Made by a program: the position numbers and the translations under genes
Notes under the pieces: generated by a model
What the model saw: only the letters and a program-made list of their open reading frames with translations
The model's database searches: none
Told to the model about the DNA's origin: nothing
Part shown: positions 1 through 64,000 of the stretch, one piece after another
How the letters are laid out: every line of letters begins with the position of its first letter
Position numbering within the stretch: the first letter of the stretch is position 1
Assembly: GCA_030668485.1 (NCBI GenBank)
Contig: DAOUTW010000013.1
Location: 2,902-66,901, forward strand
Origin: Candidatus Zixiibacteriota bacterium
Lineage (GTDB): Bacteria > Zixibacteria > MSB-5A5 > GN15 > JAAZOE01
Reading direction: 5' to 3'
DNA: 64,000 bases

Positions 1-969
1 CGCATACTGGCCGCTGAAATGATAAAAGGTGAGGACGAAGGATATCGCCGCGAGGCTGATAAACCAGTGCACCCGGCGGTATTTGATGGCGGCTATCAGG
101 GCGATGATTATTATCAGCAACGATATGGCCGTGGGGATGGATATTATTTTATGCAGCGACGGCGAGAGTATCTCGGTGAATAATCGACCCAACCATTCCG
201 CATCGGGAAATCCGCGCCATAGCATGAAGGTCGAGGTGTGATACAGCCCTTTACTGTAAACCACATAAGCCTGATAGAAAAATAATGGAAGGGGCATGAG
301 AAACGAAACGACCATAATTAGCATACGACGCCATGATTTTCGAGTAATTAAATCATAGATGAAAGTCATACCGATCAGGAAGACATAAACAGGCGATATC
401 AAAAAGGCGACGCCCCAGAAAACAGATGCCACGGCGGCGCGGCGAAGGGAATCACCGGCCGTCAGATAAAACCACAACCCGATCATGTAGATGGGCAGGG
501 AAAAATAAAATGACGACGCCAGTAGAATATTGCGACTGCCCATGAATTCGATAATGAACATAATCAGCAATAATGTCGGCAGGGCGGTTTCCGGGCCGTA
601 AACACGAGCGATGATTTTATATCCGACCGTTATGAAAAGAATGACATTAACCAGTGTGATCAACACCAGAACAGTATCTATATTCAGCCCCAGCGAAGTC
701 AATCCGGCCAGAACGATATAGTAAAATGGCGGATGAAAAGTCTCATACCCGGTAATCGGATCGGTCAGGATATGGCCCTGCATGATCCACATGACTTTGG
801 CCTTGAGGTAATAGATGTCGGGGCTGTGAACAAACCAGGGCAGGCGATAATACAGCACCGGGGCGACAATCAGGCCGATCAGAATAATCAATATCCCGTT
901 TCGGAAGCGGGCCGATGTGATGATGGCATTAATTTCCCCAGTGTACTTGGGCATGGGCTTTATCTTCAT
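1..969 (-). CDS. Polytopic membrane protein, probable GT-C (ArnT/PMT-like) glycosyltransferase; 3' end runs off the window
   Basis: Hand translation of the minus strand from ATG 969 (or 954) is open to position 1: MKIKPMPKYTG...PWFVHSPDIYYLKAK...ETFHPPFYYIVL... with many hydrophobic helices. The D-x-Y-Y and HPP-x-YY loop motifs resemble GT-C enzymes. Absent from the supplied ORF track. Confidence 0.6.
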   Translation of the reverse strand, partial: MKIKPMPKYTGEINAIITSARFRNGILIILIGLIVAPVLYYRLPWFVHSPDIYYLKAKVMWIMQGHILTDPITGYETFHPPFYYIVLAGLTSLGLNIDTVLVLITLVNVILFITVGYKIIARVYGPETALPTLLLIMFIIEFMGSRNILLASSFYFSLPIYMIGLWFYLTAGDSLRRAAVASVFWGVAFLISPVYVFLIGMTFIYDLITRKSWRRMLIMVVSFLMPLPLFFYQAYVVYSKGLYHTSTFMLWRGFPDAEWLGRLFTEILSPSLHKIISIPTAISLLIIIIALIAAIKYRRVHWFISLAAISFVLTFYHFSGQYA

Positions 970-1169
970 TTGGAGTCGAATTTTATTTTCCAATATATAT
1001 AATGCGAGCATCGGTGGCAAGATATACGGTAGATATTGTCAGAGCATAATGGAAATCTCTCCTCCGACCATATCCCTCGGACTTTTGGAATTTAATATAA
1101 TATTGCTCCCCACACAGTTACCGGGTACCACTCAGTGGCAGAAGGTCGAAGCAGGATCAGTTATTGTGA

Positions 1170-1198
1170 TTGACTTTTCCCAATGCAGCTTTTATCCT
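1170..1198 (+). promoter_or_regulatory. Putative sigma70 promoter for the Fe-S gene
   Basis: TTGACT-17 nt-TATCCT, about 70 nt upstream of ATG 1267. Confidence 0.4.
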
Positions 1199-1266
1199 GA
1201 TTACAGTAATGTCGATAACGCTAACGCCCATTGCATATTTCTCAAGGGAAAGGATGAATTCATAAA

Positions 1267-2322
1267 ATGATTGATCAGGCATATGAACGGCTGGCCGAGG
1301 CGCTGGACAGGCTGCCCAACGGCTTCCCCCGTACTCCCTCGAATGTCGAAATCCCCCTCCTGAAGAGAATTTTCAGCCCCGAAGAGGCCTCGCTGTCTGC
1401 GTATCTGGGGCGAGAGATGGAACCGGCGGCTGCGATTGCCGAGCGAGCCGATATGCCGCTTGACGCCGCAAGCGCAACCCTCATTGGTTTGGCCAAGCGA
1501 GGTATATTGTGGTATGATAAACAAGACGGCATCCGCCGTTTCCGCCTCGCCCCTTTTGTGGTAGGCATATATGAGGCCCAACTTTATCAGATGGACGAGG
1601 AACTGGCCGGTCTGGCCGAGCAGTATTTTGTGGATGGCGGAGCGGTCGGAATTATGAGGCCCGACCCGGCCCTTCATCGGGTAATACCGACACAGGGATC
1701 GGTCAATGCTGAATGGATATTGCCGTATGACGACGTTCGGAATATTCTGATGGCGGCCAAATCATACAGCGTCCGCGATTGCATTTGCCGGGTGCAGCGG
1801 GCACAATTGGGACATCCCTGCGACTACCCCCTCAAGGTCTGCCTCATATTCAGGCCGAGCATGGGCGCGCCCGGACAGGATGATATCTCGCAAGAAGAGG
1901 CTCTGGCTATCCTCGACAAATCCGAAAAGGCCGGCCTGGTCCACACTGTCAACAATGTTGCCGAGGGCGTATATTATGTCTGCAATTGCTGCGGCTGCTG
2001 CTGCGCCTTCCTCCGGGGTATCAACGAATGGGGGATTGAGAAGACGCTGGGGGTTGCCAACTACTATGCCGCCATCGATCCCGATACATGCCAGAACTGC
2101 GGAACCTGTATCGAAAGATGTCAGGTCAATGCCATTACCGAGGATGATGGTATATCGGTTGTCGATCGCGCCAAATGCATCGGATGTGGCCTGTGCGTCA
2201 CCGAATGTCCTGATGAAGCTGTCCAACTCATGCTGAAACCGGATGCCGAAATTATCCATCCCCCCGAGAATTTTCCCGCATGGGAACAGCAACGGCTACG
2301 CAACCGGGGCATGACGGAATAA
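1267..2322 (+). CDS. 4Fe-4S dicluster-domain protein with N-terminal HTH-like region
   Basis: Two CxxCxxCxxxCP-type ferredoxin motifs (CQNCGTCIERC, CIGCGLCVTECP), plus CNCCGCCC and CICR motifs. Confidence 0.85.
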   Translation: MIDQAYERLAEALDRLPNGFPRTPSNVEIPLLKRIFSPEEASLSAYLGREMEPAAAIAERADMPLDAASATLIGLAKRGILWYDKQDGIRRFRLAPFVVGIYEAQLYQMDEELAGLAEQYFVDGGAVGIMRPDPALHRVIPTQGSVNAEWILPYDDVRNILMAAKSYSVRDCICRVQRAQLGHPCDYPLKVCLIFRPSMGAPGQDDISQEEALAILDKSEKAGLVHTVNNVAEGVYYVCNCCGCCCAFLRGINEWGIEKTLGVANYYAAIDPDTCQNCGTCIERCQVNAITEDDGISVVDRAKCIGCGLCVTECPDEAVQLMLKPDAEIIHPPENFPAWEQQRLRNRGMTE

Positions 2323-2343
2323 TATATTTTATGCACAACATCG

Positions 2344-2372
2344 AAGCGCTTGATATGACCGGCGCTTTTTTT
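2344..2372 (+). terminator. Intrinsic terminator
   Basis: AAGCGC/GCGCTT stem followed by a T-run, just after the Fe-S gene stop. Confidence 0.5.
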
Positions 2373-2465
2373 CAATATGAAATTGACTGGGGGATACTCC
2401 AATAGGTGACATGGAGTTGCAGAATGTGTGCCTAAACCTGGCGCCAAAAGACCTGGGGCACCAGG

Positions 2466-4967
2466 TTACTTGATAATCACCAACTTGCCCAACTGCTCGC
2501 CCATCTCCGAACGGACCGACCAGATATAAATACCGGTTGTAATCGCCTGCGTGTTGCGACTGATAACATTCCATTCTTCATGCTGAGATTCCGGCCCGCC
2601 CTCGGGACAATAATGTTTGATTTCCCGCACCAAGTCGCCGCTGACGGTGTAAATACGGATCGTGCATATCTTCGGCAGATTGATAAAATGTATCCGCCGC
2701 GCCCACTGGGCCGCTTTCGATCGATCCCGGTTTTCGTATCCGGCACGGGCATACCCGTCGTCGATCCGATACGGATTGGGATAGACGATCACCTCCAATC
2801 CCTGCTCCTCGACAACATCCGATGACGGCAGAGGAAATTCCCGCACGGCATTGGCCAGCGGCGATGTTTCCAGCGCCCCGATATTATACTGCGACGAACC
2901 GTAATCGAAGGCCGTTACCGAGAAGTAATACGCTTTCGACGGTTGTAGATTGTCGATGGTGTATTCGTATTCGTAATAGCGATGCCAGCCCTCCTCGGTC
3001 AGGTCATGCAGATCGTTCAAATCGGCATTGGGGTAAACCTTATGGATACCCAGGGGATTGTTGACGTCGGAATGATTCCAATCCTGTTGGCGAAAGAAGA
3101 ATATTCTGCTGCTGTAATAGTCGAGGAAATAATGGAATTCATCATAGTACTGACTGAAATCGAAATCTGGACCGTAAATGGAGCGCAGGCTGTCGGTTTT
3201 GGCCGAGTAGTTGATTATTTCCCACCGGCGCTTGGCCGGCAGATATTCATACACAAAATAATCATCAATGTCATATGACCGCAGTATGACAAAATCGGAC
3301 AACCGATCATCCTCGGCCATATAGACGCGGTATCCCTCGAAGTCGATCTCCCCCGATAGATTATCCGGCACAAGTTCGACAGCCTGTCCGTTCCAGCGGA
3401 TCGTCACTTTGCCGTGATCCGGAATTACACGTATTACCGGAGGAGGTGGAGGAGACATCGGCCGCCAGTCAGGAAGCCCGTCACCGGTGTAATAGTATTT
3501 AAACGAATCGACGGCAACGCTATCGTCGACGCCATTGTCGGTGGTGTCGCGCCAGGTTCTTTGCCAGCAGAATTCACCGGCATAACCGTCGTTGTCGGTA
3601 TCGAATCCCGGATTGTCATAAACCCATTTAGCAACACGCGCATTTTGGATGAGGTCGGAGAAATCGAGTTTTTCCTCATAGGCTGGCGGAACCAGGGCAT
3701 TGAAAGTGGTCTCATACGCGCTCGGATCGGTGTGAAAATTGTCACCCATGACAATGGCGATAGTAAACTCAGTCGAAGCACCCGCAGGCAAATCGATCGG
3801 TCCGAACGATAGTACGTTCACTGTCTTTGAACCGTCGGCGATATCCCAGGCCACTATCCGCGTCGGCGGCGGCAAAAAGCCTTCCCCCGTGTGGTCAATG
3901 GCCGTCCACATCTGATCGTAATCAATTTCCGGATGGGACAGCAGATAATATCTGTTGCAATCCCCCTGGGGGTTGGTCAGATCGGGTCCGATCTCGCGAA
4001 AGGGATCATCGTCGGTCGGCGCCAACCGGGGCGCATACTGGTATTCATACGCGAAGCTATATAAATCCGTCCACCAGTTAAAATTCACCCGGTCACATTC
4101 GTCGGGATAGTCGATCAATTGTATGGCGGCTACCGCAGTCGGCGAGGCAAAATCGTAGTTGCCCTGTTCATTGGGCGAACCGTCGTTGTCGGCAAACCAC
4201 ATGAGATTGAGAGTATCCTGATCGATACACACATTGGCCTGATCGGGAGCAGTCTGAATAAAGCCCGAGATGCCGTTGCATTCATACGGTTCAATCCGAG
4301 CCGGGTGGAATACAAACGCCTTGGTCACCAATCCGATAAACATGCGACGGATATCGTTATTACCGATATTCTGCACGTTATAATGCACAAGAACAAAGTC
4401 CTCCGTATAGCCTATGCCCCACGCATAACTTGACTGAGTGATATCAATGTTTAGCGGTATATGCGGTCGATTATCGAATGGGTCTTCAGTTTCCGGGATG
4501 ATTGTATCAGTATAGCGGGCGATAAAATCCTGGTCCGAGATCCCCCCCTTGGCATAATTCGGATTAGTCACTATGGCCGACACATACTCGATGGCTCCGG
4601 CGATGCCCGAATCAGGGAGGAATTCATGAGACCAGCAGATCCCATAGCCGTTGACGTTTGAAACCAGCGTGTCTCGTCCGATGATCCCGCCAATCCATAG
4701 GCCGCAGGTTCTGAAATAATCGATCTCCGAATTTATTGGGTATTCGCTGCCGGGGATTCCATTGGCAATGTTAGCGTCGGCAACCTGTCCGCGATTGGTT
4801 GCTCCCGCACACAATTTTCCGACATTATGCTGGGCCCATTCAAAGTGGGGGAGATATTCCAGGGCATCGACGGGCTGAACCGGGCGTTTCGCTGCCAATA
4901 CGGATGACAGCGAGAGGGCAAGTATGATTGGTATACGAATTAAGCAAATCATGAAAGCCGCTTCCAA
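2466..4967 (-). CDS. Large secreted protein with C-terminal YPNP-type (T9SS-CTD/FlgD-like) domain
   Basis: N-terminal signal peptide; FN3-like segment (PPPPVIRV...VTIRW); C-terminus VYPNPY...IRIYTVSGDLVREI...GIYIWSV...GKLVIIK. Start may be ATG 4952. Confidence 0.75.
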   Translation of the reverse strand: MEAAFMICLIRIPIILALSLSSVLAAKRPVQPVDALEYLPHFEWAQHNVGKLCAGATNRGQVADANIANGIPGSEYPINSEIDYFRTCGLWIGGIIGRDTLVSNVNGYGICWSHEFLPDSGIAGAIEYVSAIVTNPNYAKGGISDQDFIARYTDTIIPETEDPFDNRPHIPLNIDITQSSYAWGIGYTEDFVLVHYNVQNIGNNDIRRMFIGLVTKAFVFHPARIEPYECNGISGFIQTAPDQANVCIDQDTLNLMWFADNDGSPNEQGNYDFASPTAVAAIQLIDYPDECDRVNFNWWTDLYSFAYEYQYAPRLAPTDDDPFREIGPDLTNPQGDCNRYYLLSHPEIDYDQMWTAIDHTGEGFLPPPTRIVAWDIADGSKTVNVLSFGPIDLPAGASTEFTIAIVMGDNFHTDPSAYETTFNALVPPAYEEKLDFSDLIQNARVAKWVYDNPGFDTDNDGYAGEFCWQRTWRDTTDNGVDDSVAVDSFKYYYTGDGLPDWRPMSPPPPPVIRVIPDHGKVTIRWNGQAVELVPDNLSGEIDFEGYRVYMAEDDRLSDFVILRSYDIDDYFVYEYLPAKRRWEIINYSAKTDSLRSIYGPDFDFSQYYDEFHYFLDYYSSRIFFFRQQDWNHSDVNNPLGIHKVYPNADLNDLHDLTEEGWHRYYEYEYTIDNLQPSKAYYFSVTAFDYGSSQYNIGALETSPLANAVREFPLPSSDVVEEQGLEVIVYPNPYRIDDGYARAGYENRDRSKAAQWARRIHFINLPKICTIRIYTVSGDLVREIKHYCPEGGPESQHEEWNVISRNTQAITTGIYIWSVRSEMGEQLGKLVIIK

Positions 4968-5111
4968 TAATTATTATAATCGTTCGCGATACCAGCCTGA
5001 GATATAACTTCGACAATATTATCGACGTTGTCAAGACGTTTTCTGTTTATTAAGAAAGGCCAGGAGCCAAAAAGTTCCCGACCTTCGAGTTTGTATTATT
5101 GAGATTATGTC

Positions 5112-5933
5112 TTACAGGCGTTCGACGACGCCGGCAATTATGTTGCGGAGGTTCGGCTCGGCCTTGTTGGCAGTGGCGATGATCCGCTCCAGACTACAGG
5201 CTTCCAGCGCATCGGGCAGACCCATGTCGGTGATTATCGACATCCCCAGCACCCTCGTCCCTTGATGACGCGCCACGATCACCTCCGGCACGGTCGACAT
5301 CCCGACCACATCGGCCCCGAGGATGCGCAGGAAACGATATTCGGCGGCGGTTTCCAGGTTCGGCCCGGCGACTGAAACATAGACCCCTTTCTTCATCGGA
5401 ATCTTCAGTTCGAGCGCAACCTCTTCGGACAGTTTGACCAGGTCTTTGTCGTAGCAGTTGTACATATCCGGAAAACGGACACCGAGGCGGTCGTCGTTTT
5501 CACCTATCAATGGGTTGTAGCCGAGAAGATTGATATGGTCGGTGATCGCCATGACATCGCCCCCCTTGAAAAGCGGATTGAGTCCGCCGCAGGCGTTGGA
5601 GACGATCAAAGTATCGATACCGAGATATTTCATCACCCGCACCGGGAAGGTGATCTTCTTCATGTCGTAGCCTTCGTAATAATGAAAGCGTCCCTGCATC
5701 GCCACCACCGGTTTGCCCTTGAGCATTCCGAATAACAACCGTCCTTTGTGCGATTCGACGGTGGAGACGGGAAAATTGGGGATGGTATCGTAATCGATAG
5801 TGGTATGCACATCGATTCCGTCGGCGAGCGATCCGAGGCCGGTGCCGAGAATGATTCCCACTTGCGGTGTCAGATCGATTTTGTCTTTGATAAATTTGAC
5901 CGATTCCATGATCTTGTCATAGATGTATTCCAT
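5112..5933 (-). CDS. punA: Purine-nucleoside phosphorylase (trimeric family)
   Basis: GIILGTGLG, MQGRFHYYEGY, VGMSTVPE motifs. Confidence 0.95.
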   Translation of the reverse strand: MEYIYDKIMESVKFIKDKIDLTPQVGIILGTGLGSLADGIDVHTTIDYDTIPNFPVSTVESHKGRLLFGMLKGKPVVAMQGRFHYYEGYDMKKITFPVRVMKYLGIDTLIVSNACGGLNPLFKGGDVMAITDHINLLGYNPLIGENDDRLGVRFPDMYNCYDKDLVKLSEEVALELKIPMKKGVYVSVAGPNLETAAEYRFLRILGADVVGMSTVPEVIVARHQGTRVLGMSIITDMGLPDALEACSLERIIATANKAEPNLRNIIAGVVERL

Positions 5934-5936
5934 CGA

Positions 5937-6671
5937 TTAATCCTCGCTAAGTTGTTCCTTGAGATTTTTCCATTCATCGTCATCGGAGGCGTCGCCCGCC
6001 GGCGGGGCAGGGTTTTCTTCCGCTACCTGATTATCCGGCGGATTTTCATCATGCGAATGTTCCTGAGTTTCGGGCGGTGCCTCGTCAACATGCATTTCCG
6101 GAGCCTCGCTTAGATCCGGCGGCGGTTCGGGAGGACGATACTCAGGTCTTTTTGGCATGTCCGGCGACTTAGGCGTTTCATCCTCTTCGTCCTCGGCCAT
6201 CGCCCGATCAATCATTTCCGCTTGAGCCGCTACGAGGTGCTTGAGCTGGGTCAGGTAATTACTGCGGATAAAGCGGATTTTGTTGATATCGTTGACCAGT
6301 TTGCCCATGCGCCGATGCATATCGGCAATGACCTCATCGCGCAGGTTTTGAGCTTCCTGGATAATAAGGTCTTTCTCTTTTTCGGCAGAGGCGATGGTAA
6401 ACTCGGCCTCTTTCTTTGCGACACCGATGGTCGATTCGGAATTTTTCTGGGCTTCGATGACAGCCGCTTTGAGCGTTTCCTCGAGTTCAATCAAATTTTT
6501 CAGCCGGTCACTGAGATGCTTGTTTTCCTCTGTCAGTTTCAGACCTTCGGCTCGCGCCTCCTCCAGCGCGTTGGCGGCCAGTTCACGAAACACCTCGACA
6601 TCATCGGGGTTGTAACCCCGGAACTTGATTTCGAACTGCTGCTGACGCAGATCATTGGGAGTCGTTTCCAT
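5937..6671 (-). CDS. divIVA: DivIVA domain protein with acidic/Pro-rich tail
   Basis: TPNDLRQQQFEIKFRGYNPDDVE N-terminal motif followed by coiled coil. Confidence 0.9.
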   Translation of the reverse strand: METTPNDLRQQQFEIKFRGYNPDDVEVFRELAANALEEARAEGLKLTEENKHLSDRLKNLIELEETLKAAVIEAQKNSESTIGVAKKEAEFTIASAEKEKDLIIQEAQNLRDEVIADMHRRMGKLVNDINKIRFIRSNYLTQLKHLVAAQAEMIDRAMAEDEEDETPKSPDMPKRPEYRPPEPPPDLSEAPEMHVDEAPPETQEHSHDENPPDNQVAEENPAPPAGDASDDDEWKNLKEQLSED

Positions 6672-6707
6672 AATTATCTTCCCGGTTTATACGCTTGTTT
6701 TCTTTTT

Positions 6708-7403
6708 CTACCTGGCGCCGAAAATGGCGGTGCCGACCCGCACCATAGTGGAACCACATTCGACTGCCAGCTCATGATCGGACGACATACCCATCGACAA
6801 CACTGTTATTCCCATTCCCAGTTGTTTTTGCATATTGTCAAACGTCTGACGGGTAAAATCGAACGTTTTTTTTATACATCCAACGTTTGTCGTCCATGGT
6901 CCGATGGTCATCAACCCGCAGAGGTTGATCCCCGGCAGTGTTATAATCTTATCGGCGGCTCGCATTGTTTCCTCCGGCGGAAAACCGAATTTGCTTTCTT
7001 CACCCGAGGAATTCATTTCGATCAGGCAATCGATTATTTTGTTAATTCTGACCGCTTCTTCGGAGACTTTTTCGGCCAGACCGACCGAATCGATCGACTG
7101 GATGAGGTCGAAATAGCGAACCGCTTTTTTTGCTTTATTCGACTGCAGATGGCCGATCAGGTGCCATCTCGCAATTGCTCCAAGCTGGTCGATTTTTGGC
7201 GCCGCTTCCTGAATCCGGCTTTCGCCGATATCAGTTGCGCCAGCCGCAACGGCGGCTTCGACAGCCTCCACCGGAAAGGTTTTGGATACCGCCACCAGAG
7301 TGATATCCTGCTGAACTCGTCCGGCCCGGTTCGCGGCCTGATCAATCCTGGCCCTCACAGCCTTCAAATTCGCTGCAATTTGGGCTGAGTCTATTTCATG
7401 CAC
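6708..7403 (-). CDS. yggS: YggS/PLPBP pyridoxal phosphate homeostasis protein
   Basis: LVAVSKT, WHLIGHLQSNK, LSMGMSSD, VRVGTAIFG motifs. Confidence 0.95.
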   Translation of the reverse strand: MHEIDSAQIAANLKAVRARIDQAANRAGRVQQDITLVAVSKTFPVEAVEAAVAAGATDIGESRIQEAAPKIDQLGAIARWHLIGHLQSNKAKKAVRYFDLIQSIDSVGLAEKVSEEAVRINKIIDCLIEMNSSGEESKFGFPPEETMRAADKIITLPGINLCGLMTIGPWTTNVGCIKKTFDFTRQTFDNMQKQLGMGITVLSMGMSSDHELAVECGSTMVRVGTAIFGAR

Positions 7404-7606
7404 AACAGGTTGATAATAGAGTTGATCAACGCCGGGCGCAACTAAAATCGCTTGCCTTTGCCCCTGCCGCAGGCACTTGCGAGAGATCCCCCATTATCCT
7501 CGACATGATTCACATATGGATGCAAATTCTCTATTTATGCAATGTGTATTGCAATTCCTCCCTGGTTTAGCTATTTTGCGATTCAACCTATGAGTGGATT
7601 TCAGGA

Positions 7607-9805
7607 TTGGGGATTTCTGTGCCAATAATTCTTACTGTTTTGTCTCTTACCCTTCTGGTAGCTTTTCCGACAATTTTATGGGCCACCCGGAGACGTTGGC
7701 TGCCGAGGGTCAAGAGTGAACTTGAAGCTCACACCGAAATCATCGACAATCTCCCCTTAGGGCAGCTCTGGATCTGGATAGGTCTTGCGGCAGGAGTGGG
7801 GCTGTATGCTGAATTAATGATTATTCGGATGCACAGCTCGTTTTTCCAATTATTCGCCTATTTCAAGAATGTAAGCCTGCTGTCATGCTTTTTGGGGCTG
7901 GGAATCGGGTATGTTCGAGGTCCGCGGAAGCCGGTGATGACTCCCATAGTCATGCCGCTGCTGGCCTTCCAGATTATTATCTTGTATCTGCTTCGTTTCA
8001 GTTCGGTCGCTTCATGGCTCCACAATCCTATTTCAGAGACAAGCGCCTTTGGGTTTGGCGGGGCTTCTGAGTTATGGCATTTCAGCACCGTTTATGCTTT
8101 TCTGATTATCATTTTTGCCCTGAATGCCATCTGCTTCATACCCCTGGGCCATCTGGCGTCGCGTCTCATGATGCGCCGCGAGAAACTTGCCTCCTACAGT
8201 TGGAATTTGATCGGATCTCTGGCAGGGATAGTCCTTTTTTCGGCAATCTCATTTGCCTGGGCGCCTCCCTGGATCTGGGTATTGATCTGTGTCGCAGGAT
8301 TGTGCTTGTTTCTGTACCGACGCGCTGGGCATCTTATCCCATCCGTCGCAGCTGCGGCGATTTTATTGGTGATGTTTGCAATTCCGTTTAGAACCGGCAT
8401 TGTCGATATCTATTCGCCGTATCAGATTCTGTCAGTCATTTTCAATGATGACCGGCCGCCGGAGATAATGGCGTGCAATACCTTTCATCAAAATATCTTC
8501 GATTTACGCGATGAGAACATAGAGGGCGATGAGGTTCTGGAGCATTGGTCGGCCTATTATGGAATGCCGTATATTTTCAAGCCTGCGCCTCAGGATGTCC
8601 TCATTCTCGGTAGTGGTACCGGCAATGATGTCGCCGCCGCAATCAGGCACGGAGCCGGCCATATTGACGCGGTGGAAATCGATCCGGCGATAATGGATTG
8701 CGGGATAAGATGGCATCCTGAGCAACCATACCAGGCCCGCAATGTAAATCCGGTTGTCGATGATGCCCGTTCCTATATTAAACATACTCGCAAAAAATAT
8801 GATTTGATCGCTTACGGCCTGGTGGATTCGCATTCCCTGCTATCCGGCAAGGCCGGCGGAGTCCGGCTTGACAGTTATGTATATACGGTGGAAGGTTTTC
8901 GAGAAGCTCGCAAAAAACTAAAACCGGACGGACTGATCTGCCTGAGTTTCTGCGTGATAAAACCTGAATTGGGCCGAAAGCTCTACCTGATGCTTGAGGA
9001 AGCATTTGACGGTAATTCCCCGCTGGCGTTTCAGGCAGACAACGACGCCAGTATTTGCTTTGTTATAGGCGAGCAAATGCAGAAGGGTGCCATAAGTACC
9101 CCCCGCAGAATTAATGAAATAACGCATTTCATGAATAATCCCCGCATTAAGACTGATATATCAACCGACGACTGGCCGTTTTTCTATATGCCCACCAGGA
9201 AATACCCGGTCTCATACGTGCTGATGATAATCATTCTTACCATTGTTTCATTGATCTTTGTGCGAACACTTGCTCCCGGATCAGGCGGGGGTTTTTCAAT
9301 TCCTTGTTTTTTTCTTGGCGCCGGGTTTATGCTGGTCGAAACCAAGAGTATCACCGAGCTTGCTCTGGTTTACGGCAGTACCTGGATGGTTATCAGCGTG
9401 GTTGTGGGTGCTATTCTCATTATGGCCTTTCTGGCTAATCTACTGATCATCAGGATTGGTCCACCGCGCTCGACGATTACATATTCGTTATTGGCAGTCT
9501 CTCTGGCCGCCGGTTTTGGCCTGTCATTTATCGGGTTTGGAGACCTCCCGCCCTGGGCCAATCGATTGATTATGACGATACTGCTAACTCTGCCGCTGTT
9601 TTTCTCCGGCTTTGCTTTTTCATCCGAGCTAAAAAAATCGGCCTCCGTGGCGATCGCTCTGTCGTCTAATCTGCTGGGAGCCATGCTTGGGGGCTTTCTT
9701 GAATATAATGCTATGTATTTCGGGTATCGCTCTCTCTATATTCTGGCTCTGGTTATGTATGGATTAGCATTTTGGGGATCGATGAGGGGTAAAAAGCTCG
9801 CTTAG
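7607..9805 (+). CDS. Membrane-embedded spermidine-synthase-like SAM-dependent transferase
   Basis: Multiple TM helices flanking a Rossmann domain with VLILGSGTGND, AVEIDP, DDARSY motifs; TTG start. Confidence 0.75.
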   Translation: MGISVPIILTVLSLTLLVAFPTILWATRRRWLPRVKSELEAHTEIIDNLPLGQLWIWIGLAAGVGLYAELMIIRMHSSFFQLFAYFKNVSLLSCFLGLGIGYVRGPRKPVMTPIVMPLLAFQIIILYLLRFSSVASWLHNPISETSAFGFGGASELWHFSTVYAFLIIIFALNAICFIPLGHLASRLMMRREKLASYSWNLIGSLAGIVLFSAISFAWAPPWIWVLICVAGLCLFLYRRAGHLIPSVAAAAILLVMFAIPFRTGIVDIYSPYQILSVIFNDDRPPEIMACNTFHQNIFDLRDENIEGDEVLEHWSAYYGMPYIFKPAPQDVLILGSGTGNDVAAAIRHGAGHIDAVEIDPAIMDCGIRWHPEQPYQARNVNPVVDDARSYIKHTRKKYDLIAYGLVDSHSLLSGKAGGVRLDSYVYTVEGFREARKKLKPDGLICLSFCVIKPELGRKLYLMLEEAFDGNSPLAFQADNDASICFVIGEQMQKGAISTPRRINEITHFMNNPRIKTDISTDDWPFFYMPTRKYPVSYVLMIIILTIVSLIFVRTLAPGSGGGFSIPCFFLGAGFMLVETKSITELALVYGSTWMVISVVVGAILIMAFLANLLIIRIGPPRSTITYSLLAVSLAAGFGLSFIGFGDLPPWANRLIMTILLTLPLFFSGFAFSSELKKSASVAIALSSNLLGAMLGGFLEYNAMYFGYRSLYILALVMYGLAFWGSMRGKKLA

Positions 9806-9811
9806 CCAAAA

Positions 9812-9840
9812 AAACGGCCGGGGCACAACTCCGGCCGTTT
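9812..9840. terminator. Bidirectional terminator between convergent genes
   Basis: AAACGGCCGG/CCGGCCGTTT perfect 10-bp stem with A-run before. Confidence 0.7.
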
Positions 9841-9862
9841 GATTGAAACGCTGAAACAAAAT

Positions 9863-12004
9863 TTATTTGGTTTTTCCGTTCACCCAATCGAGCTCGGCCA
9901 TCAAATCCGATTTGGCGGTAACCGGGAGTCGGCAGGCACGATTGAAGCAGAAATAATAGGTCAATTCTTCGCTGCCCTGCCGCCCTTCGAGCAGCGGCAA
10001 ACCGGAAGTGGCGCCACTGGTGATGCCGACCACGACCTTATTGGGGATAAAGCGCGAATGAACGACGCGGTTATATTCTTTCAATTTGTCAGGTTCGTTT
10101 CCGGTGATAACGATTTCGATCGGATCGGACATATGGAAATAGCCGGCCATGATCAGGGTCGCCGAGGACTGCGGCATGCGGGCTCCCAGACCGGAAACAG
10201 CGGCCAGAGTCGCCTCTCCCCTTTCGGCAAAATATTTATCCTCGGTGACAGCCGCCAGCCGCAGCAAATTGAGAATCATGATCGAGGCGGGAGATGGTGT
10301 CGCGCCGTCAGTCAGGTCACGCGGTCTGAAAATCAGATCGGGATCATCGGCAGGCGAGGAATAGAAGGTGTCATCCGTAGAGAAAACATCCATAGACCGT
10401 TTGGCGAGGCTGATTGCGTGGTGGAGATAGGCTTCATCGAAGGAAGCCTGATACAGGTCGATCAGTCCGGCGGTGAAATAGGCGTAATCTTCGAGCAGTT
10501 CCGTTTTCAGCAGATTACCGTTGCGATAGCTGTGGTAAAGAGTTCCATTTTCGATCATATTTGAGAGGATAAAGTCGGCGGCGTTTCTGGCCGATTGCAG
10601 ATAACCATCATCGCCGGTGACCTGAGCGGCCTGGGCAAAGGCCGAGATCGCCAGACCGTTCCAGGAAGCAAGAATTTTATCATCGGTGGCCGGGGCAATA
10701 CGCTCTTTTCGTACGGTCAGAAGTTTGTTGATCGAACTTTCCAGTTTGCTGCGAAATTCTTTGTCATCGAGACCATCGCTGTCTTTGATTTTAAGCGAGT
10801 GCAACCCGAGGTTGGGGATATTATGACCCTCAAAATTACCGCCGGCGGTTATGTCGAAATAGCGGCAGAACCAGTCGGCCTCGTCACCGAGGATGCTTTC
10901 GATTTCGCTACGGGACCAGACATAGTATTTCCCTTCTTCTCCTTCACTGTCGGCATCCTGGGTGGAATAGATACCCCCACCGGGATCGGACATCTCAGAT
11001 TGCAGGTAACTGAGGATGCCGTGTACTATATTAAGGTAATACTTATCACCGCTATACTGGTAGGCTTCCAAGTACGGGATGGTCAGGAGAGCGTTGTCGT
11101 AGAGCATTTTTTCGAAATGAGGCACCAGCCATTTCTCATCGACAGAGTAACGGTGAAAACCGCCGCCGAATTGATCGTAGATACCGCCTTCAGCCATTTT
11201 CCTCATGGTAAACATGGCGGCATCGGCGTAGGATCTGTCGCCCGATAAATAAGAGGCCCGGAGCATCAATGACAGGCTGGCCGGCCGCGGGAATTTCGGT
11301 GCACCTCCGAAGCCGCCAAAGCGGCTGTCGAAACTGGAATAAAGGCTTTTGGCGGCCGAGATAATGACATTGCTGTCGATTTCGCGACCGGGGAAACTTA
11401 CGCTTGAAGATTGGGCGATATGATCGACAATAGAGTTTGCGGATTTCAGAATTTCGGCTCTTTGAGTTTTGTAACCCTCGGCCAGTTGAGTAACGACTTC
11501 TTTGAATCCTGGACGGCCATACCTCGACTCCGGCGGGAAATAAGTCCCGGCGAAAAACGGTTTTCTGTCAGGGGTCATAAAGATTGACATCGGCCACCCG
11601 CCTCCGCCGGTCATAGCCTGCACGGCCGACATATAGATCTGGTCGATATCGGGTCTTTCCTCGCGGTCGACTTTGATTGATACGAAATGTTGATTGAGGA
11701 GAGCGGCAATTTCGTCGCTTTCGAACGACTCATGCTCCATGACGTGGCACCAATGGCAGGCATTGTAGCCGATTGAGAGAAAAATCGGTTTGTCTTCGGT
11801 TCTGGCTTTATTGAACGCTTCCTCGCCCCATTCGTACCAGTCGACGGGATTATCCGCGTGGGCTTGCAGATAGGGTGAAGTAGCATTTGCCAGCCTGTTT
11901 TTATGGTGACTTTTTTTCATACTTTCATTCCTCGAGCCGGCGGCCTCTACTTTGAAAGGTACAAGCAACAAAACCACCAGAATAATTATCGAATTATAGA
12001 CCAT
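9863..12004 (-). CDS. Thioredoxin-domain / alpha-alpha barrel protein (YyaL/SSP411, DUF255 family)
   Basis: [43 protein letters not shown] motifs; ATG 12004 has SD GGAG. Confidence 0.9.
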
Positions 12005-12080
12005 ATTAATCTCCGTTTCATTCAATATAGTCTATAACCGATGAGAAAAGCAGAGGTTTCAATTTTTCGGGTCATATAAA

Positions 12081-12232
12081 CGGCCCCGCTTTTTGGCGGG
12101 GCCGGGCTGACAGGAGGATGTGGGAACGGCCGGAGATCCGGCCTGTCCCCGTTCTAACTACATTCCCTGTGCGGAGAGAGAAAACCTCTGGTATGATGGA
12201 GGCTTCTCACCGCTCAGGCGGGCGAACGCCCG
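12081..12232 (-). other. Four consecutive GC-rich hairpins in an intergenic region (structured RNA candidate)
   Basis: Stems at 12081-12104, 12116-12166, 12166-12218 and 12219-12232. Two of them contain G-U pairs only on the minus strand. Confidence 0.5.
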
Positions 12233-12245
12233 AATGAGTGAAGGA

Positions 12246-13313
12246 CTACCACTGCTGCTCGAGGGCAACTGCCGTGGTTTCGGAGTCGCCGTCGAAAAGA
12301 GTGGTCACCAGCCCGCCTGATTTCATGATCAGGCCGGCGTTGCTGGTTGCCGCCAACAACTTGTTTTCATATTTGATAAATCCGGTTATCACCATCCCTT
12401 CCAATTTTGACATCAGTTTAAATTCGTTTTCAAAAAAGGTTACCGGCCCACTCGCGGTACCGATCCTTACGACCCAGTCGCGGGCATCGATAGCCGTTAT
12501 CGTTTCGGACGGCAAGCCATCGGCCAGATCGAAGGGGGTCCAGCTTCCGCCGTCGTGAACATAGAAGCCGTTGTCGGTGCCGAGATAGAGGTGGTTGTGC
12601 TTGTAGTCAAGCGCGGTGACATTGTCGAAGAGAGTCGAGTCGCGCTTCAGGTAACGTTTGTGGAAACTGTTGCCCTCCCAGCGGTAGAGGCCATCACCGG
12701 CAGTTCCGACCCAGATACCGACACCATCGGAAGTGAGCCCGGAAACATTGAGATCGGCGGCCAGCTTACGGACGCCATTAGGATCGGCGACATAGAGGCC
12801 GCTGGTGGTGCCGATAAACAGGCTCAGGTTTTGCCGGTAGAGAGCGGTGACGGTTCCGTCCATGTCGATTTTGTATTCGTCCCCGGAGAGGTCATAGCCT
12901 TCCAGAGTGTAGACATTATCACCACCGACCAGGATTTTATCGCCGATGTCGATCAGGGCGGTAACCGGTGATTCGGTGGCGATGAGAAATATGCCGCCAT
13001 CGAGCAAGTTGTAGGTCAGGACGCCGTCGGCAGTGGCGCCATAAACGATATTGTCTTTGAGAACCATATCAAATACCTGATTGCTGTTGGCACCTGAAAT
13101 GAATTCGCCGGTATCTTCGGCGAGTGATGCGAACTCGGCCTCCGCCTCGGGAATTTCGACTTCGTCGTAGGTATTGTCATCAATATCATCATACATCTGC
13201 TCCGTGAATGAATCGGTTTTGCTGCTGCCGCCGGTATCCGATGAACATCCCGCAAACAGGAACAGACCTGCCGCGAAAAATACCGCTGTCGTGATAAAGA
13301 CTCTCGATTTCAT
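12246..13313 (-). CDS. Lipoprotein with beta-propeller-like repeats (two-component regulator propeller-like)
   Basis: Lipobox LFAGC; repeated IWVGT.GDGL / LYLGTDNG / LFIGTTSGL blades; SD GAGGAGG before ATG 13313. Confidence 0.7.
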   Translation of the reverse strand: MKSRVFITTAVFFAAGLFLFAGCSSDTGGSSKTDSFTEQMYDDIDDNTYDEVEIPEAEAEFASLAEDTGEFISGANSNQVFDMVLKDNIVYGATADGVLTYNLLDGGIFLIATESPVTALIDIGDKILVGGDNVYTLEGYDLSGDEYKIDMDGTVTALYRQNLSLFIGTTSGLYVADPNGVRKLAADLNVSGLTSDGVGIWVGTAGDGLYRWEGNSFHKRYLKRDSTLFDNVTALDYKHNHLYLGTDNGFYVHDGGSWTPFDLADGLPSETITAIDARDWVVRIGTASGPVTFFENEFKLMSKLEGMVITGFIKYENKLLAATSNAGLIMKSGGLVTTLFDGDSETTAVALEQQW

Positions 13314-13447
13314 GACTGCCTCCTCATTAAGGTTTGGATTGTCTTTATCAACGGTTATATCAATTATCGTGCCACAATAGTAATTCTGTGTTGTATAAAG
13401 ACTTGGTAGAGTTGCAGGAAAAACACACACGCCCTACTGTGTCATAT

Positions 13448-13476
13448 TTGACACAGTTATTAAAAAAGCGTATTAT
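13448..13476 (+). promoter_or_regulatory. sigma70 promoter of the SBP-kinase-regulator operon
   Basis: TTGACA-17 nt-TATTAT. Confidence 0.65.
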
Positions 13477-13506
13477 GGGTGTAGTTCATTTTATCTCAGA
13501 GGAAAC

Positions 13507-15180
13507 ATGAAAAGATTTTCGCTTTTGGTTTTTATCGTCGCGGTTTTCCTTACGATACCATTATTGGCGCGTCAAATCGATTCTGACATTATCCAGATCA
13601 AACTTAATCGAATCTATTTCGCATCGGGGAGCGAGAACGGAGTCCAGACCGGGGCATCGTTTAAGGTGGTTTGTTATGGCGATGAAGTTATTTCAGGGAC
13701 GATTGAGTATGCCGGTCCCGGCATTTCATTCAGCCGACCGTTGGCCGAACTTGACACTCTTGAGTTGGATGACGGATGCATCGCCAGACTGACTACATCC
13801 GGCATAGATTCCACCGCTTATGTTACTATCGGAACCGATATCCCGATTGAGTTTTTTGATCCCGAGCATGAGACTTTGTTTATCCGCCGGGCCGACACCG
13901 TAATTCCCAACCTGGTTGACTCGGCTCGTTTTTCAGGTAATTCGCTGATTCTTTATTTGCCACATGATATCAGATTTTCGGACGGGACGCCGTACAATGC
14001 TGAAGTGCTGGCATTCTACCTGCAGGATATCAAAGAGAAAAGCCGGTCATATCTGTCGCGCTACTTTTTTTCAAGACTGCTTCCGATCGATGCCGGGGGA
14101 ATTGAAATCATCGATAGTCTTACGGTCCACCTCAATTTTTATCATCCCTTCCCTCGGGCCGAGTATTTTTTGAGTCATCCCGATTTTTCCGTTTATAATC
14201 GATCGGGAGCCGGGACCGGTGTCTTAGCCAATGATTCCCTGACAAAAAGTAGTATCGGGAAGCGAGTATTCGTTCCTAACGGACATTATCGAGGGGAACC
14301 GCCGGCGTTTTCCAAGATGATAGTCCGATATTACGAGCAGCAGTACCGATTGAAATTTGCATATGAGAATCAGCAAATTGACGGTTTTATAGGTTTCGGA
14401 TTCGAGGCTGACCTGGCCGGATCGTATGAAGCGAGGGCCCTTTATCCGGAAATCGCGGTGATGATCGCGGGCATCGGCGGGAAACTTTTTTCGCAGGCTC
14501 GGTTTCCGACCTTTCTATACTATTGCTTTAACCCGTCGCTGTCACATTTGTACTTCCAGTATGGCGAAACGTCTGAGGTTAATCGTTGGGTTATGTCTTC
14601 GGCGACAGATCCGAATAGTAATCGTTTTTATCCTTTCGACTTTCTGGCGGGACGAAGACTTCATTCCTCAATCCGCTCGACTACCGATACCGCTCACCTG
14701 GTATACAGCCAGGTTTTGCTTTATGAAACAGCCCGTTACCTGGCCGATGTTGTCGCCCGTGAAGGAATGACAGCGCCGGTAAACAGGCAGGGATTCGGTG
14801 GAGAGTATGATATCCAACTGGCCTTTTTGCCAGCATCCGACAATATTATGCCGTTCGCTCTTTATGCCGCCGTCCTTGAATTCAACGACCAGAACGGAAT
14901 GCTGCCGGTAGATGAAAGATTCGATCGGCCGGGGTGGCAGGCTATGGCTTCCGGTTCGAGCCTCAGGGAGATTAAAAACCGCAATAATTTCTTTATCCGG
15001 GCCGAGGAAACGGTGGTACAGGATGGAGGTTTTTTTCCACTGTTTCGTCCCTATATTTATGCTGTGAGTTATGATAATGTTAAAGGATTGGATTTCGATT
15101 TTTACGGCTATCCGGATCTGGAAAAAATCGTGAAGTTTTCGGCCAGGTCTCAAGATGCCGGTGCGGAGGGCGGACCGTGA
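13507..15180 (+). CDS. Exported protein with family-5 solute-binding-protein-like region
   Basis: Signal peptide; LYLPHDIRFSDGTPYNAEVL motif typical of SBP_bac_5; stop overlaps the kinase start (GTGA). Confidence 0.55.
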   Translation: MKRFSLLVFIVAVFLTIPLLARQIDSDIIQIKLNRIYFASGSENGVQTGASFKVVCYGDEVISGTIEYAGPGISFSRPLAELDTLELDDGCIARLTTSGIDSTAYVTIGTDIPIEFFDPEHETLFIRRADTVIPNLVDSARFSGNSLILYLPHDIRFSDGTPYNAEVLAFYLQDIKEKSRSYLSRYFFSRLLPIDAGGIEIIDSLTVHLNFYHPFPRAEYFLSHPDFSVYNRSGAGTGVLANDSLTKSSIGKRVFVPNGHYRGEPPAFSKMIVRYYEQQYRLKFAYENQQIDGFIGFGFEADLAGSYEARALYPEIAVMIAGIGGKLFSQARFPTFLYYCFNPSLSHLYFQYGETSEVNRWVMSSATDPNSNRFYPFDFLAGRRLHSSIRSTTDTAHLVYSQVLLYETARYLADVVAREGMTAPVNRQGFGGEYDIQLAFLPASDNIMPFALYAAVLEFNDQNGMLPVDERFDRPGWQAMASGSSLREIKNRNNFFIRAEETVVQDGGFFPLFRPYIYAVSYDNVKGLDFDFYGYPDLEKIVKFSARSQDAGAEGGP

Positions 15181-16832
15181 CTTTCACCGGACGATTGCGT
15201 TTGACCCTGATACTGGCGGCGATATTTCCGACCGCTCTGATATCGATTATAGTCGTGATCGGTTTATCGCAACAAGTCAAGCGTATCGAAAACCGGGATG
15301 CGGAGGCGGCCTGTCTGAGATTTGCGGAATTGCTTGACAACACCTCCGCTCGCGCAAAGACAAATCTGCAATTTATTATTGACGGCCGTGAATTCCAGGT
15401 TATGGAATGGGGGCTGGACACCGACAAACCGCCTGATCCGAAATACCGGCTGCCCCTGTTATCGCTTGATTTTGTTGAATATCTGGATTCCGGCGGAATT
15501 GTCATGATATCGGCCGACCGACCGGGGCTGGTCGGGCATAAGATCGAGCTACCGCTGAGGAAAGAGCAAGTGTCTCGGAATGACCTGGTTTATGAGAACG
15601 ATCTGCACGGTTCGCATCCATCGCTGGCGATTATCATGCCGACCGAAAAAGGATATGTCAGAGGCGGTTTCTTCCTCGACGGTATATTCGGTAGTTTGGC
15701 GACGGCAGTCACCCGGTCTTCACTTGATTTCATAGATATCAGAGGAAAAGGCAGCGAGGCAGCGACATTCGAGTTGGCCGGCGAGGTCGGTGTGCCATAT
15801 CGCTCGGAGGAGAAGCTTTGCGCCGTGTTGACTTATTACCCCTGGAGTGAGTTTTACCCGATAGCACGGTTTCTGCCATATGAGCAGCAATCGTTGTTTG
15901 CTGACTTTTTTACGGCGGTAGCGGTGGTGACGATATTTTCGCTGGCTCTGATTATCCCGATCGGGCTCTATTTTTCGGCGCGGACGCGGCGGGAATTCGA
16001 GACCCTGAGCGGCGGCGCTGTGCGGGTCGCATCCGGTGATTTTTCACGCCCGGTGGTCATTACGAGCGAGGGAGAGTTTTCCGACCTTGCCGAATCGTTC
16101 AATCGGATGATGAAGCAATTGACCGATTATCGGAAAAAGTTGATCGTGTCGCAAAAAGTTGCAGCCTGGCAGACTATCGGCCGCAAGATCGCTCATGAGG
16201 TCAAAAATCCTCTTACACCGATCAGCATCGCCGTCGATGATCTCCGGAAAAGCTATCACGATTACCCGGATGAATATGAGAATATTCTGAATGACTGTGC
16301 GGCCACAATCAAAGGCGAGGTTGCTCGTCTTAAAAAACTAATCGATCAATTTTCGACTTTCGCTAAAATGCCTCCCCCCGAAATAACGGCGATCCCTGCT
16401 TCCGCTTTCATTCAGGATATTTCGGTGCTGTATAAGGAGGAGGTATCCGAGGGCCGACTGACCATCGAGAATAATCTCGATGATGCCTCTCTGAGGCTGG
16501 ATACTGAGCAGATGCGGCAGGTAATTATCAATCTGATTAAGAACAGTCTGGAGGCCGAATGCGAGCAATGCATTTTTCGGTTGGACAGATCCGACGATCG
16601 GATCAGATTGACGGTGGAGGACGATGGTCCCGGTTTGCCGGAAAAGATTTTGAATGAAGGACCGACTCCATATTATTCGACCAAAGAGAACGGCAGCGGA
16701 CTCGGTTTGATCATCTGCCAGCGAATCGTCTTTGACCACGGGGGCATGGTTAACATCGAAAACAAACCTGAAGGAGGGGCACGGGTGGTTATTACCCTGC
16801 CGGAAACAGATGACCAGAATATTAATCGTTGA
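15177..16832 (+). CDS. Membrane sensor histidine kinase with HAMP (NtrY-like)
   Basis: Two TM helices, HAMP, IAHEVKNPLTPI H-box, NLIKNS N-box, DDGPG and GSGLGL G-boxes. Confidence 0.9.
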   Translation: MTFTGRLRLTLILAAIFPTALISIIVVIGLSQQVKRIENRDAEAACLRFAELLDNTSARAKTNLQFIIDGREFQVMEWGLDTDKPPDPKYRLPLLSLDFVEYLDSGGIVMISADRPGLVGHKIELPLRKEQVSRNDLVYENDLHGSHPSLAIIMPTEKGYVRGGFFLDGIFGSLATAVTRSSLDFIDIRGKGSEAATFELAGEVGVPYRSEEKLCAVLTYYPWSEFYPIARFLPYEQQSLFADFFTAVAVVTIFSLALIIPIGLYFSARTRREFETLSGGAVRVASGDFSRPVVITSEGEFSDLAESFNRMMKQLTDYRKKLIVSQKVAAWQTIGRKIAHEVKNPLTPISIAVDDLRKSYHDYPDEYENILNDCAATIKGEVARLKKLIDQFSTFAKMPPPEITAIPASAFIQDISVLYKEEVSEGRLTIENNLDDASLRLDTEQMRQVIINLIKNSLEAECEQCIFRLDRSDDRIRLTVEDDGPGLPEKILNEGPTPYYSTKENGSGLGLIICQRIVFDHGGMVNIENKPEGGARVVITLPETDDQNINR

Positions 16833-18129
16833 CGATGAGCGGGAAATACGGAGCACTTTATCGGCGGCGCTCGGACGCCGGGGTTATAAGACCGATACCG
16901 CGATCAATATCGCGGCGGCGCAGGATAAGCCACTCGGCAAATACGACCTGGTACTTCTCGACGTGATGCTCCCCGATGGTAGCGGGCTGGATCTTCTACC
17001 GCATATCATGTCCGAGCCTGATCATCCTCCGGTGGTCATGATGTCGGGGGTGGCCGGGATTGAAACAGCGGTGGAATCGATTCACCGGGGAGCGGTGGAC
17101 TTTTTGGAAAAACCGTTGTCGCTCGACCGGGTGCTGGTCACTATAGAAAACGCCCTGAAGGCGGAAACGCTCAGAGCAGAAAACCTCTCTTTGTCGAAAA
17201 TGATTTATGGATCCTTCATTGGCGATTCGAATCATATTAAAAGAATAAAAAAGGAAATCGAGGCCACTGCCCCACGCTCGACGCGATTTCTGATTCTCGG
17301 AGAAAACGGCACCGGCAAGGAACTGGTGGCGCGCATGATTCATGAGCGAAGCCGTTTCGCCGAAGGGCGTTTTGTGCCGGTCAACTGCGCCGCCCTGCCG
17401 TCGGAGTTGATCGAATCGGAACTGTTCGGTCATATCAAGGGATCATTTACGGGCGCGGTAAGTGATAAAACCGGGCGATTTGCCGAGGCCGACCGGGGTA
17501 CTATCTTTCTCGATGAAATCGCCGATATGCAAGCAGAGGCTCAGGCGAAGATTTTGCGGGTTATCGAAGGTGGGGAATTACGCCCGGTAGGTTCGAGTGA
17601 AACAACACAGGTCGAATTGAATGTGATTGCCGCTACCAATCGTAATATCCTAAAACTGGTCGATGACGGTTCCTTCCGTCAGGACCTGTTTTACCGGCTC
17701 AATGTAGTGACTTTTAACCTCCCTCCCCTTCGGGAGCGGCCCGATGATATCCCTGCGCTCTACCAACATTTCCTCGAATTCTTCGCCCACCAAAGCGGAC
17801 GAGTTGCCGCAGTAGTGACGCCCGATGCGATGGAGTTGTTGACCCGCTATCATTATCCCGGAAATGTCCGGGAGTTGAAAAATATCGCGGAGCGTATTTC
17901 GATTTATGTCGATCATAAGGAGGCCTCGATAACCGATATCAGGCCGCTTCTGCCCCGTTTCGGCGACGAACCTGTTTTGGCCTTGAAAGAAGCAGTCGAC
18001 GAATTCGAAGCCGGTTATATCAGGAGGGTGATTGGCGCCTGCGGTGGTAACATGGCCGAGGCGTCCCGCAAACTCGGCTTGGAGCGTTCGCATCTTTATA
18101 AGAAAATAAAAAAACTGAACGGCGACTGA
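16810..18129 (+). CDS. sigma54-dependent response regulator (NtrX/NtrC-like)
   Basis: Receiver domain (ILIVDDE, LLDVMLP), GENGTGKEL, ESELFGH, FLDEIAD, C-terminal Fis HTH; true start ATG 16810. Confidence 0.92.
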   Translation: MTRILIVDDEREIRSTLSAALGRRGYKTDTAINIAAAQDKPLGKYDLVLLDVMLPDGSGLDLLPHIMSEPDHPPVVMMSGVAGIETAVESIHRGAVDFLEKPLSLDRVLVTIENALKAETLRAENLSLSKMIYGSFIGDSNHIKRIKKEIEATAPRSTRFLILGENGTGKELVARMIHERSRFAEGRFVPVNCAALPSELIESELFGHIKGSFTGAVSDKTGRFAEADRGTIFLDEIADMQAEAQAKILRVIEGGELRPVGSSETTQVELNVIAATNRNILKLVDDGSFRQDLFYRLNVVTFNLPPLRERPDDIPALYQHFLEFFAHQSGRVAAVVTPDAMELLTRYHYPGNVRELKNIAERISIYVDHKEASITDIRPLLPRFGDEPVLALKEAVDEFEAGYIRRVIGACGGNMAEASRKLGLERSHLYKKIKKLNGD

Positions 18130-18180
18130 TGAGTTTCGCCGAGACCGGAGATATTTACTCTCATATCATAATAATACTTG

Positions 18181-18209
18181 TTGCATAAAAAGGCGTCAAT
18201 GTCTATATT
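18181..18209 (+). promoter_or_regulatory. sigma70 promoter, exosortase locus unit 1
   Basis: TTGCAT-17 nt-TATATT; the same hexamer pair recurs at 23326-23354. Confidence 0.55.
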
Positions 18210-18307
18210 TGTTCCATAATACAATAGCCCGGGGGGATTGATCGGGCCATTTAATCGATTGTGTTACCATCTTTGAGTCTTCATCTATCATCTTATTTCC
18301 TCCCAAT

Positions 18308-18359
18308 ATCGTGATTGATCGACATCCTTGAGATTTACAACACGGTATCAATCATCGAT
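18308..18359 (+). promoter_or_regulatory. Leader motif copy 1: hairpin whose loop starts CGACATCCTTGA
   Basis: TTGATCGACATCCTTGA at 18315-18331; stem TGATTGAT 18312-18319 / ATCAATCA 18347-18354, extendable. Confidence 0.5.
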
Positions 18360-18462
18360 CTGCTCTTTCTCGGGGTGATATTTATTTTTGTACTCCGTTA
18401 AGATTTGGCGGTCGTGATATAGGCCTTGAGGTCTAAGCGGCTGCATTTCGAAAAGGTAGCTG

Positions 18463-19155
18463 ATGTCTCGTCGATATCACAAATCTCAAAGTGTTTCTGC
18501 AATTGATCGGGGTACTCATTCTATTCTTTTAATAATCCTGATGATTTCGAGCGGTTGGGGTATGGCTGCCGCATCCGGGACAACTTCTCTTTCATGGCTG
18601 GCGTGGATCGGTCTTATCCCGATATTTATTGCCATCAGGTCGTCTGTTCCCAGGGTGGCGTTTCTATACGGCGCTTTGTGGGGTGTCAGCCATTACTTCT
18701 TTTCGATGGCATCCGATGCCGCCACATTAATGGTAGCGATCTACTCGATCGGGCTGCTGACCACCGTTCCGGCGCTATACGCCTATCTCGGGGCGCGACT
18801 GACTCGCCGCTTTGGTTATCTGCCTCTGGTACTGGCCGTGGGTTGGATCTTAGTCGAGTTGGCCTTGCAACCGGTGGCGATGCAGAACGGTTTGCTGGCA
18901 AACTGCGTGAACAACGGCAGCCTTCTGAGCATTGTCGGCGGCGCTCTGGGTTATGTCTTTGTCGCCTTCTTTATAGTATATGTCAATGCGCAATTGATTT
19001 CGCTGGTCGGTAAAATCAATTTCATAGTTTCCCGCTTTTTTCTTTTGCCGATTATCGGAAAACAATGCGGGTTGATTGAAAATAAAAACCTGGCTTTACT
19101 TTCCGAATCACCTTTCAGTTATTCTCGTCCTCGTGCTCCTCCTCAAGTTATCTGA
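18463..19155 (+). CDS. Lnt N-terminal-domain-like membrane protein with C-terminal RAPP motif (putative arrest-peptide leader 1)
   Basis: WLAWIGLIP...AFLYGALWG...LAVGWILVEL...GYVFVAF..VN follows the Lnt membrane domain pattern; no nitrilase domain; ends SRPRAPPQVI. Confidence 0.75.
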   Translation: MSRRYHKSQSVSAIDRGTHSILLIILMISSGWGMAAASGTTSLSWLAWIGLIPIFIAIRSSVPRVAFLYGALWGVSHYFFSMASDAATLMVAIYSIGLLTTVPALYAYLGARLTRRFGYLPLVLAVGWILVELALQPVAMQNGLLANCVNNGSLLSIVGGALGYVFVAFFIVYVNAQLISLVGKINFIVSRFFLLPIIGKQCGLIENKNLALLSESPFSYSRPRAPPQVI

Positions 19156-19162
19156 TGCTCCT

Positions 19163-19181
19163 TGCCGCCATAACGGCGGCA
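19163..19181 (+). other. 7-bp GC hairpin just after leader-1 stop (no U-tract)
   Basis: TGCCGCC-ATAAC-GGCGGCA. Confidence 0.6.
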
Positions 19182-19252
19182 CAAACATCAAATAACGCAA
19201 GAATTATCAAATTATAACACCTCTGTTGTAATAACAGACGAGGAGGAATACT

Positions 19253-19678
19253 ATGTCTAAGAAAATGTTGTTTGTCGCGTTTATCACCTTGGGATTGATG
19301 GCCATGAATATTCCCGCTCTGGGTGCCAATGTTACAGGAAAAGTCATAGGGCGTGGCGAAGTAGGTATCCAAGGTGTGACTATTACGGTGGCCGGTACCG
19401 GGGCATGCGATGCGTATTCGACGACGACCAATTCCCTTGGCGAATTCATTATCGACTGCGACTGCGAGGCAGCAGGAAGTATAACCGCCAGCTTTTCGAT
19501 GGCGGGATACGCGCAGGCAGTGGCAACATACGATTGCGACATCCCTGAGAGTGATGTGATTATCATAATGCCGGATATCGGAGTTCCCTCAATGACCACT
19601 TATGGGGCCATTGTGCTGGTTTTACTTCTTGCCGCGACCGGTGTCTATATGTATCGTCGCCGCCGTGTGACGGCCTAA
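19253..19678 (+). CDS. IPTL-CTERM-type surface protein with carboxypeptidase-regulatory-like domain
   Basis: Signal peptide; VTGKV...GIQGVTITV...TTTNSLGEF; C-terminus VPSMTTYGAIVLVLLLAATGVYMYRRRR; SD AGGAGG. Confidence 0.85.
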   Translation: MSKKMLFVAFITLGLMAMNIPALGANVTGKVIGRGEVGIQGVTITVAGTGACDAYSTTTNSLGEFIIDCDCEAAGSITASFSMAGYAQAVATYDCDIPESDVIIIMPDIGVPSMTTYGAIVLVLLLAATGVYMYRRRRVTA

Positions 19679-19704
19679 GAGAAGTGTTTAACTGCAGTAT
19701 TGCG

Positions 19705-19731
19705 GGGCCGGAAGCAAGACTCTTCCGGCCC
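19705..19731 (+). terminator. Terminator ending unit 1
   Basis: GGGCCGGAAG/CTTCCGGCCC perfect 10-bp stem, weak U tail. Confidence 0.6.
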
Positions 19732-19876
19732 TGTTAATAGTAATAAAGTGCTTGTAAAAAATAGAATTGACTATATATTAGTTCTAAGGCAACCATATTA
19801 AATCAACCGGGCATAGATATTTAAGAATTTCTTTTTTTGGGTTTGCACGTCAAAAATTAAATCACATCACCCCACC

Positions 19877-19913
19877 GGTTGATCGACATCTTTGACAGAC
19901 TTTGTAATTAACC
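19877..19913 (+). promoter_or_regulatory. Leader motif copy 2: hairpin whose loop starts CGACATCTTTGA
   Basis: TTGATCGACATCTTTGA at 19879-19895 (16/17 identical to copy 1); stem GGTTGAT 19877-19883 / ATTAACC 19907-19913. Confidence 0.5.
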
Positions 19914-20039
19914 ACTATCCGAAAATTATCGGAGGGTGGTGGCTTAATTGTAGCGGAATCGCATTCCCCCAGTCGCAGACGAGTCGACTCCGGAATGCGA
20001 TATCTTGTGCTGTACGAATGATGAGATCAGGAAGGGTTC

Positions 20040-20729
20040 TTGTACGGGTTAAGGGAAAATTCAGACTATCGCTTGCCGGTTATCAATCGAATTGCTGAGA
20101 CAGTTCTGCTAGCCATACTTCTGATTGCCGGAGCATATTTCACAGCCGTTGTTACGGTTTCGCCGGCTCCTCCGTGGCTGGCCTGGTTCGGACTATTGCC
20201 TTTAATTCTTGCCATAAGGAATCTATCGCCGCGCTGGGCTTCAGCATCCGGGGCTTTGTGGGGATGCTGTCTATATCTGTTTTCGACGACAGTATCCGGC
20301 TCAGCGATATCAATGACGTTTTCCAATCTTCTTATCCTTGTTTTGATTCCAACCGCATATACCGGTTTAATGGGGTGGTACCGGCGTTCCTTTGGTTTCA
20401 GCCCGCTGGCGGTGGCGCTTGGCTGGGTGATTTTGGAACTGATCCTCAAGGCAACCGGCATCGGTGCCGGCATTCTATCGGCTGACCACGGATATGGTCC
20501 GTATTTTGATGTTGTCGCCAATTTCCTCGGCTATGGTTTTGTGGCCTTTTTAGTAGCTTATACAAACGCTGTTTTATTGTCATTCCCATGGCGCATCCGA
20601 TTTGATGTCGGATTGCTCCATATGACCAGAATTGTGGTGGGAGTCGAGCGTCCAACGGTTTTATTCGAACCCCACATACACTCGACATTTCACGCCCATC
20701 GGCGTCGACCGCGCGCACCTCCGGCATGA
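20040..20729 (+). CDS. Lnt N-terminal-domain-like membrane protein with C-terminal RAPP motif (putative arrest-peptide leader 2)
   Basis: Paralogue of 18463-19155 (WLAWFGLLP...GALWG...ALGWVILEL...GYGFVAF..TN); ends RRRPRAPPA; TTG start. Confidence 0.75.
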   Translation: MYGLRENSDYRLPVINRIAETVLLAILLIAGAYFTAVVTVSPAPPWLAWFGLLPLILAIRNLSPRWASASGALWGCCLYLFSTTVSGSAISMTFSNLLILVLIPTAYTGLMGWYRRSFGFSPLAVALGWVILELILKATGIGAGILSADHGYGPYFDVVANFLGYGFVAFLVAYTNAVLLSFPWRIRFDVGLLHMTRIVVGVERPTVLFEPHIHSTFHAHRRRPRAPPA

Positions 20730-20838
20730 TGACCGATCTGTCTCAATCGGTTTTATGAGAAGGAGTTTCCTTTAATCCTGAACGGGTCTTCACAGTCGAA
20801 AAAACCCGGCAGGATTGAACACTATAAAAGGAGAAAAT

Positions 20839-21909
20839 ATGCGTTACAAATCTTATCTAATGCTCCTGGCCGTTGCCGGCATGTTGGCGCTGCTTCTTGG
20901 TCAGACAGTAAGTGCCGAAAGCGATAAAATGATGCACTTTTACACCCTCAATGCGGCCGGAGAACATACTCTCACGGCGGTTTATGACGTCGATCTGGAT
21001 AAAGCCTTTACCGCTTATGCCGCCGACAAATCATCGGAATGGGGTACCGGGGTTTTGTATTTCAAGATTGGCGATGACAGAATGGAAAACATCGGGTCCA
21101 GCGAACATTTTATCGAGTTCCTGGATGCCAATTATGATAAAATGCCGGTTGATCGAGGTGATGCCTGCGATAATACTGTCACCGCGGTCTGGGTACTCAC
21201 TTGCCCATTCGATTGTACTCCAACCACTGACTGCGAGGAATGGGTCCATTATGTAGTGACAATCACCTGCCTGGACGATCCTCCATGTCCCCCCGAGGAG
21301 CCTTTATGCCTGCCCTTTGCCAATAGAATCTACGGATTTTCGACCGATCCCGTTCCCGCCTGTGTCTGTGTCGGCGGAGAGGGAGGAGTCTGTACTCTGG
21401 CTGATGGGGCGGAGGTAGACCTATTCTGGTCAGACGGTCCGGTATGTGAGTGCGCCGAGACGGCATCCGGAGCCTGCATGGTCGGTGAAGAGTGCTTTGC
21501 CGTGACAGGAGATTCATGTGCAATCCTGGGCGGCACCTTCTCGGGTGCAGGCACCGTTTGCGGGGCGGCACAGAGCGGAGATCATAATATCCCGACTCTT
21601 TCCGAGTGGGGTTTGATCATATTCTCGCTGCTGATTCTTTCGCTGGTGACTGTTGTGGTTACCCGTCGCCGGACGGCGACCTCCGCCGTCGGAGCCGGTG
21701 GTTCGATCACAATCAGCGGACCGACATTTGTCCCGGCTCGCTTTATGAAAGCGCTGGTGGTAACCCTAAGCCTGGCTGTCGTAGTCCTGGTAACGGCAAC
21801 CATCATGTCGGGCAGTATTCCCCTGCGTGATATTATCGGAACAATATTAAGCGCCGGTATCGTGGCTTATATCGTTCATCTTTGGATTGTACCCAAAGAG
21901 ACGGAATAG
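20839..21909 (+). CDS. Cys-rich exported protein with IPTL-CTERM motif followed by a two-helix membrane extension
   Basis: Signal peptide; GACMVGEEC...CAILGGTFSGAGTVC; IPTLSEWGLIIFSLLILSLVTVVVTRRR followed by about 78 more residues; SD AGGAG before ATG 20839. Confidence 0.85.
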   Translation: MRYKSYLMLLAVAGMLALLLGQTVSAESDKMMHFYTLNAAGEHTLTAVYDVDLDKAFTAYAADKSSEWGTGVLYFKIGDDRMENIGSSEHFIEFLDANYDKMPVDRGDACDNTVTAVWVLTCPFDCTPTTDCEEWVHYVVTITCLDDPPCPPEEPLCLPFANRIYGFSTDPVPACVCVGGEGGVCTLADGAEVDLFWSDGPVCECAETASGACMVGEECFAVTGDSCAILGGTFSGAGTVCGAAQSGDHNIPTLSEWGLIIFSLLILSLVTVVVTRRRTATSAVGAGGSITISGPTFVPARFMKALVVTLSLAVVVLVTATIMSGSIPLRDIIGTILSAGIVAYIVHLWIVPKETE

Positions 21910-21943
21910 TTCGGTTAATAATCGATAGAATAAACAGCGCTTC

Positions 21944-21976
21944 AATCCGGGCGGCCCAGTTGCCGCCCGGATTTTT
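21944..21976 (+). terminator. Terminator ending unit 2
   Basis: AATCCGGGCGGC/GCCGCCCGGATT 12-bp stem plus T-run. Confidence 0.75.
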
Positions 21977-22086
21977 GATACCGGTAAATTATATTGCCTG
22001 ATACACAGTAGTCTTTTCTTGACAGAGCGGGGACATAAAGATTACATTGGCGATGAGAGGCAGTTCGGGCAGTGCAGGGGAATCGA

Positions 22087-22656
22087 ATGAAAAAAAAGAA
22101 ATCACAACCGGTACAACGCAAACGGGGTTTGAAGTTCCGGCAGGTTATTGATGCCAATTGGCCCCTGTTCAAAATATATCTTCTGTTTGGTCTGGTGCTG
22201 CTGGTCCTGTTCACGATTATCATGGTCAAGCCGGTGTATTATGGGATCGTGATGCCGTTCAATAAGTTTCTGGCTCACTCCTCAGCTTCGGTGATCATAC
22301 TGCTTGGAGGCGATGATATTATCTGCTCCGGGACATCGGTTTCGACATCCGGATTCGCAATTGATATCGCCGAGGGATGCAACGGCATCTATGCTCTTTC
22401 GATTGTGATCGCCGGTATTATAGCCTTTCCCGCACCCTGGCGACCCAAATCGGTCGGATTGCTCCTGTCGATCATCCTGATCATGATCCTCAATTATATC
22501 CGTATTCTGACGTTGTGGTATGTGGGCAAGGCCGGTTCGTTTTTATTCGATGTCATGCATCTGTATGTTTGGGAATTTGTCATTATTGTGTTGGGGGCGG
22601 GGTTTTGGTATTTCTGGTATGAAAAATTTGTCAAGGCCCGCGCGGATTCTAACTAG
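22087..22656 (+). CDS. xrtH: Exosortase H (IPTL-CTERM-specific transpeptidase)
   Basis: Catalytic triad pattern IAEGCNG (Cys), NYIRI (Arg), MHLYVW (His) in a polytopic membrane protein next to IPTL-CTERM genes. Confidence 0.88.
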   Translation: MKKKKSQPVQRKRGLKFRQVIDANWPLFKIYLLFGLVLLVLFTIIMVKPVYYGIVMPFNKFLAHSSASVIILLGGDDIICSGTSVSTSGFAIDIAEGCNGIYALSIVIAGIIAFPAPWRPKSVGLLLSIILIMILNYIRILTLWYVGKAGSFLFDVMHLYVWEFVIIVLGAGFWYFWYEKFVKARADSN

Positions 22657-23239
22657 CGCGGCGCTATTTATCGTCTGTTATATTCCGGTCAGTCTGTTAT
22701 GGTCGCAGGCTTTGCCGTCCTACAGTCGCATAATAGCGGCTGTCTCCGAGACATTTGTCAATATAATCGAGTTTTCCGATACAACATACAGAATCTCGGT
22801 CGTAAATAATGATTTTCAGGTTATCGCGCGCCTATCGGTCGACGACAAGCGCGGGCGCAGCAAGATGTATAAACTTGACGGCACGAGAAAGGCCGATCTG
22901 GTCTCGTATAATCTAAGCCTCTGGTTTTGTCTGTTTGTGGCAACCTTTTACTGGGTCAACCCATCGGCCCGGTGGAAATATTTAGTCATCGCGCCGGTAA
23001 TTATAATCATTTGGCATGTCTGTGATCTTACCATATTTTCGAAAAATACACGCTGGATACTGACCAAAAGCCTGCATGAGCAGAACGCTTCAATGATCGA
23101 ATACAGTTACAGTTGGAACTGGTTCTGGTTCTGGGCCAAGGAACTCAACCGCCGTATCATCGATCCATTCCTACCGCTGTTGCTGTGGATAATCTTTTGT
23201 GCGCGGTCATTCTTTGGACATCGGGCTACGAATAGTTAG
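22619..23239 (+). CDS. Exosortase-associated membrane protein
   Basis: Overlaps the xrtH 3' end by 38 nt; several TM helices, YNLSLWFCLFVAT and IIWHVCDL segments. Confidence 0.6.
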   Translation: MKNLSRPARILTSAALFIVCYIPVSLLWSQALPSYSRIIAAVSETFVNIIEFSDTTYRISVVNNDFQVIARLSVDDKRGRSKMYKLDGTRKADLVSYNLSLWFCLFVATFYWVNPSARWKYLVIAPVIIIIWHVCDLTIFSKNTRWILTKSLHEQNASMIEYSYSWNWFWFWAKELNRRIIDPFLPLLLWIIFCARSFFGHRATNS

Positions 23240-23325
23240 CATGGCATAGGAATCTATCCGATCGCGATTTATTTTCCTTTACGCGAGACAGCCACACAAG
23301 ATTCCCTGCCTTTGTCATTATTTTC

Positions 23326-23354
23326 TTGCATAGATAATTATCATTTCATATATT
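23326..23354 (+). promoter_or_regulatory. sigma70 promoter, exosortase locus unit 3
   Basis: TTGCAT-17 nt-TATATT. Confidence 0.55.
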
Positions 23355-23718
23355 GCAAGCATTAGAGGGCATCATCATGGGCTATCATCTATTTTTGGAG
23401 TTGTTGATCGGTAATTAATGCCATCTATCGATCATTAGTTGTGGCTTTTCTGTTTGCCCTCTACTGTGGTATCCCTCACATCTCCACCTCATCCGCCATG
23501 CAGGGAATAATTGCTATGCGCGCATAGGGCATTGATCCACCCTATTATGAAAGGAGGAAACTTATCGAATACTGTGGTATGAAAGCTATTTCAATAACTT
23601 ATAGGAATAATTCTGTCACCGATATCGGCGGATGTAAAGTTGACAAAGCTGGCAGACGGGACGTCCGCAAGCCACAAAGTTGATACTAAACAACAGATCA
23701 CTGTGTAAGGAGATACAA

Positions 23719-24357
23719 ATGTTACGATTGAGATACGCATTTATCGGGATTATATTTATACTTCTAACACTTTTCAGCTTTTCCGGAGTTTTTGGAGCCG
23801 CACTCGTCGCAGAAATCAATAACTCCACCAACTGGGAAATGCACGTTCACAAGAAGATTTGGAAAAACGCCAATGGTGATGTTGTTAAAACCGTCAATAT
23901 ATCGCCTCATTGGGTTGTGGCTGCAAAGAGTACTGGCTCCAAGGGATTTACCATCCCTGAGGGCGCAAAGGACAACGAGTTCAAGTATTACTACAAAACC
24001 ACAGTCGATACCATTCATTGCAGCGTCTCAATGTATAATGTTGATGTGTGCTCATCGCCGATTGGTATGTACTATGACGCCGGCGGTGATACGCTCTATA
24101 CGGGGTACGATAGCGATGGACCCGAATCGCCCTTTTTCTGCACTTCGGAATTTGTTTATGATTCTCTTTCAGGCCAAATAAGTTGTTCCAATCCACCTGG
24201 TTCATACACCCCGGTTTTGGGCGGAACATTGAGAGAATGCATAAAGGTCCCCAGTATGAGTATGATCGGCCTCATAATCCTTGCGGTTCTTATGGTTATA
24301 TTGGGGGTATTTGTTATATATCGCAGGAAAAACGTCTTTGCAGGAGAATATTCGTAG
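23719..24357 (+). CDS. Third IPTL-CTERM-type surface protein
   Basis: Signal peptide; C-terminus VPSMSMIGLIILAVLMVILGVFVIYRRK; SD AAGGAG before ATG 23719. Confidence 0.8.
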   Translation: MLRLRYAFIGIIFILLTLFSFSGVFGAALVAEINNSTNWEMHVHKKIWKNANGDVVKTVNISPHWVVAAKSTGSKGFTIPEGAKDNEFKYYYKTTVDTIHCSVSMYNVDVCSSPIGMYYDAGGDTLYTGYDSDGPESPFFCTSEFVYDSLSGQISCSNPPGSYTPVLGGTLRECIKVPSMSMIGLIILAVLMVILGVFVIYRRKNVFAGEYS

Positions 24358-24370
24358 GCAAAAAGAAAAA

Positions 24371-24403
24371 ATGCGGTCGGGCGCATCATGTGCCCGGCCG
24401 CAT
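24371..24403. terminator. Bidirectional terminator between unit 3 and the atp operon
   Basis: 14-bp stem ATGCGGTCGGGCGC/GTGCCCGGCCGCAT with upstream A-run (U-tract on minus strand). Confidence 0.7.
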
Positions 24404-24438
24404 TAATCAACAGGGGGTGTTGCTTTACAAAAATATAT

Positions 24439-24836
24439 CTATTTCTTCTTCGCCACTTTCAAGCGGTTCTTAGCCCGTTCGTAGGCTTCTTTGGCTCGAG
24501 GAGTATCGATTTCACCGGCAGCATTGCGAACACGCTGTTTCGCCCGTTCCAGAGATTCTCTGGCGCGTTCGAGGTCGATATCATCGGCAAATTCGGCCGA
24601 ATCGGCGAGAATCGTGCAGGTATTGCTCGAATTCTCCATAAAGCCGCCCGACACCGCAATTTTTATTTCGTTTCCGGAACCGTCTTTTACCGACAGCTTG
24701 CCCGGTTTCATCGAGGTGATGATAGGAGCATGATTGGACATGATTCCCAAATACCCAACATCTCCGGGAGCGATGATCGAAACGACATCTTCCTCGTAGA
24801 CAATTCGTTCCGGTGTAACGACTGAGAGCCTAAACA

Positions 24837-24837
<1 letters not shown>
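24439..24837 (-). CDS. atpC: F1 ATP synthase epsilon subunit
   Basis: LSVVTPERIVY...GILxNHAP-like, AVSGGFME, DIDLERA motifs; operon position. Confidence 0.95.
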
Positions 24838-26348
<1,511 letters not shown>

Positions 26349-27212
26349 CTATGCTTTCAGTGCCTCGGCGCCTCCAACGACTTCAAGAATCTCCGTGGTG
26401 ATAGCCGCTTGACGGGCCTTGTTGTATTTCAATGTCAGAGCATCAATCATTTCGCCGGCGTTATTGGTGGCCAGTGTCATGGCCATCATCCGTGTGGCAT
26501 GCTCCGATGCGAACGAATCGGCCAAAGCCGACTGCAATCGCACCAAGGCGTACCTCGGCAACAAATTCGAGAAGATGGCGTCCGGGGTCGGCTCAAAAAT
26601 ATAGGCGCCGACCGCTTTGCCCTCTTCACTTTCCGGGCGATCGATATTGAGATATTTCTCCAGAGTCGGAATGGTTTTGGCGGTCGAGATGAATTTGGTG
26701 TAGAGCAGATAAATCTCGTCGGTTTGCCCATCGACGAACCGATTGGTCAGGTAATCGACCAGACCCCGGACCATAGTAAATTTCATCTCGGCATTGAAGT
26801 CGTTGTATACTTCGCTAATCGTCCACTGACGCTTGCGAAAATAAAGGTGCCCGCGACGCCCGACACAAACCAGTTCGGTCTTTTCGGGATCGCGTTCGGA
26901 CAGCCACTTTTCCGCCCGGCGAATCATGTTGGAATTGAATGCTCCGCACAGACCGCGATCAGAGGTCATCAGCACCAGCGTCTGCTTTTTGACATCCCGC
27001 TTCTCGAAATAGGGATGAGACAGCTTGTCGGTGGATGCCGCCGACAAATGACCGAGCATGTCGGACATCTTTTCGGCGTACGGGCGCGATTGCTCCGCCT
27101 GAATCTGCGCCTTGCGCAACTGCGCGGCCGCCACCATCTTCATCGCCTTGGTAATCTGCCGGGTCGATTTGACCGAATTGATCCGTCTTAATATGTCTCG
27201 AAGCGTCGCCAT
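26349..27212 (-). CDS. atpG: F1 ATP synthase gamma subunit
   Basis: ITKAMKMVAAA, DRGLCGAFN, YNKARQAAITTEILE motifs. Confidence 0.98.
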   Translation of the reverse strand: MATLRDILRRINSVKSTRQITKAMKMVAAAQLRKAQIQAEQSRPYAEKMSDMLGHLSAASTDKLSHPYFEKRDVKKQTLVLMTSDRGLCGAFNSNMIRRAEKWLSERDPEKTELVCVGRRGHLYFRKRQWTISEVYNDFNAEMKFTMVRGLVDYLTNRFVDGQTDEIYLLYTKFISTAKTIPTLEKYLNIDRPESEEGKAVGAYIFEPTPDAIFSNLLPRYALVRLQSALADSFASEHATRMMAMTLATNNAGEMIDALTLKYNKARQAAITTEILEVVGGAEALKA

Positions 27213-27225
27213 AATTTATTTCCGT

Positions 27226-28734
27226 TTACGCTTTGAATTGCTCTTTGAATTTCTTGACGGCATCATGAAGCTTCTTATCGGTGTCGTCTGAAATTACTTT
27301 CTCTTTGTCGATGACATGGAAAATATCCAAAAATTCCTTTTCGACAAAAGCCAGAAATTCTATTTCGAATTTTTCGAGGACACTCAAATCCAGGTCATCG
27401 AGATACCCGTTGGCGGCGGCCCAGATGATGGTCACCTGACGACCAAGCGACTGCGGCACATATTGACCCTGTTTGAGAATTTCGACCATCCGCTCACCGC
27501 GGGTCAACTGCTTTTTGGTGGCCGCGTCCATATCGGACCCGAACTGCGCAAAGGCGGCCAGTTCGCGATACTGGGCGAGGTCAAGTCGCAGCGAACCGGC
27601 AATCTTTTTCATCGCCTTAGTCTGGGCGTTACCGCCCACACGAGAGACCGAAATACCGACGTCGATGGCCGGCCGTACGCCGGCGAAAAAGAGGTCGGGC
27701 AAAAGATAAATCTGACCGTCGGTGATCGAAATAACATTGGTCGGAATATAGGCCGACACGTCGGAGGCCTGGGTTTCGATAATCGGCAGAGCCGTTAACG
27801 ATCCGCCGCCTTCTTCATCGGAGAGCTTGGCTGCACGTTCCAACAGGCGGGAGTGGCAATAGAAAATGTCGCCCGGATACGCCTCACGTCCCGGAGGACG
27901 GCGCAGCAGCAGCGACAACTGCCGGTATGATTGGGCCTGCTTGGAAAGATCATCGTAGATCACCAGAGCATGACGACCGGTGTAGAGAAATTCCTCGCCC
28001 ATAGCACATCCGGCATAGGGAGCAATGTACTGCATCGGAGCCGGGTCGTTGGCGGTAGCGCACACGACGGTGGTATATTCCATGGCGCCGTGCTGTTCGA
28101 GGATCTCGACCACGCGGGCAACGCTGGATGCTTTCTGCCCGATAGCGACGTAAATGCAGAAAACATCGGTATCTTTTTGATTGATGATGGCATCGATGGC
28201 GATAGCCGTTTTTCCGGTTTGGCGGTCACCGATAATCAATTCACGCTGACCGCGGCCGATTGGAATCATCGAATCGATCGCCTTGAGTCCGGTCATCATC
28301 GGTTCTTTCACCGGCTGACGCTGGACGACGTTGGGGGCGATTCCTTCAAGCAGACGATGCTTGTCGGTTACAACCGGACCCTTGCCGTCGAGAGGTTCAC
28401 CGATGGGATTGACGACACGGCCGATCAGGGCATCCCCGACCGGGACCTGGGCAACTTTGCCGGTCCGCTTGACGGTATCGCCTTCCTTGATCAGACGGTC
28501 GCTGCCGAAAATGGCCACACCGACATTGTCCGCTTCAAGGTTGAGAACCAGACCGGTGATATCACCGGGGAAGACGACCAGCTCCGACATCATGACATCT
28601 TCCAGACCCCAGATGCGAGCTATACCATCGCCGACCTGTAAAACGGTGCCGACCGATTCCATCTCAAGCTTGGCCTCATACTTGCCAATTTCTTTTTGTA
28701 TAACCGATGAGACTTCTTCAGGATTAAGACCCAT
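27226..28734 (-). CDS. atpA: F1 ATP synthase alpha subunit
   Basis: [20 protein letters not shown] motifs. Confidence 0.99.
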
Positions 28735-28818
28735 AAGGCACTACTCCTGTATGCAAAATTTCATTTTTCATGTTCATCTGTCACCATCGATGACTTGAAT
28801 GAATCGAATAATCGATTC

Positions 28819-29367
28819 TCATGCCACCTTCAGTTTCATTAACTCGTCTTTCAAAAGCGACAACCCGTGTCTGACCGAGCCGTCGATAATCTGATCGTCC
28901 AGGATGACAATCACCCCGCCTAATATCGCGGGATCGACTCTTTCCTCAAGTTCAATAGTCTTGCCGGTTTTGGCTTTCAACCGGTTAATAAGACTGGCGC
29001 GGGCATCATCAATCAGAGGTACTGCAGTCGTAATTCGGGCGACAATGATACCTCTGGCATCGGCCACCCGGGCACGGAACTCCTCAATGATATCATGAAG
29101 GAATCCGATCCGGTGCTTATCGATAAGTACCAGCAGAAATTGCAGAAAGAGCGGTTCCAGTCTGGTTCCGAAGACATCCTTGACCAGCGCAATCTTGTTC
29201 TGATCGAGGATATGCGGAGCCAGCAGGAACTGCAGTAGCGACTTGTCTTTTTTGACGAGATTATCCAATTGCTCAAACTGTTGGTAAGCCTGATCAATCA
29301 GACCTTTTTCCCGGACGATATTAAACAGCGCTGTCGAGTACTTTTTGGCTACCTGTTGAGCTAACAT
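28819..29367 (-). CDS. atpH: F1 ATP synthase delta subunit
   Basis: AKKYSTALF, VDPAILGGVIV...DGSV motifs; operon position. Confidence 0.95.
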   Translation of the reverse strand: MLAQQVAKKYSTALFNIVREKGLIDQAYQQFEQLDNLVKKDKSLLQFLLAPHILDQNKIALVKDVFGTRLEPLFLQFLLVLIDKHRIGFLHDIIEEFRARVADARGIIVARITTAVPLIDDARASLINRLKAKTGKTIELEERVDPAILGGVIVILDDQIIDGSVRHGLSLLKDELMKLKVA

Positions 29368-29370
29368 AGG

Positions 29371-29853
29371 TTATGCCTTCTCCACACTGTCAATAAATTC
29401 CGAGATCAGGCGGCGGTTTTCACCGTCATCCAATTTGGCCGAGATGATTTTCTCCGCGGCGGCGATGGTCATGTTGACCATATCTTCTTTGAGCGCCACG
29501 CGGGCTTTTTCCACATCCCGTTCCAGTTCCGCCTTGGCCCGAGTGACAATTTCTTTGGCTTCCTCGCGACCTTGCTCTTTTTTCTCGGCGGCGATCTTCT
29601 GACCTTCATTGACCGCTTCGCTCAGTTTTTGACGCGAGAGGTTGTCAATATCTTTCAGTTTGGCTTCATAATCGGCCTTGACATCAGCCACCGCCGTTTT
29701 GTCTTCTTCGATTTTGTCAAATTCCGACTTGATTTTATTCCGCCTGTCATTGAGAACGCCCAGAATGGGTCCCCATGCAAACTTTTTCAAGATCAGGACG
29801 GTAATGACAAAACCGACCATGTGCGTCAGTATCAGTTGAATATCAACATTCAT
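29371..29853 (-). CDS. atpF: Fo ATP synthase subunit b
   Basis: N-terminal TM, KKFAWGPILGVLNDRR, coiled coil. Confidence 0.95.
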   Translation of the reverse strand: MNVDIQLILTHMVGFVITVLILKKFAWGPILGVLNDRRNKIKSEFDKIEEDKTAVADVKADYEAKLKDIDNLSRQKLSEAVNEGQKIAAEKKEQGREEAKEIVTRAKAELERDVEKARVALKEDMVNMTIAAAEKIISAKLDDGENRRLISEFIDSVEKA

Positions 29854-29945
29854 TCTCGTATCTCCGCCGACCGCCTAAAATCCGTGAAACGGATCGTACG
29901 GCCGGATGGGTTCAGCCCGTTTATCGCAGGCGCTAAATACGAATA

Positions 29946-30182
29946 TTAGGCGCCAATCTTGCCCATAACCAGGAAGAAGGCGAGCAGAGCATAGAGCGTC
30001 AAAGCCTCGATAAAAGCAGCACCGATGATCATACCGGTCTGAATCTTGGCAATGGCTTCCGGTTGCCGGCCCATAGCTTCCATAGCCGAACCAACCGCTT
30101 TGCCCAAGCCCATGGCTGAACCGATCGCAGCAAATGCCACTGCCAGCGGAGCGGCAAATCCCAAGCTAGTCTGATAATCCAT
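29946..30182 (-). CDS. atpE: Fo ATP synthase subunit c
   Basis: Gly/Ala-rich hairpin, GRQPE loop, FIEAL carboxylate. Confidence 0.97.
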   Translation of the reverse strand: MDYQTSLGFAAPLAVAFAAIGSAMGLGKAVGSAMEAMGRQPEAIAKIQTGMIIGAAFIEALTLYALLAFFLVMGKIGA

Positions 30183-30237
30183 TGCGTTTCTCCTCGTGAA
30201 ACTAAGTTATCTAAAAATTGTTGCTTTTACTTTCATA

Positions 30238-31071
30238 TTAATGTGCATGCTCCCCGTGCGGCAGCACCATGGTAATGTATGCAGCCGAAAGCATGGTGAA
30301 AACCAGCGCCTGAATAGTTCCCAGTAGCAATGACAGGAAATAGAAAGGCAACTGGAACGGAATCCCGACCGGGCTGTTCATAAACGAAAGCGACAGCACA
30401 CCCAGCGAAACCATTACCGCGATAAGCGTATCTTCTCCGAAAATATTGCCGAAAAGTCGGACGGCCAGTGAGAACGGTTTAACAAACTCGCCAAAAACGT
30501 GCAGAGGGAAGTTGATGATCACCAAGGCCCAGGTCACTCCGGAATCGGGTGAACCGGCCAGATGATGGAGATATTTCAACGGTCCGAGGCGCCGTATGGC
30601 AGTGTATTGAACAAATATGAAAACCGAAATCGACAGGGCTGCGGTCATGTTGACCGACGCCGTCGGCGCATGCATAAGGGGCACAATACCGCTCATGTTC
30701 ATGCACCAGATGTATATGAAGAGAGTTCCCAGAAAAGGCAGATAGCGGTCGGTTTCTTTTCCAAGCATGGAATAAACCATGTTGTACAAACTCTCAACCA
30801 CCAATTCAACGCCATTCTGAAACGGCCCGGGGATCATTTCCCGTTTGCGGTAGACGACCATCGAAACACCGACCAGAACCAGTGAGATGAAAAAGGCGAA
30901 AAAGGTCACTTCCCAGTGGTGAGCGAAACTTTCATTGATGAAAGTCAGAATATTGGGGATATGAGTTGAGGTCTCGCCGCCGCCATGGGCGCCCTCGGCG
31001 GCTTGTTCACCGTGCTCGGCCGCTTCCTGAGCCGTTAAGATCAGGGTGTTGACTAATCCATGCATTATCAT
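30238..31071 (-). CDS. atpB: Fo ATP synthase subunit a
   Basis: PGPFQN, SLAVRLFGN, IQALVFTML motifs. Confidence 0.97.
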   Translation of the reverse strand: MIMHGLVNTLILTAQEAAEHGEQAAEGAHGGGETSTHIPNILTFINESFAHHWEVTFFAFFISLVLVGVSMVVYRKREMIPGPFQNGVELVVESLYNMVYSMLGKETDRYLPFLGTLFIYIWCMNMSGIVPLMHAPTASVNMTAALSISVFIFVQYTAIRRLGPLKYLHHLAGSPDSGVTWALVIINFPLHVFGEFVKPFSLAVRLFGNIFGEDTLIAVMVSLGVLSLSFMNSPVGIPFQLPFYFLSLLLGTIQALVFTMLSAAYITMVLPHGEHAH

Positions 31072-31499
31072 GCCAAGCCTCGGGAACTGCTTTCATGGTT
31101 AATAACATTTTCATCGAGCTTCAAAAAGGCCCGCGCCGCCGCCTTGAGAACCATTACCACCAGAACCATCGAAAATCCGATCAGGAGCGGGATAGGACGA
31201 AAGAATTCAACTGTCAGAAGAAAATACCCGGCGGCGTATAGCAACGGGAACTTGATCAGGGCCAGACCGGCGGCAGCCAGTTTGTCGACCCCGTCCGGCT
31301 TTAAGGCGGTTCGCACCAGAGCCGCCAGGAAAATCAGATTGACCATCGACCAAATGCCGGCCGACAAAACGGCCAAACTGTCATAAAAGCCGAAATAGTA
31401 TATCCCAACAACAAAGACAATCAAAAGAAGCACACCGGTGGTGCGCAGTGTGCGGGTGATGAAGTCGAAATTAAAAGTCGTCAGCGTTCTCTTCGTCAT
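31068..31499 (-). CDS. atpI: ATP synthase protein I
   Basis: Four-TM small protein directly before atpB. Confidence 0.8.
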   Translation of the reverse strand: MTKRTLTTFNFDFITRTLRTTGVLLLIVFVVGIYYFGFYDSLAVLSAGIWSMVNLIFLAALVRTALKPDGVDKLAAAGLALIKFPLLYAAGYFLLTVEFFRPIPLLIGFSMVLVVMVLKAAARAFLKLDENVINHESSSRGLA

Positions 31500-31704
31500 C
31501 TGAAGCCTTAATCAACTGCTTTATCAACTTTATCGTTTCGTTTATCGAGGTTGCGAGCCCGATCACAGAGAAGGTGATCATCAAGTATGGGGATGTTGTA
31601 AACCTGGTGTCAAGCCATTGCCCTAAAAAAAATCCCCCGACAGGTCCGGCCAGCATTATAAATGGAATGCTGGTTGCGAGCCCTATCTGCCTTGCTCCCT
31701 CAAT
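31471..31704 (-). CDS. atpZ: AtpZ/AtpI-family small membrane protein (start uncertain)
   Basis: ARQIGLATSIPFIMLAGPVGGFFLGQWLD...PYLMI matches AtpZ. The family-like segment extends upstream of ATG 31656 with no canonical in-frame start; ATT 31704 is one option. Confidence 0.7.
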   Translation of the reverse strand: MEGARQIGLATSIPFIMLAGPVGGFFLGQWLDTRFTTSPYLMITFSVIGLATSINETIKLIKQLIKASDDEENADDF

Positions 31705-31905
31705 TCTTGTCTTCCTAAACGTATCGTAACCCGATTACATCAAACCGTTAAGGTTTTCAGTTTTCCCGGCGGCATTGAGGCCGCCTTCATTTTGAAGAAT
31801 TCAATATATTTCCCGGCTGGACTTTGTCAAGCTATTTTGAGAAGATTTTGATAATTTTTTCACAAAGTAGCTCGTTGTCCTCCGGCTCCAAGCGATCTTT
31901 GCCTG

Positions 31906-32919
31906 TCAAATCAAAAGCGGTGTTATCCTAATATCGGTTTCTCTCAGCATCAGCTCGCATTCGGGCCTATATGCCGTATACAGGTGCAGGTTATCCGCCG
32001 GAATACCGGCAAAACAAAAATCGCCCGGATGGCGCCATTCCTGCTCGGACCGCCACCTACCTCCATCGCCGACATTTTGAAAAAACGGTTTATCCCCTGC
32101 CGGGAGATCATGGTAGTTTTCCGGTGATCCGTATCTAACCGGCCGCATTCCGAATTTAACCGCCGTGTCGGTAGATATTCCGAGGCCGTACGGCTCGAAA
32201 TAGGGATTTATCAGACGCCGGCGATAGCGAAAGAGATCATGAAGATTGGAATTCGACAAAGCGGTGAAGCCGACGACTCGATAACCACCTCGTATGTTTT
32301 TAGAACTGCCAAAAATTGTCTCGGATTTGAGGATATGGATCAGGTTGCTCCGGGCCGACCGGCAGTATTCTTTTGCCGAGGTAGCCATTGCCAGGTAGAA
32401 ATCATAGTCGGTTTCGTCGGGCCAGGGCGAAGCGGTAGTCCGTGTAAAATGAACCAGGAAATTGCCTTCAGGAAAGGAAGCGTTGAGGCGGGATTTATCA
32501 TATCGGGGTCGCGGGCGGGTTTTCGCATCGTAATTTATAATAAAGGCATCGTTTACTTTGTCGCGGTTTTGTTCGATCAGTTCTGCCAGATTACCTCCGG
32601 GTCTAATTGAAACCGGAATTATCAGATCGACGATGGCGGCAATTTTCCGGTCTCTTATCGGCCAGGTCGATTTTGTGCTATCCTTTACCGGATCGCCAAA
32701 AAACAGAAACCCGGTTCGGGTGCGATCCAGTTTGAATCTGCGAATTATCTCAGGTATTTCCTCTGTGTGATTCCGGTCGGGGGAAGGGACAAGGATTATT
32801 GCCCTGGTTCCAGTGTGCGAGGCCAGCGCCAGAGCCAGTTCCCAAGTATTCATGCCGAGCGAGGTCACGAGAACCAGGTTTTCCTTTGAAACGTAGCCAA
32901 TTGCCCGGGTGGTTGACAC
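31906..32919 (-). CDS. Hypothetical protein: DprA/SLOG-like N-terminus fused to an AbiGi/DUF2971-like ADP-ribosyltransferase-fold domain
   Basis: Frame stays open upstream of GTG 32919 (YHGPDNILGCRKAAILNSRQ); C-terminal LVHFTR, VVGFT, YGLGI, PVRY and WRSEQEWR motifs. Confidence 0.5.
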   Translation of the reverse strand: MSTTRAIGYVSKENLVLVTSLGMNTWELALALASHTGTRAIILVPSPDRNHTEEIPEIIRRFKLDRTRTGFLFFGDPVKDSTKSTWPIRDRKIAAIVDLIIPVSIRPGGNLAELIEQNRDKVNDAFIINYDAKTRPRPRYDKSRLNASFPEGNFLVHFTRTTASPWPDETDYDFYLAMATSAKEYCRSARSNLIHILKSETIFGSSKNIRGGYRVVGFTALSNSNLHDLFRYRRRLINPYFEPYGLGISTDTAVKFGMRPVRYGSPENYHDLPAGDKPFFQNVGDGGRWRSEQEWRHPGDFCFAGIPADNLHLYTAYRPECELMLRETDIRITPLLI

Positions 32920-33199
32920 TATCCATGGGTCAGTACCGAGCGGAAATTTTGATTGCCGGGAATTAAGAATCGCTGCCTTGCGGCAGCCAAGGATATTATC
33001 CGGACCGTGATAGACAGTTTTGATATCTTCGATATTGATGACGCCCGCCCTCTGTCGATGCCAATATCGTCTATGACCCGAGCGCCGGATTCCTTTTATA
33101 AGGATAAAACAATTCTATAATGATGAAGCGCCCCGGGTATTATCGGAAAATTATGTCCGGTATAAAATCGGCTATTATCGATGCAATATCAAGACAAAA

Positions 33200-33709
33200 C
33201 TATTTGCGTTCCCGCCTCATAATGGCGGCGACGATTGGAGGAATAAACGCGAGTTGGGCCGCTATTCCGGGCAAACCGGTCACCACGGCAACCGAAAAGT
33301 AGGTTTTGACACCATATGGCAGTTCCAAAAACATACCCAGAACTAAAAGGCCGACAGCGAATCCAATCCGGCCGACGACGAGGGACAATAACAGGGCTAT
33401 ATAGATATTCAGTCGCAGCCGGTAATAAAACAGGCCCGCGGTTAGACCGTACAGGCTTAATTCCAGAGTCATCAACGGCACAGCGTATCCGGGTGGCATT
33501 CCGGTCAGCGCAAATGATAAAGCTGGGGCCAGTAAACCGATTATCATTCCTGAAATCGGTCCGGAAATAAAGCCGGCCAGGAGCACCGGGATATGCATTG
33601 GAAGAAATATCCGTCCGCCCATACCGAATTGATGGAAGACGATCGGAAAGACCACAGCGAGCGCCAGAAAAAGGGCGGTGCGAACAATTAATTTGGGAGT
33701 GGGATTCAC
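33200..33709 (-). CDS. ECF transporter S component
   Basis: ALFLALAVVFP, FLPMHIPVLLAGF, GLLAPALS, ELSLYG motifs; about 6 TM. Confidence 0.85.
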   Translation of the reverse strand: MNPTPKLIVRTALFLALAVVFPIVFHQFGMGGRIFLPMHIPVLLAGFISGPISGMIIGLLAPALSFALTGMPPGYAVPLMTLELSLYGLTAGLFYYRLRLNIYIALLLSLVVGRIGFAVGLLVLGMFLELPYGVKTYFSVAVVTGLPGIAAQLAFIPPIVAAIMRRERK

Positions 33710-34306
33710 TTATTCCTTGAAACCGGTAGCCAGATACAGATCTTTTTTATCGGTCAATTCATACCTCGAGAAATGTCCCCGGTTGAACATTTCCTCAAGC
33801 TCATGGGCATCGGGCAATTCATCGCGGTCGATGGGGCCCCCGACCTGATGGTGCTGGCGAGATAGTTCCGTACGTCCGACCAGATGGATAATGATAATTT
33901 TCCCGCCCGGTTTCAGAATCTTGTTGGCCTGGCGGATCGTCTCGTCCTTGTGTGAGAAATGCGCGAAAGCGGCGAACGAAATAACCAGATCGAAGGTATT
34001 ATCCTTAAACGGCATACAGCAGGCATCAGCCTCCACAACGCCGATATTATGAAAAGGGAAATTGCGCTGAGCACGGTGGGCCACCTGGGGAGCGAAATCG
34101 ACACCGACGATGTACCCGGTTTCACCCACACGACGGCGAAGGAGATCAAAAAGAACGCCGGTACCGCAACCCAGATCGCAGACGCTGACACCCTGTGGGA
34201 TATTGACCTTGTCGATAATATGCGCTAACCGCTCAAGATCTTCAGCCGTGAGATCGCGATCCCAGTTATCGCCGATTGAGTCGAAATACTCTTGCTTCTT
34301 ATCCAT
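33710..34306 (-). CDS. Class I SAM-dependent methyltransferase
   Basis: VCDLGCGTG, VGVDFA, EADACCMPF, ILKPGG motifs. Confidence 0.9.
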   Translation of the reverse strand: MDKKQEYFDSIGDNWDRDLTAEDLERLAHIIDKVNIPQGVSVCDLGCGTGVLFDLLRRRVGETGYIVGVDFAPQVAHRAQRNFPFHNIGVVEADACCMPFKDNTFDLVISFAAFAHFSHKDETIRQANKILKPGGKIIIIHLVGRTELSRQHHQVGGPIDRDELPDAHELEEMFNRGHFSRYELTDKKDLYLATGFKE

Positions 34307-34342
34307 CTGAGCACGTGCACCTGTTTATTGGTTTAACACCAG

Positions 34343-34371
34343 TAAATACAATATACCGGCCTGAATGTCAA
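34343..34371 (-). promoter_or_regulatory. sigma70 promoter for methyltransferase-ECF pair
   Basis: TTGACA-17 nt-TATTTA on minus strand. Confidence 0.5.
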
Positions 34372-34476
34372 GCACTTCCAAGGCCTCTTTCAGGTCCGGC
34401 GATAATATTTCCAGGCCGCCTTAATTTTAATTATTTTTGCTGCAATCGCATGAAGAGCAGCCGGATGCGAATGCTT

Positions 34477-34505
34477 TTGACATTACCATCGAGCACCCGT
34501 ATATT
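34477..34505 (+). promoter_or_regulatory. sigma70 promoter for thioesterase
   Basis: TTGACA-17 nt-TATATT. Confidence 0.55.
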
Positions 34506-34541
34506 GATCTGTCTAACTGCTTATACAATGAGGTTTGTACT

Positions 34542-34961
34542 ATGGCCGGTTTGAAAGAATATTACACTGTCAAGCTTCATGATACCGATGCTGCAGGCAT
34601 CCTTTTTTACGCCAACCAATTCAAAATGGCTCATGATATGTATGAGCAGTTTCTGACCCGGATCGGATTTGCTCTTCGAGAGAGGTTTACCATCCGGGAT
34701 TTCTCTATGCCAATCGTCCATGCCGAGGCCGATTATCATCAGCCGTTGCAGGTTGGGGATACAATAGAAATAGCTTTATCGGTTGAGAAGATTGGGACGA
34801 CTTCATTTTCTTTGAAGTACCAGATGTCTGACCTTGACGGCATTTCGGTCGGCATAGTCCAAACCGTTCATGTCACCATCGATCTTGAGACTGGGAAAAA
34901 GATTAAATTACCGGTGCCGTTTCGGGAAAAATTGATGGAGATGGCGAAAAAAACAACCTAA
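34542..34961 (+). CDS. Hot-dog-fold thioesterase, probable DHNA-CoA hydrolase
   Basis: VKLHDTDAAGILFYAN and PIVHAEADY motifs (4HBT family); convergent with menE. Confidence 0.8.
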   Translation: MAGLKEYYTVKLHDTDAAGILFYANQFKMAHDMYEQFLTRIGFALRERFTIRDFSMPIVHAEADYHQPLQVGDTIEIALSVEKIGTTSFSLKYQMSDLDGISVGIVQTVHVTIDLETGKKIKLPVPFREKLMEMAKKTT

Positions 34962-36427
34962 TTTTCTTCTTCAATAATCTTACTATATTTGTCATGCAAA
35001 GCCTGCCGGTCATATTTTCCGCTTCCGGTCAGAGGTAGTTTATGAACAATGACAATCCGGTCGGGGATTTTTATCTGAGCCAGTGTTTTGTCAAGCCGCC
35101 CCTTTATTTGATTTTCTGTCATCCGGTCGTCTGCCACCTGTACTATTGCAACCGGCCTTTCGCCCCACTTCTTATCTTTTCGGGACAATACCACCGCTCC
35201 AGTGATACCATCCAGGGCTGTAATCGCCTGCTCAATTTGATTCAGGTCGATATTCTCGCCGCCAGATATAATGAAACGGCCCGCTCTTCCGGTGACCGTC
35301 AGATAACCATCATTGTCGATTCGGCCGATATCGCCGGTGTTAAACCAGCCCTGGGAATCGACCACCGGGTCGGTTTGATTCAGATAGCGAGAGAACAACA
35401 CCTCTCCCCTGACCAAAATCGGGCCATCTTCGCCCGGCTCGGCAATCTTGATTTTCCGGTGAGGCAATACGATACCGGCAGTAGAGATTTTGTCGCGGAG
35501 GTGATTAATCGGCAACAGGGTTACCATCGACGAAGTTTCGGTCATGCCATAGGTGGTCAAAATCGGAAGATTAAGATCTTTACACTTCCGGCGAAGCGAT
35601 TCATCCATCGGCGCACCGCCGACGATGATCGCCTTTAAATCATTCAGGCGGTGATCATTATCGGCTGAGATCAAAGCACGGAGCATGGTCGGCACCACCG
35701 AGAGGCAGGGGCCTCTTTTTGAATCAATAATCTCCAGAATCTTGTCTTGACGGAACTTATCGAAGATATGCACTCCGCATCCGGCCAATGCAGCTCGGAA
35801 CAGAATGGAGATACCGCCGATATGGAAAAACGGCAATGTTGCCAGCCAGGAATCGCCGGATGAGTACCCTAACGCTGCCTCGGCTCCCACGGCGCTGTAG
35901 TATAGATTTTTCCAGGTCAATATCACACCGCGTGAGGCTCCGCTGCTACCGGAACTGAAAATGATCATCGCCTCGCGGTCGAGAGATAATTCCTCTTTCG
36001 AGGCCTTCGATTCGGTCGGATGATGGTCCGATACTATCTCTTCCCATGAGTACGATTCAATGTCTGAAAACTGTTTGCCCCGGGGAAATTGATCGCCGGC
36101 GATTAGCAATCGACACCCGGCATCTTCCATCTGCTGCTGCCATTCCGATTTTGTCAGGCGGGTATTGAGAGGCATGAGGATAAATCCGAGACGGAAGGCG
36201 GCATGAAAAAGGATCGCATAAGAATTTGAATTACTATCCAACACCGCTACGACATCGCCGGAGGCAATACCTCTCTGCTGAATATATTTCACGGCGCCGT
36301 TAATGGCCGCATCGAGTTGGGCATAAGTGAGGCTTTGCCGATTGTCGGTCAAGGCCGTTCGATCCGGGTCGGAGGAGGCCGCAGCACGGATGGGACATCG
36401 GATTGATTTTATCACAGGTTGTCCCAT
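34958..36427 (-). CDS. menE: o-succinylbenzoate-CoA ligase
   Basis: FSSGSSG, LPFFHIGG, YGMTETSS, TGDIG, ISGGENI motifs; start ATG 36427. Confidence 0.92.
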   Translation of the reverse strand: MGQPVIKSIRCPIRAAASSDPDRTALTDNRQSLTYAQLDAAINGAVKYIQQRGIASGDVVAVLDSNSNSYAILFHAAFRLGFILMPLNTRLTKSEWQQQMEDAGCRLLIAGDQFPRGKQFSDIESYSWEEIVSDHHPTESKASKEELSLDREAMIIFSSGSSGASRGVILTWKNLYYSAVGAEAALGYSSGDSWLATLPFFHIGGISILFRAALAGCGVHIFDKFRQDKILEIIDSKRGPCLSVVPTMLRALISADNDHRLNDLKAIIVGGAPMDESLRRKCKDLNLPILTTYGMTETSSMVTLLPINHLRDKISTAGIVLPHRKIKIAEPGEDGPILVRGEVLFSRYLNQTDPVVDSQGWFNTGDIGRIDNDGYLTVTGRAGRFIISGGENIDLNQIEQAITALDGITGAVVLSRKDKKWGERPVAIVQVADDRMTENQIKGRLDKTLAQIKIPDRIVIVHKLPLTGSGKYDRQALHDKYSKIIEEEN

Positions 36428-37515
36428 ATTTCTTCTCCGATGCCATCCCCGATACCGCTTCCGGAAGGCAATTTGATCACGCCATCGGTAACTTGCATCA
36501 ATGCCGGATTTCCGCGCCTGAAGAGGCGCAGAGTATCCAGACCGCATGTCTCCTTTTGGTCCCAGGAAGAGGCGGCCAGATGAAGTTGAGCCGCAATTCC
36601 AATTTCGGTTTCAAGATTGGAAGTGATTACAGCGCGGCAATCATTCACCCCGGCATTGAGTGTAATATGCCTGGGGGTTAGAATATGGCCCAGAAGAGAT
36701 GGCTTGAGGATTAAAACCAGAGAGCCTTTTCTTGACAGAAGCTCATAAATATCATCTATCAGGGTAAGGCTTTCATCAATGGCCATTTCGATCCCGGTTT
36801 CCTCTTTTAAGCGCATCAGGAGATCATAGTCGAAAACCTTAAGCGGCTCTTCGACATATTCAATATCATACTCACTCATGACATCCAACACTGCCAGAGC
36901 CGTATCATAGTCCCAGGCCTGATTGGCGTCGAGCCTGATAGCTGGAGAATAATCAAGCATCGTCCGTAATTTTTTGACCGTCGCAACATCATCGGCGATT
37001 TCACCGGCACCGACTTTAATTTTGACTGCCGGGTAGCGACAGGTGGATATCTCCGCCTTCACCAGACCCCAATCATCGACGGGACTAGGTAGCAAATAAT
37101 TAACCGGGACAGCAGAAGGAGAGAATGGTGAAATCCATTCCGACAATGGTATCTCGTGTTTCCTGGCCGCCACATCGCATACGGCAGTCTCAAAACCAAA
37201 GCGCATTGCCGGGGAGGCATGGTCGGGGCATATTTTAATTAATTCTTTAAAACGCATCCACAGAGTATCGAATTCGACGTCAGGCAAAGCAACTTCCAAC
37301 TGTTTGAGCACAGCCTGATCCGATTCGACACTATTGGTATCGTTCTTACCGAACCCCGGCAGGCTGTCGGCCGCCTCGCCAAATCCGGCCATTCCGTCTT
37401 CATTCTCAGCGCGAATGATCCACCCGGTTCTTTCAGAGATAGGGCCGTGTGAAGTTATTAACGGTTTGCGGAAGGCACGCCGATAACGCTTCGCTTGTAA
37501 TGAGACTATTTTCAC
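36412..37515 (-). CDS. menC: o-succinylbenzoate synthase
   Basis: Enolase superfamily: KIKVG, RLDANQAW, YVEEP, IDESL; GTG start overlaps the menA TGA. Confidence 0.9.
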   Translation of the reverse strand: MKIVSLQAKRYRRAFRKPLITSHGPISERTGWIIRAENEDGMAGFGEAADSLPGFGKNDTNSVESDQAVLKQLEVALPDVEFDTLWMRFKELIKICPDHASPAMRFGFETAVCDVAARKHEIPLSEWISPFSPSAVPVNYLLPSPVDDWGLVKAEISTCRYPAVKIKVGAGEIADDVATVKKLRTMLDYSPAIRLDANQAWDYDTALAVLDVMSEYDIEYVEEPLKVFDYDLLMRLKEETGIEMAIDESLTLIDDIYELLSRKGSLVLILKPSLLGHILTPRHITLNAGVNDCRAVITSNLETEIGIAAQLHLAASSWDQKETCGLDTLRLFRRGNPALMQVTDGVIKLPSGSGIGDGIGEEIWDNL

Positions 37516-38417
37516 AGCAACCAACCGATGCTGAAAAGAATGCCAAAGATAATTAATAACCGCCCGGTATCAGCCAGAGTGTTATTTAATGTTTCGCCGT
37601 CGGTGATGGTAAAGACGGTTATAATTGGCGACCGGGCCAGCAACAGATAAACGGCGACTATCGGCAGATAACTGCCGGCATACCCTGAGAGCGTCATGGC
37701 AATCGGTATCAGAGCCGCACCCAGCAGCATATTAAAATATTGATATCTTGCGAAGCTCCTGCCATAGCGAACGGCCAGAGTTCGCTTGCCGCCTTTTTGG
37801 TCAGTATCAATATCCCGCAGATTGTTTACCACGAGGATCGCGACCGAGATCATGCCGAACGGCAGACCGGCAATGATGATCGGCCATGATATTTCAAGAG
37901 TCTGAGCATAATAAGTTCCGGCCAGAGCCACCGGACCGAAAAAGACGAGAACGAAGATATCGGCAATCCCGATATAACCAAGCGCGAGCGGTCCGGCGGT
38001 GTAGAGGACACCGAACAGAATCGACGACAAGCCGATTATGGCAATCGGCCATCCGCCACGGGAGACCAGATAGATCCCGGCCAGAAACGCCAGAGCAAAG
38101 ACTATTGTTGTGGCAATCGCTGTCTGGCGGGGTGTGGCCAGTCCGGCCTGCGTGACTCGCATCGGACCGATTCTATCGGAGGTGTCGGTTTGTTTTTTAT
38201 AATCGAAAAGATCATTGGCATAGTTGGTGCCAACCTGGATCATGATCGATCCAAATAAAGCCGCCAAAAGGGACAACAAATGAAATCCGCCGTCGCCATA
38301 TGCCATCGCACCCGCAACCAGTACCGGCACAATCCCTGCCGGCAGAGTCTTGGGCCGTGCGGCCAGAAGCCAGACCATCCAAAAGGATGGCTTTTCATTC
38401 GGATCGCGATTCATCAT
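37512..38417 (-). CDS. menA: 1,4-dihydroxy-2-naphthoate polyprenyltransferase
   Basis: AARPKTL, NYANDLFD, VNNLRDIDTD, GKRTLAVR motifs. Confidence 0.95.
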   Translation of the reverse strand: MMNRDPNEKPSFWMVWLLAARPKTLPAGIVPVLVAGAMAYGDGGFHLLSLLAALFGSIMIQVGTNYANDLFDYKKQTDTSDRIGPMRVTQAGLATPRQTAIATTIVFALAFLAGIYLVSRGGWPIAIIGLSSILFGVLYTAGPLALGYIGIADIFVLVFFGPVALAGTYYAQTLEISWPIIIAGLPFGMISVAILVVNNLRDIDTDQKGGKRTLAVRYGRSFARYQYFNMLLGAALIPIAMTLSGYAGSYLPIVAVYLLLARSPIITVFTITDGETLNNTLADTGRLLIIFGILFSIGWLL

Positions 38418-38420
38418 TGA

Positions 38421-39248
38421 TCACGGCCGCCGGGGGAATTTTGAAAAATCGGGCTTGCGCTTCTCGTTGTAAGCGTCTCTCCCCTCCTGGCCCTCTTCAG
38501 TCATATAAAATAACATGGTCGCATTCCCGGCCATCTCCTGCAGCCCCGCCTGCCCGTCGCAGTCGGCATTAAGGGCCGACTTCAGGCAACGGATCGCCAT
38601 CGGGCTGTTGGCCAGAATCTCCCGGCACCATTTGACCGTTTCTTCCTCCAGTTTTTCATAGGGCACGACGGTATTGACCAGACCCATATCGAGTGCCTGT
38701 TGCGCATCATATTGACGACAGAGGAACCAGATTTCGCGGGCTTTTTTCTGCCCTACAATTCGGGCCATATAGCTGGCTCCATAGCCGCCATCGAACGATC
38801 CAACTTTCGGGCCGGTCTGCCCGAAACGGGCATTGTCGGCAGCGATGGTCAGATCGCACAACATGTGCAGGATATGCCCCCCGCCGATAGCATAGCCGGC
38901 TACCATGGCGATTACCGGTTTGGGCAGGGTACGAATCTGGCGCTGAAAATCGAGAACATTGAGGCGCTCCACACCCTCGTCATCGGTATAGCCCGCCTCA
39001 CCCCGTATACTTTGATCCCCTCCGGAGCAAAAGGCGTCTTTCCCTTCTCCCGTGAGAATGACCACTCCGATTTCCGGATCATCACGGGCATCGTCAAGAG
39101 CCTTCGACATTTCGGTAACCGTCAGCGGTCGGAAGGCATTGCGCACCCGTGGGCGATTGATCGTAATTTTGGCGATCCCTTCCGCCTTGTGATAAAATAT
39201 ATCCTTAAAATCCCCGGCATTTTTCCATTCAATACCAGACATTCTCAT
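38421..39248 (-). CDS. menB: 1,4-dihydroxy-2-naphthoyl-CoA synthase
   Basis: [28 protein letters not shown] motifs. Confidence 0.98.
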
Positions 39249-39276
39249 CTCCTTAGTTTTGGGTCTTGTTGTTTGC

Positions 39277-40077
39277 TCACAAAATATGTGAAGAAAGGAA
39301 AAAATTCAAGGCCGATACAAAATCTTTATTATTTTCCAGATGGACGATATGACCCGCATCGGGGATAATTTTCAACTCGGCCTGATCTATCTGCGATGTC
39401 ATCCGGCGCGCGATATCACAAAATTTTTCATCAAGTTCGCCGGCGATTATCATAGTTGGCTTCTGCCATTTACCCAGTTGATCCCAGAGGGGCTGCTGCC
39501 TCCCCGGCGACAGACGGACCATCACTTCGGCCAGGCTATTCGGACTGTTTACCATTTTCTTCTGAATGATCGTTTCCAGCAGGCCGGGTTGGCGTTTCAA
39601 CGAATCGAATAACGCCTGCTCATACCAGTCGGCAAGGAAGGGCCGGATACCGTTCTCCCGTAATCTCTCGGCGCGGAGTTGATCCTGATGATAACGCTGA
39701 TCCCTTTCCGTTGGCGATTCTATTCCGGCAGTCGATGATTCCAACACCAGCGCTGAGACATAATCGGGATGTTGTAAGGCGGTGTGGAGGGCGACTCTAC
39801 CGCCCATCGAGTATCCGACAAGAACGGGAGGATCGATAAATCGGGCTTTGACAAAATCTATTATGGCGTCGGCCAGGGAATTGAAATCGAGTTGATCCAG
39901 ATCGGCTTCGGTGCCGCCATGTCCGGGCAGATCGAGAGCGACGGAGAAAAGGCAATCGGGAAGTTGCTCCATAGTCGTCTGCCATATCCCGCCATGCCCC
40001 ATGAAACCATGAAGAAACAGAATCGGAATTCCGGAAACATTGCCATGATGATGATAAGACCATTCGATACTCAGCAT
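39277..40077 (-). CDS. menH: SHCHC synthase (alpha/beta hydrolase fold)
   Basis: [27 protein letters not shown] motifs; position in the men cluster. Confidence 0.9.
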
Positions 40078-40097
40078 CTTCGTCAACTTTTGCCCCT

Positions 40098-41834
40098 TCA
40101 ATCTTGCAATCTCTGCCACAACTGCTCGCGGAGATTTTCATGCTCCTTAATATTCTGTACGCGATCACCGACAATTTCGATAACAGCCGAATGTTTATCG
40201 GCTCTCGTTTGTTTGAGACATTCATCAAATTCGATAATTCTCTTCGGATTGTGGTACGGCAGATCAAAAAGCCCGGCGGCATTTTCGAAGCTGAGGCCAT
40301 GCGGGGTCGCAAAAATATTTTCAAAATGGTCGGTTAGTCCGGCCACCGGGAGGAAATGGAATATTCCGCCGCCGTTATTGTTGATCACTATTATTATCAC
40401 CGGAACGTCGGATTTTTTGGCTAATGCAAGAGAATTAAGATCATGGATGAAGGCCAGGTCGCCAATCAGCAGAAAAGTCGGGCGCATCGATCCGGCAGCA
40501 AAGCCGCAGGTGGAAGCGATGACGCCATCGATACCACTGGCGCCGCGGTTTGAGCCAACGAAAATATCCCGGATACTATGTGGAATAAAGCTGTCGGCAT
40601 CACGTATCGGCATACTGCTGGAAAGAAACAGGGCGTCACCATCGGTGAGACTGGCACCAAGCCGATTCGCAATTTGTGGTTCGCTAATGGCGCCTTGATC
40701 GAAGTAGTCATTAATAAACCGCCCGCAGCGATTATCCATATCTGCCCATTGATCGAGGTATTCAGATTTTTCATTTTCCGCAACTTGGGTAATAATCTGA
40801 TCCAGCATTCGATCCGGCTGGCAAACAATTCGCTTCGTTTCCAAAGTGTCGGGATCGATGGTGCGGTTATGATCCTGCAGCTTGAGATATTCAACACCTT
40901 TATTCTGCAGAAAAAACTGATTCAAACGTTTCGAGGTCGGCAAACCTCCGATATGAAGAATAACCTCGGGCTTCAGGATTTCTGCGATCTTTTCAATATC
41001 GAGATAGAGATCGTAATGGGCTATAACATGACCGTTTGGGATGTGGCGTTGCTGCGACAAGATATCAGACACGATCGGCCATTTCAATTTTTCCGATAGT
41101 TTGCCAATCATCCGACTGGCCCGGAACGGCGTCTCGGGCCCTGCTATTATCAACCCCTTAGCTTTTCCATCTATCAGGGAGGCGATCTCACTTACCGATT
41201 TCTCTGCTGATGCTGTCTGATCGGGAGGGGCTTGCTTAGACATCTCACTCTGCCACTGGTCCAGTTGCTGTTGCATCCGATTATGATCGTATGCTTCCTC
41301 AACGGGAGCCAGCGGTTCGCGGAATCGAAAATTGATATGCACCGGAGCGGTGGCAGGAGCCACTTTTAAAGTAGCATCTAACTTTTTCAGAACCGGAATG
41401 GGATCGGATCGATCCGTGGGCGCTTCGATGGTCATCCCGGCAACGGCGTATTGACCGAAGATATTTCCCTGATTGATCGTCTGATTGGCCCCACAATTCT
41501 GCAGTTCTTCGGGTCGGTCGGCGGTCAGGACCGTTATCGGCAATCGTGAATGATATGCCTCGATCACCGCCGGCAGCATATTCGCCACCGCCGTTCCGGA
41601 GGTGCATATCACTGCCGCCGCCCGGCCGGTTGCGCGAGCATACCCGACCGCATAGAAGGCCGAACCGCGCTCATCGAGATTAACTTTGATTTCAGCCCTG
41701 GGATGATCGGCAACGGCCAATGTCAACGGTGTGGATCGCGATCCGGGCGAGACACAAAAGGTGGTGACACCTCGATGGACTAACTCATCGGTCACCATCT
41801 CGGCCCAAAACATATTGATATTGGGAGCTGTCAT
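40098..41834 (-). CDS. menD: SEPHCHC synthase (TPP-dependent)
   Basis: SPGSRSTPL, DERGSAF, CTSGTAVAN, NRGASGIDG, GDLAFIHD, NNNGGGIF motifs. Confidence 0.97.
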   Translation of the reverse strand: MTAPNINMFWAEMVTDELVHRGVTTFCVSPGSRSTPLTLAVADHPRAEIKVNLDERGSAFYAVGYARATGRAAAVICTSGTAVANMLPAVIEAYHSRLPITVLTADRPEELQNCGANQTINQGNIFGQYAVAGMTIEAPTDRSDPIPVLKKLDATLKVAPATAPVHINFRFREPLAPVEEAYDHNRMQQQLDQWQSEMSKQAPPDQTASAEKSVSEIASLIDGKAKGLIIAGPETPFRASRMIGKLSEKLKWPIVSDILSQQRHIPNGHVIAHYDLYLDIEKIAEILKPEVILHIGGLPTSKRLNQFFLQNKGVEYLKLQDHNRTIDPDTLETKRIVCQPDRMLDQIITQVAENEKSEYLDQWADMDNRCGRFINDYFDQGAISEPQIANRLGASLTDGDALFLSSSMPIRDADSFIPHSIRDIFVGSNRGASGIDGVIASTCGFAAGSMRPTFLLIGDLAFIHDLNSLALAKKSDVPVIIIVINNNGGGIFHFLPVAGLTDHFENIFATPHGLSFENAAGLFDLPYHNPKRIIEFDECLKQTRADKHSAVIEIVGDRVQNIKEHENLREQLWQRLQD

Positions 41835-43201
41835 CGGATCGCCTTACCACTCAGGGTTGGCTGCAGCACATCCTTGCTGTCTATCTCCTGCCATTCCGCA
41901 TCGGGATCGGAACCGGCAACAATTCCTGCTCCGGTAAAAACGGAAACTGTTTTGCCATGTACAAGAAGCGACCTGATCCCGACCACGAACTCGGCTCGCT
42001 CCGGGGTGATGTATCCAACCGGACCGGCATACCAGCCGCGGTCAAATCCTTCCAGTTCTGCTATCTTACTTATCGCCGCATCGCGCGGAGTGCCGCCGAC
42101 AGCAGGAGTGGGATGGAGGGCAGCGATAATATCGCTGTCATGAATATCATCACGCAGATGACCATTGATTGGTGTAATCAGATGCTGGATACGATCCAGT
42201 TTCATTACCGCGGTTTCGCCGATTTCCGGCGATGGTTGGCATAAGGCGGCAGCCGCATCGATTACGCCGTCAATTACCAATTGATGTTCATGCCGCAGTT
42301 TGTGATTGCTGAGCAGTTCGTTTTCCAGCCGACGATCTTCGTCCGGGGTAGCACCTCGCAGGATGGTGGATGATAGCGCTTCGACTTCAAGCATCCTCTC
42401 GTTGCGCCGATACAACCGCTCCGGTGAAACCGAAATAAACGCGACATCCGGACGGGGCTGATACAGCATAGCAAAGCAATACCGATGATGCTCCGTTAAA
42501 TGCTTCAACAGTACCAACGGGTCAATTTTATTTTCGAATTGGTAATCGGTACGTCGCGCCAGAACTACCTTTTCGACGGAGTCTGACCTGATCGCCTCCA
42601 GACAGTTTTCGACTTTCCGGCGCCAGTGATGATAGTCGGGATGATGCTCAACCGATATGACCTCCGGCATTATTTGTTCCGGGAAAGTATGCGCACCTGT
42701 CCCGCCGAATATGAAACGTGATTCGTGTTTGTCGATAGATAAATGATCGTCGGCGTCGGTCGTTATAGACTGGCAGCAGACCTCGGAATAAGAACCATCC
42801 TCACGGACCAAAGATGCTTCCGGGATAAAAAGGGTTTCGTCGGGGAAATCGCTCCAGATAGAATCACCCGATTCGCCTGGCGTGAATCTTTTGCCCCCCA
42901 CAAAAATCGGGGCCATATTCGGCGGCAGATCGAGGAAATCCTGAGCCCCCACAAACGGTGATTTTGAATTTCCATCCACTGTGTATGCCGTGCCCACACC
43001 TCCGATTTCAAAATGGCTGTCACGACTTTTCCAGTACCATTTCTTATCGGCCTTAATTCCGTGCAGGCGACTGATAATATCTGTCTTTGAAGCGGGGACT
43101 TTTAGCAGAAACGGAAAAGGGCGTCCGGTTCGACGCATAAATTCCGTGATCAGCGTCAGGTATTGAGTGACTCGCTTATTATGGGCGTCCCTGCTGGACA
43201 T
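41831..43201 (-). CDS. menF: Isochorismate synthase
   Basis: KVVLAR, SPERL, ALHPTPAVGG, GWYAGPVG, GAGIVAGS motifs. Confidence 0.92.
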   Translation of the reverse strand: MSSRDAHNKRVTQYLTLITEFMRRTGRPFPFLLKVPASKTDIISRLHGIKADKKWYWKSRDSHFEIGGVGTAYTVDGNSKSPFVGAQDFLDLPPNMAPIFVGGKRFTPGESGDSIWSDFPDETLFIPEASLVREDGSYSEVCCQSITTDADDHLSIDKHESRFIFGGTGAHTFPEQIMPEVISVEHHPDYHHWRRKVENCLEAIRSDSVEKVVLARRTDYQFENKIDPLVLLKHLTEHHRYCFAMLYQPRPDVAFISVSPERLYRRNERMLEVEALSSTILRGATPDEDRRLENELLSNHKLRHEHQLVIDGVIDAAAALCQPSPEIGETAVMKLDRIQHLITPINGHLRDDIHDSDIIAALHPTPAVGGTPRDAAISKIAELEGFDRGWYAGPVGYITPERAEFVVGIRSLLVHGKTVSVFTGAGIVAGSDPDAEWQEIDSKDVLQPTLSGKAIR

Positions 43202-43214
43202 AGGTCGGATCAGG

Positions 43215-44207
43215 TTAAAATTGAAAGCCGGGCCCGGCGTCGCTATCCGGTTGTTTCAACAGGCCCATTTGAGTGATTTCATCAAATATCGTCTTGAACT
43301 CATCGAGCGACATCGACTGTGCACCATCCGAAAGGGCGTTGTCAGGATCGGGATGGACTTCGACCATGATACCGTCGGCTCCGGATGCCAGCGCTGCCTT
43401 GATTAGCGGTGGTACCAGCTTTCGGTTCCCGGCGGCATGGGAGGAATCGGCCACCACCGGCAGGCCGCTCAGTTCTTTGGCCAATGGTATCGCCAGGACA
43501 TCGAGAGTAAACCGTGTCCGCGGTTCGAAGGTACGGATGCCTCTTTCACACAGAATTATCCGTTCATTGCCGCCCCGGCGGATATAATCGGCGGCATGGA
43601 CCCATTCATCGATAGTAGCTGCCATGCTCCGTTTGAGTAAAACCGGTTTGTTGACTGCGCCGAGGGCGGTCAAAAGCGAATAGTTGAACATATTGCGCGA
43701 ACCGACCTGGATGATATCGGCATACTGCGCGACATCGTCCAACTGCGACTTGTCCATCAATTCGGTAACGACCTTCATTTTATAACGGGAGGCGGCCGAG
43801 GCCAGGATTTTCAGACCGATTTTCCCCAACCCCTGGAAGGAACTGCTCTGGGTGCGGGGCTTGAAAGCTCCCCCTCGCAGATATTTGAGATTCAGGCCGG
43901 AAAGAAAACCGGCCACCCGGTCAATCTGCTCTTCCGATTCGACCGAACATGGACCGGCAATAATAAATTTCTGCCGTTCAGTAATATTAGCCGAAGCCGG
44001 CTTATTTTCAGATTCTTTTTTCAATATCAGTTTGCCTGCTCTGCCGGATATTTGATCAAGGTGTTCCCTGAGTTCGCCGTTTACTCGTCCAAAAATCCGA
44101 ATAACAACTTTGTCCCGTTCAATAATTTCATAATCGAGGGACTTATCGGATAAGACCGCTACGAACTGCTCACATCGTTTATCACCCGGTTCAAAGCTGT
44201 AAATCAT
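43215..44207 (-). CDS. aroF: DAHP synthase type I-beta with N-terminal extension
   Basis: IAGPCSVES, RGGAFKPRT, KPVLLKR, CERGIRTF, DSSHAAG motifs. Confidence 0.92.
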   Translation of the reverse strand: MIYSFEPGDKRCEQFVAVLSDKSLDYEIIERDKVVIRIFGRVNGELREHLDQISGRAGKLILKKESENKPASANITERQKFIIAGPCSVESEEQIDRVAGFLSGLNLKYLRGGAFKPRTQSSSFQGLGKIGLKILASAASRYKMKVVTELMDKSQLDDVAQYADIIQVGSRNMFNYSLLTALGAVNKPVLLKRSMAATIDEWVHAADYIRRGGNERIILCERGIRTFEPRTRFTLDVLAIPLAKELSGLPVVADSSHAAGNRKLVPPLIKAALASGADGIMVEVHPDPDNALSDGAQSMSLDEFKTIFDEITQMGLLKQPDSDAGPGFQF

Positions 44208-44511
44208 CGTATTACCATGCCCAATTCAAAACGTCGGCTAATGGCACAAATCTGTAATCTATTACGCAGCCAATATATGCTATTGCCGGAGGAAATCAAG
44301 CCAATTAACGGCGGTATAAGTATGTCCCGGTAGTATTTGCCGATAGAAAATGTCCGTCTTGACAGGGCAAAAACGGGGACCGTTTGACTTCAAGACCACA
44401 AGATGTCAGTCTATCGCATTCTCCTGTCTGCCTTAACACCGCATTGTCGAGATTCCGGTCAATTTTGGGCCGTTCTCAATTGTAGTTAGCATTCTATTTG
44501 ACAACATATTA

Positions 44512-44590
44512 CACAGATCATCGCCCCGTGTGAAGAGCAAATGTACAAAAAATGAACAATCACACTCCAAAGATCCCCACAGATCATCGC
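44512..44590 (+). repeat. 13-bp direct repeat CACAGATCATCGC x2 in the divergent aroF / PEP-CTERM intergenic region
   Basis: Exact copies at 44512-44524 and 44578-44590. Confidence 0.7.
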
Positions 44591-44848
44591 ATCCTGTTTA
44601 TTGAAAATAAGTTACCCAAAATATAAAGCCTCTTTTGCAATGCTGATCATGGCATAATAATTTTCCATATCCACTATCTGTCCGCATTCTGATCACATTA
44701 TCCCGTGTGATTCCGTATTGGCTTATTCGGAAACATCATAAACCATTACTTGGCTTCGCATTACGTAATTATAACCTGATCGGGAATAATATTTGCTTCA
44801 TTTTGGACAGATAAATTCATTTCAAATTCAATTACAGGAGAGAGACTG

Positions 44849-45622
44849 ATGAGGAAAATGGGAATTATTTTAGGCGCTTTGGTCATCCTGATCGGAGTTC
44901 ATGGTATGGCCATCGCAGCCCCAATCGATTTATCAACTTGGTCCGCATACGATTTCAATCCTCCGGGAGGCCAAGCGGGAAGCAACTGGAACTTGTCGGC
45001 CGATAATTTTTCGGTAACTCAGACGATCAATGCCGATCCGTCTTTCTATCTCAACAATATCAGTCAGACCAGTTATCAGATGGATGGAAAGTGGAAAGTT
45101 CTAACTCAGGGCGACGACGACTTCATGGGATTTACTTTTGGCCGGCAGAATTCGAGCAATTTTTATCTATTCGACTGGAAACAGGGCCAGCAGGATTATG
45201 TCAGCACGACCGCCTACGAAGGATTTTCAATTAAGAAAATCTCTGCCCTTTCCGAAGCCAACCTGACCCTTTCGGATTTCTGGAGTTCGACCGGTCATAC
45301 CAACAGTACGGTTTTGGCGAACAACTATGGCGCCGGCAAAGGTTGGTCCGATTTGACCGAATACGATTTCCACCTCGATTTCGCTCCCGGAGTATTCAGT
45401 GTTACGGTCATGCAGGGTGCGACCACGTTATGGGATGTGACCGTTAATGACGCTTCCTTCACCTATGGCGAGTTCGGATTCTACAACTTCTCGCAGGAAC
45501 AGGTCTGGTATTCCGGATTTGAGCAGACCGGTGGAGTTCCGGCGGTTCCGGAACCGACAACGATGATTCTGTTTGGAATCGGTCTTGCGGGAATCGGCCT
45601 GCGCCGTAAATTCCGCAAGTAA
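44849..45622 (+). CDS. PEP-CTERM protein with thrombospondin/COMP C-terminal (TSP_C) lectin-like domain
   Basis: Signal peptide; QTINADP, DDDFMGFTFGRQNSSNFYLFDWKQ, GWSDLTEY, GFYNFSQE motifs; C-terminus VPEPTTMILFGIGLAGIGLRRK. Confidence 0.88.
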   Translation: MRKMGIILGALVILIGVHGMAIAAPIDLSTWSAYDFNPPGGQAGSNWNLSADNFSVTQTINADPSFYLNNISQTSYQMDGKWKVLTQGDDDFMGFTFGRQNSSNFYLFDWKQGQQDYVSTTAYEGFSIKKISALSEANLTLSDFWSSTGHTNSTVLANNYGAGKGWSDLTEYDFHLDFAPGVFSVTVMQGATTLWDVTVNDASFTYGEFGFYNFSQEQVWYSGFEQTGGVPAVPEPTTMILFGIGLAGIGLRRKFRK

Positions 45623-45664
45623 GCAAAAGCGCTGTTAAGACCCTTTATAGGGAACTGTAATGAG

Positions 45665-45690
45665 CCGCTCTTGATATCAAGGGCGGTTTT
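45665..45690 (+). terminator. Terminator after the PEP-CTERM gene
   Basis: CCGCTCTTG/CAAGGGCGG stem plus TTTT. Confidence 0.65.
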
Positions 45691-45706
45691 CTATTTAAAT
45701 AGGGAA

Positions 45707-46279
45707 TTATTGTGTAAGTGTGACGCCCAAGTCGAACCCTTGCTTCAATAGTTTTGAATCACTTACCACCGAACCTTTGGCCCAGTCAAAATGGCCGTAA
45801 TGAATCAATCCGGCTGACTCGATATTGGCCCAGACGAAAAAGCCGCCAATCACCCTCCGGGCATGCTCATAAACCTCACGCTCTCCCCCAACCAATACAA
45901 TCGCCCCTTTGCGCTTTTTCGTGATGCGAGGAATAAATGTCTCGGGGCTATCGGGATTGATGGCGCGAAAACAGTTGGTGCGGTCGATAAATAGCTTGGT
46001 CTGCGCCGAGACCGAATCGAAATAGATCGGTGAACCGACAACGATGGCATCGCATTGATCGAATTTTTCATAGATTTCATCCATGCCGTCATTGAAAAAG
46101 CAGTAACCATCGTCCGGCGATTGCCCACAGGCCTGGCACGCCATAATATCCAGCTCATTGAGGGAGATATAATCAGAAGTCGCGCCTACCGATTCGGCGC
46201 CGCGCAGGATTTCCCTGATCAGGATCTCGGTGGAACTGCCCAGTACTGGCGAGCCGCATATACCGAGGAGGTTACTCAC
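45707..46279 (-). CDS. Flavodoxin-family / iron-sulfur flavoprotein (NADPH-dependent FMN reductase fold)
   Basis: LGICGSP, CQACGQ...C, VVGSPIYF, KLFIDR motifs; GTG start overlapping the ABC-F stop. Confidence 0.85.
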   Translation of the reverse strand: MSNLLGICGSPVLGSSTEILIREILRGAESVGATSDYISLNELDIMACQACGQSPDDGYCFFNDGMDEIYEKFDQCDAIVVGSPIYFDSVSAQTKLFIDRTNCFRAINPDSPETFIPRITKKRKGAIVLVGGEREVYEHARRVIGGFFVWANIESAGLIHYGHFDWAKGSVVSDSKLLKQGFDLGVTLTQ

Positions 46280-48155
46280 GCGGAGGTTCCTTTTCCATCG
46301 TTTCCTTTTCAATATAAAGCTCAATGATCTCTTCTTCAAGAGACTTGCGTTGCTCGCGCAGGCCATTGAGTTTTTCCCAGTCGGAACCGTCGGCGACCAG
46401 TTCCTCTTTTTCCAGCTCTTCCCATTTCTTTTCCCGCTCGGCGATCATTTCGGCGAGTTGATTGAGCCGTTTTTTATATCGTGATTTCTGCCTTGATTTT
46501 TCCTTGAATTGTTCGTAGGAGGCCTTCTTTTCTTCCGAGGCGACCTTCTTTTTCACGTTCGTCGTCTGACGTTTTGCAGCATAATCGGTGTAATTACCGA
46601 TAAAGCGGTTGAGTCGATTATCTTTAATTTCAAAGATATGATTGACGACATGATCAAGAAATTCACGATCATGACTTACCACCAGAAGTGTTCCGTGGTA
46701 ATTATCCAGCCCTTCTTCCAGCGCTTCAATCGACTCGATGTCGAGATGATTGGTCGGCTCGTCGAAAATCATCAGGTTGGCCGGGCGATACAGAATTTTA
46801 GACAACGACAGTTTTGTCTTTTCTCCGCCGGATAAAAGCGAAACCCGCTTGAAAACATCCTCACCGGAAAACCCGAACCGGGCCAGAAACGATCGGAGTC
46901 GTCCCGATTCGGCCATGGGATCGACCTCCCACAATTCCGAAATCACATCGCCGTTGAGATTGAGGTTTGACAATTCCTGATCGAAATAGGCGACATCGAC
47001 ATTCTGCCCGACGGTGATATCTCCGGCAATCGGTTCCAAAAGGCCGCCCAGGGTTTTGAGCAAAGTGGTTTTGCCGCATCCATTGGGGCCGATCAGTCCG
47101 ATCCGGTCGCCACGCGTCTGCTCAAACGAGACCCATTCCACCAACGGCAGGTGATTATAGCCGATGGTCAGGTCTTCCACTTTGACGACCTGACGGAAAG
47201 ACCGTCCGCCATCGAGAATATGGAATGTCGGTTGATCAAGTTCGAGCTTCGGTCTTTCCAGCCTTTTCAGGCGGGCCAGATATTTCTGTTTCGACTGCGC
47301 CTGCTTTGTTTTTTGCCCCGCCATATTACGGCGAATGAACTCCTCGATGCGTGCTATTTCCTCGGCCTGATGGCGGAAATAATGGGCCGCCAGCTCGATC
47401 CGTTTTTCCCGCTCTTCCATATATTTGTCGTAGCGGCAGTGGAACAGATCGAGTTTCCCCATCGATAGCCGGACGATTTTATCCACCGTCCCCTGCAGGA
47501 AGCGGCGGTCATGGGAAATTATTACATAAGTCGCGCGCGAGGCGGCGATATAGTTTTCCAGCCAGATAGTCGATTCGATATCAAGATGATTGGTCGGCTC
47601 ATCCAGAAGCAGCAGATCATAATTACCGACCAGGGCGGCGGCGATCTGAGCGCGGTTGCGTTCTCCGCCGGAAAAGGATGATAGCGGCCGGTTCATCTGC
47701 CCTTGCGAAAAGCCGATCCCGACCAGCACCAGTTTGATTTCGGTTTCCATCCGGTACCCGCCGAGTTCCTCATATCGCTGTGTCAGAGCCTGATATTCAC
47801 CGACTATTTCGCCGGGAGGATTACCGGAATTGAGGCTCGTTTCCAGCCTGGCCATCTGATGCCGAATATCATTGATCTCCGGCTGCGACAGAAAACAGAA
47901 ATCGTAAAGCGATAATTCGAGCAGATCATCAAGCTCTTGGGCCACGCCTCCGATTCGGAGGCCCTTCTGCTTATCGACCGACCCACTGTCAGGTCTTATC
48001 TGACCAAATATTATATGAAAAAGGGTCGTTTTGCCGGCTCCGTTGCGCCCGACAAAACCGATCTTATCTCCCTCCTGGATGGCCAGTGAGGCGTTTTCGA
48101 CAATCGTCTGGTCGTCGAATTTTTTACTGATATTTGAAAGTGATAGCAGCAGCAT
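46272..48155 (-). CDS. ABC-F family ATPase
   Basis: Two NBDs (GRNGAGKT; GPNGCGKT), SGGE signatures, LDEPTNHLD x2, no TM domain, C-terminal coiled coil. Confidence 0.93.
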   Translation of the reverse strand: MLLLSLSNISKKFDDQTIVENASLAIQEGDKIGFVGRNGAGKTTLFHIIFGQIRPDSGSVDKQKGLRIGGVAQELDDLLELSLYDFCFLSQPEINDIRHQMARLETSLNSGNPPGEIVGEYQALTQRYEELGGYRMETEIKLVLVGIGFSQGQMNRPLSSFSGGERNRAQIAAALVGNYDLLLLDEPTNHLDIESTIWLENYIAASRATYVIISHDRRFLQGTVDKIVRLSMGKLDLFHCRYDKYMEEREKRIELAAHYFRHQAEEIARIEEFIRRNMAGQKTKQAQSKQKYLARLKRLERPKLELDQPTFHILDGGRSFRQVVKVEDLTIGYNHLPLVEWVSFEQTRGDRIGLIGPNGCGKTTLLKTLGGLLEPIAGDITVGQNVDVAYFDQELSNLNLNGDVISELWEVDPMAESGRLRSFLARFGFSGEDVFKRVSLLSGGEKTKLSLSKILYRPANLMIFDEPTNHLDIESIEALEEGLDNYHGTLLVVSHDREFLDHVVNHIFEIKDNRLNRFIGNYTDYAAKRQTTNVKKKVASEEKKASYEQFKEKSRQKSRYKKRLNQLAEMIAEREKKWEELEKEELVADGSDWEKLNGLREQRKSLEEEIIELYIEKETMEKEPPRE

Positions 48156-48157
48156 GA

Positions 48158-50248
48158 TTAATCTTCGGATGGCAGAGGCGCGCCGCGATCGCGGGCGATG
48201 AACATTTCGAAGGCCATAAGCAGCAGGGCCGCCAACAGGAAAAACTGCCACAACTCGCGACCGAACCTTTTTTCAGTGATAAAGCCGGCCATATCGGCGG
48301 CGTAGGGCAATTTTTCGGCATTGGCAAAACTACCGCTCAGTTGATCCCAATCGCTACGGTACAGATCGCCTTCGTCCGGGTCGATATTGACTGCGAAACG
48401 ATCACTTTCCACCATGCCGTTCATAATCGAATAAACACCGCTTTGGTCAAGCCGACCGCATTCGACAGTGCGTAAATCGTCCTGCAGACTACCGGTCAAA
48501 ATCCTTCGTTGTTTGTCGGGCATCACCAGCACGAATTCGTTCTTAACATTGAACCCTTTGCGCAGAGTTCGGGCAGGTGAACTCCCGGCCAGAATTTGTT
48601 CGGTATGGGTTGAGAAATCGGAAGACAGGTATTCGCAACTTCGCACAATGAATGGCACAAAAAACGGATGGAGCGAAATATCGGAAATATCAGGAGCGAT
48701 ATCGCATCCGAAATACATCACCCGCCCGCGCCCGAATCCGGAAACCGTCAACGCCGGAGAACCATCGGAATAACGAGCCAGCAAACGAACTTCATCTTCA
48801 GCAGTTATTTCACTCTTCACGTGAGCATATGACCTGAAACTGAAACCCTGATTTTGTACACCCTCCTTGAAAACCGAGAGGATTTGATGTTCAAGATCGA
48901 AGTCGGACATAAGATAATGACCGCTACGGGAAAATTGAGTCGGGAATTGCGATCTGAGAGTGATTCCGGTCAGTTCCACCATATCCCGATTATAGGCGAC
49001 CGAATCGGTTTTTTGTCCAAGATTTACCAGCAGCCCGCCGCCCTTTCTGACGAATTCCTTGATGCGAGCGATATCGCCGCCGGGCAGGGATGAAAAATTA
49101 GCCAGAATCAGAACATCGTATTCGCCAAGATTAACCGATGAGAATGAACGATACGGAACCTGATGCACCGACCAGTGACGTCGCAGGTTTTCATCGGGAG
49201 CCAGCGCCAGTTGAAAGAACCGGGTATCGAGTCCCTCTTCCCCGGCCAGCAAAACATTAAACTGGTCCGGGATATAGAAACTGAAATGATAGGTATTGTC
49301 CGACAGGAGGTGATCGTCTGAAAGCGAAATATAACCGGAGTGGAAACCGGGATTGTTGACGATCATCGGAAAATCGACCGCTCCCGACTCACCCTGCCTG
49401 AGACGGAGGCCATCCTGCCCCATCCGCTTGTCATCGAGGTAAAGCGATACCAGGATTTCTTCATCGCCTCCCCCTGAAAGCTTTTTGACATTGGCGGCAA
49501 CATTGATCTCGGTTCCGACCTCGATTAATTGATTACCCAGATCGACACTGATAATGCCGCTATTGTCGATATCATCTACGGGGAGATCGACCAGAAATGT
49601 TTTGCCGCTGTATTCCCCGGAAGCGTTTTCGACATTAATGGAATTATCCTGAAAATCGCTGATAATGTATAACTCACGATTCAGATTCAATCTTTCATTC
49701 AGCAGATCGGCCGCGCGATTAAAACTCTCGGTCAAATCGGCGCTGCCGTCGGTCAGCGTGATAGTATTTAAAAACTCCCGGGCGGCAGCCGGATTACCGA
49801 ACAGATTATCGCCTTGAAGACGGGAATAGTCACCGGAGGTGGTTATTACAGCCGCCTCATCCGATTGCTCGAGTTGATCCAGTATCCCCCGCGCCTTCTT
49901 AATCGCCAGATCGAAAAGACGGCCGTCCTTGACCGATAAGGTCATCGAAGCCGAATTATCGATAACAATCACTGCCGAGACGGTAGCATGCGAACCCAGG
50001 TATCCGCCTTGGGTAGCAGGACGGGCAAAAGCCAGGACGACGGCAAGAATTATCAAGGTACGGATAACCAGCAGCAACAGTTGTTTGATCTTGATGGCGC
50101 GCACCTGCCGTTTTTGCATCGCCTTGAGGAATGATATCGATGAAAACGGAACCACTTTAATTTTTCTCTTGGAGAAAAGATGCAAAAGAAACGGAAACAG
50201 GGCGGCAGCAGCGGCGGCCAGAACGGCTGTATTTAAAAAATTTAGCAT
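48158..50248 (-). CDS. BatA (aerotolerance N-terminal) + vWA domain membrane protein
   Basis: FLLHLFSKRK...PFSSISFL...LLLVIRTL...FARP; DNSASM MIDAS motif; C-terminal TM (GRELWQ). Confidence 0.85.
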   Translation of the reverse strand: MLNFLNTAVLAAAAAALFPFLLHLFSKRKIKVVPFSSISFLKAMQKRQVRAIKIKQLLLLVIRTLIILAVVLAFARPATQGGYLGSHATVSAVIVIDNSASMTLSVKDGRLFDLAIKKARGILDQLEQSDEAAVITTSGDYSRLQGDNLFGNPAAAREFLNTITLTDGSADLTESFNRAADLLNERLNLNRELYIISDFQDNSINVENASGEYSGKTFLVDLPVDDIDNSGIISVDLGNQLIEVGTEINVAANVKKLSGGGDEEILVSLYLDDKRMGQDGLRLRQGESGAVDFPMIVNNPGFHSGYISLSDDHLLSDNTYHFSFYIPDQFNVLLAGEEGLDTRFFQLALAPDENLRRHWSVHQVPYRSFSSVNLGEYDVLILANFSSLPGGDIARIKEFVRKGGGLLVNLGQKTDSVAYNRDMVELTGITLRSQFPTQFSRSGHYLMSDFDLEHQILSVFKEGVQNQGFSFRSYAHVKSEITAEDEVRLLARYSDGSPALTVSGFGRGRVMYFGCDIAPDISDISLHPFFVPFIVRSCEYLSSDFSTHTEQILAGSSPARTLRKGFNVKNEFVLVMPDKQRRILTGSLQDDLRTVECGRLDQSGVYSIMNGMVESDRFAVNIDPDEGDLYRSDWDQLSGSFANAEKLPYAADMAGFITEKRFGRELWQFFLLAALLLMAFEMFIARDRGAPLPSED

Positions 50249-50302
50249 ATCGTGATCACATTATCATTCAATCGAAATCTGCAAAACCGATCTTGTTTCA
50301 GG

Positions 50303-52243
50303 TTATTGCCGGTATCCGGTAAACGGTTCGGTTACGTATTCCCTGACTTCACGCTCAAAAGCAGGCGGCAAGGGATATGACAGTGCTTTCTGGTAATAAG
50401 CCAAAGCATCTTCGCGCTGATTTTCGAGATCTGCCAGTTTACCCAGTTCCTTCAGGATACGGGTTATAAAGATAGTCCGGGTCGGATGAACCTCAAAATA
50501 TAAAGCCGATTCCAGATAGGATTTCGCCTTGCCCAGATTATCTTCACCGCACATCGCCAGTCCCATATGCGCCTGCCCGATCCGCAGCAGATAGGCCGGC
50601 CAGCTTTTGCCGAACTGGTAAATCTGTTCCATCGATGCCAGAGCGTGGTTGTAGTAATCACTGGCGACGGAAGTATCGCCCTCGGCCAGGGCCAGTTCTC
50701 CCAGCATTATGGCGGATGAGGCCTGACTTAGTTGCGACGGATCTTCATCGATATCGCGCAGGAAATATATCTGGGCGCTATCGAGATTCTCCTGCCAGTA
50801 AAATGTCTGGCCCATTTTGTTCAGGGCAGTCTTGATAGTCGAATCGATTGCCAGAAGACGGTTGTACATAACCACCGCCGAATCGTATTGCCCGTCGATC
50901 AAAAGCAGGTTACCGTAAATAATCAGGTAATTGCTGTTAGTCGGTGAAATATTTATCAGCGATTCGTATAGCGTGCGAGAAGGATCGTAATCACCCCGCA
51001 TATACATGTTCCAGGCTTCCTGGGAATAGACGAAATTGGTGTCGGTATAGGTCTGCATCTTCTGTTTCAATTCGCCCAGGAATAGATCCATACCATCTTC
51101 CCGATTGATGTACATCTCTTTCTCGTAGAAATACTGAATGATCCCTCGGGAAAAGGTTACGGTATCGAGCAATTCATGCCATCCCGACTCGAGTTCGGCC
51201 AGCGGTTTTTCGTATATCTCCTGAAATTGATTCTCAATTTTCAGATCGGACGAGTATTTGTAAAGCTGTTTGAATTTGCTCAGGCCATAGGTATCGATCA
51301 GATATTTCACGAAAGATGAGGCGGCCGAAATATTGTTATGCCCCGGAAGAGAGTAATAGTCGACCGATTTGAGAAGCATCGAAACCGGTGGCAGTTGATC
51401 CGATTGCCGCAGTTCCTTTCCATAGAAATGCGGAAATTCGAAATAGGCCGCCATCCCCTCGGCCAGGAGCGGTGGAGCATAACCAAGGAAGCGATAAATC
51501 CTGAGTAAGTACGCCGGTACCGGATCAACCGTATTATGGTCATGAGTGTAGAGCACGAAGCAATTGGAACGAGGCGGATCGATGGCAAAACCCATTCTCC
51601 GATCCCAGGTGACTTGAGGCAATATGCAGGGCGACAGAAAACAATTGATCTTGCCGGGGAATGCGATCTGGAATAATTCCTTATAATCCTTGAAATTCTT
51701 TTCCATGAAATCGCGCAGCAAATTCCAGCGGGCGTCGGCCAGCGATTGCGGCACAAAATAAAAATCAAAATGAGCCGAAGGATCGAAATTCCAGACGCCG
51801 TCCTGCCGGAAATCATAACCGCATTCCTCATCCGATGCCCCGGCGGTATCGATCGAAACCGGCGAGATTCCGACCCGGTATTCGACGTTTTCCTTGCCGC
51901 GAATATTGCTTATAAAATAGACGCCGCCCGGTTCACTCTGGAATTGTTTGAAAAACGTTTGCGACAATGGCCCCAGGGTGAAAAGCGACAACTGGCAATC
52001 GAAATAGCCGGAATCGTTGTAATCCATCGTTAAATCGAGAGTGAAATTCACGATAAAGCTGGTGTTTTTGACACCCTCGTCGATCGGATAATTTTTCTTC
52101 TCTATCAGGACAAAGCTACCATCGTCGCCGGCCATTTTTTCTCGAACGGTAACTTCACAATTTATTATCCGGGATGACGATGCCTCGCCGACCATGGCCA
52201 GACAAATCAATCCCAGACCCAACAAAATCATTATGCGTTTCAA
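50303..52243 (-). CDS. Exported protein: peptidase-MA-like domain lacking HExxH plus TPR repeats
   Basis: Signal peptide; PPLLAEGMAAYF and SFVKYLIDTYG gluzincin-like motifs; C-terminal TPRs. Confidence 0.65.
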   Translation of the reverse strand: MKRIMILLGLGLICLAMVGEASSSRIINCEVTVREKMAGDDGSFVLIEKKNYPIDEGVKNTSFIVNFTLDLTMDYNDSGYFDCQLSLFTLGPLSQTFFKQFQSEPGGVYFISNIRGKENVEYRVGISPVSIDTAGASDEECGYDFRQDGVWNFDPSAHFDFYFVPQSLADARWNLLRDFMEKNFKDYKELFQIAFPGKINCFLSPCILPQVTWDRRMGFAIDPPRSNCFVLYTHDHNTVDPVPAYLLRIYRFLGYAPPLLAEGMAAYFEFPHFYGKELRQSDQLPPVSMLLKSVDYYSLPGHNNISAASSFVKYLIDTYGLSKFKQLYKYSSDLKIENQFQEIYEKPLAELESGWHELLDTVTFSRGIIQYFYEKEMYINREDGMDLFLGELKQKMQTYTDTNFVYSQEAWNMYMRGDYDPSRTLYESLINISPTNSNYLIIYGNLLLIDGQYDSAVVMYNRLLAIDSTIKTALNKMGQTFYWQENLDSAQIYFLRDIDEDPSQLSQASSAIMLGELALAEGDTSVASDYYNHALASMEQIYQFGKSWPAYLLRIGQAHMGLAMCGEDNLGKAKSYLESALYFEVHPTRTIFITRILKELGKLADLENQREDALAYYQKALSYPLPPAFEREVREYVTEPFTGYRQ

Positions 52244-52389
52244 CCCGACACCTCGTCGTTAGACGGTTTTATCGTTATACAAAGAGTTAACTCCATATAT
52301 CCCAAGTTATCCAAAATACGGCTTTACTCGCAGATTTGCAAACTTAAATGAAAACCGGGAACAACCGACCGTGGTTTCTGAAACAACTT

Positions 52390-53106
52390 CTAAATTGTGC
52401 CGCCGCGGACGATAACATCATTTTTCTTGATCGGGATGAAGTCGAACTTGTCGATGGTGAGGCAGTAGTCGAGATCTTCGGCCAGGTCGATGGTGGCAAG
52501 ATATCGGCCGTGGTATGAATTTCGAGCCCATTCAAGCCAGCGGCCTTCCGATAAATCCACCTGGCGGCAGGCAAACTCGGCGGCATCATCCAATTCAAGA
52601 CTATTATTCCGGAAGCGGGAGATAGTCAGACCGGCCGCCAGAGTATCTTCGGCAGAAAATGTTCCCTCTCGGCCAGCGCAACAAATAATCGGATCAGATT
52701 CAAATTGTGACAGAAAATCCACTGTCGCAGTCAACGAAACGAATGATCCGACGGCGACGTTTTCGAACTTTTCAAAACGACGCAGAAGCTTGGTGCCGTT
52801 GGTAGAATTGAATATCATCGGATGTCCGGCCACTATTTCCGGCTTCATTTCGCGAGGTGAGTTGCCCAGATCATAACCTTTGATTTTCAAACCGGAACGT
52901 TCTCCGGCCATGACGATATCGCCGCCGATTTTTTCCTTCAGCGAATCGGCTTCGGCTCGTGAACCGGCGACATGAATTTCCCGGGCGCCCGCTGCCAGCG
53001 CCGCGGTCATGCTCGTTGAGGCTCGGAATATATCGATAACCACCACCGGCCGTTGCCGGTCGAGATTATCAGGAATACCGGCCTGAATATTATAAAGTTC
53101 AAGCAT
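52390..53106 (-). CDS. comB: 2-phosphosulfolactate phosphatase family protein
   Basis: VVIDIFRASTS, GERSG, LGNSP, STNGT, ED motifs. Confidence 0.9.
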   Translation of the reverse strand: MLELYNIQAGIPDNLDRQRPVVVIDIFRASTSMTAALAAGAREIHVAGSRAEADSLKEKIGGDIVMAGERSGLKIKGYDLGNSPREMKPEIVAGHPMIFNSTNGTKLLRRFEKFENVAVGSFVSLTATVDFLSQFESDPIICCAGREGTFSAEDTLAAGLTISRFRNNSLELDDAAEFACRQVDLSEGRWLEWARNSYHGRYLATIDLAEDLDYCLTIDKFDFIPIKKNDVIVRGGTI

Positions 53107-53115
53107 GCTAAAAGC

Positions 53116-54219
53116 TTACTCAGCCTTTTTATAAAATGGCGGTTTGACAATATCGGCGGCGAATCGCTTGCCCCGGATATCGATTTCAACCGTATTGCCC
53201 GATTTGGATAACTTGCGCGGCACATAGCCCATCGCTATCGGCACTCCCAGCGATGGCGAAACCGTTCCCGAGGTGACGTTGCCGACTTTCTCATCGCCCG
53301 AATAAATATCATAGCCTTGGCGGGGGAAAGCTTTTTGCTGCAGCACCATGCATACCAGTTTGCGCCCCGGCTTTTCCTCTTTGATCTTGGCGATAGCATC
53401 CGATCCGATGAACTCGCCCTTCGCCAGTTTTACGATCCAGCCCAGTCCCGCCTCGATCGGGTTGGTGGTCTGATCGATGTCATTGCCATACAGGGCCATT
53501 TTCATTTCCAGCCGAAGCGAATCGCGAGCGCCGAGGCCGATCAGGGCCATATTGTACTTCTTCCCTGCTTCATTGATCGCCTTCCATAAATGATCGCCCA
53601 TTTCGTTGGGAATATAAAGCTCGTATCCAAGTTCGCCGGTATATCCGGTGCGAGAGAGAAGAACTTTCTTCCCGGCGATCTCAGTCTCGACCGCATAGTA
53701 GTATTCAAGGTTGTCGAGATTAAAGTCGGTTAATTCCTGTAGCAGTTTTTTGGAATTCGGCCCCTGGATAGCCAGCAGTGAAATCTCGTCGCTACGATTA
53801 GTCAAAGATGCACCACCTATTAAATTATCCTCCAGCCACTTGTAATCCTCTTCGATATTGGCGGCATTGACAACCAGCAGATAATGGTCGACCAGGTTGT
53901 AAACCAGCAAATCGTCAACGATACCGCCGTCGGGATAGGTCATGCAGGAATACTGAATCTGATTCGGTTCCAGGGCGGCCACATCGTTAGTCGTCACCTT
54001 CTGGAGGAACTCAAGGGCTTTCGGGCCGGACAGTTCGAACTCGCCCATATGGGTCAAATCGAACAACCCGACATTGTTTCGCACCGCTTTATGCTCCTCG
54101 ATGATGCCGGAATACTGCACCGGCATATTATATCCTGCAAACGGAACCATTTTGGCTCCGGCGGCAATATGATAGTCGGTGTAGGGGGTGCGTTTCAAGT
54201 TTTCTATATCACTACTCAT
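53116..54219 (-). CDS. gcvT: Glycine cleavage system aminomethyltransferase T
   Basis: PFAGYNMPVQY, FDLTHMGE, RTGYTGELGYE, GARDSLRLE motifs. Confidence 0.97.
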   Translation of the reverse strand: MSSDIENLKRTPYTDYHIAAGAKMVPFAGYNMPVQYSGIIEEHKAVRNNVGLFDLTHMGEFELSGPKALEFLQKVTTNDVAALEPNQIQYSCMTYPDGGIVDDLLVYNLVDHYLLVVNAANIEEDYKWLEDNLIGGASLTNRSDEISLLAIQGPNSKKLLQELTDFNLDNLEYYYAVETEIAGKKVLLSRTGYTGELGYELYIPNEMGDHLWKAINEAGKKYNMALIGLGARDSLRLEMKMALYGNDIDQTTNPIEAGLGWIVKLAKGEFIGSDAIAKIKEEKPGRKLVCMVLQQKAFPRQGYDIYSGDEKVGNVTSGTVSPSLGVPIAMGYVPRKLSKSGNTVEIDIRGKRFAADIVKPPFYKKAE

Positions 54220-54277
54220 TCTCTTTTACTCTTTCTTTAAACTACTTCCTGGGTGGAGATCGATAAGTGAGATTTGC

Positions 54278-54319
54278 TGCCGCCATACCGGGCGATATAT
54301 CATAACCGGTATGGCGGCA
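54278..54319. repeat. Perfect 14-bp inverted repeat between the aconitase gene and gcvT
   Basis: TGCCGCCATACCGG-14 nt-CCGGTATGGCGGCA. Confidence 0.85.
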
Positions 54320-54385
54320 ATTCCGAATTGTATCAGGTCGGCGGACAACATAATGAATCGATTCCCGGGAATATGTCTGGGCTGT

Positions 54386-56314
54386 TTACTTCCCACCTCC
54401 GCGAGTATAATTCAACAAGCCGCCGGCGCGAACGATCGCCACCTGACGCGGAGTCAGGCTGTAGGTAACCGGGATATCGATCCCTTTGGTCAGATTCTTG
54501 ACCGTCAGATCGGCGCCGGTCGAGATAATATCGGCCACCATCGGCAATTTCAAATTGTCACCCTGTTCAATCTTGTCGTAATCGGCCGGTTCGGCGAACG
54601 TCAACGGCAGAATACCGAAATTGATCAGATTAGCCAGATGAATACGCGCGAAAGATATAGTCAAAACCATTTTCAGGCCGAGGTACATCGGCGCCAGAGC
54701 GGCATGTTCACGAGACGAGCCCTGCCCATAGTTTTCTCCGCCGACAATAAATCCACCGTTTTTCTGCTTGGCCCGCTTGACAAAATCGGGATCGAGGTAA
54801 GTGTATACAAACTCGGAGATTTTGGGAATATTCGAGCGAAGGGGCAGAATTTTGGCGCCGGCCGGCATAATATGATCGGTCGTGATATTGTCGCCGGTTT
54901 TGAGCAGAACGTCTCCCTCGAGAGTCGAAGGCATCGCTTTGTTGATCGGCAGCGGGGCAATATTGGGGCCGCGCAGGATCTTGACCTTACTCGGCGTTTT
55001 GGATGGCGGAATTATTCCGGAATCGTCGATCTTGATCTTTTCCGGTAATTTGATTTTGGGATACCTGCCCAGTTCGCTCGGGTCGGTGATATAGCCGGTG
55101 ATGGCAGCGGCGACACAGGTCTCCGGGCTGGCGAGGTATACCTGGGCATCTTTGGTCCCGGAGCGACCGGGAAAGTTGCGATTGAATGACCGGACCGAAA
55201 CCGCACCCGAATTCGGCGCCTGGCCCATACCGATGCATGGCCCACAGGCCGATTCGACGATGCGGGCTCCCGCAGCGATCATATGTGTCAGGCTGCCATT
55301 CTCCGATATCGCCTCAAAAACCTGTTTGGATCCGGGAGTTATCGTACAGGAAACCTCGGAATGAATCTTTTTGCCTTTGAGCAGGGCGGCGGTGATCATC
55401 AGGTCGGAGAGCGAGGAGTTGGTGCAACTGCCGATACATACTTGGTCTACCTTGACCCGCTTGATCGACTTGACTTTGACCACGCTATCCGGCGAATGCG
55501 GCTTGGCGATCAGGGGCTCCAGTTTATCGAGATTTATTTTAACCACTTTGGAATATTTGGCATCGGGATCGGCCTCCCAGCGCGACCATTCTTTGACACG
55601 CTTTTGCAATTTCATATATTCCTTGGTATTATCATCCGAGGGGAAAACCGAGGTGGTAGCGCCTAATTCGGCGCCCATGTTGGTAATCGTCGCTCGCTGC
55701 GTAACCGACAGGTTTTTGACTCCGGGACCGCCATACTCGATAATCCGGCCCAGACCGCCCTTGACGGAGAGGACGCGTAGCACCTCCAGAATAATATCTT
55801 TGGCAGTGACGAACGGTTTCAACTTGCCGGTCAGGTGAATTTTGACTACTTCCGGCATCTTCAGGTAAAAGGCCCCGCCGCCCATCGCAACCGCGACATC
55901 GAGTCCGCCGGCTCCCATCGCCAGCATACCGATACCGCCGCCGGTCGGCGTGTGCGAATCGGAACCGAGCAGAGTTTTGCCGGGGCTTCCGAAACGCTCC
56001 AGATGTACCTGGTGACAGATGCCATTGCCCGGCCGGGAAAAATATATCCCGTATTTGCTGGCAACCGATTGAAGGTACTTATGGTCGTCGGCATTCTCAA
56101 AACCGGCCTGGAGCATGTTATGATCGATATAACTGACCGACAAATCGGTCTGAATTTTCTTTAATCCCAGCGCTTCGAATTGGAGATATGCCATCGTTCC
56201 GGTGGCATCCTGGGTCAGTGTTTGATCGATTTTTAACGCTATGTCTTCTCCCGTTTCCATCTTGCCGTTAACAAGATGAGCGGAGATTATTTTTTCGGCT
56301 AAGTTCATTCCCAT
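54386..56314 (-). CDS. Aconitate hydratase (single-chain aconitase family)
   Basis: QDATGT, DSHTPTGG, GSCTNSS, CGPCIGMG, NRNFPGR, TTDHI, GQGSSREHAA motifs. Confidence 0.93.
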   Translation of the reverse strand: MGMNLAEKIISAHLVNGKMETGEDIALKIDQTLTQDATGTMAYLQFEALGLKKIQTDLSVSYIDHNMLQAGFENADDHKYLQSVASKYGIYFSRPGNGICHQVHLERFGSPGKTLLGSDSHTPTGGGIGMLAMGAGGLDVAVAMGGGAFYLKMPEVVKIHLTGKLKPFVTAKDIILEVLRVLSVKGGLGRIIEYGGPGVKNLSVTQRATITNMGAELGATTSVFPSDDNTKEYMKLQKRVKEWSRWEADPDAKYSKVVKINLDKLEPLIAKPHSPDSVVKVKSIKRVKVDQVCIGSCTNSSLSDLMITAALLKGKKIHSEVSCTITPGSKQVFEAISENGSLTHMIAAGARIVESACGPCIGMGQAPNSGAVSVRSFNRNFPGRSGTKDAQVYLASPETCVAAAITGYITDPSELGRYPKIKLPEKIKIDDSGIIPPSKTPSKVKILRGPNIAPLPINKAMPSTLEGDVLLKTGDNITTDHIMPAGAKILPLRSNIPKISEFVYTYLDPDFVKRAKQKNGGFIVGGENYGQGSSREHAALAPMYLGLKMVLTISFARIHLANLINFGILPLTFAEPADYDKIEQGDNLKLPMVADIISTGADLTVKNLTKGIDIPVTYSLTPRQVAIVRAGGLLNYTRGGGK

Positions 56315-56405
56315 GAGCAAACTCCTTTTTATGATACCCGAACATTATACAGATTGTAAAAGAAAGGCGAAACTTCCCGAATGTCAACAGATTATTCAGT
56401 GCACC

Positions 56406-56434
56406 TTGATTGCTGGGACGAAAATTGTTATAAT
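56406..56434 (+). promoter_or_regulatory. sigma70 promoter of the ispE operon
   Basis: TTGATT-17 nt-TATAAT; ATG 56441 lies 6 nt after the -10 box. Confidence 0.65.
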
Positions 56435-56440
56435 ATGGTC

Positions 56441-57361
56441 ATGGAAAAACCAAGGGGCATAATACCCGATTTCGGGGGAACGGTAGATAAATCCGAAAAA
56501 TCGGTATTTATTTCGGCGCCGGCCAAGATTAATTTGTTCCTGAAAGTGACCGGCAAAAGACCTGACGGGTATCATAATATTTTTTCATGGTTTCAGGCGC
56601 TTGACCTGTGCGATCATCTGGAAATCGAAAAAATCCGGGAGTCGAAAATCGAAATTATCACCGACGCCGATAATATCCCAACAGGTCCGGAAAATCTGGT
56701 ATATCAAGCAGCCCAGTTGGTTAGAAGTAGAGCAGGATACCGCGAAGGGTTTAGAATCAAGCTATGGAAAAACATTCCGGTCGGGGCCGGTTTGGGCGGC
56801 GGGTCGTCAGATGCTGCCTCCTTGATCAAGGGATGTGACCGACTTTTGGGATTGGGGTGGAGCCGCGCCGTTATGTCCGTCGCGGGACTGGAGTTGGGAT
56901 CGGACATTCCGTTTTTCTTCAGCCGCGGGCAGGCCGAGGTGACCGGCCGTGGAGAAATTGTCAAATTGATCGAACTTCCCACTGATTATCAGGTTGTGCT
57001 GGTGACTCCTTCCTTCGAAATTCGGGCGGAGGAGGCCTACAGAAAACTCAGATTGGACTTGACAGCCCAGCTTATGGGTGTTAACTTTAAGGGCTGCCGG
57101 CAGGCTCGGGAGCTATTCCAAATTATTTCCAAGTCGGCGAACGACTTGGAGAGAACTCTTCGGGAATCTTACCCGATATTGGATAAGATAGAAGAAAAAT
57201 TGAGAATATTAGGGGCGAATATTGTCAGGATTAGTGGAAGTGGACCGACAGTATTTGCTCTATTTGACAACGGGACTATTTCGGATAAAATGCTGAAACA
57301 CACTTTTAAGGGGGAAGGATGGGGCTTGTTTTTGGCATGCCCTATAGTCCTGCCCGCATAG
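56441..57361 (+). CDS. ispE: 4-diphosphocytidyl-2-C-methyl-D-erythritol kinase
   Basis: APAKINLFL, IPVGAGLGGGSSDA, LGSDIPFF, SGSGPTVF motifs; start uncertain. Confidence 0.95.
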   Translation: MEKPRGIIPDFGGTVDKSEKSVFISAPAKINLFLKVTGKRPDGYHNIFSWFQALDLCDHLEIEKIRESKIEIITDADNIPTGPENLVYQAAQLVRSRAGYREGFRIKLWKNIPVGAGLGGGSSDAASLIKGCDRLLGLGWSRAVMSVAGLELGSDIPFFFSRGQAEVTGRGEIVKLIELPTDYQVVLVTPSFEIRAEEAYRKLRLDLTAQLMGVNFKGCRQARELFQIISKSANDLERTLRESYPILDKIEEKLRILGANIVRISGSGPTVFALFDNGTISDKMLKHTFKGEGWGLFLACPIVLPA

Positions 57362-57398
57362 AACGAGCTAACCATAGATCAGCGGGAGGAGATCAGCA

Positions 57399-57677
57399 GT
57401 GGAGATTACCGAAATCCGAATCACGTTGCGCGACGAAGACAAGTTGAAAGGTTTCGCCAATGTTACCTTCGACAACGCTTTTGTCGTCCGTGGACTCAAG
57501 ATTATCTCAGGTAACTCCGGGTATTTTGTGTCCATGCCGAGTCGTAAAAGGCCGGACGGGACTCATCAGGACATTTGTCATCCGATCAACAACGAAACCC
57601 GTCAGATGATTGAGGAAAAAGTTCTTGAGGCGTACGACCGAGAGTTAAAAGCCTCAACGGCCAAGGAAACGACATAA
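57399..57677 (+). CDS. spoVG: SpoVG family nucleic-acid-binding protein
   Basis: ITEIRI...LKGFANVTFDNAFVVRGLKII...FVSMPSRK...DICHPI; SD GGGAGG, GTG start. Confidence 0.95.
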   Translation: MEITEIRITLRDEDKLKGFANVTFDNAFVVRGLKIISGNSGYFVSMPSRKRPDGTHQDICHPINNETRQMIEEKVLEAYDRELKASTAKETT

Positions 57678-57682
57678 GACGC

Positions 57683-57757
57683 TGGGGCGTCGTCAAGTGG
57701 TAAGACACAAGCCTTTGGAGCTTGCATTCGCAGGTTCGAATCCTGCCGCCCCAGCCA
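57683..57757 (+). tRNA. trnQ: tRNA-Gln (anticodon TTG), CCA encoded
   Basis: Acceptor TGGGGCG/CGCCCCA, D-loop AAGTGGTAA, anticodon arm CAAGC-CTTTGGA-GCTTG, T-loop GTTCGAATC. Confidence 0.97.
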
Positions 57758-57778
57758 TATGTTGCTGGCAAAAACAAT

Positions 57779-57818
57779 ACCTGTCTTGTCCCAATTAATT
57801 GATCAGGACAGGTTTTTT
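57779..57818 (+). terminator. Terminator between tRNA-Gln and prs
   Basis: ACCTGTCTTG/CAGGACAGGT stem plus T-run. Confidence 0.65.
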
Positions 57819-57847
57819 ATCTTGAAGAAATCATAGGTGAGACGAGT

Positions 57848-58792
57848 ATGCTGAACAACAAGCATGTCCGGATAATCTGCGGAACATCGAACCCCCCTCT
57901 GGGATACGCGATCGCCCGTAAACTAAACGTCCCTCTTTGCAATACTGAAATCCGGCGTTTTTCGGATGGAGAGCTTTTCGTCCAGATCAATGAAAACATT
58001 CGTGGAGCCAACGTATTCATTATCCAGTCAACCAACCCTCCGGGCGACAATATCATGGAATTGCTGATGCTGATCGAGGCCTCCCGGCGCGCCTCAGCCA
58101 AAAATATCACCGCGGTTATCCCTTATTTCGGATACGCCAGGGCCGATCGCAAGGAAATGCCCAGGGTCAGTATCACGGCCAAACTGGTCGCCGATCTTTT
58201 ATTTGCCGCCGGCGCCAGCCGGGTGATTACCATGGACTTACATGCAGCTCAGATACAGGGTTTTTTCAGTATTCCGGTTGATCACCTCTATTCGTCGATT
58301 TTGTTCAACGGCTATTTACAGCAAATCCCGACCAACAAGCTGGTGATAGTCAGTCCCGATGTCGGGTCGATCAAGGTTGCCCGCTCCTTCGCCAAAATCA
58401 TGCATGCCGGTCTGGCGATTATCGATAAACGGCGCCCGGTGCAGAACGAGGCCGAGGTAATGCATATTATCGGTGAGGTCGAGGGACATGATGTTATCCT
58501 TCGAGATGACATGATTGACACCGCCGGAACCATGGCCAACGCCGCCAAAGCCCTCCAAGAGAACGGTTGCGGCAAAATTTACGCCTGCGCAGCCCATGGA
58601 GTTTTATCAGGAAAATCGCTGGAAAGACTTGACAATTCCCCGATTGAGAAAGTTATTATATCCGACTCGATAGATAACAGCGGTCGGAACTTATCAAATA
58701 AGTTCGTTGTTCTAAGTTGTGCCGACATTTTGGCCGAAACTATTGACCGCATTGAAACCGACGCTTCGGTGTCGATTATGTTTAGTGACTGA
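57848..58792 (+). CDS. prs: Ribose-phosphate pyrophosphokinase
   Basis: FSDGE, PYFGYARADRK, DLHAAQIQGFF, VSPDVG, DDMIDTAGT motifs. Confidence 0.98.
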   Translation: MLNNKHVRIICGTSNPPLGYAIARKLNVPLCNTEIRRFSDGELFVQINENIRGANVFIIQSTNPPGDNIMELLMLIEASRRASAKNITAVIPYFGYARADRKEMPRVSITAKLVADLLFAAGASRVITMDLHAAQIQGFFSIPVDHLYSSILFNGYLQQIPTNKLVIVSPDVGSIKVARSFAKIMHAGLAIIDKRRPVQNEAEVMHIIGEVEGHDVILRDDMIDTAGTMANAAKALQENGCGKIYACAAHGVLSGKSLERLDNSPIEKVIISDSIDNSGRNLSNKFVVLSCADILAETIDRIETDASVSIMFSD

Positions 58793-58823
58793 AGTTATGA
58801 CAAGCAACGTGGAGGTTTGACAG

Positions 58824-59552
58824 GTGAAAGAGCTTAATCTGACGGTTGAGAAACGGGACGAAACCGGAAAAGGCCCCAACCGGCGTCTGCGCCGGGAAGG
58901 CGATATCCCCGCTGTAATTTATGGCCCCGAAACGGACCCGATTTCTGTAAAGGTCAACTACCGAACCCTGTATCGATTGATGCATGAAGTTCCCTTAAAT
59001 ACTATTATCAACCTGGATATAAACGGCGATGATACTCCTCCGCGGAAAGTTCTGATCCGCGATCTGCAGAAAAATCCCGTTTCCGGCGAATTGGTCCATC
59101 TCGATTTTCATAATATCCCGATGGACAAACCGATTACTTTGACTATCCCGATCACCGCTGTCGGTATTCCGGAAGGTGTCAAAACCTTTGGCGGTATTGT
59201 TCAGTATGCCAAGCGAGAAATCGATATCTCCTGCCTGCCGACCAATATCCCGGAAAAAATCGAAATTGATATCACCGCCTTGAATGTCGGCGATTCGATT
59301 CACGTATCCGATCTCGAGCTTGGCGACGTAGAAATCATGACCGAGCCGGAGCGGACCCTGATCACAGTTGTCGCCCCGACGGTTATCAAGGCCACCGCCG
59401 AGGAAGAGGCTGCAGCCGCTGAAGCCGAAGAAGCTGCTGAAGGCGAAGAAGGTGAAGAAGGCGAAGCCAAAGAAGGTGACGCCAAAGAAGGCGAAGCTAA
59501 AGAAGGTGACGCCAAAGAGGCCAAAGGCAAGGACGAGGGCCGCAAGAAATAG
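58824..59552 (+). CDS. rplY: 50S ribosomal protein L25/Ctc (long form)
   Basis: GKGPNRRLRREGDIPAVIYG, HLDF, CLPTNIPE motifs; acidic tail. Confidence 0.97.
   Translation: MKELNLTVEKRDETGKGPNRRLRREGDIPAVIYGPETDPISVKVNYRTLYRLMHEVPLNTIINLDINGDDTPPRKVLIRDLQKNPVSGELVHLDFHNIPMDKPITLTIPITAVGIPEGVKTFGGIVQYAKREIDISCLPTNIPEKIEIDITALNVGDSIHVSDLELGDVEIMTEPERTLITVVAPTVIKATAEEEAAAAEAEEAAEGEEGEEGEAKEGDAKEGEAKEGDAKEAKGKDEGRKK
59460..59519 (+). repeat. 15-nt tandem repeat x4 (G[E/D]AKE) in the rplY tail
   Basis: GGCGAAGCCAAAGAA / GGTGACGCCAAAGAA / GGCGAAGCTAAAGAA / GGTGACGCCAAAGAG. Confidence 0.9.
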
Positions 59553-59605
59553 CAGCCGGACTCTGTCCTTAATTGCCTCGAACTACCAGATGCCAAAATC
59601 ATATG

Positions 59606-59631
59606 CAAAGCCCGCCATTCCGGCGGGCTTT
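59606..59631 (+). terminator. Terminator after rplY
   Basis: AAAGCCCGCC/GGCGGGCTTT stem; near-identical to 61762-61794. Confidence 0.7.
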
Positions 59632-59693
59632 CCTTATTATGATTTCGGCTAAGTTATAATCTCAGTTAGTGTATTCATTTTACAGATTAGTGC

Positions 59694-59722
59694 TTGACAC
59701 TACGGAACTTAATAAGTATTAT
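59694..59722 (+). promoter_or_regulatory. sigma70 promoter of dockerin gene 1
   Basis: TTGACA-17 nt-TATTAT. Confidence 0.6.
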
Positions 59723-59795
59723 TTACGTGTAACCAACGGGTTTCTTGCAATCTTATTAATCAGAATCAATATCTTCCACATGAGGAGACCAAATC

Positions 59796-61745
59796 ATGTG
59801 CTCAAAATACTGTGCCGGAGTTTTTTGCGTTCTGATCGCGTGCCTTTTACTTACATCTCCTCTTTTTGGGGCTACCGACGAGGAAAATCCGGTCACCATT
59901 GAAAAGGGCTGGGGAAATATCGACAACCAACTTGCCGATACCTGCGACGGTCAATTACCGGGTGATGCCGACGGCGATGGCGGGTTAGGAGTCGGGGATT
60001 TGGTATATATCCTTAGTTACATCTGCTCTGGCGGATCCGACCCTTTCCCCTTGGCCAACGGTGACCCTAATGGAGATTGTGTCACCGACACCAATGATGT
60101 CATTTACATGAATGATTACATTTTCGGTGGCGGCCCCCTCCCGGTGACCTGTACATGCGTGGAGCCATTAAAAGGCCCTTGTAATATGGCGGACACCTGC
60201 GATGGGCAATTCCCCGGGGATGCCAATTCCGATGGCGGCCTGAATATATATGACGCTATCTTTATTACCGATTATATTTGTTTGGATGGTGCGCCGCCCG
60301 ATCCCCTGCCCAATGGCGATCCCAATGGAGACTGTGTTATTGACAGCAATGATGTCCTGTACCTGACCGCTCATCTATTTTCCGGCGGCCCGCCCCCGGT
60401 GGAATGCACCTGTGTCGAACCGGTAACCGGTTCCTGCTTCCTGACTGACCTCTGCCAGAATTCCTGGACCGATCCCGCTTTCCGGGTCTGCCCCGGAGGT
60501 GATGAGCCTTTCCGTGTCTACCTCCGTGATGCCTACAATCAACCCGTCGTGGGCGACTCGGCGATATGGATCGAATTTGTCGACTGCACGATCATCCAGC
60601 CCTGTCCGGAATCGTCGCAGGAATTTACCGTGCTCTATCCCCTGGCCCCTTCTGATGACAGCGGCATGATCACCTTTTATATGAACGGTGGTGGCTGTGA
60701 TAACAGTTGCTATGCCGTGATCAAAACCTCCTCATGCACCATTGACTCGGTCCCGGTAAAAGCCTTTGATATCGACGGCGATTTCGGTGTGTCGATCAAG
60801 AATGATTTCGATTTTTCCCACTGCAACGATTACAATGGCGACGGCCTGATCAATTATAATGACAACAATCTTTTCACCCCGCATGCCGGACACCATTGCG
60901 ACATCGATCCCTGCGACATGTTCGGATACGAGTTCAAGCTTGATCCCGAATCCAACCTGCTGCCCGACCAGCAGATAACTCTAAAGCTCGACCTGGCCAA
61001 CAATTCCTTTGATCCCTGCTATATCGGCATGATCGGGTTCTTTGCCTCTCCTTTTGGAACCGGGGGCGATGAGGAGTTAATCGAAACCGTGAATTTCGAT
61101 TCGACCTTGCTTCCCGGCACGGAAGCGTCGGTGGCCGTGGAGTATATCATTCCCGATACCGGTCATGGATGCGTCCATGCTCGATTTACAACCGATTGCT
61201 GCACCACCTCGGTGGAATTGACCCGGTGTTTTCAATCGACCCTGCATTGTATCCCGGACAGCAATGTGTGCTACGAATTGCGGATTCGTCTTGACCGGGT
61301 TCCCATTCTGGATACGCTGTGGCACGAATACGTTCTCCCCGGATGGCTGGTAGCACCGACTCATGTTCCCACCTTCCCGCTCTATACTCCGGATTCGATT
61401 GTACTCAACTTCTGTACTCCCAACATGAGTGACCTGGGAGATTCCTCATCGGTTATTATCACTGCCTGCTTTGACGATGATTGTATGGATTTCCAGGAAT
61501 TTGAAAACAGGGTAGTAATCGCCTCCCGTACCGGTGATGTCAATAATGATTGCTGGATCAATGTCGGCGATGCCGTCCATCTGATAAACTATATCTTCAA
61601 ATACGGCCCTGCGCCTGTGCCGGTGAATTCGGGCGACACCAATTGTGACTGCGGCGTAAACGTCGGTGACGCCGTAAAAGTGATCAATTACGTGTTCAAA
61701 GGCGGCTTGCCGCCCTGCACTATTGATGAGGCCGACTGCCCTTAA
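59796..61745 (+). CDS. Exported Cys-rich protein with three dockerin-type EF-hand domains (two N-terminal, one C-terminal)
   Basis: Signal peptide; GDADGDGGLGVGDLV, GDANSDGGLNIYDA, GDVNNDCWINVGDAVHLINYIFKYGPAP motifs. Confidence 0.85.
   Translation: MCSKYCAGVFCVLIACLLLTSPLFGATDEENPVTIEKGWGNIDNQLADTCDGQLPGDADGDGGLGVGDLVYILSYICSGGSDPFPLANGDPNGDCVTDTNDVIYMNDYIFGGGPLPVTCTCVEPLKGPCNMADTCDGQFPGDANSDGGLNIYDAIFITDYICLDGAPPDPLPNGDPNGDCVIDSNDVLYLTAHLFSGGPPPVECTCVEPVTGSCFLTDLCQNSWTDPAFRVCPGGDEPFRVYLRDAYNQPVVGDSAIWIEFVDCTIIQPCPESSQEFTVLYPLAPSDDSGMITFYMNGGGCDNSCYAVIKTSSCTIDSVPVKAFDIDGDFGVSIKNDFDFSHCNDYNGDGLINYNDNNLFTPHAGHHCDIDPCDMFGYEFKLDPESNLLPDQQITLKLDLANNSFDPCYIGMIGFFASPFGTGGDEELIETVNFDSTLLPGTEASVAVEYIIPDTGHGCVHARFTTDCCTTSVELTRCFQSTLHCIPDSNVCYELRIRLDRVPILDTLWHEYVLPGWLVAPTHVPTFPLYTPDSIVLNFCTPNMSDLGDSSSVIITACFDDDCMDFQEFENRVVIASRTGDVNNDCWINVGDAVHLINYIFKYGPAPVPVNSGDTNCDCGVNVGDAVKVINYVFKGGLPPCTIDEADCP
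59934..60443 (+). repeat. Intragenic tandem duplication, 255-nt period (85-aa dockerin unit x2)
   Basis: ADTCDGQ[L/F]PGDA...NGDPNGDCV...CTCVEP repeated at 59934 and 60189. Confidence 0.85.
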
Positions 61746-61761
61746 AAACAAGGTCGAATTC

Positions 61762-61794
61762 CGACAAAGCCCGCCATCCCCGGCGGGCTTTGTC
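61762..61794 (+). terminator. Terminator after dockerin gene 1
   Basis: GACAAAGCCCGCC/GGCGGGCTTTGTC 13-bp stem. Confidence 0.75.
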
Positions 61795-61848
61795 TATTTT
61801 CCCTTCTCGTAAAAACATACCGATACTATCAGCTTTCTCCTTTGGAGC

Positions 61849-61877
61849 TTGACAAAAAGGACTTTGTATTCTATTTT
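61849..61877 (+). promoter_or_regulatory. sigma70 promoter of dockerin gene 2
   Basis: TTGACA-17 nt-TATTTT. Confidence 0.5.
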
Positions 61878-61946
61878 ATAGTATAGTAATAATTGCCGAA
61901 TGTCAAAAAAGAAGTCGAAATACAAATTAATCCGGGGAGGGCGACT

Positions 61947-63584
61947 ATGATTACCCGGCTATATTTTCTTTTTAAGTGCCTGAGCGTATCTATCGTCATT
62001 TTGATGGTTTTTCCTTGCATCGTTTCTGCCGAGGGTCCTGAGATTTCATTTGAACCGCGCCACTTTTTGGATCCGCTTCACACCGCCCCCTATCAGGAAC
62101 TGGTTGTCACCCTGACAATCTCCAATAGCGGCGACGAAAATCTCAATATCTACAGCGTCACCGCAACCGATAGTTCCGGTCCCCCTCTGTGGATATCCAT
62201 CGGCTCCTATAGCTCTGTTATCAACACCAGCAGCTTCGACGAAGTCGACATCACCCTCAACGCCGGCGGAATACTGGGCGATTCCGATCCCGCCAGCTAT
62301 GATGCAATTATCACAATCACTCACGACGCCCCTTCTGCCACCGATAATGTTCAAGTTTCCTTGACCGTGGCCTCTGATTTCAATATGCCTGAAGAGGCTA
62401 TTCTCAACACGACCTGCAAACAATTAATGGTTTATAACACCGGCCGACTGGGCGGAGGTAACGACGATTATTCAATGAATATCCCCGATGACTGCGATTC
62501 GGTGGATACTCCTCCGAATGCATTAATGTACCTCAACCACGCCTCTCCCCTGATTGCCTGGCATGACGGCGAACAGGTTCGGGCCTACACGACTCTCTTT
62601 TCCCAGAATTTCACCGAGGATGGAACCTTTCGCCCGCAGAGTGATCTTAATTTCTATGAAGGACTCGGTCAGGTGGGAATAGGTTCTCTCGATATGATGG
62701 TTTGCACCTTGACGACCTCGGATTCACTTTTTGGTGTCATAATTCATTTGTTTGCACCGACGGACGGAGTCAACAGCTTCATAATCGGTCATTATGAGTT
62801 TTTGAACTGGAATCCGGTCAAGGGAGCCAATGAAGTATACCTGGGGATTATCGCCGACTGGGATATTCCATCGGATAACGCTGTTGATAACGGGAGCGGA
62901 TTTGATGCCCTTGCCAAAACGATGTGGCAATTCGGCGCTGATTATGATACCCTTGAGCAGGATAATATGGAAGCCTGCGGCGGTGTTGGAATGGCCGAGA
63001 CTGATCGTCTTGGCGGCGTAGCCATGCTCTATGGTGGTAGCGGTGATTTAAAAAACGCCTGGGCGGAGCCAAACGAGCCTTACCTGCTCGGTTCCGGATT
63101 CGATAAAGACTATCTATACGACAGAATGAGTACTTTAGCGGGTTATAATCCTTATACTGATGATTCGCTGGTGAATATCCATACCGGCATGACCTTTGAG
63201 ATGGTTGACTTCACCGCCAAAGCAGCATACAAATATGTCGTCGCATTCATCACCACCAATCAGGGGGAGATGGATTATCTGCATCAGTTTGTTGACGCTG
63301 AAAGGTGGGCATACGAGCAGGGGATAATACCGATGTTCGGAGTTCCCCAGCCGGGAGATGCCAACTGGGATTACCAGGTTAATGTCGGCGATGCGGTCTA
63401 TCTTATCAGCTACATCTTCAAAGGCGGACCGGCGCCAAGCTCAGGCCTCTGTGGCGGCGATGCCAATGGGGATTGTGCATGCAATGTCGGCGATGCGGTT
63501 TTTGTTATCAGTTATGTTTTCAAGGGCGGCCCGGCGCCGCCCGATTATTGGGATTGGAAGTTTCAATGCTTGTGGTTCCAGTAG
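61947..63584 (+). CDS. Exported protein with Ig-like N-terminal domain and C-terminal dockerin-type domain
   Basis: Signal peptide; LTISNSGDENLNI Ig-like motif; GDANWDYQVNVGDAVYLISYIFKGGPAP; SD GGGAGG before ATG 61947. Confidence 0.85.
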   Translation: MITRLYFLFKCLSVSIVILMVFPCIVSAEGPEISFEPRHFLDPLHTAPYQELVVTLTISNSGDENLNIYSVTATDSSGPPLWISIGSYSSVINTSSFDEVDITLNAGGILGDSDPASYDAIITITHDAPSATDNVQVSLTVASDFNMPEEAILNTTCKQLMVYNTGRLGGGNDDYSMNIPDDCDSVDTPPNALMYLNHASPLIAWHDGEQVRAYTTLFSQNFTEDGTFRPQSDLNFYEGLGQVGIGSLDMMVCTLTTSDSLFGVIIHLFAPTDGVNSFIIGHYEFLNWNPVKGANEVYLGIIADWDIPSDNAVDNGSGFDALAKTMWQFGADYDTLEQDNMEACGGVGMAETDRLGGVAMLYGGSGDLKNAWAEPNEPYLLGSGFDKDYLYDRMSTLAGYNPYTDDSLVNIHTGMTFEMVDFTAKAAYKYVVAFITTNQGEMDYLHQFVDAERWAYEQGIIPMFGVPQPGDANWDYQVNVGDAVYLISYIFKGGPAPSSGLCGGDANGDCACNVGDAVFVISYVFKGGPAPPDYWDWKFQCLWFQ

Positions 63585-63626
63585 TAATATCACAGGCAAT
63601 TATTTGAAGAAATCGGGAGGCAAACG

Positions 63627-64000
63627 ATGAGTACAAAATTTAAACTCACTACCGTCCTTTTCCCTATATTGGCCTTTCTATTCTTGACTTCCCTTTGCAC
63701 TGCGGCCGATAATCTTAACAACAAAACGACATTTCGTGCTGACCGGGCCCCCAGATTTTTGATTCCGGAAGCCAGAGACATTGGCAATGTAATGAGTGAC
63801 GACAAAGTTGTATTACGCATGGAAGCTGACAAGGCAAACCCCACTCAATCGCCGGGCACCCTTGTGGGTCTCAATATGTATGATATGCAGCATATCGGTT
63901 CTATGGGGAGGCAGATTTCTTTCAGTTTCTCCAATAACATCGTTTACATGTACTGGATGGGGCAGTTTGATCCTATAATGCCGGGAGACCGGCACATATA
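63627..64000 (+). CDS. Exported protein, truncated by the window edge (probably another member of the dockerin array)
   Basis: Hand translation MSTKFKLTTVLFPILAFLFLTSLCTAA...SPGTLVGLNMYDMQHIGSMGRQI..., open to the end; SD GGGAGG; not in the ORF track. Confidence 0.7.
   Translation, partial: MSTKFKLTTVLFPILAFLFLTSLCTAADNLNNKTTFRADRAPRFLIPEARDIGNVMSDDKVVLRMEADKANPTQSPGTLVGLNMYDMQHIGSMGRQISFSFSNNIVYMYWMGQFDPIMPGDRHI

Follow-up and report, generated by a model that had tools for sequence, protein, structure and literature searches.

A 17-base block shared by the 5' leaders of two RAPP units in a Zixibacteria genome as a possible leader RNA element

The leaders of two neighbouring operons in an uncultured member of Zixibacteria shared a 17-base block, TTGATCGACATC(C/T)TTGA, present in two copies on the + strand. 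The copies, each upstream of a membrane-protein ORF with RAPP near its C-terminal end (units 1 and 2), were identical at 16 of the 17 positions, C/T being the single internal difference. In a genome-wide motif scan, which had been proposed as a check in an earlier note on this DNA, only these two copies were found in the entire 4.5-Mb assembly when up to one mismatch was allowed, and 2 of 20,000 shuffles gave a 17-mer common to both leaders at the same tolerance. The identity is real and not due to chance. Judged by sequence comparison, the 17-mer is also private to this genome, and we tentatively regard it as a lineage-specific, sense-strand element within the untranslated 5' leader RNAs of the two RAPP units, a reading that is possible rather than probable. 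Coordinates refer to the window, the whole stretch of 64,000 nt that was analysed (Table 1).

Table 1. Positions of the genes, boxes and (predicted) hairpins discussed in the text.
Feature	Position	Strand	Sequence or description
Sigma-54-dependent response regulator, NtrC/PrsR-like	16732..18129	+	Directly 5' of leader 1; Pfam Response_reg, Sigma54_activat and HTH_8
Promoter-like box, unit 1	18181..18209	+	TTGCAT-N17-TATATT; conserved in 12 orthologous leaders in the form (cgc)TTGCATAA-N17-TATATT
Hairpin P1	18227..18247	+	GCCCG / loop GGGGGATTGAT / CGGGC; predicted fold; includes the TTGATCG copy at 18238
Block E2	18267..18277	+	CCATCTTTGAG; the 3' half of the 17-mer repeated further upstream
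CCTCCC box	18299..18304	+	Anti-Shine-Dalgarno-like; complementary to the P1 loop
Hairpin of the earlier note, unit 1	18312..18354	+	TGATTGAT (18312-18319) / 27-nt loop / ATCAATCA (18347-18354)
17-mer, copy 1	18315-18331	+	TTGATCGACATCCTTGA
Alternative hairpin, unit 1	18317..18360	+	GATCGA/TCGATC, TTGA/TCAA and ATT/GGT; RNAalifold consensus of the window and L057
Unit 1 ORF	18463..19155	+	LNT_N-like membrane protein; C-terminal end RPRAPPQVI
Promoter-like box, unit 2	19752..19779	+	TTGTAA-N16-TATATT; 9/12 matches in consensus scan
Hairpin of the earlier note, unit 2	19877..19913	+	GGTTGAT (19877-19883) / 23-nt loop / ATTAACC (19907-19913); one G.U pair
17-mer, copy 2	19879-19895	+	TTGATCGACATCTTTGA
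Unit 2 ORF	20040..20729	+	Paralogous membrane protein; C-terminal end RPRAPPA
Promoter-like box, third leader	23326..23354	+	TTGCAT-N17-TATATT; read from the sequence
Third-leader hairpin	23404..23434	+	TTGATCGGTA / loop with CCATC / TATCGATCA; 9-bp stem, local fold

Copy 1 was located 148 nt upstream of the ATG at 18463 and 106 nt downstream of the TATATT at 18204-18209, and copy 2 was located 161 nt upstream of the TTG at 20040 and 100 nt downstream of the TATATT at 19774-19779, confirming the distances from the leader ORFs and (approximately 100 nt) from putative -10 boxes that had been reported for the block. The unit 1 and unit 2 genes are ancient paralogues: in the tree, the unit 1 protein formed a clade with L057 and unit 1 of other genomes (loci of other Zixibacteria are referred to by L numbers), and the unit 2 protein belonged to a separate, well-supported clade with unit 2 of other genomes. 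Since the two proteins were in separate clades, the identity of the 17-mers is not a remnant of duplication. Simple duplication ancestry, previously considered as the alternative to a regulatory role, was rejected for the block because the flanking sequence was essentially unalignable between leaders 1 and 2 and the genes are ancient paralogues; between two paralogous leaders that diverged long ago, the block stands out as an island of identity.

The block lies in a transcribed-looking 5' leader, the plan of which is kept at orthologous Zixibacteria loci. This plan comprises the box TTGCATAA-N17-TATATT, a hairpin whose loop reads GGGRGGAU, the CAUCU block, and the C-rich box CCUCCC, directly 3' of which the 17-mer was located. 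Gene order at the locus was shared with L057, L058, L062, L063, and L077. The stem of hairpin P1 was GCCCG/CGGGC in the window and L057, and GCCTG/CAGGC in L058 and L061, and its loop (GGGRGGA) was almost invariant among orthologous leaders. Block E2 was aligned with CACATCTTTG in L058 and CACATCTCTG in L061. The CCTCCC box was found in 8 of the 13 leaders, at 22 times the genome frequency. Of the 12 distinct leaders, all except L065 (11 leaders) had this box 91-98 nt downstream of the -10 box. Pairing between the G-run and CCUCCC was formed in 86.5% of cells across 12 sequences, with zero compensatory changes. A hairpin after CCUCCC was rejected as a universal element: it was strong in some leaders (z of -2 to -3.4), but not in the window, L057, L004, and L046.

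Both halves of the 17-mer, TTGATCG and ACATCT/CATCTT, ranked with the most over-represented words on the sense strand of this leader family. Enrichment in the 13 leaders was 17-fold for ACATCT, 12-fold for CATCTT, 8.8-fold for TTGATC, and 8.2-fold for TGATCG, and a strand bias was observed (36 occurrences of CATC versus 4 of GATG in the 13 leaders; 16 sense versus 2 antisense occurrences of ACATC[CTA]T in 42 upstream regions).

The two stems described in the earlier note were present in the leaders, and both were local minimum-energy folds (-10.7 and -7.7 kcal/mol in units 1 and 2, respectively), with a stability no better than that of shuffled sequence (z of -0.38 and -0.68). The eight pairs of this stem in unit 1 were 100% kept in the window, L057, and L077; seven of them never varied, and no compensatory change was detected in these three sequences. 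Pairing around the block was thus preserved in the nearest orthologues, but the stem originally proposed showed no covariation. An alternative hairpin of unit 1, containing 13 pairs, was paired in 100% of cells in the same three (close) sequences, among which one pair changed in a compensatory manner (G-C to A-U) and five changed on one side via wobble. All seven variable columns of this hairpin were transitions, and pairing was kept in all of them, in several via G.U; therefore, it would work only as RNA, on the + (sense) strand. As a predicted structure, the alternative hairpin is better supported than the stem of the earlier note; its counterpart was absent in unit 2. Neither whole leader folded more stably than shuffled sequences (z of -0.30 and -1.00), and the core was predicted to be more single-stranded than the leader mean in most leaders carrying it. 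The degenerate TTGATCG hairpins noted previously were both real (18227-18247, conserved in orthologues, and 23404-23434), but the word itself carries little weight because it is common: 34 occurrences in the window and approximately 22 per 64 kb genome-wide. Base-pairing with the translation start was considered and rejected for unit 1 (GACAUC with GAUGUC at the start codon; -15.0 kcal/mol, the 13% quantile of random genomic windows), as was base-pairing before the Shine-Dalgarno sequence of unit 2 (UGAUC/CAUC with GAUGAGAUCA; -13.6 kcal/mol, the 28% quantile of random genomic windows); an equivalent pairing partner was not located at the real start in L010.

The claim that the motif itself is conserved did not hold. 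In the closest orthologue (67% protein identity), 13 of the 17 bases of the 17-mer matched, which was equal to the leader mean and no better than the remaining leader, and the 17-mer was not found in farther orthologues. L057 and L077 both matched at 13/17 versus a leader mean of approximately 80%, and of the seven positions at which these strains differ, two fell within the 17-mer. No private block common to the leaders of units 1 and 2 was detected in four other genomes; therefore, the system does not generally include such a block. A phylum-wide scan gave near-matches in 259 of 285 genomes, and the five matches with 0-1 mismatches that were examined were coding DNA of Zixibacteria. Equally conserved flanks, or a motif without covariation or conservation elsewhere, had been named as observations against a regulatory motif: the flanks were not equally conserved between the paralogues, but the motif lacked both covariation and conservation elsewhere.

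Searches for known RNA or transcription signals were negative. When positions 17500-24500 of the window were compared with Rfam 15 at E values up to 10, as had also been proposed, no family was matched; the four weak hits were unrelated and all far under the gathering scores. Neither leader contained an intrinsic terminator (a G+C-rich stem with a U tract), the stems being A+U-rich with 23-27-nt loops. No rut site was apparent from the best 70-nt C-minus-G skew of the leaders (0.04-0.20; genome mean, 0.127; 95th percentile, 0.243), and no intergenic 10-mer complement serving as an antisense partner was found elsewhere in the genome, barring one match at chance level.

The proposal of a cis-regulatory RNA motif was, therefore, supported in part, by a non-random identity, a conserved leader, enriched words, and preserved pairing, but not by conservation of the motif or by an Rfam family. 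We infer that the region is transcribed, that the block acts as RNA, and that it has a partner. Each unit would be transcribed from the conserved sigma-70-type box approximately 250-280 nt before the start codon, and the leader RNA would carry a G-rich, Shine-Dalgarno-like hairpin loop, the CAUCU block, the CCUCCC box, and then the 17-mer. The latter fuses two recurring words of the leader family, UUGAUCG and ACAUCYUU, and may provide a modest hairpin with its 5' strand or with both the 5' arm and the loop. It would then act as a site that co-regulates the two operons after transcription has started, either by alternative folding of the leader or through a common, lineage-specific, trans-acting partner (a protein or small RNA).

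With its long conserved leader, G-rich Shine-Dalgarno-like loop, complementary CCUCCC, and further hairpin, this arrangement resembles structured SD/anti-SD leaders such as riboswitch expression platforms, RNA thermometers, and protein-titrated leaders. It differs from them in that no ligand-binding fold or Rfam family was recognisable, CCUCCC was not complementary to the ribosome-binding site of unit 1 (AAGGUAG), and the long-range helix between the G-run and CCUCCC showed no covariation. Control in known arrest-peptide systems is described at the 3' end of the ORF encoding the arrest peptide, to which a motif common to the 5' leaders would add a further layer. The RAPP-ending ORFs of the present units, among whose homologues R-[AG]-P-P was invariant, otherwise resemble arrest-peptide operons (SecM-SecA, MifM-YidC2, and the RAPP peptides ApdA/ApdP; PMC7897499, PMC10951233, PMC10987492), because this sequence is located a few residues before the stop codon and the ORFs, as candidate arrest ORFs, precede another gene.

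Alternatively, the block may have no function of its own, and may have been copied as a short patch from one leader to the other (micro gene conversion) or have survived by chance from ancestral leader words, which appears unlikely to us. Such an origin would be consistent with a block that is private to this genome and no less variable than the adjacent sequence, both in the nearest orthologues and between strains of these, with the leader pairs of other genomes, which share nothing comparable, and with the unremarkable hairpin energies. However, a 17-nt tract without flanking homology is far below the usual length of a conversion tract, chance sharing has a probability of approximately 1e-4, and the two copies take equivalent positions in the leader plan, immediately 3' of the C-rich box and 100-106 nt past the -10 box.

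By analogy with a motif found upstream of PEP-CTERM genes, the block might instead be DNA to which a transcription factor binds, as an operator or enhancer site, which also seems unlikely; the adjacent sigma-54-dependent response regulator would be the obvious candidate. In Haft et al. (2006; PMC1569441), a 17-nt motif 1 with the 3' end TTTACA is described upstream of PEP-CTERM genes in Proteobacteria, followed by approximately 63 nt, a sigma-54 -24/-12 motif, approximately 71 nt, and the start codon, and co-occurring with PrsR/PrsK regulators. Relative to this description, the present region was similar in having a long non-coding sequence upstream of exosortase-system genes, a block that is likewise 17 nt and located 148-161 nt before the start codon (approximately 150-170 nt for the comparison), and an adjoining NtrC/PrsR-like sigma-54 activator and histidine kinase, as belong to the PEP-CTERM system. 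TTTACA was found at 18335-18340, 3 nt after copy 1, and the corresponding position after copy 2 was occupied by CTTTGTAA (motif 1 was compared by its described 3' end). A weak TGGCTT-N5-TAGC site was located 44 nt after copy 2, the genome has rpoN, and 16/17 identity between two sites in one genome is typical of operators. On the other hand, no GG-N10-GC site was present in leader 1, in which -24(GG)/-12(GC) motifs 32-92 nt downstream of the block reached a maximum of 5/12 at the correct spacing; leader 2 contained only a weak TGGCTTAATTGTAGC (7/12), and orthologous leaders had no consistent site, although canonical TGGCACG-N4-TTGC sites exist elsewhere in the genome. The HTH region of the regulator (GGNM[AT]EA[SA]R[KR]LGLERSHLYKK) was near-identical in the window, L057, L058, L062, and L063, and the 17-mer was missing at three of these. 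Because there was no -24/-12 promoter in unit 1 or its orthologues and the HTH region was near-invariant across orthologues without the motif, the operator role suggested earlier is unlikely for the adjacent regulator. Moreover, the block had no dyad symmetry, its words were strand-biased, and the regulator and kinase scored below the cut-offs of PrsR (TIGR02915; 323 versus 502.6 bits) and PrsK (TIGR02916; 83.4 versus 300 bits). Unlike in the PEP-CTERM arrangement, the block precedes a RAPP-ending membrane-protein ORF, not a sorted protein, is located downstream of a conserved sigma-70-type box, and is private to one genome.

The block may also be read as the start of a short upstream ORF, TTG ATC GAC ATC YTT GA(G/C), encoding M-I-D-I-(L/F)-(E/D), the translation of which would modulate the downstream ORF. 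The C/T difference inside the block and the G/C difference at the base that follows it are conservative at the protein level (L/F and E/D), an in-frame TGA immediately precedes the TTG in unit 1, and coding near-matches of other Zixibacteria translate this word as LIDIFD, LIDIFG, LIDIYE, or FIDILD. Nevertheless, this ORF is very improbable: neither TTG is preceded by a Shine-Dalgarno-like sequence, unlike the real genes of the locus, the frames of 28, 10, and 33 codons (units 1 and 2 of the window and L057, respectively) have unrelated ends, and the window and L057 differ by an 8-nt frame-breaking gap and by substitutions that were not clustered at third codon positions. An internal promoter with the 3' end of the block (TTGAGA/TTGACA) as its -35 element is the least probable, since, in spite of TTGAGA-16-AATCAT at 18328-18355 (9/12 matches in the consensus scan; kept as TTGGGA-16-AATCAT in L057) and a perfect TTGACA at 19892-19897 in unit 2, the latter was not followed by an acceptable -10 hexamer (the sequences at 16-18 nt were CTATCC, ACTATC, and TATCCG), promoter-like matches in the region were not in excess (5 versus a shuffle mean of 3.6), and the 5' part of the block, which is conserved, would go unexplained.

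If the leader RNA element is functional, the block would be a second, upstream layer of control on operons seemingly gated by a RAPP arrest sequence, and would offer a handle on co-regulation of the exosortase-H surface-protein module in an uncultured phylum. A more far-reaching version, in which a lineage-specific RNA-binding protein or small RNA recognises the block and co-ordinates all RAPP/exosortase-H units of this organism through their 5' leaders, seems rather unlikely; in that case, the leader family would represent a new cis-regulatory RNA class of Zixibacteria, acting on top of RAPP translation arrest. As a private feature of one genome, the 17-mer is of limited general importance. 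Of more lasting value is the conserved plan of the leader (promoter box, SD-like hairpin, CAUCU, and CCUCCC), which is common to orthologous loci and not in Rfam.

Several other candidates were rejected. A small ORF on the minus strand (18196-18351) had a good Shine-Dalgarno sequence, but was not conserved in L058 or L061. A tandem 13-nt array on contig C113 (GACATCTTGRATA) shares the core, but its 11-mer was common (24 copies in the genome); this region was not tmRNA and showed no conservation in relatives. The 12-mer CGACATCYTTGA, considered as a family-wide core, had only four sense matches at up to two mismatches in 16.4 kb of homologous leaders, approximately twice the level of the surrounding DNA and not significant. 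Look-alikes of this 12-mer were observed in L010 (CGACATCTTTAG), L016 (CGACATCCTTAG), and L006 (CGACATCATTGT).

The near-identical 17-base block in the 5' leaders of unit 1 and unit 2 was found at the claimed spacing: 148 and 161 nt upstream of the ORF starts and 106 and 100 nt downstream of the TATATT hexamers, respectively. No further copy with ≤1 mismatch existed in the 4.5-Mb assembly, a Zixibacteria metagenome-assembled genome in which TTGATCG alone was a frequent word. When one leader was shuffled 20,000 times, a 17-mer shared with ≤1 mismatch arose twice. The surrounding leader sequence showed no alignment between the two units.

Features of the locus, with positions in the window unless another locus is named
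Feature	Position	Remark
Solute-binding protein gene		first in gene order around the block
HAMP histidine kinase gene		second in order
Sigma-54-dependent response regulator	16732-18129	after the kinase, before unit 1
Promoter-like boxes	18181-18209, 19752-19779, 23326-23354	heads of the three leaders
Antisense 51-aa ORF	18196-18351	minus strand, opposite leader 1
G-rich hairpin	18227-18247	loop GGGRGGAU, Shine-Dalgarno-like
Upstream copy of the 17-mer 3' half	18267-18277	CCATCTTTGAG
CCUCCC box	18299-18304	~65 nt downstream of the G-rich hairpin loop
17-mer copy 1	18315-18331	TTGATCGACATCCTTGA
Unit 1 ORF	18463-19155	230-aa LNT_N-like membrane protein, ending RPRAPPQVI; then sorted surface protein
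17-mer copy 2	19879-19895	TTGATCGACATCTTTGA
Unit 2 ORF	20040-20729	paralogue of unit 1 protein, ending RPRAPPA; then IPTL-CTERM protein
Exosortase H	22072-22656	after unit 2
Membrane protein and third sorted protein		last in order, after exosortase H
Palindromic element	L058 5560-5600, L061 2395-2425, L064 2945-2975	unit 2 leaders of other genomes

In all recovered LNT_N-like homologues (~50 ORFs from genomes and metagenomes, including both window ORFs and those of homologous loci L002-L065), R-[AG]-P-P stood a few residues ahead of the stop, and R224, P226, and P227 were invariant in the alignment. Away from this locus, the window's genome encoded a third RAPP-ending paralogue, distant at 27% identity (contig C78:14163-14711; L017), with CAUC repeats (GCAUCGCGCAUCACAUCACAUCUUAG) in its leader downstream of a TTGACA-17-TATTAA box.

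Syntenic loci (L057 and L077, holding regulator, leader, and unit 1; L058, L061, L062, L063, L064, and L065) were compared, and 12 distinct unit-1-type leaders had a common plan: a promoter-like box, (cgc)TTGCATAA-N17-TATATT(T); a hairpin with a GGGRGGAU loop, whose stem reads GCCCG/CGGGC in the window but GCCTG/CAGGC in L058 and L061; a CAUCU block; and, in 11 of the 12 (the exception being L065), a CCUCCC box 91-98 nt past the -10 hexamer. The strongly conserved promoter-like box was found in the orthologous leaders of L004, L005, L021, L023, L046, L057, L058, L061, L064, and L065; its -10 part, frequently TATATTTG or TATATTTA, is reminiscent of TAnnTTTG, a motif in promoters of Bacteroidota. 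The 17-mer came after the C-rich box in both units, and the upstream copy of its 3' half in unit 1 was homologous, by position, to the block conserved in the orthologues. Both halves of the 17-mer ranked among the most enriched hexamers over 13 leaders: ACATCT (17-fold), CATCTT (12-fold), TTGATC (8.8-fold), and TGATCG (8.2-fold). Enrichment was strand-specific, with 36 CATC vs 4 GATG in the leader set and 16 sense vs 2 antisense ACATC[CTA]T in 42 upstream regions. The conserved leader includes the block as a non-random and strand-specific component.

Several other elements were observed in these leaders. The third leader carried an analogous G-rich/C-rich pair (UAGAGGGC, ~23364-23371, and GCCCUCUA, ~23456-23463). 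In three other genomes, a palindromic element, GACCCATGAC(R)GGGGTCATG, lay directly ahead of the start codon in the leader of unit 2; it was missing from unit 2 of the window. The antisense ORF has a perfect GGGAGGA-N6-ATG, formed by the CCUCCC box in reverse complement; since it was not conserved in L058 or L061, it is probably spurious.

The 17-mer itself was not conserved, being lineage-private. Its counterparts in L057 (TTGATCAGCATTCTTGG) and the strain variant L077 (TTGATTAACATTCTTGG) each matched at 13/17 bases, equal to the identity of the whole 5' leader (roughly 80%), and two of the seven differences between these strains fell inside the block. Nothing resembling it was found in farther orthologues, and core look-alikes in distant homologues (L010, L016, and L006) showed no statistical enrichment over surrounding DNA. 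Of 285 genomes from the phylum, 259 contained near-matches; the five examined with 0-1 mismatch were coding DNA, read LIDIFD. Elsewhere in the window's genome, a tandem array of four 13-nt units, GACATC(C)TTG(G)ATA, having the core of the 17-mer in common with it (contig C113:20986-21037; L066 1487-1538), sat in a ~1.5-kb ORF-poor gap between a convergent M3-type peptidase gene and priA. After the array came TTGACC-17-TACATT and a hairpin of 15 bp with a T8 tract. This region was rejected as tmRNA and was not conserved in 14 relatives.

Simple duplication ancestry, the alternative raised in the earlier note, did not hold. In a maximum-likelihood tree built from 22 members of the family, the unit 1 protein paired with L057 (support 99/99) among unit 1 proteins of other genomes, and the unit 2 protein fell in a separate clade (98/94) with the unit 2 proteins of other genomes; therefore, the split of the paralogues predates that of these genera. 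Despite this old split, and with flanks that do not align, the two leaders agreed at 16/17 bases, whereas the orthologue L057 (67% protein identity) agreed at only 13/17, and the block was rejected as a duplication leftover. None of four other genomes holding both units had a private block common to both leaders, except for a common promoter box in one. Neither L057 nor L077, the closest relatives of unit 1, had unit 2 and the exosortase after unit 1 (L077 had unrelated small ORFs there), so that the arrangement of the module varies even where the proteins are 67% identical.

The hairpins proposed previously, with the left arm in the 5' part of the 17-mer, were present in both leaders as local minimum-energy folds, but were no more stable than shuffled sequence. 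The 8-bp stem of unit 1 was wholly retained in the window, L057, and L077; seven pairs never varied, and no covariation was seen. RNAalifold (window and L057) favoured another local hairpin (GAUCGA/UCGAUC, UUGA/UCAA, and AUU/GGU), in which 13/13 pairs stayed paired in the three sequences, with one two-sided change (G-C to A-U) and five one-sided via wobble; sliding the partner columns reduced pairing to 18-46%. By our reading of the alignment, 7/7 variable paired columns were transitions, whereas in unpaired columns transversions made up about half of the changes. This retained pairing among three close sequences is suggestive; unit 2 had no matching 3' strand for this hairpin. The G-rich loop was complementary to the CCUCCC box in 86.5% of cells across the 12 leaders, with no covariation, and an Rfam search matched no family. 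The structure of the block is weakly supported.

Of the cis-element interpretation, the conserved leader and the non-random, strand-specific block stood, but the block was lineage-private and its structure weakly supported. We tentatively favour an RNA-level cis element that may co-regulate units 1 and 2. An operator for the neighbouring sigma-54-dependent regulator is rather unlikely. As described by Haft et al. (2006, PMC1569441), PEP-CTERM genes are preceded by a 17-nt motif 1, then ~63 nt, a sigma-54 promoter, and ~71 nt up to the start codon, a real likeness to the 17-mer in length and position, and rpoN occurs in this genome; however, no -24/-12 site was found downstream in unit 1, nor a consistent one among orthologues, and the DNA-binding helix of the regulator was almost invariant even at loci without the motif. 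That the block is a functionless patch is similarly doubtful. An upstream ORF, MIDI[LF][ED], is improbable, as it lacks both a ribosome-binding site and a frame that is conserved, and an internal promoter, fitting weakly in unit 1 but not at all in unit 2, is similarly improbable. Three further ideas, that the 17-mer pairs with the start region, that the leaders contain a Rho site, and that an antisense partner exists, were rejected, each being no better than background.

Follow-up and report, generated by a model that had tools for sequence, protein, structure and literature searches.

Tandem Lnt-like membrane proteins ending in RAPP are putative arrest leaders of exosortase H substrate genes

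Introduction

Two tandem units lie in a 64,000-nucleotide stretch of DNA from a Candidatus Zixiibacteriota bacterium (the window, meaning the whole stretch analysed), and they raise the question of why a membrane protein that resembles only part of Lnt, and that ends in P-R-A-P-P, should stand directly before a gene for a putative exosortase substrate. Exosortase systems are widespread, yet to our knowledge their regulation and targets are almost entirely unstudied. The original prediction, made from the sequence of the window, was that the membrane proteins are translation-arrest leaders that monitor membrane insertion, folding or lipid status and gate the synthesis of the surface protein encoded downstream.

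Results

The leader genes

The observation of Lnt-like leaders ending in RAPP is confirmed, and it reaches well past the window. Both predicted membrane ORFs of ~230 aa are present, at 230 and 229 aa, and end in PRAPP one to three residues before the stop: leader A terminates in SRPRAPPQVI, with three residues after RAPP, and leader B in RRRPRAPPA, with one. The two proteins are paralogues (33% identity, E 4e-36 by BLASTP), and are neighbours among a total of four leader genes in this genome. The predicted count of 48 residues between the Asn of the last helix and the Arg of RAPP proved exact in both, running from N175 to R224 in leader A and from N176 to R225 in leader B. In an AlphaFold2 model of leader A (model pLDDT 76.7), six TM helices are followed by a disordered tail (residues 194-230, pLDDT ~50), and the charge distribution is compatible with an N-in/C-in topology. 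Coordinates of all features are given in Table 1.

Table 1. Features of the two leader-cargo units and the adjoining exosortase gene, with positions counted from the first nucleotide of the window
Feature	Position	Strand	Description
17-nt motif, unit 1	18315..18331	+	TTGATCGACATCCTTGA; upstream of unit 1, overlaps promoter-like -35 hexamer
Promoter-like element, unit 1	18328-18355	+	TTGAGA, 16-nt spacer, AATCAT
Leader A	18463..19155	+	230-aa six-TM LNT_N-like protein; C-terminal tail is a putative arrest tail
Leader A R224-A-P226-P227 codons	19132..19143	+	CGT GCT CCT CCT (sequence)
Leader A putative stall position	19138-19140		Pro226 codon in P site, Pro227 in A site, by analogy to ApdA, ApdP and CruR (PMC12992588)
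Unit 1 intergenic region	19156..19252	+	Hairpin 19163-19181; SD GAGGAGG 19240-19246
Cargo A	19253..19678	+	141 aa; signal peptide, CarboxypepD_reg-like domain, IPTL-CTERM-like sorting tail
Hairpin after cargo A	19698..19739	+	-27.1 kcal/mol, z -4.3; terminator-like, without U-run
17-nt motif, second copy	19879..19895	+	TTGATCGACATCTTTGA; contains TTGACA, upstream of unit 2
Leader B	20040..20729	+	229-aa paralogue of leader A; TTG start
Leader B RAPP codons	20712-20723	+	CGC GCA CCT CCG (sequence)
Unit 2 intergenic region	20730..20838	+	CCUCC of RAPP codons predicted to pair with decoy GGAG
Cargo B	20839..21909	+	356 aa from ATG 20839; ORF opens at TTG 20815; signal peptide
Intrinsic-terminator-like hairpin	21945..21977	+	UCCGGGCGGC...GCCGCCCGGA then UUUUU; -27.8 kcal/mol, z -3.6
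Exosortase H (XrtH)	22072..22656	+	Presumed cargo-sorting enzyme; TIGR04177 101.1 bits against a cut-off of 86

Relation to Lnt

Both proteins had been described as following the Lnt N-terminal membrane pattern without a nitrilase domain, and the searches agree. Leader A matches Pfam LNT_N with an E-value of 3.8e-5 (24.4 bits, which falls short of the gathering score, 27.1), and leader B alone gives no match to this profile; across the family, LNT_N (PF20154) is matched by 51/63 members at E<=0.01, the best at 8e-11. When the leader model was compared with the PDB by Foldseek, 18/18 best matches were Lnt, with E-values of 0.16-0.8 and match probabilities of 0.91-0.99 in 16 of the 18 and 0.75 in the other two. 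The TM5 and TM6 region can be aligned with the genome's own Lnt, and the Lnt-type residues kept in the leaders comprise the W-x-x-x-E motif (W128/E132), the VN motif of TM6 and G/P positions. The leader membrane domain is homologous to TM1-6 of Lnt (PDB 5N6L, 6NWR, 8B0K and others), which is the part common to both. The leader proteins stop ~48 residues beyond TM6; profile searches of leaders A and B gave no match to CN_hydrolase or TIGR00546, and no nitrilase remnant is present in the leader ORFs. Unlike Lnt, the family lacks TM7, TM8, the periplasmic nitrilase domain and the Glu-Lys-Cys triad, and therefore cannot be an acyltransferase. TIGR00546 is passed in this genome only by C57:69998-71539, a separate full-length Lnt. 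A WLxW-hydrophobic-R stretch in the leader was considered as an IPTL-like signal and rejected, as by-eye alignment places it in the conserved TM2 region of Lnt.

Conservation of the motif and its spacing

The leader family comprises about 570-800 clusters at 50% identity, with R-[A/G]-P-P present in >93% of members. Among 63 aligned members the R and both P residues are invariant, and the second position is only ever A (55) or G (8). R[AG]PP lies close to the C-terminus in 64/66 and 41/42 homologues (two sets), and in 134/144 further representatives at 50% identity (RAPP in 114, RGPP in 20), rising to 138/144 when run-on ORFs are included. RAPP and RGPP are the two variants whose arrest is reported to be the most robust and refractory to EF-P (PMC12992588).

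The position of the motif is held with similar strictness. From the TM6 Ala, beside the Asn, to the Arg there are 47 residues in 59 of the 63 aligned members and 48 in the remaining four, while the distance from G163 to the Arg, in the 160 sequences whose TM6 signature can be recognised, is 61 (136 sequences), 62 (19), 60 (3) or 63 (2), so that the spacing is constant within 1-2 residues in 160/160. Residues 184-204, which lie between TM6 and the motif, are poorly conserved; the ~20 residues preceding the motif are semi-conserved, a length that suits the ribosome exit tunnel, and the stretch after the motif is anywhere from 0 to 39 residues long. An HMM search for RAPP-ending LNT_N-only proteins had been suggested as a check, and RAPP/RGPP and the spacing are indeed kept across homologues.

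Within this genome there are seven RAPP occurrences in ORFs of at least 200 aa, of which four are these leaders. Outside the leaders, RAPP is found 3 times against 11 expected and RGPP 2 times against 12, AAPP and AGPP being found 21 and 13 times against 16 and 17 expected. The pattern seen in the leaders is far beyond chance.

Downstream genes and exosortase H

The original prediction placed an IPTL-CTERM gene after each leader. This was borne out for cargo B, whose match to IPTL-CTERM (TIGR04174) scores 28.3 bits against a cut-off of 20.5 and occupies residues 259-286 of the 364-aa ORF; a further ~78 residues with two hydrophobic helices come after it. Cargo A falls below the cut-off of the model, and its tail (GVPSMTTYG, a TM helix, then RRRR) is a weak, by-eye match; its orthologue in L057 has GVPSMTEWG at the same place. 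The window nevertheless holds the elements expected of an IPTL-CTERM/exosortase H system, with XrtH and cargo carrying an IPTL-type motif, TM helix and basic cluster (the match in cargo A being weak).

The association extends across the family. The tally of downstream genes, which had been suggested as a check, found an IPTL-CTERM-like protein with a signal peptide as the next gene in ~49/50 complete loci from Zixibacteria, Planctomycetota and Acidobacteriota. By set, the same type of gene follows the leader in 30/31 complete Planctomycetota/Acidobacteriota loci, in 10/10 loci from genomes of the window's phylum, and in L001, L002 and L004. In this genome, 4/4 leaders are paired with a co-directional gene that has an SD, an ATG, a signal peptide and an IPTL-CTERM-like tail; the gap between leader and cargo is 86-144 nt in all four pairs, and terminator-like hairpins occur after the cargo only. 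Leaders accompany 4 of about 12 IPTL-like cargo genes in the genome, the other 8 being without one.

XrtH was found in 42/42 leader-bearing genomes tested. Among 201 genomes of the window's phylum it is present in 37/37 leader-positive genomes, compared with 83/201 overall, and it is likewise present in 5/5 leader-positive genomes tested outside that set.

Transcription signals and RNA pairing

The 17-nt motif (with one Y position) has just two exact copies in the 4.5-Mb genome, one ahead of each unit. A terminator-like hairpin had been predicted after both cargo genes; both hairpins are stable, and a U-run follows only the second. In unit 1, the predicted fold has an MFE of -44.4 kcal/mol (z -4.3), with -18 kcal/mol (z -5.7) for the intergenic hairpin, and between the SD and the Ala-Pro-Pro-Gln codons (GCUCCUCCUC) a duplex of -18.1 kcal/mol is predicted, the strongest such pairing in the last 360 nt of the ORF. 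In unit 2, the true SD (AAAGGAG) has the predicted partner UUUCCUUU (fold z -2.5), and the RAPP-codon window is unexceptional as an SD complement (percentile 0.18). A relay switch in the RNA of unit 2 is a possibility.

Family-wide, the RAPP window as an SD complement has a median percentile of 0.41, and falls among the top 5% in 10/55 leader-cargo pairs (about 18%). A thermodynamic model of SD unmasking by a stalled ribosome gave a mean unpaired probability of 0.39 for the free RNA, 0.41 with the stalled ribosome and 0.43 when a mock footprint was used, and in the closest orthologue, L057, the RAPP codons are not paired with the SD in the predicted fold. Unmasking of the SD by a stall is therefore a prediction for unit 1, and is not general in the family. 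The first Pro codon is CCU in 16/40 leaders against a background of 13-17%, and in 4/4 in this genome. We also looked for a Rho-loading-like composition in the intergenic regions, which is absent, with G>C in 44/52 pairs.

Discussion

On balance, we think it probable that the leaders are RAPP translation-arrest leaders that act in cis on the cargo gene. The sequence features by which RAPP/RGPP arrest peptides are recognised, a C-terminal motif, N-terminal TM segments and a co-directional gene in a predicted transcription unit, are all present. The original claim of an arrest leader before an XrtH substrate is strongly backed by the motif, the fixed spacing, the variable stretch after the motif, the near-universal partner and the restriction to XrtH genomes, while ribosome stalling, its release by the force of membrane insertion, and how and in which direction the cargo gene is controlled are what we infer.

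Each unit would be a small operon of promoter, leader, ~100-nt intergenic region, cargo and terminator. The leader would consist of the Lnt TM1-6 domain with cytoplasmic termini, followed by a cytoplasmic tail of ~48 residues ending in P-R-A-P-P, on which the ribosome would stall with its P site occupied by the first RAPP Pro (Pro226 of leader A, Pro227 of leader B) and its A site by the second. A TM helix reportedly keeps pulling on the nascent chain up to the point at which its C-terminal end lies ~45 residues from the peptidyl-transferase centre (PMC7886326). During the putative stall, the C-terminal end of TM6 would be ~43-44 residues from that centre, about the distance at which a TM helix completes membrane integration and pulling ends, and because of this position the duration of the stall may be a readout of the insertion or packing of the six-helix domain. 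A stalled ribosome on the shared mRNA would affect the cargo gene in cis, which would explain why there is one leader for each regulated IPTL-CTERM gene. In unit 1, it would cover the Ala-Pro-Pro-Gln codons that otherwise pair with the cargo SD, and by removing this partner would turn cargo translation on. Speaking against the main reading are the lack of a family-wide SD unmasking in the thermodynamic model, the predicted fold of L057, and the small share of IPTL-like cargo genes in this genome that have a leader.

What might the six-helix domain sense? It is possible, if on the doubtful side, that it is a co-translational sensor for the exosortase pathway, its insertion or packing, and with it the release of the stall, being set by XrtH, by the lipid or acceptor of XrtH, or by the load of unprocessed cargo. 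If so, individual surface proteins would be made in step with the capacity to sort them, in what would be the first case of such control over a sorting substrate instead of machinery. A stricter version, in which the leader is itself a monitoring substrate of the pathway, released by XrtH activity or its lipid/acceptor state and controlling an operon of cargo and xrtH, seems to us quite unlikely. An xrtH gene does lie within ~3 kb of the leader, mostly downstream and on the same strand, in at least 17/37 leader-positive genomes of the phylum, and in 9/42 Planctomycetota loci, and in the window it comes after unit 2. Against this, a strong terminator separates cargo B from xrtH, most leaders are away from xrtH, including three of the four in this genome, and the leader has no IPTL-like signal. 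The description of the leaders as monitoring substrates must in any case be weakened: XrtH is only sometimes the second gene, and since the gene that follows is IPTL-CTERM cargo rather than machinery, the classical feedback logic of monitoring substrates does not apply directly.

The conserved six-TM domain with its Lnt-type residues, needless in a purely regulatory leader, hints at a function at the protein level. The leader could then be a working membrane protein, for instance a cargo-specific holder or adaptor that presents the IPTL-CTERM helix to XrtH, with a RAPP pause that tethers the mRNA at the membrane; the pause would not set the amount of cargo, which would be made and handed over beside the newly inserted leader. 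Such a role would suit the good conservation of the domain (W128/E132, TM6 VN and G/P kept), the provision of one leader per cargo, the confinement of the family to XrtH genomes and the lack of generality of the RNA switch. We nonetheless regard it as rather unlikely, given that the leader-cargo interaction is hypothetical, that a trans-acting protein could serve without one copy per cargo gene, that 8 of about 12 cargo genes in this genome do without a leader, and that the strict spacing and variable tail after the motif indicate ribosome geometry rather than a protein interface. That the leaders are decayed or truncated copies of Lnt, whose C-terminal RAPP and spacing are a chance or lineage-specific leftover without function, is extremely improbable. 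The weak LNT_N similarity, with leader A below the Pfam cut-off, and the full-length Lnt elsewhere in the genome would fit decay, but this reading is contradicted by the conservation data, in that the frame, motif, spacing and partner are kept in hundreds of diverged clusters in three phyla, no nitrilase remnant is found, and RAPP is otherwise avoided in this genome.

As cis-acting arrest leaders, hundreds of these proteins, putatively tied one-to-one to XrtH cargo, would offer a testable handle on the timing and manner of surface protein synthesis, and would represent the membrane domain of an enzyme put to new use as a regulatory module. The unusually strict spacer makes them a natural test of whether the ribosome reads out completed membrane integration.

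The claim that such a leader had not been described was too strong. The kind of arrest leader has already been published (Fujiwara et al. 2025, EMBO J, PMC12992588), and the supplementary tables and source data of that paper list this downstream class (12 RAPP uORFs, 11 of them TM) without comment and include one member of the family, the 239-aa NOX57704.1; its text mentions neither Lnt homology nor an exosortase link. In that study seven of seven tested Streptomyces lividans proteins with C-terminal RAPP/RGPP arrested translation, four of them being four-TM proteins, and RAPP arrest could be species-specific, being weaker in the E. coli system (PMC12992588). Like the four-TM proteins (SLIV_33595/33605, SLIV_18480, SLIV_27375), the leaders are membrane proteins of <300 aa with R-[A/G]-P-P a few residues before the C-terminal end, a co-directional downstream gene, a conserved TM region and ~20 semi-conserved residues before the motif. 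Unlike them, the leader family owes its six TM helices to a known enzyme, is present in several copies per genome, almost always has an exosortase H substrate as its partner, and is limited to XrtH-bearing genomes from Zixibacteria, Planctomycetota and Acidobacteriota.

In Bordetella pertussis, CruR (DUF2946) controls the gene after it through RAPP (Roy et al. 2022, PMC9426467). It too has a C-terminal RAPP; its nascent chain senses a condition and its arrest acts in cis on the next gene. CruR, however, is small and secreted, uses a CXXC motif to sense copper and blocks Rho-dependent termination, whereas the leaders have no evident ligand motif and are followed by intergenic regions richer in G than in C, which do not resemble Rho loading sites, so that the CruR mechanism is not evident here. 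ApdA and ApdP (Sakiyama 2021; Morici 2024), SecM, MifM and VemP undergo RAPP/RAGP-type arrest with Pro in the A site and sensitivity to pulling force, and their stall opens an RNA structure masking the SD of the next gene, which is also the prediction for unit 1. Downstream of them lie genes for the Sec/YidC machinery by which they are themselves handled, which gives a feedback, whereas the leaders of this family precede cargo. Moreover, each of the known arrest peptides carries one signal peptide or TM helix, in contrast to the six-helix, enzyme-derived domain of the leader family, which is the largest and best-defined candidate sensor yet attached to a RAPP motif.

Layout of the locus

The two leader–cargo units lie in tandem between a histidine kinase/sigma-54 response-regulator pair and the exosortase H gene, xrtH. 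Their leaders, ORF-A and ORF-B, are membrane proteins that share 33% identity (E 4e-36), and both cargo proteins carry a signal peptide at their start and an IPTL-CTERM-type tail. Of the two, only cargo B passes TIGR04174; cargo A (GVPSMTTYG, a TM helix, then RRRR) fails it, but its orthologue on the metagenome contig L057 reads GVPSMTEWG. A stable hairpin is found 3' of each cargo gene, with a U-run noted only for the second. The genome belongs to the Zixibacteria, as its AtpD shares 90% identity with the AtpD of Zixibacteria MAGs.

Features of the locus, with the further leader–cargo pairs of the same genome (C78 and C48 are other contigs)
Feature	Position	Details
Histidine kinase/sigma-54 response-regulator pair	15177-18129	before the two units
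ORF-A, leader of unit 1	18463-19155	230 aa, ending ...SRPRAPPQVI*
Cargo A gene	19253-19678	141 aa; 97 nt beyond ORF-A
ORF-B, leader of unit 2	20040-20729	229 aa, TTG start, ending ...RRRPRAPPA*
Cargo B gene	ATG at 20839, end 21909 (ORF from 20815)	356 aa; ~109 nt beyond ORF-B
Exosortase H gene (xrtH)	22072-22656	TIGR04177, 101 bits against a cut-off of 86
Leader–cargo pair on C78	14864-14157 to 14039-13125	
Leader–cargo pair on C48	22761-22099 to 21955-21101	

An identical 17-nt motif, which includes a -35-like hexamer, precedes each unit (18315-18331 and 19879-19895), ~130-150 nt upstream of the leader start in both. Exact matches to this motif, TTGATCGACATC[C/T]TTGA, occur at these two sites only in the 4.5-Mb genome, and the C78 and C48 leader loci have plain TTGACA promoters in its place. 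Because a sigma-54 activator is encoded upstream, we also sought a sigma-54 promoter before the units; neither 18130-18460 nor 19700-20040 contains one, and counts across the window are below chance.

Several minor features of the cluster were also noted. Cargo B has its IPTL-CTERM signal inside the protein, at residues 259-286, and the ~78 residues beyond it include two additional hydrophobic helices; the protein is weakly similar to 'midcut-by-XrtH' (NF033207, E 5.6e-4, below cut-off). A third IPTL-like cargo gene (23680-24357; KVPSMSMIG, TM helix, RRK) has no RAPP leader. Overlapping the 3' end of xrtH is a 239-aa multi-pass membrane ORF (22520-23239), single copy in the genome and matching no family in Pfam or NCBIfam, which may encode an XrtH accessory protein. 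Synteny with window positions 15177-19678 is kept in L057 1-5630 (histidine kinase, sigma-54 response regulator, leader A, CarboxypepD_reg cargo), whose leader is 67% identical to leader A.

The leaders resemble the membrane domain of Lnt

ORF-A has a weak match to Pfam LNT_N (E 3.8e-5, below cut-off), a domain that 51 of 63 family members match with a best value of 8e-11. The AlphaFold2 model, for which the family alignment served as input (pLDDT 76.7), consists of six TM helices followed by a disordered tail (residues 194-230). The best 18 PDB matches of this model are Lnt throughout, with probabilities mostly of 0.9-0.99, although E is no better than 0.16-0.8 and TM-scores are 0.31-0.43; the family profile matched no PDB chain sequence, so that Lnt was found by fold comparison alone. 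The genome's own full-length Lnt lies on contig C57 (297 bits), and its alignment to the leaders, confined to the TM5-TM6 region, pairs the W-x-x-x-E motif and the TM6 V-N motif. Charge distribution places both leader termini in the cytoplasm, as a prediction from sequence. The leaders end where Lnt runs on into TM7 and the nitrilase domain, and since they lack both they are not acyltransferases. Nor are they decayed copies of Lnt, which the conservation data described below exclude.

The arrest motif and its distance from TM6 are conserved

The original prediction rested on two leaders, both ending in RAPP with 48 residues between the TM6 Asn and the motif Arg. That count is true of ORF-A and ORF-B, and homologue searches extend the RAPP ending to the wider family. 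A word-indexed search recovered 66 homologues, 64 of which carry PR[AG]PP 1-27 residues before their end. When 1.84 billion representatives were searched in full with an HMM, 803 clusters matched at E<=0.001, 567 of them at E<=1e-10; among the 144 new top matches of this search, R[AG]PP falls within the last 45 residues in 134 (114 RAPP, 20 RGPP), at the usual position of run-on ORFs in four more, and is represented by RPPP or RSPP in three. Such replacement at the same position is seen in L012 (a Pirellulales locus), P0197, P0233 and P0258.

The family alignment shows no variation at R224, P226 or P227 and almost none at P223, and position 225 is always A or G. Wherever a TM6 signature can be recognised (160 sequences), the distance from TM6 to the Arg stays constant to within 1-2 residues, being 61 residues in 136 of them, despite poor conservation of residues 184-204 within that interval. 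Beyond the motif the tail is 0-39 residues long.

Leaders precede IPTL-type cargo in genomes with exosortase H

The genome has four leader–cargo pairs, two of them in the window, and ~8 of its ~12 IPTL-like genes have no leader. Elsewhere, the pairing of leader with exosortase cargo that was proposed from the two units recurs: of the 42 loci taken from GTDB genomes, most of them Phycisphaerae and one Acidobacteriota, 41 carry R[AG]PP, and both a signal peptide and a tail of IPTL type are encoded by 30 of the 31 downstream ORFs that are complete. The arrangement is repeated in ten additional loci from genomes of the window's phylum and in three further leader loci (L001, L002 and L004). The cargo ranges from ~140 to >1200 aa, with domains unrelated among cargo. 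XrtH is present in 37/37 leader-positive genomes of the phylum, compared with 83 of the 201 genomes overall, and in 5/5 other leader carriers; xrtH is frequently just past the cargo gene. The genome under study has three XrtH paralogues (C128:8697-9158, C41:7454-7834 and the window gene), all of which pass the TIGR04177 cut-off.

Translation arrest is the best reading of the leaders

The arrest cores that are most robust and refractory to EF-P are RAPP and RGPP, which are also the tetrapeptides that bacterial proteomes avoid most (PMC12992588). In our genome, outside the leaders, there are 3 RAPP where 11 are expected and 2 RGPP where 12 are, while AAPP and AGPP are near expectation. The leaders bear the signature of an arrest peptide, given their invariant core, the semi-conserved, tunnel-length stretch before it, the variable tail after it, the disorder and the co-directional downstream gene. 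Translation arrest is thus the best reading of the leaders, with stalling itself predicted from sequence. Arrest acts on its own mRNA, which would account for there being one leader per regulated cargo gene.

In known stalls of this type the third and fourth motif codons occupy the P and A sites (PMC12992588). If Pro226 is the P-site residue, TM6 would end (~residue 183) 43-44 residues away from the peptidyl transferase centre (PTC), and force profiles show that a TM helix keeps pulling on the chain up to the point where ~45 residues separate its C-terminal end from the PTC (PMC7886326). The fixed spacer would then make the stall fall at the completion of TM6 integration.

The leader could also, or instead, be a working protein, such as an adaptor for the cargo tail whose pause tethers the mRNA at the membrane, as its conserved six-helix domain suggests. 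Another candidate role is that of a monitoring substrate for XrtH. We considered mimicry of the IPTL signal within the leader and rejected it, since the WLxW-hydrophobic-R stretch, judged by eye in the alignment, is the conserved Lnt TM2 region.

Two other ORFs of the genome, C46:27921-29039 (372 aa) and C130:25274-25984 (236 aa), have RGPP or RAPP 17 and 9 residues before the C-terminus; no TM segment was detected in either, and they could be additional arrest candidates or spurious frames.

Coupling of the predicted stall to the cargo gene

Fold prediction for unit 1 joins the Ala-Pro-Pro-Gln codons (GCUCCUCCUC) to the Shine-Dalgarno sequence (SD) of the cargo gene (GAGGAGG; z -4.3), and no SD complement within the last 360 nt of the ORF is stronger than this duplex (-18.1 kcal/mol). 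L057, the nearest orthologue of unit 1, keeps the complementary sequences; its predicted fold differs and is no better than shuffles. Across the family, the RAPP window ranks among the top 5% of SD complements in 10/55 pairs (~3 expected), with a median percentile of 0.41, and the first Pro codon is CCU in 16/40 against a background of 13-17% (4/4 in our genome). Imposing a stalled-ribosome footprint of 31 nt as a constraint on 46 leader–cargo pairs did not raise SD accessibility (0.39 to 0.41; mock 0.43), and we therefore rejected a family-wide SecM-like switch; we keep such a switch, as a prediction from folding, for unit 1 alone.

A CruR-like Rho site is unsupported by composition, the intergenic regions having G>C in 44/52 pairs (loci L001-L057 and our genome; Wilcoxon p 4e-5). 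Spacer G+C is 0.51, compared with 0.59-0.60 in the flanking genes. The UTRs and intergenic regions matched no known RNA family in Rfam.

Relation to published arrest leaders

RAPP/RGPP arrest leaders are a published kind (Fujiwara et al.), whose source data include an IPTL-CTERM class (12 RAPP vs 5 AAPP, 9.4-fold, adjusted p 6.8e-4, 11 TM uORFs) and a 239-aa member of our leader family (PMC12992588). Exosortase and Lnt go unmentioned in the text of the paper itself (PMC12992588), and our literature search found no paper joining exosortase to translation arrest, or Lnt to RAPP motifs. The novelty originally claimed is therefore too strong: with one member listed in the source data but passed over in the text, this is an undescribed family within a known kind. 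It differs from the published RAPP leaders in its enzyme-derived sensor domain, strict spacer and several copies per genome, and in its exclusive tie to exosortase H cargo.

Follow-up and report, generated by a model that had tools for sequence, protein, structure and literature searches.

The locus analyzed here raises the question of how a leader gene that ends in an Arg-Ala-Pro-Pro (RAPP) sequence might control the gene that follows it. Both genes, which together form unit 1, are located in a window of 64,000 nucleotides from a Candidatus Zixiibacteriota bacterium, and the C-terminus of the leader as read from the sequence is TCT CGT CCT CGT GCT CCT CCT CAA GTT ATC TGA (S-R-P-R-A-P-P-Q-V-I-stop). 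Arrest peptides of the RAPP/RGPP type include ApdA, ApdP and ApcA (Sakiyama 2021, PMC7897499; Morici 2024, PMC10951233), as well as a wider set of uORFs (Fujiwara 2025, PMC12992588). Such leaders are widespread, but the route from the stall to the downstream gene has been solved only for CruR, where it runs through Rho. For unit 1, the original prediction proposed another route: the RAPP codons pair with the Shine-Dalgarno (SD) sequence of the downstream gene, and a stalled ribosome would therefore switch this surface-protein gene on. The features that bear on this proposal are listed in the Table.

Table. Features of unit 1 and of the adjacent unit 2 and exosortase gene. Positions are those of the window.
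Feature	Position	Strand	Description	Basis
Unit 1 leader gene	18463..19155	+	230-aa polytopic membrane protein, Lnt transmembrane-domain-like	ORF list
Upstream anti-SD-like stretch CUCGUCCUCGU	19124..19134	+		constrained folds
RAPP codons CGT GCT CCT CCT	19132..19143	+		sequence
Anti-SD UCCUCCUC (DNA letters TCCTCCTC)	19137..19144	+	5' arm of the predicted SD-sequestering helix; codons GCU-CCU-CCU-C	
Expected stall	19138..19140 (P-site Pro), 19141..19143 (A-site Pro)	+		geometry from ApdA/ApdP work (PMC12992588)
GC-rich intergenic hairpin UGCCGCC/GGCGGCA	19163..19181	+	arms 19163-19169/19175-19181	MFE
Second intergenic hairpin AUUAUAACA/UGUUGUAAU	19211..19232	+	arms 19211-19219/19224-19232	MFE
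Shine-Dalgarno sequence GAGGAGGA of the downstream gene	19240..19247	+	5 nt before ATG 19253	
Unit 1 downstream gene	19253..19678	+	141 aa; signal peptide, CarboxypepD_reg-like domain, C-terminal sorting tail	
Hairpin GGGCCGGAAG/CUUCCGGCCC 3' of the downstream gene	19705..19731	+		read by eye
Unit 2 leader paralog	20040..20729	+	33% identity; ends RRPRAPPA-stop; codons CGC GCA CCT CCG	
Unit 2 downstream gene	20839..21909	+	IPTL sorting motif mid-protein, midcut-by-XrtH-like	
Exosortase H (XrtH)	22072..22656	+		TIGR04177, 101.1 bits vs cut-off 86

Judged by its conservation and by analogy with the known peptides, RAPP in the unit 1 leader is almost certainly a ribosome-arrest motif, because RxPP is the best-conserved feature of the leader family and the variation at x matches the substitutions that keep arrest. 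In alignment A2 (47 members, 15-38% identity) the sole invariant columns are G163, R224, P226 and P227. Of the 66 units, 42 have A at x, 23 have G and one has S, with T, V or D found in outlier leaders, and the substitutions that were shown experimentally to keep arrest correspond to this pattern of A, G and rarely S, T, V or D (PMC12992588). RxPP is located 1-12 residues from the stop in the 66 units (the tail comprises 18-30 residues in four outliers), the leaders measure ~180-285 aa, and a same-strand gene follows in all 66 units after a spacer of 28-312 nt (median 98). That RxPP would instead act as a protein-level motif, such as a partner-binding cytoplasmic tail, without significant arrest in the host, seems to us very improbable. 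Such a reading can draw on the partial dependence of RAPP arrest on the upstream context and on the ribosome of the species (PMC7897499, PMC12992588), but RAPP and RGPP cause stalling in a wide range of contexts and proteomes are depleted of them (PMC12992588), the variation at x with R and PP fixed mirrors the tolerance of arrest, and the motif always lies near the stop and upstream of a same-strand gene.

The family thus shares with the RAPP/RGPP peptides a C-terminal R-[AG]-P-P with invariant R and PP, a protein of less than 300 aa with membrane-targeting segments and a same-strand gene after a short spacer. It differs from them in that its leaders are polytopic and conserved over their whole length, whereas the known peptides are short and secreted or carry a single transmembrane (TM) segment. 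The downstream gene encodes an exosortase cargo here and Sec/YidC machinery there, and the cassettes, unlike the known ones, occur in multiple copies, up to 7 per genome. The leader family was found in 89 of the 285 genomes of the class. A scan of genome contigs with the paralog alignment returned only 2 loci, a metagenome scan returned one relative (39%), and close orthologs were obtained only by protein search and contig look-ups.

The membrane part of the leader resembles that of Lnt. Pfam LNT_N matches residues 30-176 (E 3.8e-5) with 24.4 bits, which is under the gathering cut-off of 27.1, and the AF2 model (pLDDT 78.5) contains 6-7 helices. The best 19 Foldseek matches are all Lnt, with probabilities of 0.90-1.0, E-values of 0.06-0.8 and a TM-score of only 0.38. 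Some family members are labelled Lnt in the JGI annotation. The likeness to Lnt lies in the fold of the transmembrane domain, whereas no CN-hydrolase/nitrilase domain with a Glu-Lys-Cys triad is present in the leader, which ends at residue 230; true Lnt genes (~500-540 aa) occur separately in the genomes that carry the family.

In nearly all cases, the protein encoded next to the leader has a signal peptide and a sorting tail of the IPTL/VPSLT-CTERM type, and the arrangement PxLTxxG, TM segment and basic tail was found in 52 of the 57 complete downstream ORFs. XrtH is encoded in 27 of 29 family-positive versus 21 of 131 family-negative genomes. In the genome under study, the features of the XrtH/IPTL-CTERM system are found together: XrtH itself, and cargo with a signal peptide, an IPTL-like motif, a TM segment and a basic cluster. 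The tail of the unit 1 cargo (VPSMTTYG, TM segment, RRRR) is of the XrtH-substrate type as judged by eye and falls below the TIGR04174 threshold; the unit 2 cargo reaches 28.3 bits against this model (cut-off 20.5). In the study of the wider uORF set, the link to IPTL-CTERM appears in the supplementary tables only, and exosortase and sortase are absent from the main text (PMC12992588).

The leader and cargo genes of unit 1 would be read from one mRNA. In the 97-nt spacer between the leader stop and ATG 19253, no promoter-like site was found on the + strand, and an intrinsic terminator was ruled out because no U-run follows the hairpin at 19163-19181. As originally predicted, this hairpin is part of the MFE structure, and it is also kept in ortholog L088; a proposed hairpin at 19222-19238 is absent, and the MFE structure has the second hairpin of the Table instead. 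The hairpin downstream of the cargo gene possibly marks the end of the two-gene transcript, and, having no T-run, it went uncalled in the terminator scan. An Rfam search of 18100-24500 gave nothing relevant. A search for sigma-54 promoters found no site upstream of the unit 1 or unit 2 leader, the total number of matches being below chance; a sigma-54 response regulator is nevertheless syntenic.

To judge the proposed pairing we relied on thermodynamic folding at 37 C, the organism being uncultured. As claimed, UCCUCCUC is wholly complementary to the SD sequence GAGGAGGA. The predicted MFE of the segment 19100-19275 is -46 kcal/mol (z = -4.66; none of 200 dinucleotide shuffles was equally stable), and its structure contains the 8-bp helix 19137-19144/19240-19247, extended by GUG 19133-35 paired with UAC 19249-51. 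The original expectation that the helix would appear in the fold was borne out, since the ensemble probability is 0.82 (0.81-0.83 for each of the 8 pairs). Its mean probability ranges from 0.36 to 0.90 as the folding window varies and is 0.36-0.43 in the larger windows. In the free unit 1 RNA the predicted probability that the SD sequence is unpaired is 0.015. The pairing thus exists and prevails among the predicted structures. This sets unit 1 apart from ApcA, ApdA and ApdP, for which no SD-sequestering hairpin is predicted (PMC7897499).

The position of the ribosome affects the predicted state of the SD sequence. In a footprint scan it opened, to 0.4-0.6 unpaired, only when the P-site was placed on 19126-19144, as had been foreseen for the stalled position. 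With the ribosome on RAPP the unpaired probability is 0.46-0.61, and with the ribosome upstream or on the stop codon it is just 0.05-0.2, such that the SD sequence remains masked. When the ribosome stands on the stop codon, the constrained folds show the stretch 19124-19134 re-capturing the SD sequence. The suggested pairing of CUCGUC (19124-29) with GACGAG (19237-42) is negligible in the free RNA, with a probability of 0.002, and it matters only if the ribosome covers 19137-44 but not 19124-34.

These folds favor a reading of unit 1 as a two-gene cassette in which a stall at RAPP unmasks the SD sequence, which we regard as the best explanation of the locus with a probability of roughly 0.5. 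In the free mRNA the RAPP codons would hold the SD sequence closed. By analogy with known RAPP/RGPP behavior, translation of the leader would then halt with Pro226 occupying the P-site and Pro227 the A-site; the halted ribosome is predicted to cover the anti-SD arm as well as the second anti-SD-like stretch upstream, and on the opened SD sequence 30S subunits could start translation of the cargo gene. Release of the stall would probably come from the pulling force of the last membrane helix as it inserts, ~36 residues before the stall site, and translation of the cargo would therefore be confined to the time and place at which its partner membrane protein inserts.

Such an arrangement is reminiscent of SecM-secA, MifM-yidC2 and VemP-secDF2, where a nascent-chain stall holds open an SD-sequestering mRNA helix. 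In unit 1, too, the predicted helix has its other arm inside the footprint of the stalled ribosome, and in both cases the stall lies at a distance from a targeting or TM element that suggests force-dependent release. The systems differ in that the arrest sequences of SecM, MifM and VemP belong to another class, whereas the anti-SD is here formed by the arrest codons themselves, with a pairing that only some family members retain. Moreover, the regulated genes encode XrtH-type cargo and not Sec, YidC or XrtH; since the regulated gene is not the stall-releasing machinery, there is no obvious feedback loop.

Compared with its controls, the unit 1 pairing stands out only moderately, given the inherent complementarity between Pro-Pro codons and a strong SD sequence. 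Pairing between the SD sequence and the footprint amounts to 10.99 nt, versus 3.3 +/- 3.65 for synonymous recodings of the same peptide, 2.5% of which reach the native value (p = 0.025). The null mean itself shows that Pro-Pro codons are intrinsically anti-SD-like and that some pairing therefore comes for free. The energy needed to open the SD sequence is 13.8 kcal/mol, versus 9.5 +/- 2.4 kcal/mol when the upstream RNA is dinucleotide-shuffled, and 7% of the shuffles are as high.

Both controls also lend weight to the view that the pairing is incidental. The RxPP pause would then serve the leader itself, for example by timing the insertion of the last helix or by tethering the mRNA at the membrane, where the secreted cargo would then be produced, the UCCUCCUC:GAGGAGGA helix would be a side effect of Pro-Pro codons facing a strong SD sequence, and ordinary translational coupling would account for the cargo. 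The last TM helix ends at a tightly kept distance from the P-site Pro (median 36 aa, mostly 34-40), which likewise points to a function in protein insertion, and SD occlusion shows no family-wide excess (see below). We nonetheless consider this view unlikely. Among the units of the order, 13 of 48 exceed 95% of their synonymous recodings where 2.4 are expected, the pairing recurs within the unit 1 clade across unrelated spacers, and the SD sequence is opened by a ribosome on RAPP and not by one on the stop codon, an arrangement that fits a switch specific to the stall and not plain coupling.

For SD unmasking by the stall, conservation was considered both close to unit 1 and across the family. 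In the syntenic clade of unit 1 the SD sequence pairs with the stall-site region in 5 of 7 members, and this pairing persists across unrelated intergenic sequences. The ortholog with 67% identity keeps CCU-CCU and a 6-bp helix (CUCCUC:GAGGAG), while the stretch 19124-19134 is not conserved in it. In the clade member L090 (50% identity, unrelated 48-nt spacer), GCUCCUCCUUCC pairs with GGAAGGAGGA, and the SD sequence is predicted to go from 0.02 to 0.46 unpaired upon stalling. Alignment A3 (86% DNA identity) retains the pairing with no compensatory change, only one ortholog being alignable at the DNA level. SD unmasking by the stall is thus likely, on the basis of these predictions, within the unit 1 clade.

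Across the family the picture is different. Only 6 of the 66 units show direct pairing of RxPP codons with the SD sequence, about half of the units have no SD-to-footprint pairing, and 2 of 18 units were significant in an independent extension set. Family-wide SD occlusion was rejected, as the opening energy shows no excess over dinucleotide-shuffled upstream RNA (7.23 vs 7.17 kcal/mol, p = 0.8). A mock-footprint control modestly favored the real footprint (Wilcoxon p = 0.008), a comparison in which distance to the SD sequence is a confounder. CCU is enriched at the P-site Pro (24 observed vs 14.3 expected), but the anticipated conservation of CCU-CCU in orthologues did not hold up, as just these 24 of 66 units have CCU for the first Pro, and few have CCU-CCU. 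The original reading that a stall unmasks the SD sequence hence has partial support: it holds in silico for unit 1, is likely in its syntenic clade and finds no support in the family as a whole, where occlusion equals that of the shuffled controls; outside the clade, SD unmasking is unproven. A plausible classification of unit 1 is that of a RAPP-type arrest leader variant with SD unmasking, in which the pairing is kept only in part of the family.

An output through Rho would explain the absent family-wide conservation of the SD pairing. The only RAPP leader with a dissected output, CruR (Bp2923, DUF2946) of Bordetella pertussis, is an exported, copper-sensing CxxC protein that acts through Rho-dependent termination (PMC9426467), and it shares with the unit 1 leader a RAPP three residues before the stop, a place at the head of an operon for envelope proteins and a fixed spacing between the sensing element and RAPP. 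In a CruR-like mechanism, the stalled ribosome would shield rut-like C-rich, G-poor RNA or block Rho, and the anti-SD would be secondary or irrelevant. The genome encodes Rho (702 bits, above cut-off). In 48 units a C>G bubble surrounds the stall site, with C/G ratios of 1.3-1.9 between -45 and +15 and less than 1 outside this interval, and in unit 1 the segment 19100-19219 holds 21-27 C versus 11-14 G per 80 nt. However, this C excess largely follows from the R-A/G-P-P codons, and a 97-nt spacer with two stable hairpins is poor Rho-loading RNA. The unit 1 leader has neither DUF2946 nor CxxC, LNT_N being its only Pfam match, and the significant codon-level SD pairing in the unit 1 clade is left unexplained. 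On balance, we regard this route as rather improbable for unit 1.

Under the preferred reading, in which the stall unmasks the SD sequence, unit 1 and the other members of its clade form a compact and directly testable case of arrest codons that serve as an anti-SD. They would also provide the first regulatory handle on the experimentally untouched exosortase H/IPTL-CTERM system, to which a large unannotated membrane-protein family (~30% of genomes, planctomycete class) is tied, and hint at a separate Lnt-like partner for each cargo. A more far-reaching proposal, which we put forward as doubtful, is that every XrtH cargo has a dedicated Lnt-TM-like partner that is both a membrane subunit and a force-sensing arrest leader, and thereby forms a co-translational assembly checkpoint. 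The stall would report insertion of the last helix, or engagement of the exosortase pathway, and license the cargo on membrane-tethered mRNA. If true, this would represent per-cargo control of exosortase sorting, distinct from the Sec/YidC feedback, and as a corollary Pro-Pro codons would predispose RAPP arrest motifs to act as their own anti-SD.

While the predicted RxPP stall is universal in the family, its wiring to the downstream gene varies. Direct pairing of RxPP codons with the SD sequence is found in the unit 1 clade and a few others, and neighboring codons or relay structures are involved in some units. Of the own-genome paralogs, units 3 and 4 have essentially no SD-to-footprint pairing, and in unit 2 the SD sequence (20829-20834) pairs with UUUCCU (20766-71), which adjoins a decoy GGAG (20762-65) that in turn pairs with CUCC (20719-22) of the unit 2 RAPP codons.

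The unit 1 leader closes with the codons TCT CGT CCT CGT GCT CCT CCT CAA GTT ATC TGA, and direct reading confirmed the positions and sequences that the original prediction had assigned to the anti-SD within the RAPP codons and to the SD of the downstream gene. The MFE structure of the RNA 19100-19275 (−46 kcal/mol, z = −4.66; none of 200 shuffles was equally stable) contains the 8-bp helix 19137-44/19240-47 together with GUG 19133-35/UAC 19249-51. The supposed pairing is therefore present in the folding ensemble, with a probability of 0.81-0.83 for each of the eight pairs, although the mean probability of the helix varied from 0.36 to 0.90 with the folding window. In the free RNA the SD core is predicted to be 1.5% unpaired. 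Of the two intervening hairpins proposed earlier, the one at 19163-19181 appears in the MFE structure (19163-69/19175-81), but the one at 19222-38 is absent and 19211-19/19224-32 is predicted instead.

Coordinates of the leader, cargo and pairing elements of units 1 and 2, and of XrtH
Feature	Position	Strand	Description
Unit 1 leader ORF	18463-19155	+	230 aa, C-terminus ...S-R-P-R-A-P-P-Q-V-I-stop
Anti-SD in RAPP codons of unit 1	19137-19144	+	UCCUCCUC
SD of unit 1 downstream gene	19240-19247	+	GAGGAGGA; 5 nt 5' of ATG 19253
Unit 1 cargo	start ATG 19253	+	141-aa protein
Unit 2 decoy pairing	20719-22 : 20762-65		RAPP codons CUCC : decoy GGAG; predicted fold
Unit 2 true-SD pairing	20766-71 : 20829-34		UUUCCU, adjoining decoy : SD; predicted fold
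Unit 2 start-codon pairing	20713-17 : start codon		GCGCA : UGCGU over start codon; predicted fold
XrtH	22072-22656		TIGR04177 match

When a ribosome footprint of 31 nt (or 28 or 25 nt) was shifted codon by codon along the unit 1 RNA, the SD became 0.4-0.6 open only with the P-site on codons 19126-19144 (R-P-R-A-P-P-Q), in line with the proposal that a ribosome paused on RAPP masks the anti-SD. With the ribosome at any upstream position or on the stop codon, the SD was at most 0.2 open; in the constrained fold for the stop codon, the stretch CUCGUCCUCGU (19124-34) is uncovered and captures the SD. The predicted layout is that required of a stall-specific switch. To judge the pairing against chance, we used synonymous recodings of the ~10 codons under the footprint as a null. 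The number of SD nucleotides paired with the footprint was 10.99, compared to 3.3±3.65 in the null, and 2.5% of the recodings reached the observed value. Likewise, SD occlusion amounted to 13.8 kcal/mol, compared to 9.5±2.4 kcal/mol for dinucleotide shuffles of the upstream RNA, 7% of which reached 13.8. The pairing in unit 1 thus exceeds chance only moderately, and part of the signal comes free, since a strong SD is by nature complementary to Pro-Pro codons. On a reading that we consider improbable, the pairing would be an incidental by-product of codon composition, and the pause would serve membrane insertion or mRNA tethering.

The conservation of CCU-CCU in orthologues, by which the original prediction was to be checked, does not hold family-wide, CCU-CCU being rare. 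CCU encodes the first Pro in 24 of 66 units, compared to 14.3 expected from own-locus usage (p ~0.004, with units taken as independent), and CCG is as common at this position. At least four SD nucleotides are paired with the RxPP codons in only 6 of the 66 units. Pairing of the SD with the footprint exceeded the 95th percentile of the synonymous null in 13 of 48 order-level units (2.4 expected), and the partner varied between the RxPP codons and codons immediately flanking them; in an independent set, drawn from other families in this class, the threshold was passed by only 2 of 18 units. The family-wide mean SD opening energy equals that of the shuffle null (7.23 vs 7.17 kcal/mol). Hence, the anti-SD is not conserved across the family, but conservation is better in the clade of unit 1, whose members lie behind the same sigma-54 response regulator. 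The ortholog L088 (67% identity) has kept CCU-CCU and a CUCCUC:GAGGAG helix. In L090 (50% identity, with an unrelated 48-nt spacer), GCUCCUCCUUCC pairs with GGAAGGAGGA, and stalling is predicted to raise the unpaired fraction of the SD from 0.02 to 0.46, which was matched by none of 100 recodings. The SD also pairs with the footprint region in L089 and L092, and weakly in L093; no such pairing was found in L091. The predicted fold of unit 2 (20712-20844) is relay-like, unlike that of unit 1. A hairpin followed by UUUUAU (20731-52) begins 2 nt 3' of the unit 2 leader's stop codon.

The observation itself holds, and the original interpretation is supported in part: the predicted stall-specific opening of the SD and the pairing within the clade speak for it, the lack of family-wide conservation of the anti-SD against it. 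We estimate the probability that SD unmasking operates in the clade of unit 1 at about 0.5, and we infer all of the mechanism beyond the sequence and its predicted folding. Leaders of the RAPP/RGPP type are already established as a class found 5' of diverse genes (PMC12992588); the terms 'exosortase' and 'sortase' were not found in the main text of that paper. In the work on ApcA, ApdA and ApdP, no hairpin that would sequester the SD was identified (PMC7897499). CruR works by preventing Rho-dependent termination (PMC9426467). A Rho-type mechanism in place of SD unmasking is a less likely alternative here. It is favoured by the Rho gene of the genome and by a C>G bubble around the stall site, although much of this bubble is forced by the motif codons. 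Among RAPP arrest leaders, a full-size leader that resembles the transmembrane domain of Lnt and is dedicated to exosortase-H cargo is new, as is the apparent double use of the arrest codons as anti-SD in one clade.

Across the 47-member leader alignment (15-38% identity to the query), no columns are invariant other than one Gly and R224, P226 and P227. At the second motif position, 42 of the 66 units have Ala, 23 have Gly and one has Ser, and members outside the initial motif pattern have RTPP, RVPP, RDPP or RSPP, or extend further past the motif. This spectrum of variation is the same as the arrest-tolerance spectrum of ApdA/ApdP, for which saturation mutagenesis showed that Arg and Pro are irreplaceable, that Gly is fully permissive, and that Ser, Asp, Pro, Val and Glu are partly so (PMC12992588). 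That there is no arrest at RxPP at all is very hard to credit. The motif lies 1-12 residues from the stop codon, and the end of the last hydrophobic helix precedes the P-site Pro by a median of 36 residues, mostly 34-40 (48 members, 15-38% identity). With the ribosome stalled, this helix would have just emerged from the exit tunnel, the typical arrangement of force-released arrest peptides, and the spacing suggests that membrane insertion releases the stall in a force-dependent manner. The A-site Pro codon is CCG in 42 of the 66 family units (loci L001-L086), compared to 23.9 expected from own-locus Pro codon usage. Unit 1, with CCU (19141-19143), is an exception to this excess, which may be due to selection for a certain tRNA-Pro within the arrested complex.

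Pfam gave only a sub-threshold LNT_N match for the unit 1 leader, and NCBIfam gave no match. The AF2 model built on the 47-sequence alignment (pLDDT 78.5) shows a bundle of membrane helices and a tail disordered from about residue 200, and its best 19 Foldseek matches in the PDB are all to the transmembrane domain of Lnt (probability 0.90-1.0, TM-score 0.38). We rejected the identification of the leader as Lnt itself because the nitrilase domain is absent. The JGI label 'apolipoprotein N-acyltransferase' on several family members is misleading, since they have no catalytic domain. The genome's own four copies (a pair in the window and single ones on contigs C78 and C48) share 25-33% mutual identity, yet all end in PRAPP or GRAPP. 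Family matches occur in 31 of 160 genomes of the order, two of the matches being true Lnt genes of ~535 aa, and in 89 of 285 genomes of a class sample, with up to 7 copies each. The nearest named records are Planctomycetota/Phycisphaerae MAGs and one Zixiibacteriota record. The family member P0042, with the end FRPRAPPRPLNY, is labelled Candidatus Zixiibacteriota; therefore, the family may reach beyond Planctomycetota. Tandem arrays of leader-cargo units on one contig are common (L090 2430-2983; L052; L041; L047); L052 has two near-identical units, and L090 has a second LNT_N-like gene right 3' of the cargo.

Directly 5' of unit 1 lie a histidine kinase and a sigma-54-dependent response regulator (13507-18129), for which the best partial match, under the cut-off, is the PEP-CTERM-box regulator TIGR02915. 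The regulator is syntenic in L088, L089, L091 and L092, and the kinase was also seen in L088. No sigma-54 promoter consensus was found 5' of the leaders.

A same-strand gene follows the leader in all 66 units, with a spacer of 28-312 nt (median 98). The N-terminus is basic in 64 of these 66 genes, and 52 of the 57 complete ORFs end with P-x-[LMI]-[ST]-x-x-G, a TM segment and a basic cluster. Of the five others, visual inspection showed two to be variants, one of them that of unit 2, with its IPTL motif mid-protein. The unit 1 cargo combines a signal-peptide-like N-terminus and a CarboxypepD_reg-like domain with VPSMTTYG, a hydrophobic helix and an RRRR tail. In the unit 2 cargo (20839-21909), the IPTL motif is located at residues 259-286 of 364 and is followed by further hydrophobic segments, resembling the 'midcut-by-XrtH' type (NF033207; a weak match, below the cut-off). 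XrtH is encoded by 27 of the 29 genomes that have the family, compared to only 21 of the 131 that lack it, and the two family-positive genomes without XrtH are 69% and 86% complete. A full-text literature search for XrtH returned essentially nothing. The genome itself has three XrtH-like genes (C128:8697-9158; the one in the window, contig C36; C41:7454-7834) and four leader-cargo units. The 3' end of xrtH is overlapped by a 239-aa membrane-protein ORF (22520-23239) that matches no family, contains no RxPP and lies outside the leader family. Finally, a VPSMS-CTERM gene at 23680-24357 stands without a family leader.
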